From assembly GCA_048882505.1 (NCBI GenBank), contig JBHLRO010000003.1:15157-79156 (forward strand): 64,000 nt of DNA. The letters are read 5' to 3'. This stretch comes from Candidatus Thorarchaeota archaeon (GTDB lineage Archaea; Asgardarchaeota; Heimdallarchaeia; Hodarchaeales; Hodarchaeaceae). Below the pieces are notes generated by a model. That model did not search any database. It was not told the DNA's origin and worked only from the letters and a program-made list of their open reading frames with translations. Below are positions 1-64,000 of this stretch, piece by piece. Positions within the stretch are counted from its first letter, which is position 1. Every line of letters starts with the position of its first letter. Both the position numbers and the translations under genes were made by a program.

Positions 1-198
1 CAACATTGTAGTAATAAATGTCCATGCTTCAAGATAATTCTCTCTACCACCGATGCTCTTATCGAAACCAGTTAGGTGATCATTGGTATATATTCCCCAA
101 TAATCAAACTGTTCATCAACTCTTTTTACATATTCACGTAGTTCAGTGACCGACCAGTTTGGTTCTCGTAGATATAGTCCCCATTTATTGTCTCTCAT
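1..198 (-). CDS. hypothetical protein, 5' part only (gene continues beyond window start)
   Basis: Reverse strand reads ATG at 198..196 then MRDNKWGLYLREPNWSVTELREYVKRVDEQFDYWGIYTNDHLTGFDK... with no stop before the window edge; not in the track because incomplete. No family recognised. Confidence 0.35.
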   Translation of the reverse strand, partial: MRDNKWGLYLREPNWSVTELREYVKRVDEQFDYWGIYTNDHLTGFDKSIGGRENYLEAWTFITTML

Positions 199-278
199 GA
201 TAATTCAGACCTTATTCCTTAATTAAAGTATTTTGCTTGCCGTATAAAACGAGAGCTATCACGATAACTCAATAAAAC

Positions 279-713
279 TTGGCTTATTTTTCACGAAACT
301 TAGAAACGGGGAATCCGTTTAAAAAAGGATTTGCGACCGCTTTGATCAGTATGACAAAATTCACTCCAGCCCCGATTAAACCTTTAATCAGCTTAACCGA
401 ACTTAATAAAGTGGATATTCGTGTAGGCACAATTACCCAGGTTATAGACATTCCTCGATCTACTAATTTAGTGAAATTGGTGGTAGATTTGGGCGATCAC
501 ACCAGGTCAATTGTTGCTGGTATAAAACAAGAAAGGAAAAATCCAAAGGAGGTGGAGGGATTACAGGCCCTCTTCGTTGTCAATCTTGAACCGAAAAAGA
601 TAATGGGAGAAACCTCCGAGGGTATGTTGTTTGATATTGGATATTCCGACAAGATCACACCAGTCTTAGCTCTTCCCGAAAGGCTCGTACCTGACGGAAC
701 TAGAGCTGAATGA
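279..713 (+). CDS. tRNA-binding domain protein (CsaA/Trbp111-like OB fold)
   Basis: Motifs VDIRVGTI...LVVDLGD...LFVVNLEPKKIMGETSEGML resemble the tRNA-binding domain of CsaA/Trbp111/MetRS C-terminus. True start may be the internal Met near 351. Confidence 0.6.
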   Translation: MAYFSRNLETGNPFKKGFATALISMTKFTPAPIKPLISLTELNKVDIRVGTITQVIDIPRSTNLVKLVVDLGDHTRSIVAGIKQERKNPKEVEGLQALFVVNLEPKKIMGETSEGMLFDIGYSDKITPVLALPERLVPDGTRAE

Positions 714-741
714 TAGGAAAGCACCATTAGAGGAAACAGAG

Positions 742-1062
742 ATGATAAGTCGAGTTTGGCATGGGTGGACAACCCATGAGAATGCTAACGCATATGAAAC
801 ACTATTAAGGGAGGAAATTTTCCGGAATATAGAAGATCGCGCCATCAAGGGGTATCTGGGCATCAATCTTTTCAGAAGAGATACGGATACGGAAACCGAG
901 TTTATGACCGTGATGTGGTTCGATACATTCGACGCTGTACGGGAATTTGCAGGAGAAGATCATGAAAGGGCCGTTGTTCCTGCAAAAGCAAAAAGATTAC
1001 TTTCTCGTTATGACAAACGCTCTCAGCATTATGAAGTAATTATTGAAAGAAATAGAGGGTAG
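742..1062 (+). CDS. small alpha+beta barrel protein, ABM (antibiotic biosynthesis monooxygenase)-like
   Basis: 106 aa; pattern FMTVMWFDTFDAVREFAGEDH resembles the ABM/Dabb fold signature. Family-level guess only. Confidence 0.4.
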   Translation: MISRVWHGWTTHENANAYETLLREEIFRNIEDRAIKGYLGINLFRRDTDTETEFMTVMWFDTFDAVREFAGEDHERAVVPAKAKRLLSRYDKRSQHYEVIIERNRG

Positions 1063-1414
1063 GTTACCATCTATTCATTTCCTATTAACCATATCATCTC
1101 CTAAGGAATTATCCGGTTTACCTTAGGTTCTTGAATAATTATGTCTTCAACCTTTACTGAATCTACAGGGACAAATTTCATTCTCTAGTGCCTTGCTTAG
1201 TTGACAGTGCTCCTTGTTTCAGTCATTTTTCATTCTACGATGGTTTCATTTGAATTGTCTTGCTGCTCATGAAGGCCGCCCGCCCTTTTCGTAATCTTTA
1301 TACTAAATTTATCATTATGACAAGATTGTTTCAAAAATCGGGAAATTATTTGCCAAAATGTGACCAGCTCTAAACAGTGCCTAGAGATCATTGGTTGAAA
1401 TATTGCCGTAGAAG

Positions 1415-4036
1415 GTGAAGAGAATGCTACTAAACTCATTGATAGGGAAAAGGAAATATCTGGCCATTCTAGTTTGTATTTCCTATTATTTGTTTCTTAT
1501 GACTGTTCCTAGCTCTCTTGCTAACGGCGTAATGTCCGTAAAGCCTTCCATCAATGGTTTAGAGATTTCCAGTGACCCGATATATACTGAATCAAGCGGT
1601 TCCTCAACCGATCCCCGCTCTTCGAATGTTGAGACTCCTGAACATTACCTGATGACTCAAAAACTTCTAGGTGAAGCAGAGATATACTCAAACATCACTG
1701 TAGCGATAATATTAGACGATCTGAATTCGGTACTTGAAGGTAACCTGTCTATCGATTACTATAATCGGGATCCTATCAATATTAGTCGTATTCCCTTCCA
1801 CCTCTACCCTTCGGGAATGGCAAATGTTTCCCGAAAAGGAAGGATAGATATTCTTGGGGTAACCGACCAGACACACACGGCCCTCTTGTTTAATGTGCTA
1901 TCGGATCAACAACTTATGTGGGTGAACCTAACTGTCGATCTTTCGCCCTCTATGAGCACGAGAATAAATATAAAGTTCAATACCACCCTTCCTGACGGAT
2001 ATGACAGATCAAACTCCAATGGTTTTGATAGCAATCAATCACGCATCTTTACAGCCACGGGATTCTATCCTATCCCTTGTGTTTATGATGCTATTGATGG
2101 TTGGAACACTGATCCCTATATTAATGTTAGTGATCCGTTCTACTTTGATATGGCCAACTACGAACTCACTGCTACGGTTCCTACAGGATTTATCGTTGTA
2201 GCGACAGGCGACTTGATAGACCGAATGGCTCTGGGAAACTATGTCTCTTACGAATTTAAACCGATAGCTCCTGTAAGGGAGGTCGTATTCTCAACTTCCC
2301 GGTACTTCACCGTGGAAAGTACCATGAGCAACGGAATTAATGTTTCAAGCTTCTTTTTACCGCATAGTAGTGGATTATGGTCGGAAAGAGCCCTTGATGC
2401 TTCAATTAGGGCACTAACTCTTTTTAGTGATACATTTGGTACGTATCCTTATACTACATATAATATTGTCGAAGTGTACGGATTTTATAGCGGAATGGAG
2501 TACCCCTGTCTAGCTCAGATCTCTGAAGGAATTGCTGCACGTCATCCTGACGATACTAATTTTTGGTTTGAACTTACCCTCGCCCACGAGGCAGCTCATC
2601 AATGGTGGAGCCAAATAGTTGGAAACAATCAAATAGATTTTGGCCATCTCGATGAAGGATTGGCTAGCTGGTCAACGGATTACTATTTTGACTATTACAA
2701 TCCAAGCTGGAATTATTTTGAAGGCTATTGGGCCGTTAACGATGTTAGAACCTATTATATCACTAATAAGCAACCAGCGCGAGTCAATCAATCCGCCTAT
2801 GCCTTCATTGGAACCAATATGAGTTTTAGTTTTACAGCCTACACGAAGGCCCCCTTACTCTTCCAAAAACTTAGATCCACCCTCGGAAACACTGATTATA
2901 TTTCTGGATTAAAAAACTTCTATGACGCATATAAATTTGCAACCGCAACGCTGCCCTTACTCCAACAATCTTTTGAAGAAACAACAGGCAAGAATCTAGA
3001 TTGGTTCTTCCTTCCATGGTTTGACAATCCCTATCTCCCCAACTATTATGTTAGCAATGTAACTTATGACCCTAATCAAAATAATATGAGTTTCACGGTT
3101 ATGGACAGTAATGAAGATCTAAATAATTATTATTATTCCCAGAAACTCCCGATTTTAGTCTTGGATATTCGTTCATTCGGGATATTATATGGTGATCAAA
3201 TCTGGGTCAACGGTACAACGGATGTTGAGGTGAATCTGATTGAGGGAATGACTCCAGGGGAAATACGCCTTGTGTACGATTCTGAAGTTCTCGCGCAGAT
3301 GGTCTCGATCGAAACTCCCTTCGTATCATACAGTGACCCCAGTTGGTTCGACAGTCTGGGACGTCCTGATCCCAGTTGGCTTTCATTTGAAAAAGACGAT
3401 TGGATTGATTGGAACTATAGAGCTACTTTTACCGATATGAAGAACCAGATAGCTTCGCTTGACCAGAGTGGGATTTTTCATTGTAATATTCTGAAAATCA
3501 AACGACTCGCCAGAACAGTAGAAATAGAATCTGAATGGCTTTGGACCCCTTCTCATGGAATGTTTTCAGAGTTCACTGGTATATTTACCAGTTATCTTGA
3601 TGCTGAAAGCCATGTCACCCCCTATCATATGGCCTTGGTTTCTTTTTTTGTAGGTTCAGATTTTCAATTTACGCCAGCATGGCTGGATTCGATAAGGCCA
3701 CTTGTCGAAACGCTGAATTATGAAATACAAGATGACGGCCATAGACTTAATGCAAGGTACTTTAGTGGCGGAGATAATTTCACGGTTTTTGCAGATTATA
3801 ATTCTGATGGTATCTTGGCCAAAGTTGAAATAGCTTTCCATCCGCTTTATCCAGCTGGGAGTCAGGGCCCAGAATTACACGGGAAACTTACGCTAGTTTT
3901 ACGTAACAGCTCATTCATGGACTATAGACCCGTATTGGCCTCTCTCGTAGAATTGGCTCTTATCCCTTTCTCTGGAGCCGTCGTCATAGCATATGTGGCC
4001 TGGTACCTACAAAAACGGCGGAATAATCACTCCTAA
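1415..4036 (+). CDS. M1-family zinc aminopeptidase (gluzincin), secreted and membrane-anchored
   Basis: HEAAHQWW (HExxH) followed by LDEG glutamate about 20 residues later; N-terminal signal-peptide-like hydrophobic segment; many N-x-S/T sequons; C-terminal hydrophobic helix followed by basic tail QKRRNNHS. Confidence 0.8.
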   Translation: MKRMLLNSLIGKRKYLAILVCISYYLFLMTVPSSLANGVMSVKPSINGLEISSDPIYTESSGSSTDPRSSNVETPEHYLMTQKLLGEAEIYSNITVAIILDDLNSVLEGNLSIDYYNRDPINISRIPFHLYPSGMANVSRKGRIDILGVTDQTHTALLFNVLSDQQLMWVNLTVDLSPSMSTRINIKFNTTLPDGYDRSNSNGFDSNQSRIFTATGFYPIPCVYDAIDGWNTDPYINVSDPFYFDMANYELTATVPTGFIVVATGDLIDRMALGNYVSYEFKPIAPVREVVFSTSRYFTVESTMSNGINVSSFFLPHSSGLWSERALDASIRALTLFSDTFGTYPYTTYNIVEVYGFYSGMEYPCLAQISEGIAARHPDDTNFWFELTLAHEAAHQWWSQIVGNNQIDFGHLDEGLASWSTDYYFDYYNPSWNYFEGYWAVNDVRTYYITNKQPARVNQSAYAFIGTNMSFSFTAYTKAPLLFQKLRSTLGNTDYISGLKNFYDAYKFATATLPLLQQSFEETTGKNLDWFFLPWFDNPYLPNYYVSNVTYDPNQNNMSFTVMDSNEDLNNYYYSQKLPILVLDIRSFGILYGDQIWVNGTTDVEVNLIEGMTPGEIRLVYDSEVLAQMVSIETPFVSYSDPSWFDSLGRPDPSWLSFEKDDWIDWNYRATFTDMKNQIASLDQSGIFHCNILKIKRLARTVEIESEWLWTPSHGMFSEFTGIFTSYLDAESHVTPYHMALVSFFVGSDFQFTPAWLDSIRPLVETLNYEIQDDGHRLNARYFSGGDNFTVFADYNSDGILAKVEIAFHPLYPAGSQGPELHGKLTLVLRNSSFMDYRPVLASLVELALIPFSGAVVIAYVAWYLQKRRNNHS

Positions 4037-5309
4037 CGCCAGAGATGATAAGATGGATATGCACGCTGCAATATCAAAAGAAGTAGAAAACCCTGATCCT
4101 TCTAGGATCGCTGCCATTGACTTTGCTAGAGGTCTCGTGGTTATTTTAATGGCTCTCGATCATGCTTCGACCTATTGGAACTCAGGTCGGGTTTTCGGGG
4201 AATTCTGGTTTAGCAAACGACCCTTTCCGATGCCCGACCCATTGCAATTTCTAATACGATTGGTTTCTCATTGGTGTGCCCCAGCTTTTGTTTTTTTAGC
4301 AGGAACATCTATCATCCTTTATGAATCGTCACGAAGGAAACGAGATATCACAGAGAACGAAATCACAAACCACCTGGTAGCACGAGGATGCGTGCTCCTA
4401 ATAATCGAATGGACGCTGATCGGATGGTTATTTTCCGCTGCATCTGGTTATTTTGGAGTCCTAGCTGCGATAGGCGTTGGACTCATAATTTATGCTTTTG
4501 TCAGAAGGTTGAACACTAAAATCATTCTAGGGTTTTCTCTATTCCTTGTACTCTCCCCATTGTTTGCAGGATTTATTTGGAATCCGATATTGGAACCTGA
4601 TTCTCATCCTGTGAATTTCTCGATTTTGTACCCGGGTATTATTCTCGACCCTATTCTCTCAGTAAATCCCGAATTACAAACCTGGGTTCGTACAATTCTT
4701 CATTGGCCTCAGTTCCCATATGGTCTTTACCCTTTGGATCCATGGCTTGGCGTTATGGGACTAGGGATCGTTTTTGGCCGTTGGTTGGTAAAGCAACAAG
4801 AAGAAAAGAAAACGCCGCGCAATTTTTCAAAGCAGGTAGGACTCACGGGAGGGATAGCCTTGATTTTGTTCTTCTTTGTCCGGACACTCCTAGGGTTGCC
4901 CAGTACCTATTTCCCCATTTGGTCTACTGATGGGGTTCTCATCGAGAATGCTTTTATGATCCAGAATTATTTCTGGATGAGTAAATACCCCCCAAGCATT
5001 GTTTTTCTCCTTTGGACTTTGGGAGGAATGTGCCTCGTATTGGCAGTGGGATTTTATTTCCAGGAAAACGAAAAGTTTCAGAAGTGGGTTGGTGTAATCT
5101 TGCTATTCGGAAGCACAGCTTTGTTTTTCTATTGTACTCATTTATTAATCTACGGTGCGGTGCCTGTTGTTTTGGGATTGGTAAAATTGTTTTCTATTCA
5201 GGTCACCTTGCTTGTCTGGATCCTGGGTTTGTTAATCCTGTATCCTTTGTGTGTACAATTTAAGCAAATCAAAAGAAAATACCCCCAAACTTTGCTTAGA
5301 TACATTTAG
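3993..5309 (+). CDS. polytopic membrane protein, DUF1624/HGSNAT-like acyltransferase family (tentative)
   Basis: N-terminal motif RIAAIDFARGLVVILMALDH followed by about 10 hydrophobic helices. Overlaps the upstream gene by 44 nt, so the real start is probably the Met near 4053. Confidence 0.5.
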   Translation: MWPGTYKNGGIITPNARDDKMDMHAAISKEVENPDPSRIAAIDFARGLVVILMALDHASTYWNSGRVFGEFWFSKRPFPMPDPLQFLIRLVSHWCAPAFVFLAGTSIILYESSRRKRDITENEITNHLVARGCVLLIIEWTLIGWLFSAASGYFGVLAAIGVGLIIYAFVRRLNTKIILGFSLFLVLSPLFAGFIWNPILEPDSHPVNFSILYPGIILDPILSVNPELQTWVRTILHWPQFPYGLYPLDPWLGVMGLGIVFGRWLVKQQEEKKTPRNFSKQVGLTGGIALILFFFVRTLLGLPSTYFPIWSTDGVLIENAFMIQNYFWMSKYPPSIVFLLWTLGGMCLVLAVGFYFQENEKFQKWVGVILLFGSTALFFYCTHLLIYGAVPVVLGLVKLFSIQVTLLVWILGLLILYPLCVQFKQIKRKYPQTLLRYI

Positions 5310-5351
5310 GCGCGTTATCACATCGCTAATATGGAATTTTCTCAAAAAGAC

Positions 5352-6668
5352 CTAAAGAAAAGGAGATAGAATGATTAGATAAATCGTCCCAATTAGAAGA
5401 TGGAAAACACCTAAAACTCCACCGAGTCTAAAGAATTCAAAGAACGAGATTGGAGACCCTTCCCGATTGGATAAATTAATGGCTAGTATATTCGCTGGAC
5501 TGCCTATTGGCAAGATGTATCCACCTAGATTTACTGCAATCACTAATCCCCACCATTTTATATTATCGACAACCCCAATCACTTGTAGATCTGCAAAAAC
5601 TGGCGCCAAGGCGGCAGAAACTGGAATATTGTCCACAACTGCTGATATGGCTCCAATTCCAAATGATATGAGTGGTAAACTAAAAAACAGGTCTAGTTCA
5701 AAAAAAGGAGTCAGGATTTCGGCGAGGATTTCTAATATGCCAAGAATTTCAATCGATCCCACCAGTATGAATAATCCCATTATGAAGTAGATAGAAATCC
5801 ATTCGACATCACGAAAGATATCTTTTGGGTGCATTCCACTAAACAACAGAAGCCCGGCAGCAACTACAAGTGCTATTTCTGCTGCCTTAAGATGAAAAAT
5901 CGATCCAAAAATAAATCCTGAAACCAGAACAATCAATCCAAATATGACCGAATAAAAGGTCCTCCGATTTTCAACAAGAACTCCTGGATCCAAAAGAAAA
6001 ATCTCGGAGACAAGATCGGGAGAGGGATCTTGAAACTTCTTACGTGCATAGAAGATATAGAATGGCAACGCCGTTAGTAGTAGAATCAAACTAAGCGGCC
6101 CCATAACCAATATAAAGTCAAGAAAGGTGGCGCCGCTTTTATCTGCAAGAACTATATTTGGTATGCTTCCAACGAGGGAGGAGATCGAGGCAAAATTTGC
6201 TGTTATTGCTTCAATTGTTAGCATTGGGCGAAAATCAAAATCCAAGATTCGATAAATCTCTACGGTCAGTGGTGCTACGATCAACATCGTAGTGATTACA
6301 TCAAAGACGAAACTAATGATAAAAGTTACAAGAGTGAGCGATAATAGTAAAGTTCTTGGATTCCCTTGAGTAAATCGGACTATTATGATGCTAATATATT
6401 GAAAAAGGCCTGACCTGCTAGAGATGATGGTAATTATCATCATCGCAGTGATAAAGATTAGTGTATTCCATTCAACTCGGAAAATTATGGTTTCAAATTC
6501 GGTCGGGCGCCCTTCATATTGCCATTGGGTTATTATCAAAAGAACTGATATGGCCCCGGCACCCAATAGCGCTGAAATCGGTCGGTGGAGTTTTTCTGTT
6601 GAAATAAGTATATAGGTGCCAATAAAAATTGCGATACCTATGATCTGAACAAGTTCGAGTGCGGCCAT
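5352..6668 (-). CDS. ArsB/NhaD-superfamily ion transporter permease
   Basis: 438 aa, 10-12 predicted TM helices, internally duplicated architecture typical of the ArsB/NhaD/CitMHS ion transporter superfamily. Confidence 0.55.
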   Translation of the reverse strand: MAALELVQIIGIAIFIGTYILISTEKLHRPISALLGAGAISVLLIITQWQYEGRPTEFETIIFRVEWNTLIFITAMMIITIISSRSGLFQYISIIIVRFTQGNPRTLLLSLTLVTFIISFVFDVITTMLIVAPLTVEIYRILDFDFRPMLTIEAITANFASISSLVGSIPNIVLADKSGATFLDFILVMGPLSLILLLTALPFYIFYARKKFQDPSPDLVSEIFLLDPGVLVENRRTFYSVIFGLIVLVSGFIFGSIFHLKAAEIALVVAAGLLLFSGMHPKDIFRDVEWISIYFIMGLFILVGSIEILGILEILAEILTPFFELDLFFSLPLISFGIGAISAVVDNIPVSAALAPVFADLQVIGVVDNIKWWGLVIAVNLGGYILPIGSPANILAINLSNREGSPISFFEFFRLGGVLGVFHLLIGTIYLIILSPFL

Positions 6669-7036
6669 TAATGAAACTTCACGATCGGAGATATTGATGA
6701 ATATGATAGAATATTGGCTATTCTTTTTTCTCTAATTGCTTCACAAAGGACGTATTGAGGAGATCAAAGGCTCATAATATATCTTACTGGTGGACATCTG
6801 CATATCTGATACTCTTGCAGATCCCCTGAATCTTCAAGCTAATTCATGCGTAATCATTATACTTCTACGCAATTAAATTAATAAGATTGTTGTTGATCAA
6901 ACATAAGTGATAGATTCAAATTCAAGAGTATCAATTATTCTCAGCATATTCAAGATTAGTACTCCAAGTCAATTTTGACTCTCTAATAGGAAATTCGTAT
7001 AGCTACCACAAATTAAAAGCCAAATGGTGTCCGTGT

Positions 7037-7960
7037 TTGAAGGAACTTGATATAAAATCCAATATTGATTTGGTTATGGGAGAAATAGTAGATCTCATTC
7101 ATAATGCAGTGAAAGAAAGAAAATACGATGGGGTACTCATATGGTTTTCAGGATTTATCGATTCGACCGTAATCACCAAATTATCACTTGAGGCCCTGGA
7201 TGAGAATAAGATAAAGATCCTTCTCCGGTCAGAAAAGTTTTATGAAGATTACGACGAGATATGCAACAGTTCATTAGATTACCTAGGGATAAAGAAAGAG
7301 AATATTGAAGAGTGCGATGTGGATGAATTGTTGGATAAATTTGGCTCCGGACCCCTTGTCGAAGGATCGATTAGGCAGATTCCCCTGGTAAGCACCCGCT
7401 TGAGCTATTCCCTTCTGAAGGGTGCCTCGCTTGGTGAGATAAAGGATAAAACGTACGGATTTGTTGGCAAAGCATCCTCTGGGAGGGATGAATTGCTCAA
7501 TCGTATAATCGCACACAATAAACTTGGCTCCAGAATTCAAATGGCTTCGGCGTATTTGATTGCAGAGACAGAAAATCGACTATTGATCAGTACTCTCAAT
7601 AAAACCGAATTGATGACTGGTTTATTCACCAAATTTGGAAGGGGACAGTGCGCTGATCTAATGCCTCTTGGACATCTATATAGATCCCAAATATTGCAGT
7701 TGGCTGAATTTTTGGATGTTCCAGAAACCATCAGAAGTGCTGCTAAAGTCGACCTTCTTCCAGGGGTTGAGAACAAGTATTTGTATTTCTTTAATCTGCC
7801 AGCTTATGATGTTGACAAAGTTCTGGTATTATTAGAAGCTGGTCGATCGGTTCAGGACATTCAGAGCGAACTGAACCTTTCTATTGAAGAGATTGAGAGA
7901 ATTAGTACGTTTGTTGCCTCATCTGCGTATTCAAGAACTGCACCTTTGATGATTAAATAA
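7037..7960 (+). CDS. NAD+ synthetase (NadE)-like PP-loop protein with degenerate ATP-binding motif
   Basis: Core LMTGLFTKFGRGQCADLMPLGHLYRSQILQLAEFLDVPE matches the NadE signature (FTKYGDGG-AD-PL...K-Q), but the P-loop SGGxDS reads SGFIDS and GDGG reads GRGQ. Track start is TTG; first ATG at 7076. Confidence 0.6.
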   Translation: MKELDIKSNIDLVMGEIVDLIHNAVKERKYDGVLIWFSGFIDSTVITKLSLEALDENKIKILLRSEKFYEDYDEICNSSLDYLGIKKENIEECDVDELLDKFGSGPLVEGSIRQIPLVSTRLSYSLLKGASLGEIKDKTYGFVGKASSGRDELLNRIIAHNKLGSRIQMASAYLIAETENRLLISTLNKTELMTGLFTKFGRGQCADLMPLGHLYRSQILQLAEFLDVPETIRSAAKVDLLPGVENKYLYFFNLPAYDVDKVLVLLEAGRSVQDIQSELNLSIEEIERISTFVASSAYSRTAPLMIK

Positions 7961-8124
7961 ACAAAATCCTTACGGTAAATTTACCTCGAAATTTCAAAGA
8001 GATTCAGTTAAGGCATTTTCAAGAATAACACTTGCCATTCGGTGAATGGATATAAAAAACTCGCCCATGATAGCTTTTGAAAATAAGTAAATTCTAGAGC
8101 AACTATTGTATGTTCGTTTGAATA

Positions 8125-9084
8125 TTATATCTCGGGAATTAAGGGAACTGCTCTAGCGTACTTGGATACGTCGTAATAATACCTGATCTTCTGTATCGCA
8201 TCAAAATGGACCCCAGTCTCTTGATGGATTTCTTCCATGGAATAACCTCCGACCTCAAGTCTTAACAAAACGCGGTCTACCTCCCTATATGATAGATCAA
8301 AGAAAAATCTATAACTTGTTGGTATCTTCTCGACTCTTTCATCGAGATATTTGTTTAAGTTTAGATATTCCGCCAATTGAACGACCTGTGTTTTATAAAG
8401 CGCAGCTAAAGGGAGAAAATCGGCCGCATGATAGGTTCCGAATTTTGTAAAGAGCCCCAAGAGCCATTCTGTTTTATTGACATGACCAATATAAGATTTA
8501 TTTTCTATTTCAGCCAGAAGGAAAGAGAGAAGCATATTTAGACGTATCCGGCTTTTATAATGGGCTATTGACTGACGAATAAACTTCTCCCTTTTGGTGC
8601 CTGGCCGTTTTGAAGGAGGGCTGAATGTTTCCAACTCAAAATCATCGCGGGCCATGCTCTTAAACAAGATATAGCTTAAATTATAATTTAATATCGGAAG
8701 ACTGTCAGTAGCTGAACGAGCTACCATCATTCCGGTTTTTTCTGAGTAAACCCTGCCGATATCCCGAATTATTTTCTCTATATTGATGAAAACAAGACTT
8801 TCGTTTGGTAGGTTAAGATATTGTTTTATCAACTCTGTGTCCCTCTCCCTCGTTGGCTTTCTACTACTGAATCTGCCTTGAGTCACGATCAGACTGATAT
8901 TTTCCGCCCCTACGGCCGCAGATGCCAATTTAACGTTAACAAGAGACTCAACATCGTCTCTAAAAAGTAGAATTAGGCCTTCAATGTCTCTTTCTTCCAA
9001 GTAGGAACGGAGGAATTCGACAATTTTCTCTTCAACAGAACTTGGGTCGATTTGTAACCTTTCATCCAAATCCATTTCGTTCAT
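8125..9084 (-). CDS. NAD+ synthetase (NadE)-like PP-loop paralog, strongly degenerate motifs
   Basis: Core EWLLGLFTKFGTYHAADFLPLAALYKTQVVQLAEYLNL is paralogous to 7037..7960; the P-loop position reads LLFRDDVES instead of SGGxDS; GDGG reads GTYH. Confidence 0.55.
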   Translation of the reverse strand: MNEMDLDERLQIDPSSVEEKIVEFLRSYLEERDIEGLILLFRDDVESLVNVKLASAAVGAENISLIVTQGRFSSRKPTRERDTELIKQYLNLPNESLVFINIEKIIRDIGRVYSEKTGMMVARSATDSLPILNYNLSYILFKSMARDDFELETFSPPSKRPGTKREKFIRQSIAHYKSRIRLNMLLSFLLAEIENKSYIGHVNKTEWLLGLFTKFGTYHAADFLPLAALYKTQVVQLAEYLNLNKYLDERVEKIPTSYRFFFDLSYREVDRVLLRLEVGGYSMEEIHQETGVHFDAIQKIRYYYDVSKYARAVPLIPEI

Positions 9085-9137
9085 AGGGTAATACTAACGC
9101 GCTTATGATAATTACCCTCTTGACGCGAATTCAAGGT

Positions 9138-10217
9138 TTAGATGGGGACGAAGGTTTCGTCTTTGGAAATTGACTTAATCAGGTTCACGACCAAATTAAC
9201 GCAATTTTCCACGTCATCTAAACTGATAACCTCACTAGCAGTGTGCATATAGCGATTCGGAATACTTACTAGGGCTGTAGCTGCTCCAACTAATTGAAGA
9301 GCATTGGCATCTGTACCTGTTCCCCTATGTGCAGCTTTTCTTTGATAGGGTATATTAAGTTCTTCAGCGAGCTTAATGATCTTTTGAAATAAGTTGGGGT
9401 TTATATTCGGACCTACCGAGATAATTGGGCCCTGACCAAGCTTGGTATCGCCCACTAGCTTTTTCTTGATTTCTGGTGCATCCGCCGCATGTCCGACATC
9501 AAAAGCAATCCCTACCTCTGGTCTTATACTTCTTGCTGCCACTGTGGCACCACGCATCCCGATCTCTTCTTGTACTGAACTTACTCCATATACTCCTGCA
9601 AAGAACTGCTTATCACTGGAAAGTTCTTTCATTATTTCCATTGTGATAAAGGCACCGATCGCGTCATCAAAGCCAGCCGAGGCTGCATAGTTATGGTCTC
9701 CAAGGCGTTGGTATCCGTGATCAAAAACCGCAAAATCACCGATTTCAACCTTTGATTCTGCTTCCTCCTTATTATGACATCCAATGTCTATGAAGATCTT
9801 CTCGATGTCAGGAGATTTTTTGCGTTCTTCTGGTTTTATTATGTGAATTGGCTTCCTGCCAATAACTCCAGGTATCGCGCCAGTTTTTCCCCAAACTTTC
9901 ACTCTTTTACCTGCTAATGTGGACGGGTCAAATCCACCCAACGGTAAGAACCAAAGGAATCCATTTTTATCGATATAACTAATTTGGAACCCGATCTGGT
10001 CGATATGTCCTACAAGCATAACCTTGGTTGGTGATTCTGGATTGATCACTGCGATTAGATTCCCAACTCGATCTCCGTAAAGCTGGTCTAAATTCGCTTC
10101 CGACTGCAGATAATCCTTGATCAAGCGTTGGGCGGAAAATTCGTATCCCGTGGCCCTCGGTGTTGAGAGCAATTGTTTCAGAAACCCCTCATTTATGGTG
10201 TATGCCAATATGATCAC
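9138..10217 (-). CDS. M42-family metallo-aminopeptidase (TET/FrvX/CelM-like)
   Basis: 359 aa with VGHIDQIGF, FDDAIGA, QEEIGMRGA motifs typical of M42 glutamyl/TET aminopeptidases. Confidence 0.75.
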   Translation of the reverse strand: MIILAYTINEGFLKQLLSTPRATGYEFSAQRLIKDYLQSEANLDQLYGDRVGNLIAVINPESPTKVMLVGHIDQIGFQISYIDKNGFLWFLPLGGFDPSTLAGKRVKVWGKTGAIPGVIGRKPIHIIKPEERKKSPDIEKIFIDIGCHNKEEAESKVEIGDFAVFDHGYQRLGDHNYAASAGFDDAIGAFITMEIMKELSSDKQFFAGVYGVSSVQEEIGMRGATVAARSIRPEVGIAFDVGHAADAPEIKKKLVGDTKLGQGPIISVGPNINPNLFQKIIKLAEELNIPYQRKAAHRGTGTDANALQLVGAATALVSIPNRYMHTASEVISLDDVENCVNLVVNLIKSISKDETFVPI

Positions 10218-10283
10218 GTTTTAGGTGATCGAGTAGTGAAACAAAGCTATCTTTAAATCCAATTGTATTGGAAGTGGACGTTT

Positions 10284-10925
10284 TTACGGCAGACGAAGCG
10301 GGAGTGCATTCGATTCCCTGTTCTGAGATTGTAATTTCTGTTTATGAATCAAACTGTTAATTATTTCAGTTGAAAGTAATCTAAACGTCTCGTCGATATT
10401 GACATTCTCCTTGGAGGATGTTTCAACATAATGAATGGAAAAACCATGTGTTTCCTGAACTAATCGCGATAATCGTTTGGCGTACTCAATCCCCTGCGCT
10501 GTAGAGACCTGTCCATGATATGATATCATCCCGCGAAGATCGCACTTCGCACCCACCAGCATTAATGGGCGCTCCCCTTGGCCGTTCAGTTTCCAAAATG
10601 AGCTAATCCATTCTTCAACATTCATGAATGAATTAGGGTTTGTTATGTCAAAAAAGCATAACGCCGCGACTGCTCCTCGATAATAGAGGTTGCTTACAAC
10701 CTTAAACCGTGGTTGGCCAGCTAGGTCCCAAATCTGATATTTAATTAGATATTCTGTTTTTGTTGGCCCGTATTCGATTTTGACTTCTTTTGCGGCAAAA
10801 TCCGCTCCCAAAGTCATTAAGTATTGAGCTTGGAATGTATCACCCAACCAAACTCTTCTGAACGAACTTTTACCTACTCCACCATCTCCAACCAATACAA
10901 TTTTCGCTCGAAGAACTTTTACCAT
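10284..10925 (-). CDS. Ras/Rab-like small GTPase
   Basis: G1 GDGGVGKSS, switch I Thr (TLGADF), G3 WDLAGQ, G4 GAKCD (NKxD-type), G5 ETSSK; 213 aa. Confidence 0.8.
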   Translation of the reverse strand: MVKVLRAKIVLVGDGGVGKSSFRRVWLGDTFQAQYLMTLGADFAAKEVKIEYGPTKTEYLIKYQIWDLAGQPRFKVVSNLYYRGAVAALCFFDITNPNSFMNVEEWISSFWKLNGQGERPLMLVGAKCDLRGMISYHGQVSTAQGIEYAKRLSRLVQETHGFSIHYVETSSKENVNIDETFRLLSTEIINSLIHKQKLQSQNRESNALPLRLP

Positions 10926-11351
10926 CAGTAACCCTCATTTTAAACCAGAAAAATTGCTTTTTATTTACTCATCTTTCCGATCTTACTCAAGTTCATAGTT
11001 CCGGATCAATGGCCTATAATAGGCTTCCCATATGTACCTTAAGTGGTTTAATTCATTCACGATCGGATATTTCAGGTTTGCAAATGACTTTTTATTTCAA
11101 ATTTATCGTTCCTACTCGTTTTTTTTTCTCCTCCCGATAATTTGGAAAGAGAAAAAGGTGAAAATAAGGTAAAATCTGGCTTTTTCTCCTCACATTAGGG
11201 GGATTATGATCATTCTGATCATGAATGGAGTGTGAACTGCTGCAAGATTTGTGGGTCAAGGTCGGGCTTCCGTTCTTGAATTTTCGATCCCTAAAGTACT
11301 GAACAATCAAAAACCAGCAGAAATTGGAGACCCATTACCATTTCATGGATT

Positions 11352-12431
11352 TCAAACTTCATCTAATCCCCCCCATGAACTGACAAATTCCCACAAGGTC
11401 TTATAGAGATTTGCAAAGACAGTTAGGTAAGCTACTTCGAATCCATGACTGTTCTTCCGAATATGCCCAATACAAGCGGTTTGAGGACTAGCACCAATGC
11501 TCCCTACTTGACCTGCATCACTCCCACTTGTAGTATAGACAAGGTGTTGAAGCTCAGTACCTACATTTTTCGCCGCATCAGACAATGCCTGGTTCAACTT
11601 GGGGCTGTAGAAATATCCCCGATCACGAACCCTAATTCCAGGTCTATCATCTAGCTCCGTAGGTGATTCAGATGCGATTGGACAACCGTCCACAGCAATG
11701 AAGTAGGTCGGAGTTAGTGATTGTGCCAAGTGTTTTGCTCCAAAGCAACCGATCTCCTCTCTGGTCGTAAATGCAATTATAAGATTCACAACTGGAGTAA
11801 CGTTCTTTGTTTTTAGGGTTTTTAATATTTGGAGTAGAATAGCGACCCCTATTTTATCATCGAATGTCCACGCCCCTATCATTGGATTTGATTCTTCTCC
11901 AAAAAATATGGGCCCTCTTTCCGATTGACTCAGAGTAATCAGAGTTCCAGGTTTAACGCCATAACCTTTCAAACTTTCGGGAGGCAATCCAGTGATAACA
12001 GCAGTTTCTCTCCACTCTAATTTCTGTGTACCACCTGCGGCGTGTCCTGATCCCATCGCCGTAACACCAGAAATCGTCGCATTATCACCAAAGACGTCAA
12101 CTGGACGTTCCCCATATTTCCATGTTAATGATCCTCCTATCCTCTCAACTCCTAGTGTACCATCACCATTAATTTTTGTTACCATTAATCCGATTTCATC
12201 TGTATGTGATGCCAAACAACAAGTTTCCTCACTTTGCTTCTTGCCTGGTATTTGAACATAGACATTCCCTGCCGAATCCTTCTGGGGATTATATCCCCAC
12301 TCATTACACTTTCGGTAAATGTGATCAGCTATCTTGTCTTCCATTCCCGAAGGAGAAGGAATAGTAAGCAATTCGGTGAATTGTTGGATTATTGCGCTCT
12401 GCTTGATCTGCTCATATCTACTAGATTCCAT
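11352..12431 (-). CDS. M42-family metallo-aminopeptidase paralog
   Basis: 359 aa; SHTDEIGLMV, FDDKIGVA, TTREEIGCFGA motifs paralogous to 9138..10217. Confidence 0.7.
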   Translation of the reverse strand: MESSRYEQIKQSAIIQQFTELLTIPSPSGMEDKIADHIYRKCNEWGYNPQKDSAGNVYVQIPGKKQSEETCCLASHTDEIGLMVTKINGDGTLGVERIGGSLTWKYGERPVDVFGDNATISGVTAMGSGHAAGGTQKLEWRETAVITGLPPESLKGYGVKPGTLITLSQSERGPIFFGEESNPMIGAWTFDDKIGVAILLQILKTLKTKNVTPVVNLIIAFTTREEIGCFGAKHLAQSLTPTYFIAVDGCPIASESPTELDDRPGIRVRDRGYFYSPKLNQALSDAAKNVGTELQHLVYTTSGSDAGQVGSIGASPQTACIGHIRKNSHGFEVAYLTVFANLYKTLWEFVSSWGGLDEV

Positions 12432-12509
12432 GGTATCACATCACTAGGAAGAAAAAAAAGGATATGAATAAAAAAAACTCCCTTTAGTACCGATCCATAT
12501 TGTTAATAA

Positions 12510-13994
12510 TTGCCTATTCTCTCTACAGGTGTTAGCTGGATGAAAACCGACCAGATCGGGATAACTAAAGATTTTATTGAACGTCTTGAAGTTCTAATAA
12601 GTGACGAGATGGTACGTTATAAAGTACCTGGAGCAAGTATCGCAATTGTCAAGAAAGACGAGATTATATATCATCAGAGCTTTGGAGCAAGAGACCTAGA
12701 AAAGAATCTCCCTGTTACTCCATCTACATTATTTAATATTGCCAGTGTAACAAAATCAATTATCTGTTTAGGTATTATGAAGCTTGAGGAACTTGGAAAA
12801 TTAGAACGCCACGATCCAATTTCCAAATACATTCCCTGCAAACTGGGATTTCCAGATAATCCCATTACGATCCATCATCTTATGACCCATACCTCTGGGA
12901 TTCCCGAGATCGTCGGAGGGATAGCGCATTTGGATTTGGCGATGGAGGTAAACGTTGAAACCCCCTTTATCCCCTTTATGAATTGGAATGATTTTTTCAG
13001 ACATATCAACGGGGCCGGTGATTATGTAAGTGAGAAACCAGGGAATCGATTCTATTACCAGAATTACGGTTACACCATGCTAGGACGTATTATCGAAGTT
13101 GTTTCAGGCCAGGATTTACCTGAATTCATCAAAAAACATATTCTTGCTCCTCTCCAGATGAGTGAATCGACCTTCGAAAAGGATCAGCTGAATAAGTTAG
13201 AAAATGTCTCATCAGCATACAAAATGTCAGAACGAGAAGGCCGAATAGTGAAAACTTCCTATTATCGCGAGAATGAGATTTTCGGGTACGCACCAGGGGG
13301 ACTATTCAGTTCAGTTATTGAGCTAGCTAACCTTTTAATCATGTACTTGCATCGTGGTGAGTTTCACGGCCGTAAACTAGTCAGTAGTGACAGAATCGAT
13401 ACAATGACTTCTATGCACTGGCAAGAGAAACCAAATTCAATGTCATATAGTAGTACAATCGGTGACTTCGGGGATTCGGGGTATGGATACGGATTAGCAA
13501 TCCATGAGAATTTCTATGGTCATAAGATAGTTCATCATTCAGGTAGCTGGATTGGCGCTAGTGCTTGGCTCGCGATGCTTCCTGATTTAAAACTAGGTAT
13601 TGTATTTTTATCGAATAAACATCCTAGTCCTAGGATGATGGCTTTAAGCGCGCTGGCTATGCTCCTGGGAAGAGATCTCAATGAAGAATTCCCGCTGTTC
13701 CGTCACAGGAATCACATAGAGAAACTTGCTGGAGAATATGAACTCTATAAGGGGGTAGGTAAAATGAAATTAGCAGTTAAAGGAGGACTCTTGTATTATC
13801 AGTACGATTATTGGGGGATTAACGCACCTTTGATTCCACGAGAAAGACCCGAAAAGAATTCAGTGACCTTGAACTATTATCTGCTGACAGAGGTTGGGGC
13901 CAAAGATCCAGTGGAATTTGAGATCGATGAAAACGGAACCATATGGATGCATCATGAACGATTAAAATGGAAAAAAGTGAGGGATCTTGAATAG
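12510..13994 (+). CDS. beta-lactamase-fold serine hydrolase (S12/class C-like esterase or peptidase)
   Basis: S-x-x-K motif IASVTKSI near the N-terminus; YxN-like and HSGSW motifs; about 490 aa, typical of the family. Confidence 0.7.
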   Translation: MPILSTGVSWMKTDQIGITKDFIERLEVLISDEMVRYKVPGASIAIVKKDEIIYHQSFGARDLEKNLPVTPSTLFNIASVTKSIICLGIMKLEELGKLERHDPISKYIPCKLGFPDNPITIHHLMTHTSGIPEIVGGIAHLDLAMEVNVETPFIPFMNWNDFFRHINGAGDYVSEKPGNRFYYQNYGYTMLGRIIEVVSGQDLPEFIKKHILAPLQMSESTFEKDQLNKLENVSSAYKMSEREGRIVKTSYYRENEIFGYAPGGLFSSVIELANLLIMYLHRGEFHGRKLVSSDRIDTMTSMHWQEKPNSMSYSSTIGDFGDSGYGYGLAIHENFYGHKIVHHSGSWIGASAWLAMLPDLKLGIVFLSNKHPSPRMMALSALAMLLGRDLNEEFPLFRHRNHIEKLAGEYELYKGVGKMKLAVKGGLLYYQYDYWGINAPLIPRERPEKNSVTLNYYLLTEVGAKDPVEFEIDENGTIWMHHERLKWKKVRDLE

Positions 13995-14237
13995 ATGTTG
14001 ATTCTGAATTTGAAGGAAAGTTTTCTTCAGATAGGTTGAGAATTGGCTGGTTTTAGAGAGAAACTATATTTCATGCAGAACCAAGATCACCCTCAATGGT
14101 TTATTCAATCCACAATCGTTGCCTTGTCATTACACGTAATTTCTCATCAGCTGTTCCAAGCACTGTGAAAAGGATTTATCATTAACCGGGACATTTCAAG
14201 GAGAACCAATAAGAAAAGGTTCTGAGAGGTTCTCTAA

Positions 14238-15107
14238 ATGAAGATCCCAATTAAAGCAATCTTACAAATCCAATTAATATTAATTCTGGTTTTATTATTC
14301 AGTTTTTACAATCGGATTGAACTGGCCAAGGGAAAAACTATCTCATCCCATCATAATCCCATTCTATTTGTTCACGGATGGAATAGAGACAGTTCAGATT
14401 TCGCGCCTATGATCGATTGGTTCAAGTCCGATGGCTGGACCAGCACAGCCCTTTATGCGAATAATTTTGACGATAGGAGCAATTGTTCAGTTCAGACCAA
14501 TATTAACAATGCAAATAGGATAAAGCAATGGGTTACCGATATTTTAGCCGAAACTGGTGCTAAAAAAATCGATATAGTCGGTCATAGTATGGGGGGCTTG
14601 AATAGCAGATATTATATTAAATTTCTGGGTGGGACAGATTATGTGGATGATTATGTGAGCTTGGGAAGTCCCCAACATGGAGAAAATGTTGCGGCATGTG
14701 GTGAACAGGGAGTAAATGATCTTGCCGTGATTTTAAACGAAGGAGATGAAACCCCAGGAGGGATTTTGAGTGATATTGTTGGACCCCGTGTGGATCCATT
14801 TTCCGGAATAATTTACAACGGTACACATATTCCTGGTAATATTTCCTACACGTCTATTTTTAGCAAGGCCGATGTAATTCCATATGTTTCTCCTCCTCTT
14901 GATGGAGGGGATAATGTTGAAGTTGAAGGTTTAACTCATTTTCAGTTATATCAATCAGAGTCCGTATATACGATAGTTAAAGATGCGGTTGATGATACTC
15001 GGGAAACCACAACAAATGATACAACAAGTTGGACATTTTTACCGATTCTAATCGCTTTATTTCCCATCATATGGATAAAACGAGAATTAAGACGTTTATC
15101 CTCCTGA
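14238..15107 (+). CDS. secreted alpha/beta-hydrolase lipase/esterase (lipase class 2-like) with C-terminal membrane anchor
   Basis: N-terminal signal/TM segment, nucleophile elbow GHSMGG, Thr-rich linker then hydrophobic helix FLPILIALFPIIWI followed by KRELRRLSS. Confidence 0.6.
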   Translation: MKIPIKAILQIQLILILVLLFSFYNRIELAKGKTISSHHNPILFVHGWNRDSSDFAPMIDWFKSDGWTSTALYANNFDDRSNCSVQTNINNANRIKQWVTDILAETGAKKIDIVGHSMGGLNSRYYIKFLGGTDYVDDYVSLGSPQHGENVAACGEQGVNDLAVILNEGDETPGGILSDIVGPRVDPFSGIIYNGTHIPGNISYTSIFSKADVIPYVSPPLDGGDNVEVEGLTHFQLYQSESVYTIVKDAVDDTRETTTNDTTSWTFLPILIALFPIIWIKRELRRLSS

Positions 15108-15121
15108 AAGAATGGTAAAAC

Positions 15122-15478
15122 TCAACCAACTTTTTTGGATTCTAAGCTGACCTCAACGGCTCTATCAATCCAAACTTGTAATGTCTCCTTATCATTCATA
15201 ATTTCTTCTGGGAGTGTCCAATAGGACATGGCAATTTTTTTCCCCTTTCGTTCGTATATAAAGGGATGAGTATCATATAATTTAAAATCAGCCCTATTTT
15301 TCGATCCTACTTTGAAAAATAGTTCGCCATCAACGATAATTGCGAATATCACCTGGTTTTTGTAGATACCATATCCCCCAAACATTGCTTTGTATGTGAT
15401 ACCCTCAAAATCTTTGAAGACATCGTTAATGATGTAATCTAGATATTCCTTTGCCAATAAATCACCGATCAAGGTCAT
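15122..15478 (-). CDS. TfoX N-terminal domain protein
   Basis: 118 aa; YKAMFGGYGIYKNQVIFAIIVDGELFFKV matches the TfoX/Sxy N-terminal domain signature. Confidence 0.5.
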   Translation of the reverse strand: MTLIGDLLAKEYLDYIINDVFKDFEGITYKAMFGGYGIYKNQVIFAIIVDGELFFKVGSKNRADFKLYDTHPFIYERKGKKIAMSYWTLPEEIMNDKETLQVWIDRAVEVSLESKKVG

Positions 15479-16161
15479 GTAAAATAATTCTATAAAATGT
15501 AGATGCGAATTATCTTAGGCGCACGTAATAATCCAGGATTATTCAGGAATTGTTATCTGAAAATTCGTTTGTTCTTCAAACTACTTATCGTTGCTGGAAC
15601 GTATTAGAAAGTTTTCAAGCTTCTAGATGAATGATATGAAAAAAATTCTGCTGGATATCGGATGTCATGGCCGCTTTAAAGAGACTATTATATAGATCAT
15701 AATAATCCCTAATATGATTGGTTTTTCGATCGGCATCATAATGGGAGGAGAATCTTATATCCATAACGAATCAATAATGTTTAATCATGAAAGAAGTTAC
15801 GAGACCGAATCCTTTCCTGCTTTGGATGAAATCATAATCGCTGCAAAGCATACAAATACGGAGATTGTTAATCTCACAGTATTCACACAGCAGGCCGACA
15901 CGGTTTTTTATTAGGAATTTAAATTGAAATCAGGAGAGAGTATATCAAGTGATAATGAATATATTTTGGCCCATGTAGACAGTTCTCTGTCAGAAATTAC
16001 CATTCTTGGTTGTTCTGGGCCTCAAGGGGTAGTAATTTCCATCAAAGGTCAAAGTAAAAATGGATTTACCATACTTCAGGATTTTGAAATTCCGATGCAA
16101 AAAAATGCCATGTTTGCAGCCTATTTATCCTCGGTGATTTAATTCCATTATTACAGCCCTC

Positions 16162-16902
16162 TTATCTGACGTTTGTTTTCAATTTTTTTATATGAAATAG
16201 GCTACAAGAAATTTGGTCGTATTTTCCATCTTCTTCATCAATACTCATGCACTCTTCAAAGGAACGTAACGCACTCCCATAATCCCCCTGATAAAAATAT
16301 GTGACCCCGATCACATGCCAAGAGTAACTTTCCAGATACCGAAATCCTGCCTCCTTTGCCAGTGCAAACGCCCGAGCCAAATATGATATCGATTGATCCA
16401 GCTCACCCCGTGACCGATGCATGAGCCCCAAGGGTGAAAGAGACTCCGCAATCTGAAATTCATCCTCCACCTCCTTCGCAGCTGCTAGCGATTTACGTGA
16501 AAACACTAGAGCTTGCTTGAGATCTCCTAAGGTCCAACAAACCCTGGCTTTTACATCATATAAGAGACATTCCCATTCCTTTCCATCTTGTATCGTGCCC
16601 AGTAAATCCTGTCCCTTTTCAAGCAACTCAGCGGCTTCAGTAACCTTCCCAAGACGGTAGAAGGCATAACTCTTCATCACTACTGCCCCCAGTTCGTGGT
16701 ATCTATCCCTTACCACTTTATTCTTTTGCTGAACTACATTTGCCACGGACACTGCCTGCTCGTACTCTTCCTGCAGAATGTAAATCCGACTTTTGAGTAG
16801 TAATCCCAGTGATCCCGCTTTTGCGTCTAATCCTTCAATCTGTGCCAGGGTTTCCTCATATTTGGCCTGATAGATTAGGTCACGGATAGTCTGAATCCTC
16901 AT
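16162..16902 (-). CDS. TPR-repeat protein
   Basis: 246 aa with repeated 34-residue helical units (W/L-G-Y-A-F-P pattern); motif-level call. Confidence 0.55.
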   Translation of the reverse strand: MRIQTIRDLIYQAKYEETLAQIEGLDAKAGSLGLLLKSRIYILQEEYEQAVSVANVVQQKNKVVRDRYHELGAVVMKSYAFYRLGKVTEAAELLEKGQDLLGTIQDGKEWECLLYDVKARVCWTLGDLKQALVFSRKSLAAAKEVEDEFQIAESLSPLGLMHRSRGELDQSISYLARAFALAKEAGFRYLESYSWHVIGVTYFYQGDYGSALRSFEECMSIDEEDGKYDQISCSLFHIKKLKTNVR

Positions 16903-16947
16903 CCTTACATATCCTCAATCTTAGATGGAATAAAACCACCTCATGAT

Positions 16948-17091
16948 TTATGAGTTTCTCTTGAAATTCGTAGCTATCACCGCAAAGTCGTCTATCTCCT
17001 CACTACCAACGGCGTAACACTCGGCTACAGCTTTAAAGACCTCGATACCTAGGCCAAAAAATTGAATCTCGCCCAAAGCTAACCCTGCCAT
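16948..17091 (-). CDS. possible small ORF (47 aa) embedded in repeat copy 1
   Basis: ATG at 17091..17089, reads MAGLALGEIQFFGLGIEVFKAVAECYAVGSEEIDDFAVIATNFKRNS; a degenerate startless copy of the peptide (GIEVFKAVDECYPFGSEGID) lies in repeat copy 2. Below the track length cutoff. Confidence 0.2.
   Translation of the reverse strand: MAGLALGEIQFFGLGIEVFKAVAECYAVGSEEIDDFAVIATNFKRNS
16987..17070. repeat. direct repeat copy 1 (about 84 bp, about 85% identical to copy at 18562..18645)
   Basis: gtcgtctatctcctcactaccaacggcgtaacactcggctacagctttaaagacctcgatacctaggccaaaaaattgaatct aligns with copy 2 with a few mismatches. Confidence 0.6.
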
Positions 17092-17182
17092 TTTCCCTTT
17101 TCATTTTTCATCGATATTTTTATAAGAAAGAATGCCTGGAAAATAATACCACCGATTCCATTCGTTCTCATTATAATTCATT

Positions 17183-18448
17183 TTGAAGAGACGTAGCATG
17201 ACAGCTTTTACGGATAGAATGCGGATTAATCTCTCCACAATGATTCTAACTATGCTTACACTCATTTTTGGGGTCCGAGGAACTCAGATCTTTCCTATTA
17301 GGAATCCAGATTTAATTCCAACGATTACACTCTTTGATATCCTTTCATTCATCTTATTAGGTGTTTTCATTAGTTATTCACTAATTATCGGGTATAATCG
17401 GCTCCTTTTGGTCTTATTGACATGCTCTCCTTTGTTTGGATTCGTTATCATCCCTTTCTCACTCATTTATTTCCCCGTATACGACCCAATTCGTCCATTT
17501 CTGATCGGTTTATTTCTAATATCTGCCAGTCTAATCGCAGTTCTGGTAATTTGTTGGTATAAATTCCAGAAGGAATTATTTGCATTTTATGATTCTATAT
17601 CATCAGAGAGAGTGAAAAAGCTTTCATTAAAGCAATATTATTGGTTATTACTGCTAATTATCAGTTTATTGGGGATTTTCCCGCTTTTGATCGTTCTTGT
17701 CCCATTCATGATCATGTCTTTCTTCTTTCAGTTCCTTTCTGCCGATAAGAGTGCTCTTTCTTTTTTTTTCTTAGTCCTTACTTCAGCCGTCCTCGCTTAC
17801 CTCGTTATTTCACGCCTGAGGTCATTAGGTGAACACCGCTCGTTCTGGGATCCCATAGTTCTCCGGAAACCCTTTTTAGATGTTATTCTTGTCATGAGTC
17901 TGATCACACTTGTCGGACTGTCTTTACTCGCTCCTAGATTGCTTTATAACAGCATTCAGTATCGATATGATAGCTCCCCTGAAATAATTGAATTCTATCA
18001 AAACCTTGAAATCTCGGACTATTTTGGCGATGTCCCGGCATTCGCTAATGATTCCTGGAGGGGAATGGGACCAAATTATCTTGGATTCACAGAACGGGCA
18101 CTTCTCGTACAAAAAATCCTCACCTCCGATTATAAGATTAGCACTGAGATAATTTATAGTCTATCCATTCCTTTTTGGTTCTCTCACGAAACAATCCTTG
18201 ATTTCGCGGGGCCTTCTTTCTATTATAACTATCTTTATTGGAATCACTCATTGATTTTCCTAGAAGACACCCTTTCAACTCGCCTTGGAACCTTTACTCA
18301 ACCTGGGGAAAATATCCACGTTATTAGAGAAACCATCTATCTCAAACGGCCTTTCATGACAATAAGTTTCAATCAAGTTATTGCTTTCTTCCCAAACAAT
18401 AATTCAATTTCTTTGATCCTTTCTGGGTATCGAATTTCCGTGGTATGA
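17183..18448 (+). CDS. polytopic membrane protein with C-terminal soluble domain, unknown function
   Basis: 421 aa; about 7 N-terminal hydrophobic helices then about 180 aa soluble region; flanked by the direct repeats. Confidence 0.45.
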   Translation: MKRRSMTAFTDRMRINLSTMILTMLTLIFGVRGTQIFPIRNPDLIPTITLFDILSFILLGVFISYSLIIGYNRLLLVLLTCSPLFGFVIIPFSLIYFPVYDPIRPFLIGLFLISASLIAVLVICWYKFQKELFAFYDSISSERVKKLSLKQYYWLLLLIISLLGIFPLLIVLVPFMIMSFFFQFLSADKSALSFFFLVLTSAVLAYLVISRLRSLGEHRSFWDPIVLRKPFLDVILVMSLITLVGLSLLAPRLLYNSIQYRYDSSPEIIEFYQNLEISDYFGDVPAFANDSWRGMGPNYLGFTERALLVQKILTSDYKISTEIIYSLSIPFWFSHETILDFAGPSFYYNYLYWNHSLIFLEDTLSTRLGTFTQPGENIHVIRETIYLKRPFMTISFNQVIAFFPNNNSISLILSGYRISVV

Positions 18449-18561
18449 CTAACCTTAATGAGGAGTCAGGATACTAGCCCTCGCTTCTTATCAAAACGTC
18501 TGAAACATTTAAAACAACACGGCCTCATTTTTCGCACCCATTTCACTGAAATCCCCCCCTA

Positions 18562-18645
18562 GTTCGTCTATTCCCTCACTACCAAAGGGGTAACACTCGT
18601 CCACAGCTTTAAAGACCTCGATACCTGCGCCAAAAAGTGGAATCT
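18562..18645. repeat. direct repeat copy 2
   Basis: gttcgtctattccctcactaccaaaggggtaacactcgtccacagctttaaagacctcgatacctgcgccaaaaagtggaatct; same orientation as copy 1. Confidence 0.6.
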
Positions 18646-18754
18646 TAATCCCTCTTGATCTTCCTCTTATACCTTCCTTTTCTCCCTATTTCCCGTCAAA
18701 TTCCTTCCTTTCTTACGACCGCTAATTTTGCTCTCCGTGATTTTCGAGCAATCA

Positions 18755-18979
18755 CTACACATATGCATGTACGCCCAAACTCATTACCATGATTCTCAGG
18801 ATTACCAAACCAGTTAAAAGTTCACCAGAAGCCAATTCGGTGACTCCAATAACTAACCCTCCAATGAGAAAAAGCATCGTGAAAATATAAAACCATTTAT
18901 CTTCCCCTATTACTTCCCTTAGAGTTCGCTTCCTACTCAATTTCTCTTCACAATTATCTGGAATCATTATCCAAATCAA
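18755..18979 (-). CDS. small membrane protein (hypothetical)
   Basis: 74 aa ORF with one or two hydrophobic helices; ends in TAG; no family recognised. Confidence 0.3.
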   Translation of the reverse strand: MIWIMIPDNCEEKLSRKRTLREVIGEDKWFYIFTMLFLIGGLVIGVTELASGELLTGLVILRIMVMSLGVHAYV

Positions 18980-19079
18980 AGATATCTGAAAAACTGTAAT
19001 GAAAAGATATGATGTTGTGGCGCGGAGTCAATATTTTGTCCACGACATAGCGATTTCCCTTCTGCAAGCTACACTTTCC

Positions 19080-19352
19080 TTATCCGACCAAGGCACTCAG
19101 CTCTGCATACACTCGCTCAACCTCCTCCTTTGAGGGCATGTACTCCTCATGTGCCACCCTGTTACGCAATTGGTTAAGCCATTTGAAGAAACCTTGCTTC
19201 TCGAATAACCCATATTGGGCCACCTTCCGCTCTAGCTCCAGCATAAACTTCCCCTCTATCCCCAAAAGCTTCCTCACCGTTGCATGCGCATAGTGCACAA
19301 ATGCATGCCGATATACTAAGTTTTCTCCTTTTGCCCCTTCATAGCTTTCCAC
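19080..19352 (-). CDS. HEPN-domain protein (HepT/DUF86-like, tentative)
   Basis: C-terminal LRNRVAHEEY fits the R-x4-H-x-Y HEPN motif; about 90 aa; GTG start; lies in frame 5 codons after the TAG stop of 19368..19895. Confidence 0.4.
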   Translation of the reverse strand: MESYEGAKGENLVYRHAFVHYAHATVRKLLGIEGKFMLELERKVAQYGLFEKQGFFKWLNQLRNRVAHEEYMPSKEEVERVYAELSALVG

Positions 19353-19367
19353 AGCCAGCTCCCAGAC

Positions 19368-19895
19368 CTAGTCAACCCCTTCTTCTCTTCGCCGCGTAGC
19401 CTCATCCCCTGTTCCCGTGACGGGTTGTTTAACAGGTTTTGTCTTCTTTCTAGAGGCCCCACTCTCTTGTGGTCTCTCATGTCGTGGTACTGGACTGGAG
19501 GTCGATTCCATTCCTGGTTCCCCCTCTATCCCTGGTGGATGGTCCAATCTTACCTGTAAACGGGCTTTTAGCTGCTCCATTAGCTCCCTAAGATGAGTAT
19601 CAGAGGGGTGTATACCCTGTGCCTGTTGAAGAAAAAACGTCGCCTTGAATAGCTCATTCTCCTTTACAAACATCTCAACTAATCGCACCCACGTCCCTAC
19701 ATTTCTTGGATCCCATTGGACTGCCTCCATGAACGTTTGAAAGGCCGCCCGCTCATTTCTCTCTTCTTTCATAATGTGTGCCCGCAAGATCCAAAAATCC
19801 ACCAGAAGTGAATCGTTCCCATTACTTAACTGCCTCAGCGTAGCAATTATCGTTGAATCCACTTTCGGACTCTCTCCCGCCAACACCTTTTCCAC
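19368..19895 (-). CDS. helical (TPR-like) protein with disordered Pro/Glu/basic-rich C-terminus
   Basis: 175 aa; N-terminal helical repeats, C-terminal low-complexity tail; terminates with TAG at 19370..19368; G+C about 50%, above window background. Confidence 0.4.
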   Translation of the reverse strand: MEKVLAGESPKVDSTIIATLRQLSNGNDSLLVDFWILRAHIMKEERNERAAFQTFMEAVQWDPRNVGTWVRLVEMFVKENELFKATFFLQQAQGIHPSDTHLRELMEQLKARLQVRLDHPPGIEGEPGMESTSSPVPRHERPQESGASRKKTKPVKQPVTGTGDEATRRREEGVD

Positions 19896-20189
19896 TAGTG
19901 TGACAATTCGGCTCCATTGGGATGATCCTCCAGACTGGTAGCAAATTCTGTCACCAAATCTCCAGCTTTCTGTGTCCTTTCCATGGTTGGGTAGGCCTCC
20001 ACACGCTTACTAGGTCAAGAATGATCAGGAAGGTTCATGCAAACCCATTCACTACTTCTCCATCCTCTTTCCTCTATATATCCTCCAAGGATTTCTGTTT
20101 ACCAGTCACGGTTAGTAGAAATTTTCCCTCACGGGTTTTTCTCGAAATAACCCGAAAAATCTCAGAACCAATGACTTGACGGAGCGCAA

Positions 20190-20837
20190 TCACCCATGGC
20201 TGCGGACAATGTCTTTCATTCGCGCTACATATTCGTTCAATCGGACGGCCTTCATCCGCTCGTGGATAGATGCTCCTTTTGCAACTAATTCTTCCGATTT
20301 TTCCAAAATTTCCTTGAGTGTAGTTTGATCATCCATCACCTTTTCCGCTACCTTCTTCAAATTGTGTTCTTTTGTGATTCCCTCGGCCTGCTCCAGAAGA
20401 GTATCTGTTCGTGTTATATTTCCTCGGATCAAGGCAAATCGTGAAAGAAGAAGTAACGCCTCCACCGCCGAGGAGAACGATTTCTGTTCCTGAGCAATCC
20501 TGTGAATTTCGGCCAACAAATCCTCGGCATCAGTTAACACCTCTGGTTCTCCATAGAGCGATAATTCGTCCATTAATAATTCACACAGATTCACCATGGC
20601 GTAGATCGAGAGATCGTGCAATATTATCTCTTCTTGCATGATTTCTTCAAGTAATCGTTGCGCCGCCGTCTTATCTTTTAAGCGACAACCGTTTTTCCGC
20701 ACCAAGGCATCTGCTAGCTGCTGGCGTAAATCGATATACCTGTTGTTAGACCCCTCGCTGCTCTTCAATTCCTCCAGTTTTTTTAGATAAACCTGCGCTT
20801 CATCTCTTTTTCCCATCTCCAGACTAGTGAGAACCAT
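20190..20837 (-). CDS. helical repeat protein homologous to the C-terminal third of TPR protein 46500..48062
   Basis: NLCELLMDELSLYGEPEVL...ALLLLSRFALIRGNITRTDTLLEQAEGITKEHNLKKV aligns with NLGELLVFELKATGNEEVF...YLLQSRLALLELDIENAEKLLTQAEVLSQEKGLKKL of the 520-aa protein. Confidence 0.5.
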   Translation of the reverse strand: MVLTSLEMGKRDEAQVYLKKLEELKSSEGSNNRYIDLRQQLADALVRKNGCRLKDKTAAQRLLEEIMQEEIILHDLSIYAMVNLCELLMDELSLYGEPEVLTDAEDLLAEIHRIAQEQKSFSSAVEALLLLSRFALIRGNITRTDTLLEQAEGITKEHNLKKVAEKVMDDQTTLKEILEKSEELVAKGASIHERMKAVRLNEYVARMKDIVRSHG

Positions 20838-21224
20838 ATGAGAATTAACCGACTGTATAAAAGCCGTTCTGGTAAAAGATTACTGCGTTAAACTGGGATA
20901 CCCCTAATCTATCTTGCAAACTGGTTATTTTTGCCTATTCCTCCTTTCGACCATTGCCTCAAGGACCGTGCAGAGAAATCAAACTTGGTTGGAGGAGTTC
21001 TTAACCATAGGATTCACCTTTTCCAGCACAGCGATTCTTCTCTGTTTCTTCTTACGCCTTTGGAGCTGATAACCTGTAGTAATCAGGTAATCGTGAAACT
21101 GTTGTCAATTCTTCCGTTAGCTCTCAGTTTTCTACTCTCTGGAGTGATTACGCTTGTCCTTGGAATTTAGTATCATATTCCCCCTCGTGACGCACAGGAC
21201 ACTGTGACATAGAAAAAAGGAAAT

Positions 21225-21482
21225 TCAGGCGGTTTTCTCTTCTTGCAGCATTATCACTTTATTTAACGTCTCTAAGAACTCATCCAGCGGAACTCGATGA
21301 ACGCGAGCGGCTCGTTCCACAGTCAAGGCTTTTGTTAAAAGTCTGCGAATGGAGTACCTTCCAACACGTTTGATTCCGAATACCTCCATCACGTCAGCGA
21401 TGTCTCCGTACTTCTTCAAAATGTCTGCCACTCGAGTATCTTTAGTAATTTCCACACGAATCAATCCTTTCGTAAGAGTCAT
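21225..21482 (-). CDS. DUF1858-like small protein (ScdA N-terminal-like domain, tentative)
   Basis: 85 aa; ITKDTRVADILKKYGDIADVMEVFGIKRV...ERAARVHRVPLDEFLETLNK resembles the DUF1858 pattern, though the usual Cys pair is absent. Confidence 0.4.
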   Translation of the reverse strand: MTLTKGLIRVEITKDTRVADILKKYGDIADVMEVFGIKRVGRYSIRRLLTKALTVERAARVHRVPLDEFLETLNKVIMLQEEKTA

Positions 21483-21651
21483 TGAATACTCTGGGAGTTA
21501 TTAATTTAGTCCGCAGTTATTCGTAGTCTTCAGAAAGGAAAGGATCCACGATGAATTACTGCTTTGAATGCATTGGGACTCACTCGGATTGTTCGAAAGT
21601 GATAAAAGAATCAGAATCAGTCTGAATTAATCTGATTAATATTCCTCGTCT

Positions 21652-22761
21652 CTAATCTGAAATTGAAATGATCCTATGCTGAGGAAGAAAGGAAAAGTGT
21701 TTCCTGATGAGCGGATCTGCTTTGGCATATATGCTAATGTTGGCTGAATCTAAATCAGATCCAAACTCCCTCACAAATTGCCTGGTAAATTCCTTCAAAG
21801 CTGAGCGTAATAACAAAGATACCCTATCAGCTATCAAAAATGTCACAATCTTTTGATCAGTCTCAAAAAGAAAGATATAATTGTCAGTCTTAATGGATTG
21901 TATCTTTTCGGTTCTATCAATCACTGATTGGACAAACTGCACGTTTGCGGTCATAAGATGGGGGATTAAGATATTAACATCGGGACCCTGTTTCTTGGTG
22001 TCAAAGAGAGCATCAAATATTGAAAGCCCCATATTCATGTTCATAACCGATAATCGATATACATTGAAGGGCAAGATTCGGAGTACTCGCGCGTCAAGGA
22101 CAATAGCTAAGATAACAAACAGAACTCCCATTGCTAAGGCAAATATTTCAATCCCCCAAATAGTAAGCGAGATTTTGGTAGCTATCAGAATGGCTGGAAC
22201 CAAAATGGGAAAAATACAACCTAAAAAGAACAGTATTGAGGCTCTACTGTAATCCTGCGGAATATAAGGGATAAAACGGCTGATTTGGTAGATAACAATA
22301 AGAGTTAGTAATAACATTTCAACAACCAGGATCGTACGCGGGAAATCCGCGAAATACGGCCCTATCCCTGGATCCCAAAGAAAAGATTCTGGCTGGATAG
22401 CCAATATGATGCTCATTCCGACACCAAAAGTAACCGCTGTGATAAGAATACTATATGGTTTGTCAGCCCGTAAGAGTTCAATAAACAAAACAAGCAGAAA
22501 ACACAACAGAATAAGAATAATCACGCCAGCGCGATAGAGGATTAGGGATAGTTGGAATTCAATATTGGCGATTGTGTATAACAAGGTGTGAAGTAGAAAA
22601 TAAGGTACAAGCAAGAGGTGAATTATGGTTAGAATAATAAGCGGGCGAGATCTTGATGAACGATAAACGGAGAGGGTTAAATAAAATCCCAATAATGTAA
22701 GCAAGAGAGAAATAAACGCTAATATGGTATACTGCAGTTGATTAGCGGTTAAAGGGCTCAT
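21652..22761 (-). CDS. polytopic membrane protein with cytoplasmic C-terminal domain (possible sensor/receptor)
   Basis: 369 aa; about 7 hydrophobic helices then about 130 aa soluble domain; no family recognised. Confidence 0.45.
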   Translation of the reverse strand: MSPLTANQLQYTILAFISLLLTLLGFYLTLSVYRSSRSRPLIILTIIHLLLVPYFLLHTLLYTIANIEFQLSLILYRAGVIILILLCFLLVLFIELLRADKPYSILITAVTFGVGMSIILAIQPESFLWDPGIGPYFADFPRTILVVEMLLLTLIVIYQISRFIPYIPQDYSRASILFFLGCIFPILVPAILIATKISLTIWGIEIFALAMGVLFVILAIVLDARVLRILPFNVYRLSVMNMNMGLSIFDALFDTKKQGPDVNILIPHLMTANVQFVQSVIDRTEKIQSIKTDNYIFLFETDQKIVTFLIADRVSLLLRSALKEFTRQFVREFGSDLDSANISIYAKADPLIRKHFSFLPQHRIISISD

Positions 22762-23204
22762 ATGGTTAAGGAAAAGTTCTACTGATATTTTAACCTACTG
22801 AAATAATTTACACCCGTAATCGGTGAAATTGATGTTAAAATGGATCTAGGTTTCCCCAGCGAAAATAGATATCTCGCTCATTGATTACTCCACCAACAGG
22901 GTTACGGGCATATTGAAACCTTTGGTTTCATCTAATTGCTTGCTTCTTACTTCGGGTCAGGGACGATGACATTTCTTAAGAGGACAAGAATGAACCTATC
23001 TCTTTCTGATCAGTAATCTTAGAAAGGGCCTTTTCATCAATATTATCTCCGCTACGGGATTTGTTAAAAACCAGATCGTTCTGCCTCTGATTTGTCAGGA
23101 ACCCAACAGATAATGCTACAGCACCCTGATAGAGGATAAATTCTAAGATATCATTTTTTAATATTGGTTTAAGCTCGTATCGACGCTTAAGGAGACCAAC
23201 CAAC

Positions 23205-24509
23205 GTGAAATATGAGTCATCGTTTATTAAAAAGATAAAGGATAAGATCAAGGATCTTCAAAGCCAAGGTCAAAACAATGAAATTCCTTCTGCGGTCTCA
23301 GAGTTTTGGAATATTGTACAATCTTCGGATTACCCAATCATTGAAAAATTTGAGGATGTAGACATAGCCAGCCATAATACGGAATATAATATCGTCACCT
23401 TTTTATATCAAACAAGTAAGGATGTTGATAATGTATTTCTGTTGGCGGAGTTCAACTTTATTGATCCAAAAGATTATTTATTTGAGCACATTGATGGAAC
23501 TGACATTTTTTATAAGACGTTCGTGCTTCCAAAAGGTGTACAAGCGGAGTATAGGATCTTTGAAAATGATCCGCTCGATGGTATCTTTGCTGGGGCTAAA
23601 TATCAAAACCGTTTGGAGAGGTTTCACGAACACCCAGATAAATTAAGCAGACATGTTCGACGGATTCCTAATGGGTATATGGGAAAAAAGGACCTTTTTA
23701 TTGCCAGCTTGCGTTCTTTTCACCCCGAAATCTCCGATTTCGTGAAGAACAGTGATCACCAGAATGGCAAAATCTCGACCTCTAAGCAGGAAAGTAGAAT
23801 CCTTGGATATTCTAGAACAATAAGTCTCTATACTCCGGCTCATTATGACCCCAAGGCAGTCTACCAGTTCATATTCATACATGATGGAAGTGCTGCTTTG
23901 AGTTATGGCGAAACACACCATCTACTTGATTATTTGATTGCTTCAAGAGTAATTCCTCCCATTGTTGGAATTTTTGCTGATCCTGGAGTAAAAAATGGAA
24001 AAACAACGCGAAATGAGGAATATCCATGCAATCCGGACTATGCTCAATCAATTACTCAGGAAATTCTTCCTTGGGTCCGCAAAAACATCAGTATTAGCAG
24101 TGACCCAAACGATGGAATCATCGCGGGCTCTAGTTACGGCGGATTAGCATCCTTCTATTACAGTTTCATGTACCCCGAATGCATTGCGAATGTTCTATCT
24201 CTATCAGGATCCTTCCACTGGGGAAAGCCAAATGAGGACTACCCTTATGAGTGGCTGCCCCGAAAAATCGCCTTCTCCGAAAAGAAAGCATTAAAGGCAT
24301 ATATGGAGGTGGGGAAACTCGAGGGGGAGTATCATTGGAATAGCCCTGGATTTCCCAACCAGATCGTAAGCCATAGACATTTCGTTACCATTTTGAAAAT
24401 GAAAGGGTATTCCTACAAGTACAATGAATTCAATGGTGATCACAGTCCCTCTTCCTGGATAAAACCTTTGGAAAGGGGATTACGGTATTTTTTGGCCAAA
24501 GAACTTTGA
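23205..24509 (+). CDS. esterase, enterochelin-esterase/esterase-D-like alpha/beta hydrolase
   Basis: Nucleophile elbow AGSSYGGLAS; downstream Asp and His-containing segments; about 200 aa N-terminal domain as in enterochelin esterase-like proteins. Confidence 0.6.
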   Translation: MKYESSFIKKIKDKIKDLQSQGQNNEIPSAVSEFWNIVQSSDYPIIEKFEDVDIASHNTEYNIVTFLYQTSKDVDNVFLLAEFNFIDPKDYLFEHIDGTDIFYKTFVLPKGVQAEYRIFENDPLDGIFAGAKYQNRLERFHEHPDKLSRHVRRIPNGYMGKKDLFIASLRSFHPEISDFVKNSDHQNGKISTSKQESRILGYSRTISLYTPAHYDPKAVYQFIFIHDGSAALSYGETHHLLDYLIASRVIPPIVGIFADPGVKNGKTTRNEEYPCNPDYAQSITQEILPWVRKNISISSDPNDGIIAGSSYGGLASFYYSFMYPECIANVLSLSGSFHWGKPNEDYPYEWLPRKIAFSEKKALKAYMEVGKLEGEYHWNSPGFPNQIVSHRHFVTILKMKGYSYKYNEFNGDHSPSSWIKPLERGLRYFLAKEL

Positions 24510-24787
24510 GAATTACCCATTCCCGAAAAATCTCAATCAAATAATTGGAATTTGCCTCGATTATGCCGTAACATTGACCTTAAGTGTAGGATTTGTTGAA
24601 GAATGGAGGAATGACCTAGTAGGATTGAAAGGATAGCAAATCGTCTCCAAATCCATTCTTTTGGGAGGATTATAAGACAGGATGAGCCCAACTTCGAGAA
24701 TCCCTCTTTAGAATCCGAGAAACGATAACCGATATAGTTACCTATATATGCAGTTATAGATCGCACGCCGCATCGAGATGAAATCCC

Positions 24788-25141
24788 TTGCTAGATGATC
24801 TCCTCCTATCAAAATGGCAAACGGAGTATAAAAAAGGGTTTTCTAAACCCCTCATTCTATTCACGCTTGCCAAAATCGGGAGTAGTTATGCGTATCTTCT
24901 TACGAAGAAGATCTTGGAATTAACAAATGGAGAAATCTCAATTGCGGGTTCTAATATATATCCTATGCTTTCCAAACTTGAAGAGGACAGGTTGATTGTC
25001 AGTCAAAAAGACGAGAATGACAGAAAATACTACAAACTGAGTGATGCCGGTAGAGAATTTTTAGAACAGTTGGAACTCTCGATCAAAGAGTTCAATGAGA
25101 TAATGCTTGGATTAACCAAGAAGAATGAAGGAGATCTCTAA
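24788..25141 (+). CDS. PadR-family wHTH transcriptional regulator
   Basis: 117 aa; YAYLLTKKILELTNGEISIAGSNIYPMLSKLEEDRLIVSQK...KYYKLSDAG matches PadR winged helix. Confidence 0.65.
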   Translation: MLDDLLLSKWQTEYKKGFSKPLILFTLAKIGSSYAYLLTKKILELTNGEISIAGSNIYPMLSKLEEDRLIVSQKDENDRKYYKLSDAGREFLEQLELSIKEFNEIMLGLTKKNEGDL

Positions 25142-25817
25142 GAAAATGGCCCAACAGAAGGCATTAGATCCTATTGATGGTTATTTACAGGAGGTAAGTG
25201 CCTTACTTCCCTACTCCGAGGAAAGAAAAGCTTCAATCCTTGAAGAACTAAAAAAGGATGTGGAAGATGCAATGAGAACTGAAAAACGTCCTCCTTCTGT
25301 CGTTTTTGGATCCCCCACCGAAGTAGCTAAGAATCTGAGTATCGCAAATGATTGGGGAACTACTTCCGCGAGATGGGGGACACGGCTAGTTGCTTCATTC
25401 ATCGATTACGCCGCGACTCTAGGAGTCTTCATTCTGTTCGTTATCATTCAATGGATTCTATCGGACTTTCAAATCGATGAAATAAGATGGAATTCAATGC
25501 ACATCCCGTTCGGTTTACTCTTTATAGGTATTCCAATAATAGGTTTGCTTTTGAGTTATTTTATTATTCTCGAAAAAACATATTCCACAACCCTCGGGAA
25601 ACGGATATTGGGTCTCATAGTTGTCGATGAATCGGGAATTAAAATCACTTGGACTCAATCTCTAATTCGTAACTTCACCAAAGTTCCTTTTCTGACATCT
25701 TTTTTGCCAGCAGACATCATATTTGGAATAATATCAGAAAAAACCCGTGGTAGGAAGCAGCGAGTTTTAGATTTTGTCGCAGGAACCAAAGTAATGCAAC
25801 AAAAAGAACAGATATAA
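25125..25817 (+). CDS. RDD-family membrane protein
   Basis: RLVASFIDYAA then 3 hydrophobic helices; overlaps PadR gene end by 17 nt (operon). Confidence 0.5.
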   Translation: MKEISKKMAQQKALDPIDGYLQEVSALLPYSEERKASILEELKKDVEDAMRTEKRPPSVVFGSPTEVAKNLSIANDWGTTSARWGTRLVASFIDYAATLGVFILFVIIQWILSDFQIDEIRWNSMHIPFGLLFIGIPIIGLLLSYFIILEKTYSTTLGKRILGLIVVDESGIKITWTQSLIRNFTKVPFLTSFLPADIIFGIISEKTRGRKQRVLDFVAGTKVMQQKEQI

Positions 25818-25827
25818 GGGTGTTTTC

Positions 25828-28800
25828 ATGGGATTCCGATCGAGTTTACTTATAGCTAAAAGAGCATTAACACGAAGAAAAGCGAAGAATATCAGTGCCA
25901 TCCTTGCCATTACGTTAGGCGTAACGTTGATGGTTGGAATTCAGATAACGACAGATACTTTGGAGAACTCTTTTCTAACTGGATTACTTCTTGATGAAGG
26001 GGAAGTGGACATTCGAGTTGGAAACGGAACGGGGAATTACCTACCTATGGAATTTCAGAATAATATCTCTGAGTTAGTTCCAGACGGAAAGGTAATGCCC
26101 GAGTTGACATCGCGAGGTGCTGTAATGGCGGGTTCTCAGTTTGAAGACTCCGTTCAATTTGCAGGGATTCCCTCCGAATATCCAGAGATCTTTGGGGACT
26201 TTTATGATTGGAACACACAAGAAAAAATGAACATTAGCGATTACTTAACTGATAATACAAGTGTTTTGCTATCAAGCAACTTGGCTGAGGATTTGGATAT
26301 AGAAAAAGATAGTCAACTGCCGATAACCTTGGTTACAGAGTTTAATAACCAGACAATCATTTTACTGCCAAATGGCACGGGTCCCCCCATTCCAACCCCG
26401 ATTTTTACTGTCGAACAGGTTAATCTTTCTGTTGTTGGTCTATATGACTCTAATAGGCCAGGGATTGGAGCGCAATATACTGGTCTTTTAATGTCCCTAA
26501 AAGGCCTTCAAGATTGGCTAAGTCTTCAGGATTTTTCTCGAAATTCAAATTTGGTTAGCTCCTATCTAATATCCTTTCAATCTGATCACTTTAATACCCG
26601 TATTGACCCTGATTTCCTACAGGACCAGCTGGATTTTTTAAATGAAACTCTACCTATCGGTCTTGTTAATGGAGAGACTCAACAGTTATACGCGGCATCA
26701 TCTCCCCGTTTACTCTTTACAGAAATTATCGATCTTGTTTTCAGCTTCATGTCTACCTTTTTAAATGTTTTAGGTCTACTAATAGTACTCACTGGAGTAT
26801 TACTGATAACAAATGTTCAATTAATGAGTGTTGAAGACCGAGAGTTTCAAACTGGCGTATTACGAGCTGTGGGGGAAAAAAGGAGAGGAATTTTCGTTTC
26901 TATGCTTTCTGAAACTCTTTTTCAAGGTATTTTCGGCGGAATAATTGGATTGGTTGGAGGATTGATTTTTGGTCAAGTAGTGGCCCTTTATATTGCCAGT
27001 CTTTTTGAAACAGGACAGTTTAGCGTGCGACCAGTCATAAATCAAACCATTATCGTTTTCTCGGTCCTCATTGGGGTCGCCCTCGGTATTCTTACTGGCC
27101 TTCTCCCAGCCTTACGGGCCTCGCGTGTAAATGTCGTAGAAGCTCTTCGAGGTATTAAAATCCAATTTGAAGAGAAATCTGGTAGAAACTTGGTATTATT
27201 AAGTTTACTGCTGGTAATCGTTGGAGCACTCATTCTTTTAATAAATGGAGTTTTCGATGATAGTTTACAGTATATTTGGGAAATTAAAGGTTGGGATTCA
27301 TTGGACGAATGGAGGAATATTCTCCTTGGATCCGCAATTCTCTTTTCCGGCCTTGGCATCATTCTATCTAGCTTTATTGACCGAATCAAGGCCTTTAATT
27401 TAACAGCACTAGTGATTTGGGCAGCGCCTGTTTTTTTGTTTGTTGTGGCAATGGGAGAAGGTTGGATTGCTGAATTTTCAGGTGGTCCATTTAATATCGA
27501 TGTTTTTATCATTGCGATAATAGAGGTGGTAGTTGGATCAGTATTAATCGTCGGCCTTAATTTGTCTCCATTGATGAGATTCTTACGTAGAGTGCTTATG
27601 CGAATAAGTGGGGTCAAGGGAGTGGCGCAGGTAGCACCTGCTCTTATCTCATCACATAAGACACGTTCAACTCTAACATTCGCAATCTTTGCGGTAGTTC
27701 TCACTCTTAATGTTGTAGTTGCAGCTCTTGTAGCAACCAATCTTTCTAGCTCCATAGGGCAAGCTGAGACGGACTCTCGTGGTATAGATTTATTCGTCTC
27801 ACTTAATAAGCCTGAAGTAGTATTAAACGATACTTCATATACAAAACTACTATTTAATGTTTCCGATAGCATAACTGATGTCATAGGAATGAAAACTTTT
27901 AAAACACGAACGGATTTCACGAAATTTGTAGCCTTGAAAAAGCCTGGGTCAGTTGGGTATAATCCGTCGACCGACCATCTTCCCCTCGAATTTGTAGAAT
28001 TACGGTCAGATCAAATCAGAGGGAACGCCACTAGCGCTGAAGAGGAAAACTGGAGATACGATAGCTTCTTAGGGAGTTTTCCTGATGGTGTAGGTGAACT
28101 ATCTTCCTCCTCTGGAGGTTTCTTCGGTCCTGGCTTCGGTGGTCAGTCTGACGATGTAGAAGCATTGGAACTCTCAAAAAAAGCATTTGATGCTTTCTTT
28201 AATTCTTCTTATACCATGGCTGCATATAATGTATCGTTCTCATTGTCCTCTCTGAGCGATTTTGACATCGAAGACTTCTCATCTTTTTTTGAATCGGATT
28301 TAGAAGATGTAGAAAAATTAGAGGATGAAAATGGATCAATAATTAAAAATCCGATCATTTTTACCGATTCCCTAATCCTCCCACTAGGAATGCAGATTTT
28401 TGTGCCTATGAATATAACGTTTAATCCCTCGACTAATAGAACAGAAATTGTTTATCAACCGTTCACAATTGGTGGGAAGTTTGACCGAGAACGAACCGTG
28501 GGATTTGCTCTTTCAGGTGGTGGCTTTTCTACAAGAGCTATAGGAGATGGAGACGATCAATCAAACTTTTTAGGGAGAATCTATATTCCTGACCGGTTTT
28601 CGAACTATACGAATTTTTTTGGTGAAGCTGGAGGAGCTTCCTACTCTTCAAGAAAACCAAATCAATTTGACACCTTTCTTATTAAAACCTCCTATGCGTT
28701 TGATGATCCAAGGATAGAGGAACTTGCTATCAAAATCGAGAATTTCACAAATACTGAGGATGCCGGATATCGAAAATTGGCTAGTGATGACTTTCTAGTT

Positions 28801-29244
28801 GCAAGGACTACCTCTTTGTATTCGGAGGTAGAAGCCAGCTTGGAATCGACGGTCCAGATGACATCATTCCTAACTATCTATGTTAATTTCGGATTGATTA
28901 TCGGTGCTGTGGGAATGGCTGTGATTAGTGTTAGAAATGTTTCTGAAAGAAAACGAGAAATAGGGATGATGCGCGCAATAGGTTTTCCAAGATTTCAGGT
29001 TATGTTAGCCGCCCTCTTGGAGCTCTTGGTGTTAGGATTTATTGGTCTAATCATTGGTGTTGTGAACGGGCTTTTGATTAACGTGGGGTTTGCTAATATG
29101 ATGGAAGTGCCGGTAGTTATCCCATGGGACACCTTAGCAGCATATCTATCTTTAATTACCCTGATAGGTTTACTTGCAGGAGCTATACCCGGATTCATTG
29201 CTTCCAGAATACCTGCCGCGGAGGCATTGAGATACGTTGGATAA
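25828..29244 (+). CDS. ABC transporter permease, MacB/FtsX-type with two FtsX modules and large extracytoplasmic domains
   Basis: 1138 aa; N-terminal TM, about 270 aa extracytoplasmic region, FtsX-like 3-4 TM block, second large sequon-rich region (about 400 aa), C-terminal FtsX block ending IASRIPAAEALRYVG. Confidence 0.75.
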   Translation: MGFRSSLLIAKRALTRRKAKNISAILAITLGVTLMVGIQITTDTLENSFLTGLLLDEGEVDIRVGNGTGNYLPMEFQNNISELVPDGKVMPELTSRGAVMAGSQFEDSVQFAGIPSEYPEIFGDFYDWNTQEKMNISDYLTDNTSVLLSSNLAEDLDIEKDSQLPITLVTEFNNQTIILLPNGTGPPIPTPIFTVEQVNLSVVGLYDSNRPGIGAQYTGLLMSLKGLQDWLSLQDFSRNSNLVSSYLISFQSDHFNTRIDPDFLQDQLDFLNETLPIGLVNGETQQLYAASSPRLLFTEIIDLVFSFMSTFLNVLGLLIVLTGVLLITNVQLMSVEDREFQTGVLRAVGEKRRGIFVSMLSETLFQGIFGGIIGLVGGLIFGQVVALYIASLFETGQFSVRPVINQTIIVFSVLIGVALGILTGLLPALRASRVNVVEALRGIKIQFEEKSGRNLVLLSLLLVIVGALILLINGVFDDSLQYIWEIKGWDSLDEWRNILLGSAILFSGLGIILSSFIDRIKAFNLTALVIWAAPVFLFVVAMGEGWIAEFSGGPFNIDVFIIAIIEVVVGSVLIVGLNLSPLMRFLRRVLMRISGVKGVAQVAPALISSHKTRSTLTFAIFAVVLTLNVVVAALVATNLSSSIGQAETDSRGIDLFVSLNKPEVVLNDTSYTKLLFNVSDSITDVIGMKTFKTRTDFTKFVALKKPGSVGYNPSTDHLPLEFVELRSDQIRGNATSAEEENWRYDSFLGSFPDGVGELSSSSGGFFGPGFGGQSDDVEALELSKKAFDAFFNSSYTMAAYNVSFSLSSLSDFDIEDFSSFFESDLEDVEKLEDENGSIIKNPIIFTDSLILPLGMQIFVPMNITFNPSTNRTEIVYQPFTIGGKFDRERTVGFALSGGGFSTRAIGDGDDQSNFLGRIYIPDRFSNYTNFFGEAGGASYSSRKPNQFDTFLIKTSYAFDDPRIEELAIKIENFTNTEDAGYRKLASDDFLVARTTSLYSEVEASLESTVQMTSFLTIYVNFGLIIGAVGMAVISVRNVSERKREIGMMRAIGFPRFQVMLAALLELLVLGFIGLIIGVVNGLLINVGFANMMEVPVVIPWDTLAAYLSLITLIGLLAGAIPGFIASRIPAAEALRYVG

Positions 29245-30001
29245 TGGAGGCAAAACAATGATAGAAACAATTGTGGAAGATCCAGATTTTGTTGAGACAG
29301 AACCAATCCTCTATATCACAGATTTGCATAAACGTTATAATGAGGGAAAATCGAATGAAGTGCATGCTCTCCGTGGATTAGATCTAGAGGTAAAAAAGGG
29401 TGATATGATGGCGATAATGGGCCCTTCTGGATGCGGAAAAACGACCCTACTTAACATGATCGGGCATTTGGATGTCAGCTCAGGTGGGACCATTGTAATC
29501 AGTGGTATTGATACTGGGGAGCTTTCCGATCGTGAGATGACTGCATTTCGAAGAGATAACATCGGTTTCATATTTCAGCTCTTCAATTTATTCCCGTTCT
29601 TAACTGCGGTAGAGAATGTAGAAACTCCCTTATTATTAAAAGGCCTTAAATCAGGAGTCGCACGGGAACAGGCCAAAATGCTCCTGAGAGACTTAGGAAT
29701 GGGGGACAGACTATATCATTATCCCTTAGAGCTTTCAGGTGGACAACAACAACGAGTTGCAATCGCGCGTGCTTTGATTAATCAACCTGCAATTATTCTC
29801 GGTGACGAACCGACAGGAGATCTAGATAGTACCACAAGTGCAGTGATAATGGAACTTTTTCGCAGAATAAATATGATGAATAAACAGACATTTGTCCTGG
29901 TTACGCACAATCGGTGGATTGCTGAAAAATGTGATTACATTGTCCATATGACCGATGGGGTGATCTCCAACGTTGAATATGGACCTTTTGAGGAGGCCTA
30001 G
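29237..30001 (+). CDS. ABC transporter ATP-binding protein (MacB/LolD-type)
   Basis: Walker A GPSGCGKTT, Q-loop, signature LSGGQQQRVAIARAL, Walker B ILGDEPTGDLD, H-loop LVTHN; start overlaps permease stop by 8 nt. Confidence 0.9.
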   Translation: MDNGGKTMIETIVEDPDFVETEPILYITDLHKRYNEGKSNEVHALRGLDLEVKKGDMMAIMGPSGCGKTTLLNMIGHLDVSSGGTIVISGIDTGELSDREMTAFRRDNIGFIFQLFNLFPFLTAVENVETPLLLKGLKSGVAREQAKMLLRDLGMGDRLYHYPLELSGGQQQRVAIARALINQPAIILGDEPTGDLDSTTSAVIMELFRRINMMNKQTFVLVTHNRWIAEKCDYIVHMTDGVISNVEYGPFEEA

Positions 30002-30003
30002 CC

Positions 30004-32787
30004 ATGGTAAGAGTATACACTGCAGCCTTGATAGATAAACCTTTACGTGCCATTAATAAGAATTTACAGAAAAAGATGACTTCGGATTTGAGGAAATCTC
30101 TTAAGGTTCGGCGTGATGCAGTATCTAGTCAGGAGTTGAACACATTCCTCCTAGTTTCAGGCAAAAACGGAAAACGCGGATTCACCCCGGAAATGATAGA
30201 TAGGGTTGAAAAAGGAGCCATTCAGAAAAGACTAAAGCAATATTACAATAGAAATGAGTCACGATTTAGGAACTACATGAAAAACAATCAAGAGTTATAT
30301 GAAACCTCCCAGGTGGTAAAAGAATTCATCCGAGAGATTGATTCATCTCTTCCGAAAAAGTTCGACCAACAATTAAAGAAAATTAACACAGAATTACCGG
30401 AAATTTTCTGCCAGATTAGTATGAAGAGTTTTATTACTTTATGGGAGATTGAAGAAAGGCAGGAATATCGTTTTAACTTGTCCGGATTTGATTTTCCCAT
30501 ATTTGCCGGAACAACCAATGGAACCCCATTTAATGTAGGAAGTTTAGTAGATAAGCTTCTCATTGTAAATTTCTTTGAAACTTTCTTAAAATCAACCCTC
30601 CAGCGACTCGATGATATGAATCAGGTACTGGAACGTCTCGAATACGAACTTTCCAAGCCACACTATCAAATTAAGAACGAAAAACTACACGCCAAATTCT
30701 CTCTCTTTCTACGAATTCTGGTTGCAAAACTAAGCGCCTTACAGGAGTTAGAAAACTCGATCTTTCGGATCTTTAGTTTGTTTGATGTTCCATATATGAT
30801 CCTTACTCAATATCGTTTTAAAAGCGATTTTTTGGATTTAAATACAGAGATCGCCAGAATCTGCGAGGATATTAGTGTAGGTAAAGATAAACTCAACGAG
30901 GTAGGAAGAAAAATTGATAATTGCCAATTATCTCTTCGAGATTATCTTGATGAAAGTAGAAATGGAGTTATAAAGACTGATTCGACCCAATTATTCAAAG
31001 ATTCTCTGAAATCATTAGCAGAATTAAGTATTGATTTGTTTATAGAATCTGAAATGTTAAAACTTTGGTCGGATTATTTTGGATCAGATATTCCTTATTT
31101 TAGTTTTAATGTCCAATTAGATGAGGAAACTGAAAGCGAGGAGGATATCCACATCGATGATGATGTTATTTTGGCTGTGAGAGGGCTCTATAAGAACTAT
31201 AACCTTGGTCGTACCACCGTTTATGCAGTACGGGGAGTTAATCTCGATATTAAGGCAGGTGAATTTGTTGCAATAGTCGGCAGTTCCGGCGCAGGTAAGA
31301 CAACACTATTAAACTGTATGGCCAGTTTAGATACTCCGGATCATGGTGTCGTTTATTTTCGGGGGAGAAATCTTCACAAACTGAAAGATTCAGAGAAAGC
31401 AGACGTCCGACTTCGCGAAATGGGTTTCATTTTTCAGAGCTACGCCTTACTACCTCATTTCGACACTCGCGAAAATGTAACCCTCCCAGCAAATCTGGCA
31501 GGCGGATTAAGTAAAGGTATAAGAACCCGAATTGAGAATCTTTTGGTGGGTGTTGGAATAAGTGAACAGGCGAAACAATATCCTGCTCAGTTGAGCGGAG
31601 GTCAGATGCAACGGGTGGCAATTGCACGAGCTCTTACAAATCAACCGGCTGTCATATTTGCTGATGAACCCACAGGTGATCTGGATTCGACCACTGGTGT
31701 TCAAGTGATGGAATTGCTAAAGAAATTCCATGAGGAAACAAATACGACCATTGTAATCATAACACATGAGGAGAGTATTGCTAATTACGCTGAAAGGCGA
31801 ATTATGATGGAAGATGGAGTAATTACGCAGCGAAAAAGGCCCGTTGATCAAGCGGGACAGCCTATCCTGATGGAAAAGCCAATGATGCCGAAAGTTGAAA
31901 GGGAACTACCTCCAATATGGGAGGAAAGAGTAAACGAAATCGAAGGAAGGTTAGAGACCTTCGAGAAGAAAAACATTGAACTATTAGGCAAGGTAGTAAA
32001 AGAAGTACAAAGACAGTTGGACGAAATAAGGGGTAACATAGAAGTTCTTGGGATTGAGACCAACAAAAAATCGCTGGATCTGAGTACAAGATTTGAACAA
32101 CTAAATACTAATGCTAGCAATTGGTCATTTGCAATCAATGAACAGATGGAATCATTTCGTGCTCAATATGTTAAAGTGCTGGAAGAGCTCAGGCAATCTT
32201 CAATCAGATCGGCCGAAAAGGAAAGAATTCTTTCGCAAAAGTATACAGAACTCGTGGAACAATTAAAAGAAAAAGACCAGATAGCGGTTGAAAAAGGCAA
32301 TCTAAATCAAGTAAGGTTCAGTGCATTACAAAAGGAGATCGAAAGGAAGGAATCAGACTTAGGAATTTATAAGGATAGATTGGAGGAGCTGGAATCTGAA
32401 ATAAAGGTAAAACAGCAGCATATTGATGAATCTACTGAAATTAAAATGAAAACAGAAAACCTAGTAAATAGCTACAGAAAATTAAAGGAAGCTTATGATA
32501 ATAAGAGTCGGGAAGTGACTCATTTACAGGCTCAATTAGCATCCATGACTGAAGATACGAAGAAGATCGTTAAAAGTACCAGGGCTATAAAGGCATTCCT
32601 CGATGAGAGTGATTCAGGTCGAATCCTGTACCAACTTCTTAATTCTGAGCGTTTAAATCTAGATGAACTTGCGGTTCGGACTGGAATCGCAACATATACC
32701 GTTTACCAAATAGTTCAACACCTTCGAGATATTGGTGTAGTTGAGTTCGATAATTCCACACGCGTAGTTACATTAGTAAGCAAGTAA
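30004..32787 (+). CDS. ABC-type ATPase with about 390-aa N-terminal domain of unknown function and C-terminal coiled-coil plus wHTH-like tail
   Basis: Central Walker A GSSGAGKTT, signature LSGGQMQRVAIARAL, Walker B IFADEPTGDLD, H-loop ITHEE; C-terminal about 300 aa heptad-rich (E/K/L) ending in TGIATYTVYQIVQHLRDIGVVEF; starts 3 nt after upstream ATPase gene. Confidence 0.7.
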   Translation: MVRVYTAALIDKPLRAINKNLQKKMTSDLRKSLKVRRDAVSSQELNTFLLVSGKNGKRGFTPEMIDRVEKGAIQKRLKQYYNRNESRFRNYMKNNQELYETSQVVKEFIREIDSSLPKKFDQQLKKINTELPEIFCQISMKSFITLWEIEERQEYRFNLSGFDFPIFAGTTNGTPFNVGSLVDKLLIVNFFETFLKSTLQRLDDMNQVLERLEYELSKPHYQIKNEKLHAKFSLFLRILVAKLSALQELENSIFRIFSLFDVPYMILTQYRFKSDFLDLNTEIARICEDISVGKDKLNEVGRKIDNCQLSLRDYLDESRNGVIKTDSTQLFKDSLKSLAELSIDLFIESEMLKLWSDYFGSDIPYFSFNVQLDEETESEEDIHIDDDVILAVRGLYKNYNLGRTTVYAVRGVNLDIKAGEFVAIVGSSGAGKTTLLNCMASLDTPDHGVVYFRGRNLHKLKDSEKADVRLREMGFIFQSYALLPHFDTRENVTLPANLAGGLSKGIRTRIENLLVGVGISEQAKQYPAQLSGGQMQRVAIARALTNQPAVIFADEPTGDLDSTTGVQVMELLKKFHEETNTTIVIITHEESIANYAERRIMMEDGVITQRKRPVDQAGQPILMEKPMMPKVERELPPIWEERVNEIEGRLETFEKKNIELLGKVVKEVQRQLDEIRGNIEVLGIETNKKSLDLSTRFEQLNTNASNWSFAINEQMESFRAQYVKVLEELRQSSIRSAEKERILSQKYTELVEQLKEKDQIAVEKGNLNQVRFSALQKEIERKESDLGIYKDRLEELESEIKVKQQHIDESTEIKMKTENLVNSYRKLKEAYDNKSREVTHLQAQLASMTEDTKKIVKSTRAIKAFLDESDSGRILYQLLNSERLNLDELAVRTGIATYTVYQIVQHLRDIGVVEFDNSTRVVTLVSK

Positions 32788-33165
32788 AGGTCAAGGGTAA
32801 GACGTTACATATTGTCTGGTTAAATAATGGTTGTTTTCTTATTCTGAAAGTCAGTACAAGGTCAATCTGCTTCTTGACCAATAGATACATGATATCAAAA
32901 CGAGAAAAAGCTAGGTCTCTTATCATTCACTGTATTCTGGAAGAGTAAAAAGGAAGCAGATTAATCGTAAAGCAAGGTAATAATTCCTGGTACAAAATAG
33001 TAGAGTGGAAGGGAAGCTACAGTTATTCCTTCAATAATCCGCGATGCTTGTCCTGAGAAAATGTCGTTGATATGATGATTAGAACAAAGGAAACGACAAC
33101 GAAGACCAATGAAGAAGTGGCAAACACACTCCAATCTGGAAATGCCTATATAACTAAAGATTTTT

Positions 33166-33207
33166 TTGATCCTTTTGATTACAGAGCTATTATCAGGAGG
33201 TCTCTGA
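33166..33207 (+). promoter_or_regulatory. conserved upstream region with SD-like GGAGGT shared by duplicated acyltransferase genes (copy 1)
   Basis: aaagatttttttgatccttttgattacagagctattatcaggaggtctctgaATG is about 80% identical to 38716..38767; GGAGG 8-12 nt before ATG. Confidence 0.3.
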
Positions 33208-34026
33208 ATGACATCATCAGAAAATAATCTTGGAAATTATCATTTTACAGAATTTCCCATCAATCGACAGATCCTTAGTGACCTCTATGATGAATTTCTA
33301 AAAAAACATTATTCCATAGGTTACCTTGAAGTGACTGTTTCCAAAGCTTTGGAATTGATAAACAAATTGACAAAGAAGACTGGGGAAAAAATTTCTTTCA
33401 CGGCTTGGGTTGTTAAGTGCATCAGTGATGCTATCCTTCAGTTTCCAGAGTTTAACTCTTATCGAAAGGGGAGAAACAGGCTAGTAACGTTTGAGGACAT
33501 TGATATTATCGTTATGGTGGAACGTCAGTTAGTTGAAAAATTCATTCCAGTTCCTTATTCGATTCGAAAAACTACAAAGAAAGATTTACTAGCCATTTCA
33601 AGGGAAATTAGGACAGCACAAAATATGGAAGTAACTGAGAAAAATCAGCTTCTTGATCAAGGGATCCTTACCAGATTATATCCGCTTATTCCAGGGATTA
33701 TTAAACGACGCCTGATTAGACGTATTCTTCGAAACCCTTTTTCTATAAAAAAACAAGGAGGGTTAATCGTAGTTACCTCGGTTGGTATGTTCACTAATAC
33801 TCGTGGATGGGTAGGTGGATTCGGCGGGATAACTACCCTCAATTTTGCAATTGGTGGGATCACTCAAAAACTCGTTAAATCTGGTGATTCTATCAAGGAA
33901 GAACAATGTTTACAGATGACCATATCTCTCGACCACGATATTATTGATGGGGGTCCTGCGGCTCGTTTTTCAGCATATCTAGTCGATTTACTTGAAAAGG
34001 CTAGTGGTTTGACTGGACTGATGTAA
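33208..34026 (+). CDS. stand-alone 2-oxoacid dehydrogenase E2-type acyltransferase catalytic domain protein (CAT-like fold)
   Basis: C-terminal GGLIVVTSVGMF...ISLDHDIIDGGPAARF matches the E2 catalytic core (SNLGMFG...DHRxxDG) with catalytic His/Asp present; no lipoyl or E3-binding domains. Confidence 0.7.
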   Translation: MTSSENNLGNYHFTEFPINRQILSDLYDEFLKKHYSIGYLEVTVSKALELINKLTKKTGEKISFTAWVVKCISDAILQFPEFNSYRKGRNRLVTFEDIDIIVMVERQLVEKFIPVPYSIRKTTKKDLLAISREIRTAQNMEVTEKNQLLDQGILTRLYPLIPGIIKRRLIRRILRNPFSIKKQGGLIVVTSVGMFTNTRGWVGGFGGITTLNFAIGGITQKLVKSGDSIKEEQCLQMTISLDHDIIDGGPAARFSAYLVDLLEKASGLTGLM

Positions 34027-34199
34027 CATGAAATCCCATACCTTCATCCGCTTAACTTTATCTTGAGGTATTTGTCCAGATACCTGATTCCAGAAAAACT
34101 GTCATTGAAAAATCACAGGATTTAAACATTTCAATTAATATACGGTGACATTGATCTACCAATATAGACAATGCATAATAGGCAAAAAGAGGTGGCACC

Positions 34200-34565
34200 A
34201 TGGTTGAAGTAGAAATAATGCTTAGTTTCTTATGGGTCTCCATAATGTTTTGTTATTTATATGGGGATGTGTTTTCCATACTGGCTGGGGATTTTAAACC
34301 TGGCGAAATAGATGGAAAACCATTAACTGAGTACATGGTTCTAGGAATGGCCGTGATAATAACAATTCCAATTACTATGATCGTCCTAACTTTAATATTG
34401 GATTACTCAATCAGTCGCTGGGCAAACATTATCGTTTCTCTTGGGTATATTATTTTTAATGTATTATCCCTTAGGAGTTATCCAATCTATGAAAAATTTA
34501 CTTTAGTTGTTTCGATGGTATTTAATGTAATAGTAGTCTATCTTGCATTCACTTGGGCAATCTAA
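34200..34565 (+). CDS. small 3-4 TM membrane protein, paralog of 45755..46063
   Basis: Shared motif YLYGDVFSILAGDFKPGEIDGKPL...LDYSISRWANIIV with 45755..46063 (YLFGDVMRLYAGDFTPGEIDGKPL...LDYAVNRWANIII). Confidence 0.45.
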   Translation: MVEVEIMLSFLWVSIMFCYLYGDVFSILAGDFKPGEIDGKPLTEYMVLGMAVIITIPITMIVLTLILDYSISRWANIIVSLGYIIFNVLSLRSYPIYEKFTLVVSMVFNVIVVYLAFTWAI

Positions 34566-34570
34566 GGATT

Positions 34571-35242
34571 TCAGAAGAATTCAGATAATGTTGTTTTAGG
34601 GTTCTTCTTTTTTGCGGGTTTTATTGTGGTCGGCCCATTATCCCCCTTGCTCGGCAGCGTATCAACAATCCAACTATTCATTTCTCCCTCATACGGTTTA
34701 AGGATCGCTAATAACTGCTCTTGAGTTTTCTCATAATTAAGCCAAAAATCGACTTGTTTTTTATTGAAAATGACTGGCATCCTATGAAAAACCTTTTCAA
34801 CAACGGGATGAGGATCAGTTGTTAAAACTGCACATTTATACCTCATCCTGCTCTCCTCTTCATCGAAATAAGAATTATAAATCCCAGCAATTCCGAATAA
34901 AGGCTCGTTTTTTAACGAAAAGTAGTATGGGATTCTTTCTTTACCGACGCGTTCCCATTCAAAAAAACCGTTTGCAAGAATAACACAACGTTTTTCCACA
35001 AAGGCTTTCCTGAAAAGCTTTTTTTCATGAACCGTTTCACTTCGAGCTTTATATGATTGAAAACCTTTTGTATAACCCCAATACATTCGAACTAGTTTGT
35101 AACCTTCCTCATTTACAATTGCAGTTGCTCTGTTTGTTGGTTTAAGATTGTAATAAGGAAAAACCTCAAGATTCCCTGGAGAAACGCCAAATGTAGACTC
35201 AATTTCATCTTTTGACGAAAAAAAGGCGAATCTTGAAGGCAT
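34571..35242 (-). CDS. SRAP (SOS-response associated peptidase, YedK/HMCES-like) homolog with Pro at position 2
   Basis: MPSRFA...YNLKP...WGY...KARSET...ILANGFFEWE...PYYF...HHRMPVIF parallels YedK MCGRFA...YNVAP...WGY...NARVET...FADGWFEWK...HDRRPLVL; start codon ATG confirmed, codon 2 is CCT (Pro), in-frame stop 6 codons upstream. Confidence 0.65.
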   Translation of the reverse strand: MPSRFAFFSSKDEIESTFGVSPGNLEVFPYYNLKPTNRATAIVNEEGYKLVRMYWGYTKGFQSYKARSETVHEKKLFRKAFVEKRCVILANGFFEWERVGKERIPYYFSLKNEPLFGIAGIYNSYFDEEESRMRYKCAVLTTDPHPVVEKVFHRMPVIFNKKQVDFWLNYEKTQEQLLAILKPYEGEMNSWIVDTLPSKGDNGPTTIKPAKKKNPKTTLSEFF

Positions 35243-35425
35243 AAGATTCGATTTGGTACCTGTTTTAAAAAAAATGTTTTACGAAGCTTAAAATGGGGAA
35301 CTCGTTGAGGATGCCTGAATTTTAACTGGAGAGGATAAGTCATCTGCCCAAAGAACATTGATGGAGATACAATTACTTTTCGGAAAGCGGGATCTGGAGA
35401 TATTCCGTCCCTCATAAATGTTTAC

Positions 35426-36244
35426 ATGGAGTCGCTAACCGATTTGGAAACAAGAATGAATGTTTCTCCTTCTCTACCGTCTAAATCAGAGACGGAGCAA
35501 TTTTATCAGCATGCTATGTCAAGTGGCGACTTTTTTGTAGCAATTGCTGATAAAAAGATTATCGGATTCAGCGGGGCTATTATCCGAGACAGATTATGGT
35601 TTTTATCGGCCTTTTGGGTTCTCCCTTCTTTTCAAAAAAGCGGTATTGGCCTTTCTCTTCTTGAACGCGTTTTTGAAAAAGGTATCAGTCGTGGTGCATC
35701 AGTTTTCTGTGTTTATTCTTCTAGTGATTTTCCAGCATTAGCATCTTACATGAAAATGGGTATGTTTCCTGGCTACCCAGTTTTTTATTTTGAGGGAATT
35801 CCGAAAATAGCATCCTTTTCGAGAGCTAATTCACATCGATCTGAGGAATTACAGGAGGAAGTAGCAACAGAACTAGATTTAGAAATTCGAGGGGTTAATA
35901 GATTGACGGATCATAGATATTGGAAATTGTTGGGATCAAGGGCGGTTCAAATTGAAATAGAAGGTAAAATCGGAGGATACTACTATGTTAGAAAAGGATT
36001 CATTGGTCCGCTGGTAAGTAAACAGTCCAAAGACATTGAATTATTACTTAATTTAGCTATGAAAGATGCTTTGGATTTAACTCCGAATAAGATAATCAAA
36101 TTGAGGGTTCCAGGTATCAATCATCATGCCCTAAAATGGATTCTGAAAACTGGACTAAAAATCAGGTCGACATCGCACTTTTTGACATCAAAAGAGTTTG
36201 GAAAACTTGCTTGTTATCTTCCTTCAGATCCTGGCCTATATTGA
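35426..36244 (+). CDS. GNAT-family N-acetyltransferase
   Basis: Motif A-like FQKSGIGLSLLERVF; 272 aa with C-terminal extension. Confidence 0.5.
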   Translation: MESLTDLETRMNVSPSLPSKSETEQFYQHAMSSGDFFVAIADKKIIGFSGAIIRDRLWFLSAFWVLPSFQKSGIGLSLLERVFEKGISRGASVFCVYSSSDFPALASYMKMGMFPGYPVFYFEGIPKIASFSRANSHRSEELQEEVATELDLEIRGVNRLTDHRYWKLLGSRAVQIEIEGKIGGYYYVRKGFIGPLVSKQSKDIELLLNLAMKDALDLTPNKIIKLRVPGINHHALKWILKTGLKIRSTSHFLTSKEFGKLACYLPSDPGLY

Positions 36245-36261
36245 TTGATTGATTAGGTGGT

Positions 36262-37128
36262 TTGATAGATATGAAGTTGAAGGGATTTGAAAAGTTACAG
36301 CAGAAATTGCCGGGATATAGCGGCAAGAGGTTTGTCATTATACCACTCATCGGGTTTGTCTCTTTTATTTCCAGCTTTTTCATTTTGCTACTGAGCTATT
36401 GGATGCCCACCCTTCTTCCCGATAATGAACTACTTGGTCTGGCTGAACCAATATTACCTATTGCTGGTCAGGTGATCATATTAACCATTGGGTTTTTCCT
36501 AATCGCGCGAGTATGGAATAGAAGACGGTTACTACTCAAAAAACATAAGGAATTAGCATATGAGCGAGGAGTCATTTCAGGATTCATTGGCGTACCTTTG
36601 GTACTTGCAACGGCATTCCACAGTTTGTTCCCGATAGCTTTTTCGTGGGAACCAATAAATCCAACTACTGCTCAAATGTTCTTTTCACCATTCAGATCTA
36701 ACTTGATTTTATCGATTATTTTATTACTTATTGGGTCCATCCTAGTTCTAATTGGATTATTGACCTTTCGGAGAGCAATTTTGACTTTTGGAATCGATTA
36801 TATGGCGGTTATATACGTTTATTACCCAGAAGAGTCAGAACTTCAGGATCATCAAATTTACTCTATCCTGAGGCATCCAACGTATTTTGCTATCATTTTG
36901 ACTGCCGTAGGTGGATGGCTGGTAAACTTCTCGGTGTATTCATTCATTGCGATGTTGCTCGTTATCCTCGGTATACTCATCCATCTTCGGTTTGTTGAAG
37001 AAAAGGAGCTTTTAGAACGGTTTGAATCATTTCGAGAATATAGACAACAGGTTCCAGCATTTATCATCAAACCTAGTCAAATTGTACCTTTTTTCAGATT
37101 TATCTTAGGCCAGGAAAACGCTCAATAG
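36262..37128 (+). CDS. ICMT/PEMT-like membrane methyltransferase (isoprenylcysteine carboxyl methyltransferase family)
   Basis: C-terminal RHPTYFA...VEEKELLERFESFREYRQQVP matches the ICMT signature (RHPxY...EE..L...FG..Y..Y); several N-terminal TM helices. Confidence 0.55.
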   Translation: MIDMKLKGFEKLQQKLPGYSGKRFVIIPLIGFVSFISSFFILLLSYWMPTLLPDNELLGLAEPILPIAGQVIILTIGFFLIARVWNRRRLLLKKHKELAYERGVISGFIGVPLVLATAFHSLFPIAFSWEPINPTTAQMFFSPFRSNLILSIILLLIGSILVLIGLLTFRRAILTFGIDYMAVIYVYYPEESELQDHQIYSILRHPTYFAIILTAVGGWLVNFSVYSFIAMLLVILGILIHLRFVEEKELLERFESFREYRQQVPAFIIKPSQIVPFFRFILGQENAQ

Positions 37129-37195
37129 GAGTAACTATAACCTCTTTCTCATTTAATTCTAAAATTTCTACTAATTCAAATGGAAAGCGAGGAAC

Positions 37196-37471
37196 TTGTC
37201 AAACTATCCACAAAATAAGGAAGAATGGCAAGTAGCAATATACGCTGGAGTAGGTTTAACTAAATTGGAGGGGGAGAGGAAATACCAAACTCAGAATTTC
37301 CCTTATTTGAAGGTGGAAGAATGGATTCAGAAATCGTTTAGTGAAGGATTTCACCCTGATTTTGTTCCAGCATTACTTAGAAACATACAGGGATTGGTCG
37401 CATGGGTTTATGGGGGAAAGGAAGAACCAAATTGGTCGCAATCTGATGAAGAGATCGATTATCAAGAATAA
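37196..37471 (+). CDS. hypothetical small protein
   Basis: 91 aa ORF in the gap between methyltransferase and aminotransferase genes; no motif recognised. Confidence 0.25.
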   Translation: MSNYPQNKEEWQVAIYAGVGLTKLEGERKYQTQNFPYLKVEEWIQKSFSEGFHPDFVPALLRNIQGLVAWVYGGKEEPNWSQSDEEIDYQE

Positions 37472-37498
37472 ATACAAAAAAACTCCAATCAGATATTA

Positions 37499-38701
37499 TC
37501 AGTCCAGAAGCGAGTCTTCAAGGGCATTCGTAATACGCTGAAGTCCACCTTCGAGTTCTGTGTAACTGGGATATCCGAAGCCCAACCGCAGAAATCTTTT
37601 CCCTACTTCAAACCAATAACCTGGGGCAACGAATGTCCTGTATTTTTCTTTCAAAACCATATAAAACTTGTCAATATCTATGTTAACGGTCTCTCTAATC
37701 CTCGGAATACAAACACACCCCCCTTGAGGTTCAACCCATTCTAAAAGTTCATTCTTTTCAAGCCAGCCCTTTAAAAGTTTATAATTGGTATTGACATGAG
37801 ACTGAATATCCTCCAAAAACTGGGTTTTCTTGTTAATATAGAAATGAGCGGCGATGGCTTCATCAATGATAGAATTACATATATAAATCAATTCCTTGGC
37901 TGCCAAGAATCTTTCCATCAATGCGGGATCTTGATTGACCAACCACCCGGATCTGATTCCAGGTAATCCATAGGCCTTAGAAAAAGAAGACACACTAATA
38001 GCTTGGGGACTTAATGACGCTGCCATTGGAGGAGGATCATTGGTCATATCCCTGTAGGTTTCATCTAAGAGTAAATGACACCCTTTGGATTCTACCAGTA
38101 CAATAATTTCATCTAATTCAGATTTCGTTAAAACAGTACCAGTAGGGTTTTGTGGGTAAGTGAGACTGACAAGTCGAGTATTTGGTTTAATCAGCTGAGA
38201 AAGTTTTTCTAGGTCTAATTTGAATTGTTCTTCAAATGATAAGGCCAAGTAGTCAACCTGACATCCGATTGCCCGAGGTGTTTCTACATTAGCTGTATAA
38301 TTAGGGTGTAGAAGTACTACATGGTCACTTGGTTTCAGTAAAGAAGTGTAGATGATAAAGAGGGCTCCAGCAGCCCCTGTGCCAATTAGAACATCATCAG
38401 GTTTAATTCCCTCTCCTTCGCTGGATATTGAAAGACGTAATTCTGGATTTCCAAGATGATCACCGTACCTAAGTAAAATGTTATTTAGATCGATATCTAG
38501 GTCTCCAAATACTGCGTCAGGTACAGAACTTTCTGCCAAATTATACTGAATCCTTTCATAACCATACTCTTCCGGAGATTCCTTTTCAATAGGGGTTCTT
38601 CGGTAAGCTAGGTGTCCTTGACTGATTTCTTTACCTGATATATCAGTACTTACCATATCATTCACAAACCAACCTAATTTACGAATGGAATATTTAGGCA
38701 A
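37499..38701 (-). CDS. PLP-dependent aminotransferase, class I/II fold
   Basis: 400 aa; PLP-lysine context SFSKAYGLPGIRSGW, upstream Asp/Tyr and Asn motifs typical of fold-type I aminotransferases. Confidence 0.8.
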   Translation of the reverse strand: MPKYSIRKLGWFVNDMVSTDISGKEISQGHLAYRRTPIEKESPEEYGYERIQYNLAESSVPDAVFGDLDIDLNNILLRYGDHLGNPELRLSISSEGEGIKPDDVLIGTGAAGALFIIYTSLLKPSDHVVLLHPNYTANVETPRAIGCQVDYLALSFEEQFKLDLEKLSQLIKPNTRLVSLTYPQNPTGTVLTKSELDEIIVLVESKGCHLLLDETYRDMTNDPPPMAASLSPQAISVSSFSKAYGLPGIRSGWLVNQDPALMERFLAAKELIYICNSIIDEAIAAHFYINKKTQFLEDIQSHVNTNYKLLKGWLEKNELLEWVEPQGGCVCIPRIRETVNIDIDKFYMVLKEKYRTFVAPGYWFEVGKRFLRLGFGYPSYTELEGGLQRITNALEDSLLD

Positions 38702-38715
38702 ATGTCTATTTAATT

Positions 38716-38767
38716 AAAGATCTTTTCGATCCTTTTGAGTCCAGAGTAATCATCTGGAGGTTACTGA
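38716..38767 (+). promoter_or_regulatory. conserved upstream region with SD-like GGAGGT (copy 2)
   Basis: taaagatcttttcgatccttttgagtccagagtaatcatctggaggttactgaATG; paralogous to 33166..33207. Confidence 0.3.
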
Positions 38768-39586
38768 ATGTCACCATCAAAAGACAATCTTGGAAATTAC
38801 CATCTAACCGAGTTTCCCACCAATCGCCAAATCCTTAGTGACCTTTATGATGAATTTCTAAAGAAGCATTATTCCATTGGTTACATTGAGGTGACTGTTT
38901 CCAAGGCTAACGAATTGATAAACAAGTTCCTAGAGAAGACAGGAGAAAAAATTTCTTTCACCGCTTGGATCGTTAAGTGTATCAGTGATGCCGTCGTTCA
39001 GTTCCCAGAATTTAATTCTTATCGAAAGGAGAGAAACAAGCTTGTCACGTTTGAGGATATTGATATTATTGTTATGGTGGAACAGCAGTTACCTGACAAA
39101 GTTGTTCCGATCCCTTATTCTATTCGAAAAACTACAAATAAAAATCTATTAACCATTTCTAAAGAAATTAGGACAACACAAAGTATGGAAGTAACTGAGG
39201 AACATCAGCTACTTGATCAGGGAATCCTTATCAAATTATATCCATTAATTCCAGCATTTATTCGACAACGACTGATAAGACGTAAGATTCGAGATCCTTT
39301 TACCATTAAAAAACAGGGAGGATTAATTGTGGTCACCTCCGTTGGTATGTTTATCAATACTCGGGGGTGGGTGGGAGGATTTGGCGGGATAACTACCCTA
39401 AATTTTGTAATTGGTGGAATCACGAAAAAATTCGTTAAATCTGGTGATTCGATCAAGGAAGAACAACTTCTACAGATGAGCATTTATCTTGACCATGATA
39501 TTATTGATGGGGCTCCAACGGCTCGTTTTTCGGCGTATCTAGTCGATTTACTGGAGAATGCAAATGGTTTAACTGAACTGATCTAG
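38768..39586 (+). CDS. stand-alone E2-type acyltransferase catalytic domain protein, paralog of 33208..34026
   Basis: 272 aa, collinear with 33208..34026 over its full length (GGLIVVTSVGMF...YLDHDIIDGAPTARF). Confidence 0.7.
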   Translation: MSPSKDNLGNYHLTEFPTNRQILSDLYDEFLKKHYSIGYIEVTVSKANELINKFLEKTGEKISFTAWIVKCISDAVVQFPEFNSYRKERNKLVTFEDIDIIVMVEQQLPDKVVPIPYSIRKTTNKNLLTISKEIRTTQSMEVTEEHQLLDQGILIKLYPLIPAFIRQRLIRRKIRDPFTIKKQGGLIVVTSVGMFINTRGWVGGFGGITTLNFVIGGITKKFVKSGDSIKEEQLLQMSIYLDHDIIDGAPTARFSAYLVDLLENANGLTELI

Positions 39587-39863
39587 CGAATTCAAATTTC
39601 TTTAAACAAACGTATCAAGTATGGTTTTAGTAAATGGAGAATCCGATATCTCTCCTACATCTGCGAATCCTGAAAAAAAACGTAATGTATCCGAATTTGC
39701 CAGTAGAATTATCATTAATTCCATTTTTGGAATCTTAATATACATAAAGAAATAGAATTATCACCAAACCCAAATTAACGTTTGTTATCACACATCCATA
39801 ATATTAGATATGAATTTGAATCGATTAATAATTGCTCTCTGCACATTAGAGGTTTCGTTGCTT

Positions 39864-40547
39864 TTATTTCTGTGTCTTAATGCCAAATGGTACCAATAAT
39901 GGTGTGTGTATCTTATATTCAAGGTAGTTCTCACCAAAGCGAATTTCCAGCTCTTTTTCTTCATAAACTTTTAGAAAAAATATCCAGACCGGTACCACAA
40001 GAGTAAGAACCCACAATAGAAACCCCGCAGATTGGAAAAATAACGCTAAGGAGACTAAAAATAGGAGAATGGCTAAGACCATGGGATTGCGCGTTCGAGC
40101 ATACAACCAATCGCTTACAAGATATCTACTATTAGCAATCAAAGCGAATGGAGCCCCTAATCCTCTTAGTGCCAAATAAACCACTGTAAGCAAAGTGAAA
40201 ACACCGCTTATACTAAGAAGAATAAAACTTATCTCCTTAGGAAATGGTATAATAACTCCCTTCCAACTTTCAGCAGACAAAATAGCTCGTATAATGCCTG
40301 CTCCAAGACAAATCATGATAGAAAAATGAATTGTCATATTTAACCAGAAAGTGTGTTTAGCTGTTGGATATTTATTGAGGATGAATCGCCCTACAGAAGA
40401 AATTGGAGCAACAGCAACCACACCCCCTATTATTATGAATGCGTCAGTCATAAGATCAAATTGCTGGTCGAAAAACCATCTCCAAATTATGAAGACAAGT
40501 ATCAGGCTTAGAAATCGAATTATAGACGAGATTATAGGAGATCTCAT
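39864..40547 (-). CDS. ICMT/PEMT-like membrane methyltransferase paralog
   Basis: RTRNPMVLAILLF...VYEEKELEIRFGENYLEYKIHTP matches the ICMT C-terminal signature; 5-6 TM helices. Confidence 0.55.
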   Translation of the reverse strand: MRSPIISSIIRFLSLILVFIIWRWFFDQQFDLMTDAFIIIGGVVAVAPISSVGRFILNKYPTAKHTFWLNMTIHFSIMICLGAGIIRAILSAESWKGVIIPFPKEISFILLSISGVFTLLTVVYLALRGLGAPFALIANSRYLVSDWLYARTRNPMVLAILLFLVSLALFFQSAGFLLWVLTLVVPVWIFFLKVYEEKELEIRFGENYLEYKIHTPLLVPFGIKTQK

Positions 40548-40613
40548 AATATTTTCCTGAATCTGTCGTTAACCATTTGTTATATCAATACAATGCCGTA
40601 ATTTAGAAAGATA

Positions 40614-41597
40614 TTGGATAGGATCATTATAGTGGGAAAAGATAAGTACTCAAATGTTCGCTATATCAGTTTGTTGTGGCTAAGTTTGGAACAGTCTTAT
40701 GTTTGTGAAGTTTGTGGCGAAAAAAACAGTACTAACTTCTCGTACTGTCGGACCTGTGGGGCTGAACTACTCTTAATGGAGAAGACACTCCAACAATCAC
40801 GGATGCCTAGTACACTAGATATATCAAATTTTGATTCCACTGAAGAGGATTTGATCTTCCCAGATCAAAAGTGCTGGAAATGTGAGAAGACTGTGAATCC
40901 AGATTCCCCGTTTCTGAATTTTTGCTCTGAAACTTGTAGCAACATTTATTCTCCATCTGAACTACAGCCTGAACACGTATATCGAATATACAGAAAGACA
41001 AAGGGCAAACGAGAATATAGGATTAATGATATGGACAATCGAGAATTCATGAGGGCGATAAGTGAAAAGAGAGGACTTACTACCTTTAAAATACAAGATC
41101 AAAATGGATTACCATTAGGAGAGATTAGAAGAGGTGGGACTTCTTCCTCCCGACATAATTACTCCTCGGATTGGCCTTTCGATTTGGATGTTTTAGGACG
41201 GTCAGAGGAGTTTCAGGTACGGGTGAAACGTGATAACACTCTTCCCAGTTGGGGCGAGATAAAAACTCCGTTGAAAACTTACACTGCTAAATTTAATAGA
41301 AAATTAATTGGGGTTAATTATGTTATTGGGCCTTTTAACCAGTCTGTTAGAACAGAAGGAAATATCAATGATTTGGATGGTAATCGTTACCTTACAATTG
41401 TCTGGGAGGATTGGGAAGATTCCCAAACAAAATCTCTATCAGAATTTAAGAATTTAAAATGGTATACTTATCGACTTGATTGCTATAAATTTTCAAGTAA
41501 ATTCCTTACTTTCGCTGTATCAGTGTGTCTTATTGAAAGGTTCATAAGCAACTTTGGAGATTTAGCTGCCGAACGGAAACCCATTCAAGATTTTTGA
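40614..41597 (+). CDS. zinc-ribbon-containing protein, unknown function
   Basis: N-terminal CEVCGEK...CRTCGAEL (C-x2-C...C-x2-C) and second CWKCEK...CSETCS cluster; rest without recognised motif. Confidence 0.4.
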   Translation: MDRIIIVGKDKYSNVRYISLLWLSLEQSYVCEVCGEKNSTNFSYCRTCGAELLLMEKTLQQSRMPSTLDISNFDSTEEDLIFPDQKCWKCEKTVNPDSPFLNFCSETCSNIYSPSELQPEHVYRIYRKTKGKREYRINDMDNREFMRAISEKRGLTTFKIQDQNGLPLGEIRRGGTSSSRHNYSSDWPFDLDVLGRSEEFQVRVKRDNTLPSWGEIKTPLKTYTAKFNRKLIGVNYVIGPFNQSVRTEGNINDLDGNRYLTIVWEDWEDSQTKSLSEFKNLKWYTYRLDCYKFSSKFLTFAVSVCLIERFISNFGDLAAERKPIQDF

Positions 41598-41904
41598 CTT
41601 TATTCCTTCTGCAAATCCCAGATTAACTTTAGAGATTTATCTTCCGATTGGAAATTCCCCTTAGTGTAAACAAGTTTTAAGATAGATAATCGCAAACATA
41701 GTAATGGATAGATGATTTAGCATTAAGGTCTTCAAACGTGGATTATAATTGTTAAAGCTGGCTTTTATGATTTTTAACTAAGCTCATTCATGATACGTAA
41801 AAAAGATAAGATATCTTGAATTTTTCTGTGCAAGTTGGATTTACATTATGGAATCATATCAATTCTTTCTGAATAATATCTTTGGGAACACCTTCCAAGC
41901 CATG

Positions 41905-42474
41905 CTAGACTTCCCAGATTGCAGATAAATTACACTTCAATTCAGAATATCTGTCTCTTAACCGTTCATTCAATGTTTCCATCTCCTCCTTAACAATTAC
42001 AATCCATTTGAGTAATGATTCTAAAATGATCAAATCACGTTTAGCTTTGTCTAATTTTTTGGATTCTGAACTTAAGGTGCTTTTCCAGTGATCCCTAATA
42101 TTGATTAGCATATCATGTCTGTCAGGTAGGTTTTTGCTAAAATTAGTTAATTGATTGGTGAGTAATTCTAAAAATGTAGTTGGTTCGACATTATACTCCC
42201 ATTCTAAAGAGCCAGGTTGGCGTTTTCTTCTGATTAAACCTAGATTTTCCAATTCTTTTACAATTCTACTGATAGTAGAGGGGTTAACTTTAAATTTCTT
42301 AATAAGACTTCTTTGGGTGATAATCTTTTTAGAGGTGTTAATAACACACAATCCATAGATACGACCTAGTAGAGGAGAATTACCACTGTCATACATGACA
42401 TCTTCGAAGAAATTCATCATTTCTTCCTCAATATTTAAAATTTCATCAAAATTACCCTTACTTCGTGCATTCAA
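41905..42474 (-). CDS. wHTH transcriptional regulator (MarR/GbsR-like, tentative)
   Basis: IYGLCVINTSKKIITQRSLIKKFKVNPSTISRIVKELENLGLIRRKR resembles a winged HTH; C-terminal coiled segment. Confidence 0.4.
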   Translation of the reverse strand: MNARSKGNFDEILNIEEEMMNFFEDVMYDSGNSPLLGRIYGLCVINTSKKIITQRSLIKKFKVNPSTISRIVKELENLGLIRRKRQPGSLEWEYNVEPTTFLELLTNQLTNFSKNLPDRHDMLINIRDHWKSTLSSESKKLDKAKRDLIILESLLKWIVIVKEEMETLNERLRDRYSELKCNLSAIWEV

Positions 42475-42599
42475 GGCATTTCACACGTTGAAAAATTTCT
42501 TTCCAATAGAAATATAAATTTATTGCAATTACTGGGAATTGAGGTTCTTGCAAGAATCTTGCAAAAACAAGGAATTGCAAAAAAATTTCTTGGTGATAA

Positions 42600-42869
42600 A
42601 TGATGGAAAATGTGCTGTTAAAATCTGAAGATAAAAGATCCCGTTCTGAAATTGTTACATTCCTGAACGAAATCGCAATGAAAATTGATAGTGGTATGGT
42701 TAAGTTAGTACAGGGAGAACAGAGCTTAGAACTAGAAATTCCAGAGAATCTGACCCTTGAAATCAAAGTTGAAGAAAAAATAAAACCTAACCATCCTAAA
42801 AAGATGCAATTAGAAATTGAATTAGAATGGTATGAAGGAGACAAGCGCGAATCTATACAACTTGGATGA
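42600..42869 (+). CDS. small acidic protein, amphi-Trp-like (tentative)
   Basis: 89 aa; alternating EIxLEI pattern ending LEIELEWYEGD; divergent from HTH gene 41905..42474. Confidence 0.3.
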   Translation: MMENVLLKSEDKRSRSEIVTFLNEIAMKIDSGMVKLVQGEQSLELEIPENLTLEIKVEEKIKPNHPKKMQLEIELEWYEGDKRESIQLG

Positions 42870-43401
42870 ATTTATTTTATGCGTATCAGCATTCTAATTG
42901 AAGAATTAAGGCAGGACATAAACAATCGGTCTAGACTCACAAAAAGTATAACCGATGTTTCAATTTTCCTCCCTTTAATCTTTTTTTAATACCTCAAGTA
43001 AGGTTTTTTTCACATATTATGTTACTTCCAAACGTCTTCAAACAGTAATTTTACGACATGATGCATTAAAAACTGAGACTATATTATTGGTCTTCTTCAA
43101 TTCTATTTGATAATGCATTTTTTAGCATGGAAACTGGTTAATCTCGAGGGATAAGTAAAATATTACCTAAAAACTCGAAATTTTATTAGGAGACAAGATA
43201 ACGTTCCTGCTAGGAGATTTCACGAAAAAATTTTAGGTTAATTAGATTTTCTTATTCATTAATATCGCTTGGATGTGATTTGAGCTGAAAGAAGTAACAA
43301 AAAGTGAAGAAAAGACGGTAGAAGCGAATAATATAAACATCACTTACGATACATTCGGAAATCCAAGTAATCCAGCATTATTACTCATAGGGGGGTTAGG
43401 G

Positions 43402-44187
43402 ATGCAAATGATTGGCTGGAGTGAAGATTTTTGCAAAGGGATCGCTGCAAAAGGTTTTTGGGTAATTCGATTCGATAATCGAGATGTTGGTTTATCGACA
43501 AAGTTTGATGAAGCGGGAATTCCAGATCTAAATCTAGTAATGCAGCAAGTAATGCAGGGTGAAGTACCAGAAGTTCCTTATACCCTTCTTGATATGGCTA
43601 AAGACGCAATAGGCCTATTAGATACTCTAAAGATCGACTCAGCACATCTTGTTGGAGCATCGATGGGAGGAGCGATTGCTCAAACACTCGCCATACACTT
43701 TCCTGAACGGGTTAAAACACTAACCTCAATTATGTCCACGACTGGGAATTCCGAGCTACCTCAACCTGATCCTGAAGCATTTGCGATCCTGTCAACTACT
43801 CCTCCATCTAATCGGGAAGAATATATTGAATATGGTGTGAAAATTTGGGATTTGCTCAATGGACCTGTCTATCCGTTGGATCATGATATGGTTCGAAAGA
43901 GAATGGCGACTACATTCGACAGATCTTACCATCCTTGGGGGAGCGGCAGACAGGCAGCGGCAAGATTCGCTATGGGGAGTTGGAAAGAAGAATTGAAGAA
44001 AGTAGACACACCTTCGCTTATTATTCACGGGGATATCGATCCACTAGTCCCCGTTGAAGGTGGAAAGGAAACTGCAGCAATGATCCCGAATTCGAAATTA
44101 CTAATCATTGAAGGAATGGGTCACAACATTCCACCTCAAGTTGCACCGCGGATAATTGAAGCAATTTCGAATCATGCATCAAATTGA
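43402..44187 (+). CDS. alpha/beta-fold hydrolase
   Basis: Nucleophile elbow GASMGG, downstream Asp and His (GMGHNIPPQ). Homologous N-terminal sequence (NITYDTFGNPSNPALLLIGGLG) continues in frame upstream to about 43279 without ATG/GTG/TTG, so the true N-terminus is uncertain. Confidence 0.65.
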   Translation: MQMIGWSEDFCKGIAAKGFWVIRFDNRDVGLSTKFDEAGIPDLNLVMQQVMQGEVPEVPYTLLDMAKDAIGLLDTLKIDSAHLVGASMGGAIAQTLAIHFPERVKTLTSIMSTTGNSELPQPDPEAFAILSTTPPSNREEYIEYGVKIWDLLNGPVYPLDHDMVRKRMATTFDRSYHPWGSGRQAAARFAMGSWKEELKKVDTPSLIIHGDIDPLVPVEGGKETAAMIPNSKLLIIEGMGHNIPPQVAPRIIEAISNHASN

Positions 44188-44410
44188 TTTTCGCATCCTC
44201 CAGCTGACTAAAAAGAAGGAAGTTAGTTTAATGCCGAGCTGGTGAAGGTTACTAGGTCAGTTCGTAGTTTAGCTAGGGAGAGTTAATGGATATTCATCAT
44301 ATGCCCAGCATGATAATACGTTAAGGAAATATTTCCACGTAGGCTAGAATCTAGTCCCAAATGATTTAATGTATATTCAGTTCTGAAAAACGGAGTTGCC
44401 AAATCAAAAA

Positions 44411-45289
44411 CTATGAACCGCTTAATCTTTTTATTCTTTCTATTCGTTCAGGTTCATTATTCACAAACCATTTATCTCGAGAAAGTAGTTCATACGCTAG
44501 TTTGAAATGCTCTTGAGCCAGTTTGTCTTCCTTTTTCAATAAATACAGCTCTCCAAGTTCCTCATGGTTATATCCACCCTTCCCAAGTCCGTTTTCCTCA
44601 CGATGTCTGTCAACCTCCAATTGAACTTCTAATGCCCTATCTATGTTTTTAAGTGATCTATAAACCCTGGCAACACACCACATAGCTATTGCAATTGTAC
44701 CTGGATTCCCTTGGATTCTTCGGAATTCCAAAGCTTTTTGGAACAGTTCAAGGGCTTTTTCGTACTCCTTTAGATCATGAAAACTCCATCCAGTATTATT
44801 TAATAATGATCCAAGCCAATTTCTAGTGCCCTCGTCTTTACTCTCCTCTGCAACCTTTATGGCCTTCTCATTCCATTCTATTTGCTTGATTGGATCTTTT
44901 TCAACTATTGCCATCATATGGAGGGCGTCTACTTCCAAAAATTCCTCTTTAAAATTCCTTGCCAAGTGTACAGCCTTTTCAAAACAGTTTTTGGCTTTTT
45001 CAAAGTCTTTACTAGAATTATATGTTCTCCCCCTCTCTAAGTAATATCGTACTCTAACTTTGGCGGAAATATCATGGTTTAAAACCTCTTCCACTTCATC
45101 AAGTATCCCATGTGCTTCATCGAAGTTATATTCCAAACCAAATGTTCGTGCGATTTGAGTCTGAATTTCATATACGATATTAAAGGCCTGGGAATCCCGA
45201 GCATGTTCTAGATGGACAAGAAATTTCTGTCGGGTTTGACCTGGTTCAGAGAAATTCCAATCCTTGATAAAATCATGATAGGGGCTCAT
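44411..45289 (-). CDS. TPR-repeat protein
   Basis: 292 aa; repeated A-x3-F-x2-A and W-x2-LG-x2-Y helical hairpin units. Confidence 0.6.
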   Translation of the reverse strand: MSPYHDFIKDWNFSEPGQTRQKFLVHLEHARDSQAFNIVYEIQTQIARTFGLEYNFDEAHGILDEVEEVLNHDISAKVRVRYYLERGRTYNSSKDFEKAKNCFEKAVHLARNFKEEFLEVDALHMMAIVEKDPIKQIEWNEKAIKVAEESKDEGTRNWLGSLLNNTGWSFHDLKEYEKALELFQKALEFRRIQGNPGTIAIAMWCVARVYRSLKNIDRALEVQLEVDRHREENGLGKGGYNHEELGELYLLKKEDKLAQEHFKLAYELLSRDKWFVNNEPERIERIKRLSGS

Positions 45290-45754
45290 TTCGTATCAAA
45301 AAAGCTATTTCATCAGGAGGAGTAAAGACCATTGAAACGAAGAAATTAGATGCGATTCAAGTAGTCCTTGGTGAGGGTATTTTTCACTTGAAGGATTGGC
45401 CAGAAATATCGGAAATTATCAGTTTTACAGCTGTTTAAATACAAAATGAATCGCAACCAACCATTCATCCAGATTCCTCTACCTTTTGATTTCCTTGGAA
45501 AACGTCAGCAAAGGATTAATCCAATGAAGTTGATTAAAGTGGAAAGCCAGAATATGGAAGCAAACAAGGTAAAAGCGGTCGTTTACTCTGAATATGGGAT
45601 TCCGGAGGTCCTTAGCTTGACGTAGGTAGAAAAATTCATAAACGTTTTAGAGTTGAAGAGATAGTGAATGCCCATAGGAATCGAGGAAGGACATAAAAGG
45701 GGGCATATCGTAATCCAAGGCTTCTATGGGTAATAATATGAAGGTCTTTGGAAA

Positions 45755-46063
45755 ATGGAAGATGCAAGAATAATACTGTCGGGATTATGGATCTCGGTTA
45801 TGTTGGTCTATCTGTTTGGAGATGTAATGCGACTATATGCTGGCGATTTCACCCCTGGAGAAATTGATGGCAAACCTTTGAGCCGAGGAATGTTGATAGC
45901 AATGGCAATAATCATGTTACCCCCAATTTTTATGGTTTTCCTATCCTTGACCTTGGATTATGCTGTGAATCGATGGGCAAATATCATTATAGCCGCGTTC
46001 TATTTTTCTTCAATCTTGTGGGTCTTCGTACATATCCAGGTGCTTATGATAGATTTTTGTTGA
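45755..46063 (+). CDS. small membrane protein, paralog of 34200..34565
   Basis: See 34200..34565; shared GDxxxxxAGDFxPGEIDGKPL and LDYxxxRWANII motifs. Confidence 0.45.
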   Translation: MEDARIILSGLWISVMLVYLFGDVMRLYAGDFTPGEIDGKPLSRGMLIAMAIIMLPPIFMVFLSLTLDYAVNRWANIIIAAFYFSSILWVFVHIQVLMIDFC

Positions 46064-46499
46064 TTATTTCTCTGGGATTTAACATAATAACTGTTTGGTG
46101 TGCATGGAGCTGGGTTTAATGTCCTCAAAGTTCTGTAAAATCTAGATACAATTGAGTCCGACATGACTCCATAGCCTTTTTTGCCAATTTACTCATTTAG
46201 GCTCACGAAATTGGGAAAAAAGATTAAACTAGCAAAGCGGACACTTCAATCGGAAGCTAATAGATAAAATCGTGCCCAGTTGAGCCCGTTGAGCGTAGAT
46301 AATACAGTTGTCCAAATTTCTGACCCTATAAGAGACTTCTATAAAAGGAAAAAGGAGAATAGCAGAGAGGGGTTGATTTCTGGTTTGCGTCAAGCTTTCG
46401 CTCCAAAGACCGAAAAATTGTGCGCGTTGAATTCTGTCGACCTTTATCTGGCATAGGGGGAATTCCTGGGATAAACCTGCTCAACTAACCGAAAAGCGA

Positions 46500-48062
46500 T
46501 CATTTCTTTTCCCAGCCCTCCACTATCTGCTGGGCCGAACTAACATATTTTTCCAGTTCCTCCTCAGTTCTATAAAGTTTCTTTAGAATCATTCTTTCAA
46601 ACATGGTACTAAACTGTGTAAGCTCAATTCGATCACTTAACGAGGGTTCCATGTCTGAGATTTTGTTCCATTTGTCAAGATTCCGACTTAATGCCTTTTT
46701 TTCCAGCGAAATTGCGTAAGTAAGCTTTTTCAAGCCTTTTTCCTGAGAGAGGACTTCAGCCTGTGTTAAAAGTTTCTCTGCATTCTCAATATCCAATTCA
46801 AGTAATGCTAGACGTGATTGAAGTAAATAAATTTCCGCTAATAGCCAGTACGACGATTGTGACTTTGCCACCGTTAATAAACGCGTGATTACCTGTTTTA
46901 ATTCTTTGAAAACTTCTTCATTCCCTGTTGCCTTTAATTCAAAAACCAATAGCTCTCCTAGGTTTAAGAGAGCGTCTATAGTTAATTCATACCAGATTAT
47001 CGATTCTTCAGCAACCTGTCGAAAAATAATTTGAGCTTCCGTCTTATCCGTAAGTCTCCCACTCGTCTTGAAGATCATTGCCCTAGCAAGACGCACCTTT
47101 TGTTCACTAACAGCAATAAACCTTTTTTTCAACGATTCTTGCATTTCCTTGTGTATTTCCTCCCTCTCGTCGGAAGTTAGGTCTTTTACGTAGTACTTGA
47201 TGGTGTTATACAAAATTTCGACTCTCATTGCATATTCTTGGATGTTTCTAGATACCTGAAGGGCTTCTTCCAGGTATTTTCTTCCCGAATCAAAATCTCC
47301 CTTCATACTATAGGCCTGGCCTATATTGTTGAGCAATCGGCTTACGTTGAATTGAGAACCTATGGATTCAAATGCTCTTAAGCTCCTGGTAAAAAATTCC
47401 AACGCTGCATTCAATTCCCCTCTTGCGACATTAGTTGCTCCGATTCCATTTAGAATATCCGCTGGAATCTGCTGGTTGTCAACCGCATCTAGGAGAGGTA
47501 GACTATGTCTAAAGTAGTTAAGGGCTTGATCAAGCTCGCCCTTACTCAAATATAAATAACCTAAGCTACCGAGACATCTAACCTTCTGTTCTACGTCGTT
47601 GATTTGTTTGCTAAGACCAAAGGCCTTCTCATAATATTTAAGTGCAGAATCAGGGTTACTGGCCAAATAGTATAATCTTCCGATCTGGTAATAGAAACTG
47701 GCCTTCATTCGAAGAGTTTCAAGTTTCTGTCCTTCCAATAGACAACTAATAATCTTCTCCTCCTCACTCGCTAGATTTAGCGCCTCTGAAACGTTACCAT
47801 CTAAACGATGGGCGAGAATGAGATTGTTAAGTGCATCAAATTCCCTTGCTTTATTACTGACCCTCCTACTTTTTTCTAGTAGCTCAGTTGCGAGTTTTTT
47901 TCCTATCCCAGTTTCTCCTAAACGAAGATAAAGGGTACTTCGGAGAAATAGGGCCAAAAGTTTATCGTTTTCCCCTAAGATATTATCCAGTTGGCTGAGA
48001 GCGGTATCAAACTTTTCAAGGAGGCTGATTTCCTCTTTCTGATGAAAATAATGCTCAAACAA
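46500..48062 (-). CDS. large TPR-repeat protein
   Basis: 520 aa; at least 6 TPR-like units (for example GSLGYLYLSKGELDQALNYF, NGIGATNVARGELNAALEFF, NNIGQAYSMKGDFDSGRKYL). Confidence 0.65.
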   Translation of the reverse strand: MFEHYFHQKEEISLLEKFDTALSQLDNILGENDKLLALFLRSTLYLRLGETGIGKKLATELLEKSRRVSNKAREFDALNNLILAHRLDGNVSEALNLASEEEKIISCLLEGQKLETLRMKASFYYQIGRLYYLASNPDSALKYYEKAFGLSKQINDVEQKVRCLGSLGYLYLSKGELDQALNYFRHSLPLLDAVDNQQIPADILNGIGATNVARGELNAALEFFTRSLRAFESIGSQFNVSRLLNNIGQAYSMKGDFDSGRKYLEEALQVSRNIQEYAMRVEILYNTIKYYVKDLTSDEREEIHKEMQESLKKRFIAVSEQKVRLARAMIFKTSGRLTDKTEAQIIFRQVAEESIIWYELTIDALLNLGELLVFELKATGNEEVFKELKQVITRLLTVAKSQSSYWLLAEIYLLQSRLALLELDIENAEKLLTQAEVLSQEKGLKKLTYAISLEKKALSRNLDKWNKISDMEPSLSDRIELTQFSTMFERMILKKLYRTEEELEKYVSSAQQIVEGWEKK

Positions 48063-48283
48063 GGCTTCAATCCTCTCTTTACGGTGTTTTAAGTTTCCAA
48101 GCCTTCACGGTAACGAACGAGAGATTTCCTAAAACTTCAAGTTTACATTTGAATATTAGCCTGAGGATATGATATAAACTATTCACGTAGGGGAATCAGG
48201 ATTTTTGGGTCCATATGAGTTTCGATTAATCTTCCCAATCCCAACATCTACTATCATCTTTTATCCATTTTTCGCTTAAGATA

Positions 48284-49099
48284 TTACGATTTGTTGAACA
48301 CACGATTTAAACACTTGATTTTGTTAAGTAATGACTCAGGAATGTTTGGATTCGAAAAACTGAGGTTTAACAAGTCTTTAAGCGCGCATCGAAACTGCTC
48401 AACAAAGTCTTCAGAACTGGAATCCACGGAAGCGAATTCCTCAAGAGCTGAAGGGAGTAACCTGCAATTGGTCTCATTTAAAAACGCCATCGTTTGATTG
48501 AGATTTGCCTCTAGGGCCTGGTACTCAGTTGGATAAAAATTTCCCATATAATCGGTATCACAATAGTAGAGGAACCCGATCTCCGACTTCAACCAGTGAT
48601 TATGGTTGTAGTCAAGAAGAATCCTGGACTTCGAAGCGAGATTTACAATATCCAAAAGATTTACAATATCCACTTTTTCAGAGAATTCACAAACAGGATA
48701 AAATAGAAATTGTTGAAGAGTAATAAAGTATTTCTCGGTATTAATGAATAGAGTGGGAGGATAATGATCGCCTAGGGTGGTGATAAGTTGTTCTATCCTT
48801 TGTTTTTGATATGCGGGGAGATTTAGGCCAAGGGTTTGGGACGGGTCCGGCTGAAGACTGCAACGCATTGCATAATGAGCGCACATATCATGGAACGGGG
48901 CCTCAAGGACAGTAACAGCCTTTACCAATCCATAATCGGGACGTGTGACCCTATAAAAGGAGTAGATTCTATGAAGCACATTTAGCGGCGAAAAAAAATC
49001 ATCTAGTAAGGCAATTACTTCTTTTTGGTCTATATCGGCATTGAAGGGCCATTGGTGCTTGGTAATCTCAACAGGAAAACCAAACATCTCTGGGTGCAT
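48284..49099 (-). CDS. hypothetical protein
   Basis: 271 aa, no family recognised; contains an in-frame 18-bp tandem duplication (VDIVNLLDIVNL). Confidence 0.4.
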   Translation of the reverse strand: MHPEMFGFPVEITKHQWPFNADIDQKEVIALLDDFFSPLNVLHRIYSFYRVTRPDYGLVKAVTVLEAPFHDMCAHYAMRCSLQPDPSQTLGLNLPAYQKQRIEQLITTLGDHYPPTLFINTEKYFITLQQFLFYPVCEFSEKVDIVNLLDIVNLASKSRILLDYNHNHWLKSEIGFLYYCDTDYMGNFYPTEYQALEANLNQTMAFLNETNCRLLPSALEEFASVDSSSEDFVEQFRCALKDLLNLSFSNPNIPESLLNKIKCLNRVFNKS

Positions 49100-49526
49100 T
49101 TACAAGACCGGATTATAATAGTATTTAAGAAAGTACTCGATTATACTGTTATATCTTGAGTCTTTTTTTCTTTGATTAATATTCGACCCAGAAAATTGGG
49201 GATGAATTATTAAGAAATTGTCCCCGTGGGAATTTAATTCTCATACTGAGGAAGGAGCCGTCAGTTATCATCATTACTTGTTCCATTACATTGGACATAA
49301 CTTGCATCGTTAAATACATTGAAATGATTAACATATTGCGTTAAATTCTAATTTCTACCGACCATGGATAGCCTTGGCTATTCAAGATGGCATCTTGTTA
49401 AATATATGTCGAAGAAAACTGATTCCTGTATCACATGTTTTATTCATGATGGTTGGTAAGGTTCATAAGTGAAATATTCCTCATTGAATTTTTTAAAGTG
49501 GACCAAATACACTTGTTCGGTTCTTA

Positions 49527-50429
49527 TTGGAAAGGGTACCAATCAACTTAGGTGACGGAAATTTAGTTTTAAAGGAAGTCGATTCCCTGAAAAGTCTCGC
49601 TATCCTGTCTCATAAGGGCGGTGTTGGAAAAACAAGTATTGCTGTTAACTTAGGTTGCCATCTCGCCAAAATTGGAAAAAATGTCATCATTCTTGATAAC
49701 GATTTTTCTGGGCCATCGCTAGTAACTTTTTTTCAAAAGAATACCTCCGTAAATTGGTTAAACGATTATTTAATGACAGGAGAAAATCTAGATCTTTGTC
49801 TTCAAGATGTATCACCCTCATTGGACTTATCAGGTAGGCTGTATGTCGGTTTTGCTGATCCAACTCCCGAACGGATTCAAACCATTATTCGAATTGATCA
49901 AAAAACCTCCATTGCAATGTTAAGACATCTAATCACCCTAAAAAAGGCCGTCCGATCTCCGCCATACGATATTGACTACTTAATTGTAGATTGTTCTCCA
50001 GGGACAGGGTATAGCACAGTAAATGTCATATTGACCACAGATTCAAGCTTATTTATTGTCAAATTAAGTAATGCTGACCTTTATGGCACATCTCAAATGA
50101 TTTCGGGGCTTTACACACAATTGAAGAACCGGACCCTGGTTCTTGCCAATCTAATACCAAGTAACGTGCTAGTTTCAGGAAACTTATCCCTTATTGAACA
50201 ACTGATTGAGAAACGATTTACTCAAGAGGTTGGTGACAAAGTTGTGGAGTTTTTAGGTTGGATTCCGACAGATCTAGAACTTCAAACAGTTGAATTTAAT
50301 GAAGCGGTGAAGAGCCTTAAGGAACAACCTTCTCAAAGAAATATTTTCACGTTGCATAATCCTTCACACATCTTTTCAAGAATTCTGATTGATTTAATTC
50401 CGACACTATTTGGAGAGGAAGGCTACTGA
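49527..50429 (+). CDS. ParA/MinD-family P-loop ATPase
   Basis: Deviant Walker A SHKGGVGKTS, Walker B-like LIVDCSP; 300 aa; start codon non-ATG in track. Confidence 0.7.
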   Translation: MERVPINLGDGNLVLKEVDSLKSLAILSHKGGVGKTSIAVNLGCHLAKIGKNVIILDNDFSGPSLVTFFQKNTSVNWLNDYLMTGENLDLCLQDVSPSLDLSGRLYVGFADPTPERIQTIIRIDQKTSIAMLRHLITLKKAVRSPPYDIDYLIVDCSPGTGYSTVNVILTTDSSLFIVKLSNADLYGTSQMISGLYTQLKNRTLVLANLIPSNVLVSGNLSLIEQLIEKRFTQEVGDKVVEFLGWIPTDLELQTVEFNEAVKSLKEQPSQRNIFTLHNPSHIFSRILIDLIPTLFGEEGY

Positions 50430-50515
50430 TCGTTTATGCAGTCTATTTTATTCTGGAAGACGGTAGAACCATCCTTTCCGAAACTTACCAGAATCCTGAT
50501 AATATACCGAATGAG

Positions 50516-51064
50516 GTGTTATTTGGAGGCTTGATTACGGCACTACAGCACGTGGCAGCGGCCATGACACAAAATAAATCTGAAATGCGGACGATAGAAA
50601 TTGAAGGATTAAGTTACCACATCAGGTCATTTGGTCTTGTTAGGGTAATTCTAGTTACTGATTTTTCTCAATCCCCTGAGACAATCATCCAAACGCTCGG
50701 GATGAGGTTCTTGAAGATTTATGGAGAACGCTTGTTATCAGATGAGATCTTGCTTGATCTTAACATCTTCCTACCATTCAAGAAAGTGATTTCTGAAATT
50801 CTAGGAGAGGAAATCGTCGACGGATCGAAATCCATAGTTCCTAGTAAGGCCTTAACAACGGGCGAGATTTACAGTCTTCCTCATGAACTTCAGGACGCTG
50901 CTCTAGCCTTGATTTCTCTCGGAGAGGCTGATGTCGCAACGATTGCTACAGAATGTCAAGCTACCCCTGATTTAGCTTTTAAAAAGTTAAAAAGACTCCA
51001 AGAGCTAGGTTATATTGGGAAAAAGGATATTGGTGGCCAAATGGTGTTCTTTTGCTCGATCTGA
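50516..51064 (+). CDS. hypothetical protein with C-terminal HTH-like segment; N-terminal motif shared with 61313..62593
   Basis: LFGGLITALQHVAA...TIEIEGLSYHIRSFGLVRVILVTD parallels LLGGLVHAISTFSD...TLNVIEREGKKIMFERGQEVEAILVAD in 61313..62593; C-terminal ATIATECQATPDLAFKKLKRLQELGYI. Confidence 0.35.
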   Translation: MLFGGLITALQHVAAAMTQNKSEMRTIEIEGLSYHIRSFGLVRVILVTDFSQSPETIIQTLGMRFLKIYGERLLSDEILLDLNIFLPFKKVISEILGEEIVDGSKSIVPSKALTTGEIYSLPHELQDAALALISLGEADVATIATECQATPDLAFKKLKRLQELGYIGKKDIGGQMVFFCSI

Positions 51065-51162
51065 ACTCTAAGCTTCCAAAAAAGATGCTTTTTACTATAT
51101 ACGGCAATTTTCTTCGTATATAGAATGCCATTTGGAAAACGATGTAAGAGCATCCTAAGGAT

Positions 51163-52131
51163 TTAGTGCAGCTTTGGACGTTGACGTTTGCTCCCCGTCC
51201 GTTCATGAACCAAATCATCTCTGAATCCTTCTTTTCCAATGTACATAGATTCAGAAAAAAGCTCACATGGATAGATATCCATCGTTCGATCTTTCAAAAA
51301 CCCACGAAGGTGATGGGGCAAATAGCCCACGATATTGGTAATTATTTCTTCAACATCCACTCGCAGACGATAATTTCTACGGAAAAAGCTGGTTATATTT
51401 ATGAGATCCGTCCTAAGAAACCTTACAGCCCTATCTATGCGTATTCGGATTGGAGTTTCAACAAAGGTTTTGCTGTTGTATTGAACAGACTGACTTACAT
51501 CCATTGTAACTAATTTTCCCTCTGAATTCACCATTAAGTTGTGTTCGCTGTAGTCTCCATGGATATATTTTCCATTGATAAATAAACGAGCTAGGATATC
51601 AATTGCTTCATCTAAGAAATCTCCAGGATCACCAAATGTTCGTAAATCGTAATCTTTGAGAAGAGGGGCAGGATTATACGATCCTCTCTTTTCTGGAATG
51701 AACTCCATCACGATAATATTGTCATTTAGAAAGTGAGGTTTGGGTGCAAGAACGTGTTTTGCCATTTCGGACAGGTTCCAAAACTCTTGCTTGGCTGCCA
51801 GGCAGGCCATATCGTTAGGTCGCACATGCTTGGTTCCCCGAATTCGCTTCTTAATTGTGCTAGTAAAATACCGAAAAACCTTACCACACGATAACTGACC
51901 ATTCTGGTTCTCTGCTAAAAGGACAGTTGCTTCCTTTCCTCCTCCGATGACCGAGAGTACCTTCTTTATTTTTCCTGTTGCGAGCAGCTGCGCTTTAGCG
52001 TCCGCGATGCGGACTTCCTGCAACTGCGTCCTTTGTATAGAAGAATGCCGGTATTCTTGCCGAAACGGCCCCGTTTTCTGATAACGCGTATAACCTAATC
52101 TTTGATTATGATCAGAGGATATTAGAACCAC
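51163..52131 (-). CDS. RIO-type serine/threonine protein kinase
   Basis: Gly-rich loop GGGKEATV, Lys in GKVFRY, hinge IVMEFI, catalytic loop IHGDYSEHNLMV, metal-binding MDVSQSV. Confidence 0.75.
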   Translation of the reverse strand: MVLISSDHNQRLGYTRYQKTGPFRQEYRHSSIQRTQLQEVRIADAKAQLLATGKIKKVLSVIGGGKEATVLLAENQNGQLSCGKVFRYFTSTIKKRIRGTKHVRPNDMACLAAKQEFWNLSEMAKHVLAPKPHFLNDNIIVMEFIPEKRGSYNPAPLLKDYDLRTFGDPGDFLDEAIDILARLFINGKYIHGDYSEHNLMVNSEGKLVTMDVSQSVQYNSKTFVETPIRIRIDRAVRFLRTDLINITSFFRRNYRLRVDVEEIITNIVGYLPHHLRGFLKDRTMDIYPCELFSESMYIGKEGFRDDLVHERTGSKRQRPKLH

Positions 52132-52760
52132 CTGAAATTTAGATAACTCTTTTTAAGTTCACCTGCAAACCATTCACCTATAAAGAATGGTGAGGTTATT
52201 TCACAAGATGTTGTATTGTGCTAGATTTAAAAATATTACTCTTTTATATAATCTATGATTCTGAAACGGGAGGCCCTCTTATTATACCGAAAAACAACAA
52301 ATTAGGCATCAATTCCAGTCTTTTATAAGCAGTCGTACCATCGAATGATACCCTAAGACCCCAGAAGGGCGTCTCCATCGGTGTTGGAATCTTGTTTCGT
52401 GCGACTCTAGGAATCCTGATCGGATCCTATTGCGAAGAGAGCAAACCCTCATTCCGTAGACTGCGCTAAGGCAAAATTAATTTACTAAAGCGATCCAATC
52501 ACGGTGTCTGACAACCCTTACGCACACAAATTCGTTCCCAATTATCTTCAATACACTCATTGGTACTCAGGCACCTCCATTTAGTTGGATCAAAGCTACT
52601 TCTCAATGGGAGATAGGTTTCATTGAGATTACGCCAGCCTCCCTTTAATTCCATAAATAGCTTTCTATAATGGCGAGAAAGTATTGAATAAACAGGCATT
52701 TTGGGGATTAATTCTCGAAACGCTCAATCCGGGGAATATGTTCTTTTCTCTTCCCCCTAT

Positions 52761-53867
52761 TTATCCCATAGCACAACGATTTGGACCAATTTCTAATTCT
52801 TGGATCTGATCAGGAGCTAAGAATAGTCGTCCGCAATTTATTTGAACTATGGTTCTGTAAGACGGCGGTTTCTGGATTTTTTTAATACTTTCAACCGCAC
52901 TCGTTACGAAAATATCCTTTTCAGTTTTATGAACAGGATCCTGAGTAAAATCTTCTATGGTAGTAATAATCGGTTTATGGAAGTGATCCATGGCGAACTT
53001 GCCATGATGGGCCGCAGCGATAAATTCGTTTGCCGGTAGTCTTGCGATTGTCGTAGTTAATGTGTGGAAAAGATCGCTAGCAAACTCTTCGACCTTGTCC
53101 GCGAGATCTGGTCTTCCGATACCGTCAGCAAAGACTGTATCACCAGTAAATATACCCTGATGCTTTATTCGAATTGTTGTTGATCCTTTAGTATGGCCAG
53201 GTGTATGCATTGCTATAATAGAGTAATTTCCAACTTGGATGGAATCATTATTTTGCATTGGGGTAAATTCGAAATCGAAAGGATCATACGTGGAGAGACG
53301 GAGTTCTGCATCCATTTTGCTAGACAGCTCACGAGCTCCGGAAACATGATCTGCATGGCAATGAGTATCGAGAACGTGCGTAACCGTTAAGCCTTCATTG
53401 TCAATATAAGCCAGGTATGGTTGGATGTCATAGACCGGGTCAATAACCACTGCTTCATCCTCATGCGAAACTATATAGGAAAGGCATCCCTTGGCGATTC
53501 TTCGAAATTGCGTAACGCGAAGATTGGGCTCCTTCGTTGGAATTTGAACCGGGTCAAGAACACTACTCCATTTTTTCAGACCACCACGTAGAGACCGGGC
53601 ATTTATCCCTTGGGAGCGAAGAATTTTTGCCGCCATGGCGGAATCGTTACCACGTGTGCAGATAGTGACGATGTTTCTGTTTTTGAATTCGGTTCCAAGT
53701 TCTCGCTTCTCGAATAGCTCCCGGAGTGGCATGTTTTGGCTATCTAATAGGTTCCAGTCATAAAAGGCCTGGGGAGATCTAACATCGATAAGAGCCAGAT
53801 CTTCCTGCGCTTGGAGCTTATCGTGTAGTTCCTTGGCCGAGATTTCCAGAGCTGGATCAAGGTTCAT
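52761..53867 (-). CDS. rhodanese-domain / metallo-beta-lactamase-fold fusion protein (persulfide dioxygenase-like)
   Basis: N-terminal rhodanese domain with active-site Cys (IVTICTRGNDS); C-terminal MBL fold with H-x-H-x-D-H (THCHADHVSG) and downstream His/Asp ligands. Confidence 0.7.
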   Translation of the reverse strand: MNLDPALEISAKELHDKLQAQEDLALIDVRSPQAFYDWNLLDSQNMPLRELFEKRELGTEFKNRNIVTICTRGNDSAMAAKILRSQGINARSLRGGLKKWSSVLDPVQIPTKEPNLRVTQFRRIAKGCLSYIVSHEDEAVVIDPVYDIQPYLAYIDNEGLTVTHVLDTHCHADHVSGARELSSKMDAELRLSTYDPFDFEFTPMQNNDSIQVGNYSIIAMHTPGHTKGSTTIRIKHQGIFTGDTVFADGIGRPDLADKVEEFASDLFHTLTTTIARLPANEFIAAAHHGKFAMDHFHKPIITTIEDFTQDPVHKTEKDIFVTSAVESIKKIQKPPSYRTIVQINCGRLFLAPDQIQELEIGPNRCAMG

Positions 53868-54454
53868 ATGCTAAGCTCCGATTTTTTTTTGTTAAAAGTT
53901 TGCTTTGCTTTATCCAAAATAGGTCATCAAAAGAAGCCATTATGGTGTTATTAACCGTCATTGCATCCGTTTTGTCCGCCATTACCTCCTTCAATATCGC
54001 CTTCAATTCCACCTTTTCCCAATATGTTTTTTATCTTGTTAACTCCTTTTCCCAGATAATCAGTATTATTATCCACATATAGCAGAACAGCAGCGCCTCC
54101 TCGGAGAACTGTTGCGGGTGTTATCAAAACCAAAAGGGGATGTGGGGGAGACACGGGAACTGAGGTAGTAAAAGGGGGTACAGTTTGCTGTGTATACAGT
54201 AATTCGACTGATCCCACGGCTACATTCAGATTGTATGAAGTAATCAGTCCTATATCCATTGAAACCCGAAAATGCAAATTGAAGGTTTTTTACTCGCCTA
54301 TATTTTCGCAAACAACCGTATATTCTCCTGAAGAAATGAACCAATTTGGTTCTTTTATTTCAAAAATAATTGTATTTGACAACGTCAAAAATCTAGTCTC
54401 TGGCGAAAAAGAAAATTAACCTGACCTTTTCTGATATCAATTGAGGTAGCTGGT

Positions 54455-55900
54455 TTGCTGAACACCGTTGAAGAATGGTTGGAAACCCATTCCCAGAAAT
54501 TTATTGCCATAAGTGACAGAATATGGGAATATGCCGAAATTGGATTATTAGAAGGGAAATCCGCAAGTTTACTGATTTCAATTTTGAAAGAAGCTGGATT
54601 TCAAGTCAAAAAGGGGCTTGCAAATATGCCGACGGCCTTTATTGCAACATACGGGACAGAAAAACCTGTTATTGCAATCTTGGGGGAATTTGACGCATTA
54701 CCTGGTCTTAGTCAAGAAAGAATACCGAGAAAAAAACCCGTAAGAGAGGGAAACCCAGGACATGGATGTGGTCACAACCTCTTGGGAGTCGCAGGCTTGG
54801 CAGCCGCCTTGGCGATTAAGGAAGTAATCCAGACGAAGAATATCAAAGGAACGATTAGTTATTATGGATGTCCTGCCGAGGAGAACGCTGATGCTAAAGG
54901 AGGCCTTGTTAAAGAAGGATACTTTAAAGATGTGGACATATCCTTAACCTGGCACCCCTCTGATCTTAATCATATCTATTCAACAAATTTCCAGGCTATA
55001 TATTCTGCGGTTTTCAAATTCCAAGGCCGATCTGCTCACGCGGCTGCTGATCCATTCAGCGGTCGATCCGCACTCGATGCGGTCGAGTTGATGAATATAG
55101 GCTGTAATTATCTTCGTGAACATATAATTCCAGGAGGCCAAGTCCATTACACAATCACAAAAGGAGGAGAGGCCCCCAATATCGTCCCAGACCAAGCGGA
55201 GGTATGGTATTTCGTTAGAGCACCCAACCTAAATCAAGTACGAGAAATTTATGATCGCGTGGTAAAAGTTGCAGAAGGAGCCGCATTAATGACAGAAACC
55301 GAGGTAGAGGTAGAATTCCACGGCGGATCAGCTAATCTCTTGCCCAATATTGCTCTCGAAAACTTGCTGTACGGGAAAATGAGAGAAATCGGCGCACCAT
55401 CCTATGATCCAGACGACTATCAATTTGCGGCAGAAATTCAGAGTACTTTAGAAGCCAATTATTTCGATAACTACCTAACAACAATGCCTCAAGACATGAA
55501 GAAAGAAGTGGAGCAGTTACGTGAACTTAAGCTTTGTGATAGAGTTCTTCCAATTGTAGGTCGGGGAATTACCATGCCAGGATCTACCGATGTCGGTGAT
55601 GTCAGTTGGGTAACTCCATTGGCACAATTTGGAACTGCATGTTCCGTTATTGGTACACCGGGCCATTCTTGGCAATTTGTTGCGCAAGCAGGTATGAGTA
55701 TTGGCCATAAAGGGATGTTATTTGCTTCAAAAGTTTTGGTTCTATCGGCGTTGGAGCTAATGCAAAACCCAGATTTGGTTGAAGAAGCTCGTCGAGAGTT
55801 TAACAAGAAAATAAAGAAAACACCTTATATTAGTCCCCTAGCGGATGATTGGAAACCTCCATTGGAACATATTCGGAAGACTTTTGGCAAAAAAATCTGA
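54455..55900 (+). CDS. M20-family amidohydrolase (AbgB/aminoacylase-like)
   Basis: 481 aa; GHGCGHNLLG metal-binding region, DAKGG, QGRSAHAA and later His/Glu ligands consistent with M20D-type amidohydrolases. Confidence 0.6.
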   Translation: MLNTVEEWLETHSQKFIAISDRIWEYAEIGLLEGKSASLLISILKEAGFQVKKGLANMPTAFIATYGTEKPVIAILGEFDALPGLSQERIPRKKPVREGNPGHGCGHNLLGVAGLAAALAIKEVIQTKNIKGTISYYGCPAEENADAKGGLVKEGYFKDVDISLTWHPSDLNHIYSTNFQAIYSAVFKFQGRSAHAAADPFSGRSALDAVELMNIGCNYLREHIIPGGQVHYTITKGGEAPNIVPDQAEVWYFVRAPNLNQVREIYDRVVKVAEGAALMTETEVEVEFHGGSANLLPNIALENLLYGKMREIGAPSYDPDDYQFAAEIQSTLEANYFDNYLTTMPQDMKKEVEQLRELKLCDRVLPIVGRGITMPGSTDVGDVSWVTPLAQFGTACSVIGTPGHSWQFVAQAGMSIGHKGMLFASKVLVLSALELMQNPDLVEEARREFNKKIKKTPYISPLADDWKPPLEHIRKTFGKKI

Positions 55901-55969
55901 TGCTTGATTACGAAAAAGTAGAATAAAAGAAGGAGATTGAAAGGTATGCTTCACAAATCATTATGAAGG

Positions 55970-56941
55970 CTACCTTTCTTTGATAGGACAATACAGATCC
56001 AGAATGAGATTTTCAGGCGAAGCTCGAGGGTTAAGTGCCCTTTCTAAGCAGGGAAATTCACCAAAATCATATTCCTTTGATTCTTTGACCCACTCACCCA
56101 ATTGTTTCCAAGCGGGAATTATATTGTCGTCGTTTACTATCAATCTTGTCGTAGTTACGGCATATAATCCTCCTGAAAACTCTTTTACCTCAATTTCCCC
56201 TTCAGGTTCGATTTCAGGTTCAACTCTTACCCAGAATTCATACCCGTATTCTTCCTTACCTGGCGAGGGATCCGGATTATTGAATCCAAAAACCGGATGT
56301 TTTTCAAGATCATCAAACAGCCCTAGTTTTTCGGCCCAAGGTTGAATTTTCTTCCAGGCATCATTTTCCGGACTCTTACTTATCGCTTGTACACTTGCTA
56401 CCCGCATAGGATCGAGCTCAACAATTCGAACGTCCAGATTGCTTACATCAATGGATTTCATGGTATCATCTCCATACGTTGTATAGCGCCCAATCAAGCG
56501 CTGGATTTTTTCCAACCTTTCTTGTTCACGAAGTTTAATTTCCAAGAAACTTCGAGCGTAATACTCTAGGATGCTTTCACCGTCAAATGATAATCTGTAC
56601 ACGCCTCTTTCTAGTTTTTGAACCAGATTCTTGGAGATCAGGACGTTGAGATGATTTCCAAGGGCACTTTTTTGGAGTTCAGTCTTTTCCTGTAAATCAG
56701 CGAATGTTTTAGGTTCGGATGCCATCAGTGTAAGGATCTGTAATCTTTGAGGATGATCAATCGCCTTGAGAAGGGAAACCATCTCGTCAAGTGATTCTAG
56801 AACAAACCGTTGCATCGCAACACGTGACTCGAAAGGTGGATCACCCATACGTATTTCTCCTCCGTTTATATCAATGGTTTCTGGAATTATTAAACTTTTG
56901 GAAAGTTTAACAACGGGAAGACGTGAATATAAGCATTTCAT
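55970..56941 (-). CDS. transcriptional regulator: ArsR-like wHTH with C-terminal GyrI-like effector-binding domain (tentative)
   Basis: HPQRLQILTLMASEPKTFADLQEKTELQKSALGNHLNVLISKNLV is an ArsR-type HTH; C-terminal about 170 aa beta-rich domain; divergent to DMT transporter gene. Confidence 0.5.
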   Translation of the reverse strand: MKCLYSRLPVVKLSKSLIIPETIDINGGEIRMGDPPFESRVAMQRFVLESLDEMVSLLKAIDHPQRLQILTLMASEPKTFADLQEKTELQKSALGNHLNVLISKNLVQKLERGVYRLSFDGESILEYYARSFLEIKLREQERLEKIQRLIGRYTTYGDDTMKSIDVSNLDVRIVELDPMRVASVQAISKSPENDAWKKIQPWAEKLGLFDDLEKHPVFGFNNPDPSPGKEEYGYEFWVRVEPEIEPEGEIEVKEFSGGLYAVTTTRLIVNDDNIIPAWKQLGEWVKESKEYDFGEFPCLERALNPRASPENLILDLYCPIKER

Positions 56942-57030
56942 GAATACTTGAATACTTGAATATTATACCAAAAAAGGATCTCTTTTAAACACGCAGAAGT
57001 TTCGTAAGGTACACAAATTACGGAGGAGTA

Positions 57031-57966
57031 ATGTCGCAGAATCTTACAAGAGCGTATTTAGGAGTGAGTTTTGCAATATTTGGGTGGGGACTTTCCACTA
57101 CATTTGTAGAGTTTGGATTAGAATTTATAGCACCTCTACCGTTTTTGACGCTTAGATTTTTTACGGCCACAGCAATTATTACCCCTATTGTCATCACGAC
57201 GCGATGGTCAGAGGTTAAGGAATTGTTACTTAATGGGGGCGTCTGGTTGATTGCGATTTTCGAAGTTACGGGATTGATTTTCCAGTATATCGGTCAACAG
57301 AGCGTTCCAGCAGGATTGTCATCCCTGCTAACCATGATGAATATCCTTCTTGTTCCGTTTTTGGCACGAATGGTTCTTCGGGAAAACCTGCAGATTTTCA
57401 ATATTACTGCGGTTTTGTTGGGAATGTTAGGAGTTTTTTTCATTGTTAGTGAAACATATCCCAGCAATGGTATGTCTTCTGGTCCCAATTTTATTTATGG
57501 GGTACTTTTCCTCCTTGGATCGGCATCGAGTTATGCGTTTTATCAAATTGTAACTAAGCGTACCACATCGGTTACAAACCCCGACGTCGATACATTGTCA
57601 TTATTCTTTGTTGTTATGTTGTTAATCTCTTTGATGAGTTTAAGTGTTACCATCGTCTTATCAAACTTCGTGGTAACGCGCCTAGTTAACTTTCAGACGC
57701 CTGCGTGGCTTTGGATCTTCCTACTCGCAATATTTTCTACTATTATCGCCTTTATAGGGCATTTTGAATCTACCAAGGGGATACAGGCCAACGTTCTTTC
57801 CATATTGCTTCTATTCCAATTCGTGATTCCTGTTATCATTGATATAGCCTTTCTCGAAATCTCTTATGGTATATCGACGATCATTGGAGGAGGCTTAATC
57901 GTTTTTGCGATGTTCATAGTTGTGTATTTCCCGTATCGAAAAAGGAGTCGTGTTATGCCCTATTAG
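57031..57966 (+). CDS. DMT-superfamily (EamA-like) transporter
   Basis: 311 aa, 10 hydrophobic helices in two 5-TM halves. Confidence 0.6.
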   Translation: MSQNLTRAYLGVSFAIFGWGLSTTFVEFGLEFIAPLPFLTLRFFTATAIITPIVITTRWSEVKELLLNGGVWLIAIFEVTGLIFQYIGQQSVPAGLSSLLTMMNILLVPFLARMVLRENLQIFNITAVLLGMLGVFFIVSETYPSNGMSSGPNFIYGVLFLLGSASSYAFYQIVTKRTTSVTNPDVDTLSLFFVVMLLISLMSLSVTIVLSNFVVTRLVNFQTPAWLWIFLLAIFSTIIAFIGHFESTKGIQANVLSILLLFQFVIPVIIDIAFLEISYGISTIIGGGLIVFAMFIVVYFPYRKRSRVMPY

Positions 57967-58908
57967 CGCCATATTGCGAACAATCTCCTTCAAACGCTCT
58001 CCTGCTTTGGCAAGTTCCTTTTTCAATCATGGGCGCAGAGGGTGCCTCATCAAAGGGGATCTCTTAGCCACTATGAGACTTATTCACGCCATATAAGTCC
58101 ATCTTTGAAGTCTTGCTGGTGGCGTAGTTGTACCGAATATTGACAGTCTCTCCAATTTCCCCTGAGCTGGGTACCCTATACATCACCCTGTATCTAAAAA
58201 GGCGATGTTTACTCCTATAAAAAACCTCGTATTCTATCAGATTCAATTGCCAAGATTGAGTCTTAAATGTAAGAGTCGTATTATATTATATTCGTCGTCT
58301 TTTGATTTCCGCCGTCTCTTGGTTGATGAATTTTGAGGAAGCATTTTATTGAAGATTTTCTCTTCTTCAACAGTATTCTTTTTATGACCCATTGGTCTCC
58401 GCTCTTTCTGGATTTATATTGAACTCCGCATGTAATAAACATTTCCATCACCGAAACTCAGCGCTCAAAATGGAATTCAAACGGGGATTCAAGGGATATG
58501 GGAGGAGGAAAGAGACTGATCCAGATGTTCCTGCGGATATTAGGTACATTGTGTAACCTTCTTGCGAGGTAGGGCAATATTTGGCAATATTGAGAAATAC
58601 TCGAAGAATCTATTCAAAGGGAATTTCAGACCCCTTGTTGATTAAACATCCTCACATTTACAGCATGTTTTTCTTTCATTGGGAGTAGAATCAATCTACA
58701 GGACTTATACCGTGATAGTGATACCAAGTAGATTATTACTGAAAGAATCACTCATCCTTTGATATCTGACGAGGTTCGATGGCTTTTCACTATATTTAAA
58801 TGATTCTTGACATGAGTCTCATTAATCAACCATTGGAGGTTTTTAACTCTGAAAGAAGGGCTTGTTAAGCGGATTGACACGAATTATACCCAAAGAATAC
58901 TAAAAGAC

Positions 58909-60045
58909 ATGATCCGAATTAATTCGATCGTTGGATTAGAACTGGAATTAGCGAACTACCTCCAAAACGAACTAGATGCACTCGGATTAACGTGTAGGAT
59001 GGAAGAGATTGAGCCCAAGCGTCCAAATGTGTATGCTTTTCTGGGGGGTTCAAAGCCAGGAAAAAAACTGAATTTCAATGGCCATATGGACACCGTCCCG
59101 GTTGTGGAAGATTGGGATACTGATCCATTTAATCCAGTAATTTCAGATGGAAAATTATATGGATTGGGTTCTTGTGATATGAAGGCGGGAATCGCCTGTA
59201 TCCTTACAATGATAAAAGCATTTGTCGAAGAGGAGCATCAATTTCAAGGGCAATTATCCTTTTCGGCCGTAATCGACGAGGAAGCATATGGAAAGGGGGC
59301 CAAAGCGATGCTTAAATCGGAATTAGCTAATGTTGATGCGATTGTATTGGCAGAACCATTCCCTGGGAATGAATCGAAACCCATTCCACTGGGAATAACT
59401 GGCAAGGTTCTATACGACGTTCATGTTCACGGAAAGGCTGCCCATGGATTTCAGCCTGAACTTGGAGTCAATGCAATTGAGGAACTTAGTAAAATACTGG
59501 TAAATTTAGATCGACTAAGTTTCGAAGTCCATTCGGAATTTGGTAAAGGAAACTACTCCACCTTAAAAATCGAAGGAGGTTACCGAGAAATCTATTCAGT
59601 TGTTGTTCCTGCTATCGCACGAGCGGAAATTAATCGTTTGCTCGTTCCCGGAGAAACGGTTCGAACGGCCATAACCGATATGAAGAATCTAGTGAACTCC
59701 CTTGATTTATCTGCGAAGGTGGAAGTCAAAACAAAGCCTCCTCGTTATGAATCCTTTGTTTTAGATAAAGAGGAGTTGATTTTCCAGATTTTAAACCCAA
59801 TATATGCCGAAATTATGGGAAAAGCCCCCCGATATGGATATACATCGGGGATTACTGATGCAAACATATTCGCAGGAGAGGGAGGTATCCCTTGTCTCCA
59901 TTTAGGACCGCCCCAAGTTGTAGCGCATCAAAAAAACGAATTTGTATCATTAGAATGGCTACCGGCGCTTTCCAAAATGTATACATTAATTGCAGCACGA
60001 TTTCTGTCAGGAGAAAGATTACTAGGAACTGAAATTCGAACTTGA
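58909..60045 (+). CDS. M20A-family metallopeptidase/deacylase (ArgE/DapE-like)
   Basis: HMDTVPV, GSCDMKAGIA, EEAYGKG, and HGKAAHG motifs typical of ArgE/DapE/carboxypeptidase G2 family. Confidence 0.7.
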   Translation: MIRINSIVGLELELANYLQNELDALGLTCRMEEIEPKRPNVYAFLGGSKPGKKLNFNGHMDTVPVVEDWDTDPFNPVISDGKLYGLGSCDMKAGIACILTMIKAFVEEEHQFQGQLSFSAVIDEEAYGKGAKAMLKSELANVDAIVLAEPFPGNESKPIPLGITGKVLYDVHVHGKAAHGFQPELGVNAIEELSKILVNLDRLSFEVHSEFGKGNYSTLKIEGGYREIYSVVVPAIARAEINRLLVPGETVRTAITDMKNLVNSLDLSAKVEVKTKPPRYESFVLDKEELIFQILNPIYAEIMGKAPRYGYTSGITDANIFAGEGGIPCLHLGPPQVVAHQKNEFVSLEWLPALSKMYTLIAARFLSGERLLGTEIRT

Positions 60046-60061
60046 TGAAATTTGTCACATT

Positions 60062-60733
60062 ATGATAAGCGTGGACTATTCAATGACCTTGGAAATAAGG
60101 TACCTACCTATAACAGCAGATCAATGGTTTCCGGATCGGTGTTTAAGTATAAAACAACCTCTTAGCGTTTATAGGATCAAACCTGAGACGGGATGTCCAA
60201 GTTTATCATTGTTTTATACTCAGGGAGATCGCAAAATTCTTGAAGATCTGTATCAAGGTGCTCTGGAACGGTATGGATGTTGTGGTCACCTAGCCTGGCA
60301 AGGTGACCAAGTAATAGGATTTAACACATTTTTTCCGTGGGAATTATCGCGTCGTATCAAGTTTTATGGGTGGGGTAGCGATCAGATAAAGGCCCCAGGA
60401 GAAACATTAATTCATAACTGCATTTCTTTGATCAATCATTCTAAATATCGTAGAAAGCAGATCGGATCCAATCTGATTAAGTACTCATTGAATTGGGGAA
60501 GGAACAATGGTTGGAAAAGATTTGAGGTTTATAATGTCCTACCCAACAATAACGAGGCGTTTACAAGTGAACAAAAATCCTGCGTATCATTTTGGGAAAA
60601 GTTAGGATTCTCTGTATTTCATACCGAAAAAGCCTCAGATGAGCTAAACAAACTCTACAACATACATAGAGTGTTTTACATGTATATTGGCCTTCAAGAT
60701 AATCCGAAATTGGACAAAATCTTGGCCCTTTAA
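60062..60733 (+). CDS. GNAT-like acetyltransferase (tentative)
   Basis: RRKQIGSNLIKYSLNWGRNNGWKRFEV...FWEKLGF resembles GNAT motif A and the C-terminal beta strand. Confidence 0.4.
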   Translation: MISVDYSMTLEIRYLPITADQWFPDRCLSIKQPLSVYRIKPETGCPSLSLFYTQGDRKILEDLYQGALERYGCCGHLAWQGDQVIGFNTFFPWELSRRIKFYGWGSDQIKAPGETLIHNCISLINHSKYRRKQIGSNLIKYSLNWGRNNGWKRFEVYNVLPNNNEAFTSEQKSCVSFWEKLGFSVFHTEKASDELNKLYNIHRVFYMYIGLQDNPKLDKILAL

Positions 60734-60943
60734 TAACGGACTCTTCATGAGGGATCTATTGCACAAGCGAAGACACTTGCGTGTTAACGGGTTTAACAGG
60801 TAAATCGCCATTTTTATCAGGATTTGGATAACCTATTTACATCCCTTTTTATAGGAAATTGACTGAATTTAATAATTGAGAGAGATACCTTCTCTCGGAT
60901 TTACCGTTTCACGACATAATGATTTCTTAGGGTTGATGAATCA

Positions 60944-61279
60944 ATGGACGAGTTTGATCTAATCCGAATTGCTCTATTTGGCATTTGCATGATGATTAGT
61001 ATTGTCACCATCTTGAAACAAACAAGACTGTCCGGTGTGTTTGGAACGAGTAATAAATTGATCAGTACAGGCGTTCTAATGCTATCCATAACTTTTCTTA
61101 CTCAAACCATTTATGCATTCATAGGGATTCAGGATCCCATTTGGCATCCTATAATTCAGCTCGTTTTACTCATGAGTACCTCTTTGGGATTAGGTCTTAT
61201 CTTTTTTGGATTATGGAAAGTTACCTTATTCTTCGACGAGCTACACAATCAGGCAGTAGGATCTCCTAGTTCGACTTAG
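60944..61279 (+). CDS. small membrane protein (hypothetical)
   Basis: 111 aa, 3 hydrophobic helices; no family recognised. Confidence 0.3.
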   Translation: MDEFDLIRIALFGICMMISIVTILKQTRLSGVFGTSNKLISTGVLMLSITFLTQTIYAFIGIQDPIWHPIIQLVLLMSTSLGLGLIFFGLWKVTLFFDELHNQAVGSPSST

Positions 61280-61312
61280 GCCTAAGAATTGTCAAGTTAA
61301 GAGGTTTAATCA

Positions 61313-62593
61313 GTGGTAAGCGCTGGATCAAGACCGATATACTTCTTGTTAAGCCTGCATGGACTTACGATTCTTGATGTCAAATTCAGCAGTTTTGCCC
61401 CAAAAACAGATTCTGTGCTTTTGGGAGGTTTAGTCCATGCTATATCGACCTTTTCCGATACTATTACCGACAATATTTCATCAGAGACTGGTACATTGAA
61501 CGTAATAGAACGAGAGGGGAAGAAGATTATGTTTGAAAGGGGCCAAGAGGTGGAGGCTATTCTAGTTGCAGACCAAGAAAGTATGATCCTGATGGAAAAG
61601 ATTCGTTCAATAATTGATATTTTTGAAGAAAATTATCTGGATAGACTTAGGAAAAGCCCTCACATTGTTCACGAGGACTATATCGATTTTATGAACATAA
61701 CGCAGAAATATTTCCTCGCAGTATTGGACGAAAACGTAATATTCAAGTCAACAAAGCAACCACATGCCTTGGGGTCAAAGTTACGAATACCAAATAAGTG
61801 GGTACAACTTTCCGAGTTCTATAATGGTAAGAAGTCGGTCAATGAGGTTACTCGAGAAATTCGCTGGCCAAAACCTTATGTACTAACTAGAACAGCAATG
61901 TTTCAACTTCTGGGAACCATCAAACCAGTGGATATATCAATCCGCGATACGGACCTTTTTATAATCGATGAAGCATATTTGTCCGGAATCCTGCTTGAAC
62001 AGGGTACCGCTTACCAAACAATAAAAAAAACATGGGATGAGTGGGGAGTGAGACTTACACAATCCCTAGATGGCAGGAACACCATTTCTACTCTTGCAAC
62101 CAGATTTGGTGATACGTTAGAACATGAAAGGAGGGTTCCCCATTTTCTGAGATGGCTATCGTTACAGGGTTACATTTCCCCTCTGTCGGATTCCGACTTA
62201 ATAATAATAATATTTGAGGGGTTTTTAAACAACTTCCATCGTAGAATACATGCGGCAGTAGGGGATATGGTATGCTATGACATCTTTGAGGCGATTTTTA
62301 AACAAGATGCATCACAAGCAAGAAGTAAAGGTCGAACATTGTCTGTTGCCAAATTGGTTGATTATGATGTCGTTTCTTTTCATTTTGAGAAACTTCAATC
62401 TATTATGAAGGGCCGTTCTGAGATCATTACTCCGCTATTTCAACAAGCATTCCTTACCTTCCTTGACAATATTATTCGAATCATAAGTAAGGTGCTAGGA
62501 AAGAAGAGTGCACTCCAACTTATTCAACTTTCGATTCTAGAGACGGAAAAGAAATATGGCCCTCTAATCTATGATCTACTGTTTACTGCGTGA
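61313..62593 (+). CDS. hypothetical protein with N-terminal roadblock/longin-like motif (tentative)
   Basis: 426 aa; N-terminal motif shared with 50516..51064 (see that feature); 3' end overlaps convergent ThrC-like gene by 25 nt. Confidence 0.4.
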   Translation: MVSAGSRPIYFLLSLHGLTILDVKFSSFAPKTDSVLLGGLVHAISTFSDTITDNISSETGTLNVIEREGKKIMFERGQEVEAILVADQESMILMEKIRSIIDIFEENYLDRLRKSPHIVHEDYIDFMNITQKYFLAVLDENVIFKSTKQPHALGSKLRIPNKWVQLSEFYNGKKSVNEVTREIRWPKPYVLTRTAMFQLLGTIKPVDISIRDTDLFIIDEAYLSGILLEQGTAYQTIKKTWDEWGVRLTQSLDGRNTISTLATRFGDTLEHERRVPHFLRWLSLQGYISPLSDSDLIIIIFEGFLNNFHRRIHAAVGDMVCYDIFEAIFKQDASQARSKGRTLSVAKLVDYDVVSFHFEKLQSIMKGRSEIITPLFQQAFLTFLDNIIRIISKVLGKKSALQLIQLSILETEKKYGPLIYDLLFTA

Positions 62594-63798
62594 TTTTTAT
62601 TGTGGTTCATTATGATATTCCAGATATCAGGGTAGATAAACCCTGATCCTGTACCCAAACATACTATTGTTTCTGATTTATCCAAAAAATCCCTTTGTAA
62701 CAGTTCCTCTAACGCTGCAAATGTGGCAGCACCTTCAGGTGACAGAAATATACCCTCTTCCTTTGCCAAGGTTTTCATAGCCGTAAGAGCTGATGCATCG
62801 TTGATTGCTATGGCTGTCCCATTGGATTCGTATAGCACAGAGAGAACTAGGTAGTCCGCAAATGCCTTGGGTACACGTAACCCCGGAATTATCGTTTTAG
62901 GATCTTTCCAGTACTCGGAAGTTGGATTTCCCCGTTCAAACGCTTTTACAATAGGAGCACATCCCTTAACCTGAACTGCAACCATACGAGGGTAATTCTC
63001 GATATATCCTAATTCTCGAAATTCCTTTATGGCCTTCCAAATGCCCACGATTCCCGTACCTCCCCCGACGGGATAAATAATCGTGTCGGGAACGTTCCAC
63101 TCTAACTGTTCTAAGATTTCCATTCCCATCGTCTTTTTTCCTTCCACTCGGTATGGTTCCCTAAACGTAGCTATATTGAACCATCCAAATTGGTTCACCG
63201 CACTCTGAACTGCGACTCCAGCCTCATCAATCAGTCCTTCCACCAGATTAACGGAACCCCCTAAATATTTGGCTACATTTTGAATGAAATGAGGTGTGGT
63301 TTTTGGCATAAAAATGTGAGCTTCTGTTCCTGAACAAGCCGTGTACGCTGCAAGCGCTGCGCCAGCGTTCCCCGCGGTTGGTATAGTATATACTGAAACT
63401 CCAAGTTCACACCCTTTTGAAATTGCTGACGCCAAGCCACGAGCTTTGAATGTTCCAGTGGGATTTTGACCTTCGTCTTTTATTAAAATGTGTTTAAAAC
63501 CTGAATTCTTGGACAAGGGAATCAAGGGCGTCCATCCTTCCCCAAGCGTGAATCTGAAGGAAGGATCCACTACGGGCATCACTTCAGGATAACGCCAGAT
63601 GTTATAGCTTCGCTGGAGAGCCTTGTCGTTTTGAAGCGAATTTTTTACTTTTTCCAAATCATATTGGGCGAAGAAAATGCCCCCACATCGAGGACAAATA
63701 GTTCTAGGTCTAGTAGGTTCAGTTATATATGAACATTTCGTACATGCCAGCTTTTCTAAGAAGCTGGGAGCTGTTTCACTAAAATTAGCTGGAGACAT
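62569..63798 (-). CDS. threonine synthase-like PLP-dependent enzyme (ThrC family) with N-terminal zinc ribbon
   Basis: PLP-lysine context PTGTFKARG, Gly-rich PLP phosphate loop YPVGGGTGIVG, N-terminal C-x2-C...C-x2-C (CTKCSY...CPRCGG). Confidence 0.75.
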   Translation of the reverse strand: MSPANFSETAPSFLEKLACTKCSYITEPTRPRTICPRCGGIFFAQYDLEKVKNSLQNDKALQRSYNIWRYPEVMPVVDPSFRFTLGEGWTPLIPLSKNSGFKHILIKDEGQNPTGTFKARGLASAISKGCELGVSVYTIPTAGNAGAALAAYTACSGTEAHIFMPKTTPHFIQNVAKYLGGSVNLVEGLIDEAGVAVQSAVNQFGWFNIATFREPYRVEGKKTMGMEILEQLEWNVPDTIIYPVGGGTGIVGIWKAIKEFRELGYIENYPRMVAVQVKGCAPIVKAFERGNPTSEYWKDPKTIIPGLRVPKAFADYLVLSVLYESNGTAIAINDASALTAMKTLAKEEGIFLSPEGAATFAALEELLQRDFLDKSETIVCLGTGSGFIYPDIWNIIMNHNKNHAVNSRS

Positions 63799-64000
63799 GG
63801 TACGAAGTGACGAAATCCCCGCTCTATATAACCAATATCCATCTCAAAGGTCTTTCTATAATCTCAAACATCTCAGTATATTTCCCTTATAACCTATCTT
63901 CTTTAGTGGAATAAACTATTGAAGACTTAATAAGGTGCGTAAAGGAAATGTTATTAAGAAAGGGGAGAGGAGGGCGCTTCAAACTCATTATAAACTAAAG

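Follow-up and report, generated by a model that had tools for sequence, protein, structure and literature searches.

Asgard archaeal SRAP proteins with proline in place of the catalytic cysteine: candidates for a PCNA-tethered AP lyase on the SRAP fold

We describe a clade of Asgard archaeal SRAP proteins in which the N-terminal nucleophile Cys2 is replaced by proline. As read from the sequences, the catalytic centre of these proteins is co-ordinately replaced and invariant, not decayed. Pro2 SRAPs probably handle abasic (AP) sites by a chemistry other than that of canonical SRAPs, and strand cleavage is most likely this other chemistry. Our tentative proposal, which we hold at a little short of an even chance, is that the Pro2 SRAP is a functional, neofunctionalised paralogue acting as a PCNA-tethered AP/dRP lyase through a Pro2 iminium, convergent with Fpg/Nei. 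In the literature, SRAPs (HMCES, YedK) are defined by an invariant Cys2 and a Cys-Glu-His centre, with the thiazolidine DNA-protein crosslink as their sole known output, and Cys2 has been called "absolutely conserved" (Aravind 2013, PMC3765255). If the lyase reading is true, the existence in nature of a strongly conserved clade that swaps this nucleophile for Pro and rebuilds the pocket would mean that the SRAP fold carries a second chemistry. In the literature searched, the Pro2 clade is undescribed, and SRAP, HMCES or YedK are not mentioned together with Asgard or Heimdall.

The gene and its promoter-like element were located in the window, that is, the whole 64,000-nucleotide stretch of Candidatus Thorarchaeota DNA analysed here:

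34571-35242, minus strand: coding sequence of the Pro2 SRAP paralogue, 223 aa plus a TGA stop (34571-34573), from the ORF list, Pfam, AlphaFold2, Foldseek and dN/dS
35263-35274, minus strand: TATA-like element TTTTTTTTAAAA, 21-32 nt 5' of the ATG, read from the sequence

The window protein is an SRAP by both fold and family membership. It matches Pfam SRAP (PF02586) with 157 bits against a gathering score of 27.1 (E=6.7e-46), which bears out the SRAP/YedK-family assignment of the initial annotation of this DNA. The alignment spans residues 1-194 and profile positions 1-208 of 214, starting at profile position 1, and PF02586 is the sole Pfam match, while NCBIfam returned only a sub-threshold match to the YedK subfamily. 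Matches in the PDB were 2f20, HMCES and YedK. The AlphaFold2 model (pLDDT 91.6, pTM 0.88) retrieved SRAP proteins only as structural matches in Foldseek (2f20, 6oov, 5ko9, 8d2m and 6nua; E=1e-19 to 1e-13, TM 0.76-0.82). Proteins of this kind are automatically annotated as "SOS response-associated peptidase / YedK", a label that implies a crosslinking function that Pro2 proteins cannot have.

The coding sequence opens with ATG CCT TCA AGA TTC (MPSRF) on the minus strand; the initial annotation had named no strand. Its description of a genuine ATG start followed by a CCT proline codon holds, and residue 2 aligns with YedK Cys2. Upstream of the ATG the frame translates as ...F*AS*NIFFKTGTKSNL-MPSRF (asterisks mark stops), so that the closest in-frame stop lies 13 codons upstream and not 6 as first given, and the 12 codons between this stop and the start contain no ATG, GTG or TTG. 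The spacing between TATA box and transcription start is about 26 nt in archaea; given the distance of the TATA-like element from the ATG, a leaderless or near-leaderless mRNA is predicted. By eye, about 10 of 11 orthologous loci have a T/A-rich TTTAAA or TTAAAT at a similar distance from the ATG. An alternative start or an upstream Cys, the former also offered as an option by the initial annotation, was ruled out by the stop 13 codons 5', the lack of a start codon in between, the conserved TATA-like box at -21 to -32 and an N-terminus that is identical across all loci.

The MPSR start is found in 40/40 homologues, which are 37-96% identical to the window protein and whose source records label them Heimdall-, Hod-, Kari-, Thor- or Promethearchaeota. 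In the unfiltered search, every full-length match of at least 45% identity starts with MPSR, and so does the divergent member P0203 (37% identity). Codon 2 is CCT, CCC, CCA or CCG across 11 independent loci, never TGT or TGC, and synonymous variation extends to codons 3 and 4. Comparison of the window gene with orthologous loci gave a dN/dS of 0.07-0.12; the Pro2 SRAP gene is under strong purifying selection. The clade is monophyletic in 100/100 neighbour-joining bootstraps, in a tree that leaves its sister group unsettled, the nearest being the P0056 cluster, with Cys2 and TLDDFF. As far as sampled, the clade occurs in Asgard archaea alone, for the most part in lineages that bear the names Heimdall-, Hod- and Kariarchaeota. 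An artefact, be it a sequencing or assembly error, a miscalled start or a decaying pseudogene, would have the unusual residue 2 alone in its favour, and we consider it practically negligible. The sequencing error that the initial annotation had considered is ruled out by the MPSR start of 40 proteins from independent assemblies and by the four Pro codons, a miscalled start by the absence of an upstream start codon and the retained promoter-like element, and a pseudogene or relaxed selection by the dN/dS of about 0.1 together with the invariant site.

Four further Pro2 SRAPs were found (P0125, P0150, P0201 and P0419), their Asn, Glu and His being otherwise canonical. A change from Cys (TGY) to Pro (CCN) takes two base changes, so single read errors are unlikely in these proteins. 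Recurrent evolution of Pro2 as functional support was nonetheless set aside as suggestive only, since all four are singletons and the relatives of P0201 all have MCGRF.

The columns of the 40 clade members were compared with those of 337 canonical SRAP proteins, with YedK numbering as reference, and the following elements were delimited from the clade alignment:

35228-35242, minus strand: N-terminal signature M-P-S-R-F, with Pro2 (CCT, 35237-35239) for Cys2 and Ser3 for Gly3
35129-35155, minus strand: YYNLKPTNR motif, with Lys34 for the Ala of canonical YN(V/I)AP(G/T/S) and Pro35 (YedK Pro40) kept
35033-35056, minus strand: SYKARSET, with Lys65 (35048-35050) at the position of YedK Asn75 and Arg67 (YedK Arg77) kept
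34955-34972, minus strand: NGFFEW, with Glu95 (34958-34960), the catalytic Glu105 of YedK, kept
34820-34822, minus strand: Thr141 (YedK Thr149), kept
34781-34789, minus strand: Phe152-His153-Arg154, with Phe at YedK His160, His at YedK Asp161 and Arg equivalent to YedK Arg162

P2, S3 and R4 are each present in 100% of the 40 members, a value that stems from their selection by the MPSR start. Lys34 is 100% in the clade, where 87% of canonical proteins have the Ala of YedK position 39; Lys65 is 100% against 99% Asn at position 75; and Phe152 is 100% against 100% His at position 160, followed by His153 in 97% of the clade. The catalytic Glu and the Arg of position 162 are 100% in both groups. Also kept in 100% of the clade is the set Arg67/Thr141/Arg154, equivalent to the Arg77/Thr149/Arg162 phosphate anchor of YedK (PMC6821365), and YedK Arg4, Pro40 and Trp106 are likewise conserved, Pro40 being the residue that stacks on DNA in YedK (PMC6821365). 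Here the initial annotation needs correction. It had taken the catalytic His as retained in "HHRMP", but the motif is VFHRMP, with Phe152 at His160 and His153 one residue later; and the Glu in KARSET that it counted as a retained SRAP residue corresponds to YedK Glu79, the catalytic one being Glu95. The changes of Asn75 to Lys65 and Ala39 to Lys34 and the deletion of the Trp67/Trp68 loop had been missed. This loop, just before SYKARSET, is deleted, its columns being 100% gap in the clade, and the C-terminal region has an invariant LPS(K/R)GDNGPxTIKP, where canonical SRAPs have VxNxxN.

Both DNA-binding regions that flank the site are thus altered, on the 5' side by loss of the Trp loop, which fits a different substrate: another aldehyde lesion such as 3'-PUA or an oxidised abasic site, a damaged ssDNA base (as a bifunctional glycosylase) or something other than DNA. 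YedK itself reacts with 3'-PUA (PMC9436759). On the other hand, the central phosphate anchor and the Glu are kept, arguing for a DNA sugar-phosphate, and the sequence gives no sign of an added domain or of a base-recognition pocket; we regard such a change of substrate as very unlikely.

Since the 1,2-aminothiol is lost with Cys2, a thiazolidine crosslink would be chemically excluded. To this extent the verdict of the initial annotation, a nucleophile-dead protein with a binding-only role, stands, but "dead" is not the best reading: the site is invariant (P2, S3, K34, K65, E95, F152 and R154 in 100%, H153 in 97%), the dN/dS is low, and the amine of YedK C2A and C2S still reacts. In these two mutants the N-terminal amine gives a Schiff base that borohydride can trap, and they have AP-lyase activity for which Glu105 is needed (25-fold loss in E105Q) and His160 matters little; in C2A this activity is slow, at 0.05 per min (PMC9436759). 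Glu105 of YedK catalyses ring opening and Schiff-base formation (PMC9436759). The clade, by keeping the Glu that the Schiff base needs and dropping His160, matches this lyase precedent. An N-terminal Pro is a classical amine nucleophile. It is proven as the nucleophile of Fpg (Zharkov 1997, as cited in PMC9436759). As archaeal methionine aminopeptidase takes off Met before Pro, and archaeal N-acetylation is limited to Ser and Ala and blocked by Pro (PMC2946573), Pro would be the residue that secures a free N-terminal amine without bringing in a thiol. The side chain of YedK Asn75 lies 3.3 Å from C1' of an AP analogue (PMC6821365), so that, by analogy, Lys65 should adjoin the reaction centre. 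The side chain of YedK D161, the position taken by His153, touches the AP-site O4' through a water (PMC6821365).

On this basis, the AP-lyase mechanism that we propose would proceed as follows. Methionine aminopeptidase would cleave off Met1 and expose Pro2, a secondary amine that could not be N-acetylated. Through the conserved anchor the protein would bind an AP site, whether in ssDNA or at a nick or gap; Glu95 would help the sugar ring to open and the Pro amine to attack C1', and an iminium ion would result. Without a thiol no thiazolidine would follow, and the charged iminium would lead to beta-elimination, possibly beta,delta-elimination, while Lys65, close to C1'/C2' and to the 3'-phosphate, would serve as a base or as a leaving-group stabiliser. 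The protein would then be an AP lyase, and may be a 5'-dRP lyase, that resembles by convergence the Pro-Glu-Lys centre of Fpg/Nei. Several points count against such a lyase: YedK C2A is slow, no conserved gene neighbourhood ties the gene to repair, the change to Phe of His160, a residue found in 100% of canonical proteins, could mean that catalysis is lost, and the invariance of Pro2 could be structural, the N-terminus being buried.

With three of the four canonical catalytic residues replaced (C2, N75 and H160), the protein might instead be a non-covalent binder of AP sites or ssDNA, tethered to PCNA, that senses, shields or hands over lesions, or that regulates or competes with a Cys2 paralogue. 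The retained phosphate anchor, Arg4 and Pro40 agree with this, YedK binds an unreactive AP analogue tightly (Kd 0.17 µM for THF; PMC6821365), and the PIP-like tail described below would be enough for a recruitment role. We nevertheless think it unlikely that binding is all the protein does. The replaced positions are invariant and not relaxed. Glu95 is kept in 100% of the clade, yet YedK E105A binds DNA more tightly (Kd 0.12 vs 2.2 µM; PMC6821365), so that a pure binder would benefit from losing the Glu; the Trp67/Trp68 loop is deleted, whereas W67A and W68A abolish ssDNA binding in YedK (PMC6821365); and a free N-terminal amine in the SRAP pocket attacks AP aldehydes even in YedK C2A/C2S (PMC9436759).

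If Pro2 does react, the adduct might persist without cleavage, as a covalent, self-reversible shield in the form of a Pro2 iminium or a ring-closed N-glycosylamine, giving transient protection without a near-irreversible thiazolidine or proteolysis. Chemically, a secondary amine and 2-deoxyribose would be expected to give a neutral glycosylamine on re-closure by O4', and this re-closure could be favoured in the clade because His160, the residue that in YedK keeps hold of O4' once the sugar is open (PMC6821365), is lost. Reversal of the canonical DNA-protein crosslink is biologically important (PMC9436759, PMC10505908, PMC10842721), and a PIP-like tail suits fork-associated shielding, as in HMCES (PMC9067407). 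However, an AP-site iminium normally undergoes beta-elimination, as in Fpg/Nei and YedK C2A (PMC9436759), and the acquired Lys65 by C1'/C2' resembles a catalytic base more than a protective feature. Adding that we know of no precedent for a covalent, non-cleaving Pro shield, we consider this outcome quite unlikely.

Cleavage could also start from Lys65 itself as the Schiff-base nucleophile, with Pro2 merely capping or shaping the N-terminus. Lysine has this role in EndoIII (Lys120), OGG1 (Lys249) and Pol beta (Lys72), and HhH enzymes as a rule pair a Lys with a carboxylate for their lyase chemistry. Lys65, conserved in 100% of the clade, takes the place of the Asn that is 3.3 Å from C1' in YedK (PMC6821365). 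Selection for exactly Pro at residue 2, with Ser3 invariant too, is harder to explain if Pro2 is merely structural, and we see only a slim chance for this route, keeping Pro2 as the proposed nucleophile.

Recruitment of the lyase that we propose would depend on its C-terminus, delimited as follows:

34574-34618, minus strand: Lys-rich linker (PAKKKNP) and PIP-like motif KTTLSEFF (34574-34597) at the extreme C-terminus, from pLDDT and motif count

The window protein ends in ...PAKKKNPKTTLSEFF*, and its residues 210-223 form a low-confidence tail (pLDDT 45-55). A C-terminal [LIMV]xx[FYW][FYWLIM], of the xLxxFF type, is carried by 38/40 members of the clade but by only 20/337 canonical SRAPs, and the archaeal PIP-type C-terminal (I/L/M)xx(F/Y/W)(F/Y/W/L) after a flexible linker is present in the window protein. 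Position 1 of the motif is K, T, S, N, R or E, the canonical PIP Gln being absent. The archaeal PIP consensus sits at the extreme C-terminus, and the proven PIP of Dpo4 likewise has no Gln (PMC3504372). The tail fits archaeal PIP rules and PCNA binding is predicted; the xLxxFF C-terminus would thus tether the protein to PCNA at replication or repair sites. No conserved neighbourhood, operon or link to repair genes was found around the gene, neighbours differing at every locus examined (window, L001, L119-L122 and L125); PADLOC gave no match, tblastn no second SRAP in the window, and the window has no tRNA or Rfam features.

Taken further, and somewhat more doubtfully than the lyase proposal itself, Pro2 SRAPs may be a new class of AP-site enzyme: a PCNA-tethered, Fpg/Nei-convergent Pro-iminium catalyst on the SRAP fold, working as AP or 5'-dRP lyase or even as an ssDNA glycosylase-lyase at forks, within a split between shield (Cys2) and cut (Pro2) in some Asgard lineages including Hodarchaeales. 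If this is true, Asgard DNA repair would gain an AP/dRP-processing activity that it had been missing, and those lineages would divide shielding and cutting between two HMCES-like paralogues. Hodarchaeales are reportedly the closest archaeal relatives of eukaryotes. The presence of the clade in Hodarchaeales, among others, and its HMCES-like PIP tail bear on the evolution of fork-associated AP-site handling. The clade also bears on an earlier account in which SRAPs are uncommon among archaea and restricted to the euryarchaea (PMC3765255).

Among known systems, the SRAP family (E. coli YedK, human HMCES and B. thetaiotaomicron BT_1218, PDB 2f20) shares with the Pro2 clade its fold (TM about 0.8) and an N-terminal residue at the active site. 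Like YedK and HMCES, the clade has Glu105, Arg4, Pro40, Arg77, Thr149, Arg162 and Trp106, and like HMCES, which uses C-terminal PIP motifs (PMC9067407), it has a C-terminal PIP-type tail. It differs from both by C2P, G3S, A39K, N75K, H160F with His at 161, the absent Trp67/68 loop and another C-terminal DNA-contact segment; lacking Cys2, it could form no thiazolidine DNA-protein crosslink. The thiol-free YedK C2A and C2S, with their Glu105-dependent Schiff base and beta-elimination, are the experimental model of a Cys-less SRAP (PMC9436759), but they are engineered and slow, with a primary amine in an otherwise canonical site, whereas the Pro2 clade has a secondary amine accompanied by compensatory substitutions to Lys, Phe and His.

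Fpg/MutM and Nei/NEIL, the H2TH enzymes, resemble the clade in the proposed working principle only. In these enzymes the N-terminal Pro freed by Met removal forms an iminium at C1', assisted by Glu and Lys, and beta,delta-elimination follows. The clade offers Pro2, Glu95 and Lys65, and its Met-Pro-Ser start has a Pro that would be freed in the same manner (processing predicted, PMC2946573). It differs by an unrelated fold, the absence of any H2TH or zinc-finger Pfam match, and a residue 3 that is Ser and not the catalytic Glu3. Finally, the canonical Cys2 SRAPs of Asgard archaea (P0340 of Heimdallarchaeota, P0417 of Kariarchaeaceae, and P0055), which are among the best-scoring canonical matches to the window protein, are like the clade in lineage, length and type of C-terminal motif, (S/T)LDD(F/Y)F, and unlike it in keeping MCGRF, the Trp loop, Asn75 and His160; in the neighbour-joining tree, they are not placed as the direct sister of the Pro clade. 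The canonical Cys2 paralogue, named only in Heimdall- and Kariarchaeaceae MAGs (P0340, P0417), has a similar C-terminal motif there, consistent with a division of labour in which the Cys2 paralogue of related lineages would shield AP sites and the Pro2 protein would cut or process them.

From profile position 1, the window protein matches the Pfam SRAP family (PF02586) with a score of 157 bits (cut-off 27.1). Its sequence matches solved SRAP structures (2f20, HMCES and YedK), and its AlphaFold2 model (38 aligned sequences; pLDDT 91.6, pTM 0.88) superposes with a TM of about 0.76-0.82 on 2f20, HMCES (6oov, 5ko9) and YedK (8d2m, 6nua). It is therefore a SRAP-fold protein, with proline at the position of the nucleophilic Cys (residue 2). 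Databases currently label Pro2 SRAPs 'SOS response-associated peptidase / YedK'. The gene is organized as follows:

34571..35242, minus strand: SRAP ORF of 223 codons, starting ATG CCT TCA AGA TTC (MPSRF) and ending in TGA
35263-35274: TATA-like, T/A-rich element TTTTTTTTAAAA, 21-32 nt upstream of the SRAP ATG

Codon 2 is CCT (Pro) after the ATG, as the initial annotation had read it; the in-frame stop it placed 6 codons upstream lies 13 codons away, and the 12 codons between contain no ATG, GTG or TTG. Comparable TATA-like elements, judged by eye, stand at about equal distance in about 10 of 11 SRAP loci. Archaeal promoters have a usual TATA-to-TSS distance. With this spacing, the position of the element implies a probably leaderless or near-leaderless SRAP mRNA, which would leave no room for an alternative start.

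A search of 5.8 billion proteins yielded about 40 relatives with 45-96% identity, and all full-length ones begin MPSR(F/L). Their source names are Heimdallarchaeota, Hodarchaeales, Kariarchaeaceae and Promethearchaeota MAGs, with Thorarchaeota in one case; NCBI taxonomy places the Heimdall-, Hod-, Kari-, Prometh- and Thorarchaeota lineages all within the Asgard kingdom Promethearchaeati. The divergent homologue P0203 (Heimdallarchaeota, 37% identity) likewise begins MPSRF. The ortholog alignment proposed initially thus finds Pro2 conserved throughout a clade (40 members). Across 11 independent loci (the window, L001-L004, L039, L040 and L119-L122), codon 2 is CCT, CCC, CCA or CCG, codon 3 TCA, TCC or TCT, and codon 4 AGA, CGA, CGT or CGG; gene-wide dN/dS between the window SRAP and the four closest loci is 0.07-0.12. 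The shared MPSR start and this synonymous variation, with four Pro codons, therefore rule out the sequencing error that had been considered, the dN/dS rules out a pseudogene, and the lack of an upstream start codon, with the TATA-like element close to the ATG, disposes of a true start elsewhere. Codon variation, dN/dS and start context leave an artefact a negligible probability, and the clade is almost certainly a genuine, functional, Cys-less SRAP group.

The closest public match of the gene (96% amino-acid identity) lies on contig JBHLSH010000006.1 of Heimdallarchaeota MAG TM2S.58; a dS of about 0.27 between the two copies indicates related, not identical, genomes. For homologues P0054 and P0204 the called start lies five codons before the PSRF N-terminus (MVVIKL-PSRF) and is probably wrong. 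NCBI's P0203 (M-PSRF) starts at the Leu-codon position of that version, and other gene callers make this protein five codons longer upstream (MVVIKL-PSRF).

Among 1.84 billion representatives, 16,107 SRAPs were found at E<=1e-3, with bit scores dropping sharply (225, 142, 135); among the best 150 of these, P0053 and P0054 only carry the Pro-clade signature. The clade was monophyletic in 100/100 bootstraps of an NJ tree, on a long stem and with no resolved sister group. The founding SRAP paper described Cys2 as 'absolutely conserved' and reported SRAPs to be rare among archaea and restricted to euryarchaea (PMC3765255), and a literature search for SRAP, HMCES or YedK together with Asgard archaea found no linking paper. 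The Pro clade is a new variant of the known SRAP family.

We aligned 40 Pro-clade members with 337 canonical proteins and YedK (reference sequence identical to PDB 6kcq). The sets were chosen by their start (canonical MCGR, clade MPSR), so that the figures for positions 2-4 follow from selection; for the clade, the unfiltered search bears them out, as each of its full-length hits of at least 45% identity begins MPSR.

Active-site positions (YedK numbering) in canonical SRAPs and the Pro clade
Cys2: canonical C by selection; clade Pro 100%
Gly3: canonical G by selection; clade Ser 100%
Ala39: canonical A 87%; clade Lys 100%
Trp67/Trp68/Lys70 loop: canonical present; clade deleted 100%
Asn75: canonical N 99%; clade Lys 100% (Lys65 in the window protein)
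His160: canonical H 100%; clade Phe 100%
Position 161: canonical D, N or H; clade His 97%

Arg4, Asn37, Pro40, Arg77, Glu79, Glu105, Trp106, Thr149, Arg162, Met163 and Pro164 are retained at 97-100% in the clade. The initial annotation was right that the SRAP Glu is kept, since the catalytic residue (YedK Glu105) is conserved as E95 of NGFFEW, but the Glu of KARSET to which it pointed is another, non-catalytic one. The His it saw in HHRMP is not at the catalytic position: the motif is VFHRMP, with Phe at the His160 position. According to the alignment, the changes are more extensive than first seen, and the whole catalytic centre is remodelled. A binding-only, non-covalent role, also raised initially, is possible but unlikely: the substituted residues are invariant, the Trp loop is lost, and Glu95 is retained although YedK binds better once the equivalent Glu is removed (PMC6821365). 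A substrate other than the AP site is improbable.

Outside the clade, P0125, P0150 (Caldisericia MAG), P0201 and P0419 are sporadic MPGR/MPER SRAPs with canonical Asn75, Glu105 and His160. A single read error is an unlikely source for any of them, because Cys to Pro takes two base changes; the relatives of P0201 are MCGRF only. The remaining non-Cys variants appear wholly or partly degenerate. In P0070 (MFKRF), Glu105 and His160 are lost as well; P0133 (MGHRF) retains Asn75, Glu105 and His160 but has Cys in place of Ala76 and Phe in place of Pro164.

Behind the SRAP domain, clade members carry an invariant LPS(K/R)GDNGPxTIKP, a Lys-rich low-pLDDT linker and, at the extreme C-terminus, xLxxF(F/L) (KTTLSEFF in the window protein), the last in 38/40 members vs 20/337 canonical SRAPs. 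The tail matches the archaeal PIP-box, which is very C-terminal, and has no Gln, like the structurally proven PIP of Dpo4 (PMC3504372). HMCES also has C-terminal PIP motifs, which serve its replication-fork function (PMC9067407). We infer from this pattern that the clade tail may bind PCNA. The best-scoring canonical relatives, including P0340 (Heimdallarchaeota) and P0417 (Kariarchaeaceae), show a similar tail, (S/T)LDD(F/Y)F, on a MCGRF, Asn and His background; canonical and Pro2 paralogues are therefore both present at the level of related lineages. P0340 (NCBI, 268 aa) has a 37-residue extension ahead of MCGRF, and its start is probably mis-called, because Cys must be residue 2.

No conserved gene neighbourhood surrounds the Pro2 SRAP in the loci examined (window, L001, L119-L122, L125). 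Features noted in the window and in other loci are:

Window 25828-32787, plus strand: FtsX/MacB-like permease (1138 aa), then ABC ATPase (254 aa), then 927-aa protein
Window 33208-34026, plus strand: stand-alone, PF00198-only 272-aa paralogue (catalytic domain of 2-oxoacid dehydrogenase acyltransferases)
Window 38768-39586, plus strand: second such stand-alone 272-aa paralogue, 81% identical to the first
Window 36262-37128 and 39864-40547: PEMT/ICMT-like membrane methyltransferase genes, near each PF00198 copy
L120 5762-6187: NUDIX hydrolase gene directly downstream of Pro2-clade SRAP P0037
L126 2189-2632: NUDIX hydrolase gene directly downstream of SRAP P0056 (the Cys2 group closest to the clade in the NJ tree)
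L125 346-2889: family-B DNA polymerase gene on the strand opposite to Kariarchaeaceae Pro2 SRAP P0039, about 1.1 kb upstream of it

The two PF00198 paralogues flank the SRAP region and, with the PEMT/ICMT-like genes, suggest a local duplicated cassette. The 927-aa protein combines an ABC ATPase domain with a TrmB-type HTH match at its C-terminus, the latter weak and below threshold. The NUDIX neighbour is absent from the window and the remaining loci, and the polymerase is not conserved outside L125. The 64-kb window yielded no second SRAP, defence-system match, tRNA gene (ARAGORN) or Rfam family at gathering threshold.

In YedK, covalent chemistry begins when the N-terminal alpha-amine attacks C1', giving a Schiff base. 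The thiol-less C2A and C2S mutants still form this Schiff base, which can be trapped with borohydride (structure 8D2M) and is resolved via beta-elimination, an AP-lyase activity, with strong dependence on Glu105 and weak dependence on His160 (PMC9436759). The Pro clade retains exactly what a Schiff base needs: N-terminal amine, Glu and phosphate anchor. Archaeal MetAP cleaves Met preceding Pro, and in archaea N-terminal acetylation acts on Ser and Ala and is blocked by Pro (PMC2946573), so that Pro would be the thiol-free residue ensuring a free amine. The exposed Pro2, a secondary amine, would then form a charged iminium with the AP site. A covalent, reversible Pro adduct without cleavage is chemically conceivable and, in our judgement, quite unlikely. 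The Asn75 side chain of YedK lies 3.3 A from C1', and its Asp161 reaches O4' of the opened sugar via a water (PMC6821365); in the clade, the Lys at the Asn75 site would adjoin C1'/C2' and the leaving 3'-phosphate, and a His is kept at the adjacent position 161. We consider it very doubtful that Lys65 is itself the nucleophile, with function unchanged and a different residue in charge.

We tentatively favour, as the best explanation, a PCNA-tethered AP lyase, convergent in principle with Fpg/Nei. The enzyme may be a 5'-dRP lyase, because the clade has lost the loop that binds DNA on the 5' side of the lesion. In Fpg/Nei, Pro2 forms a charged iminium (Zharkov 1997, as cited in PMC9436759); this would be the device in common with the Pro clade, a resemblance in principle and not membership of that family.
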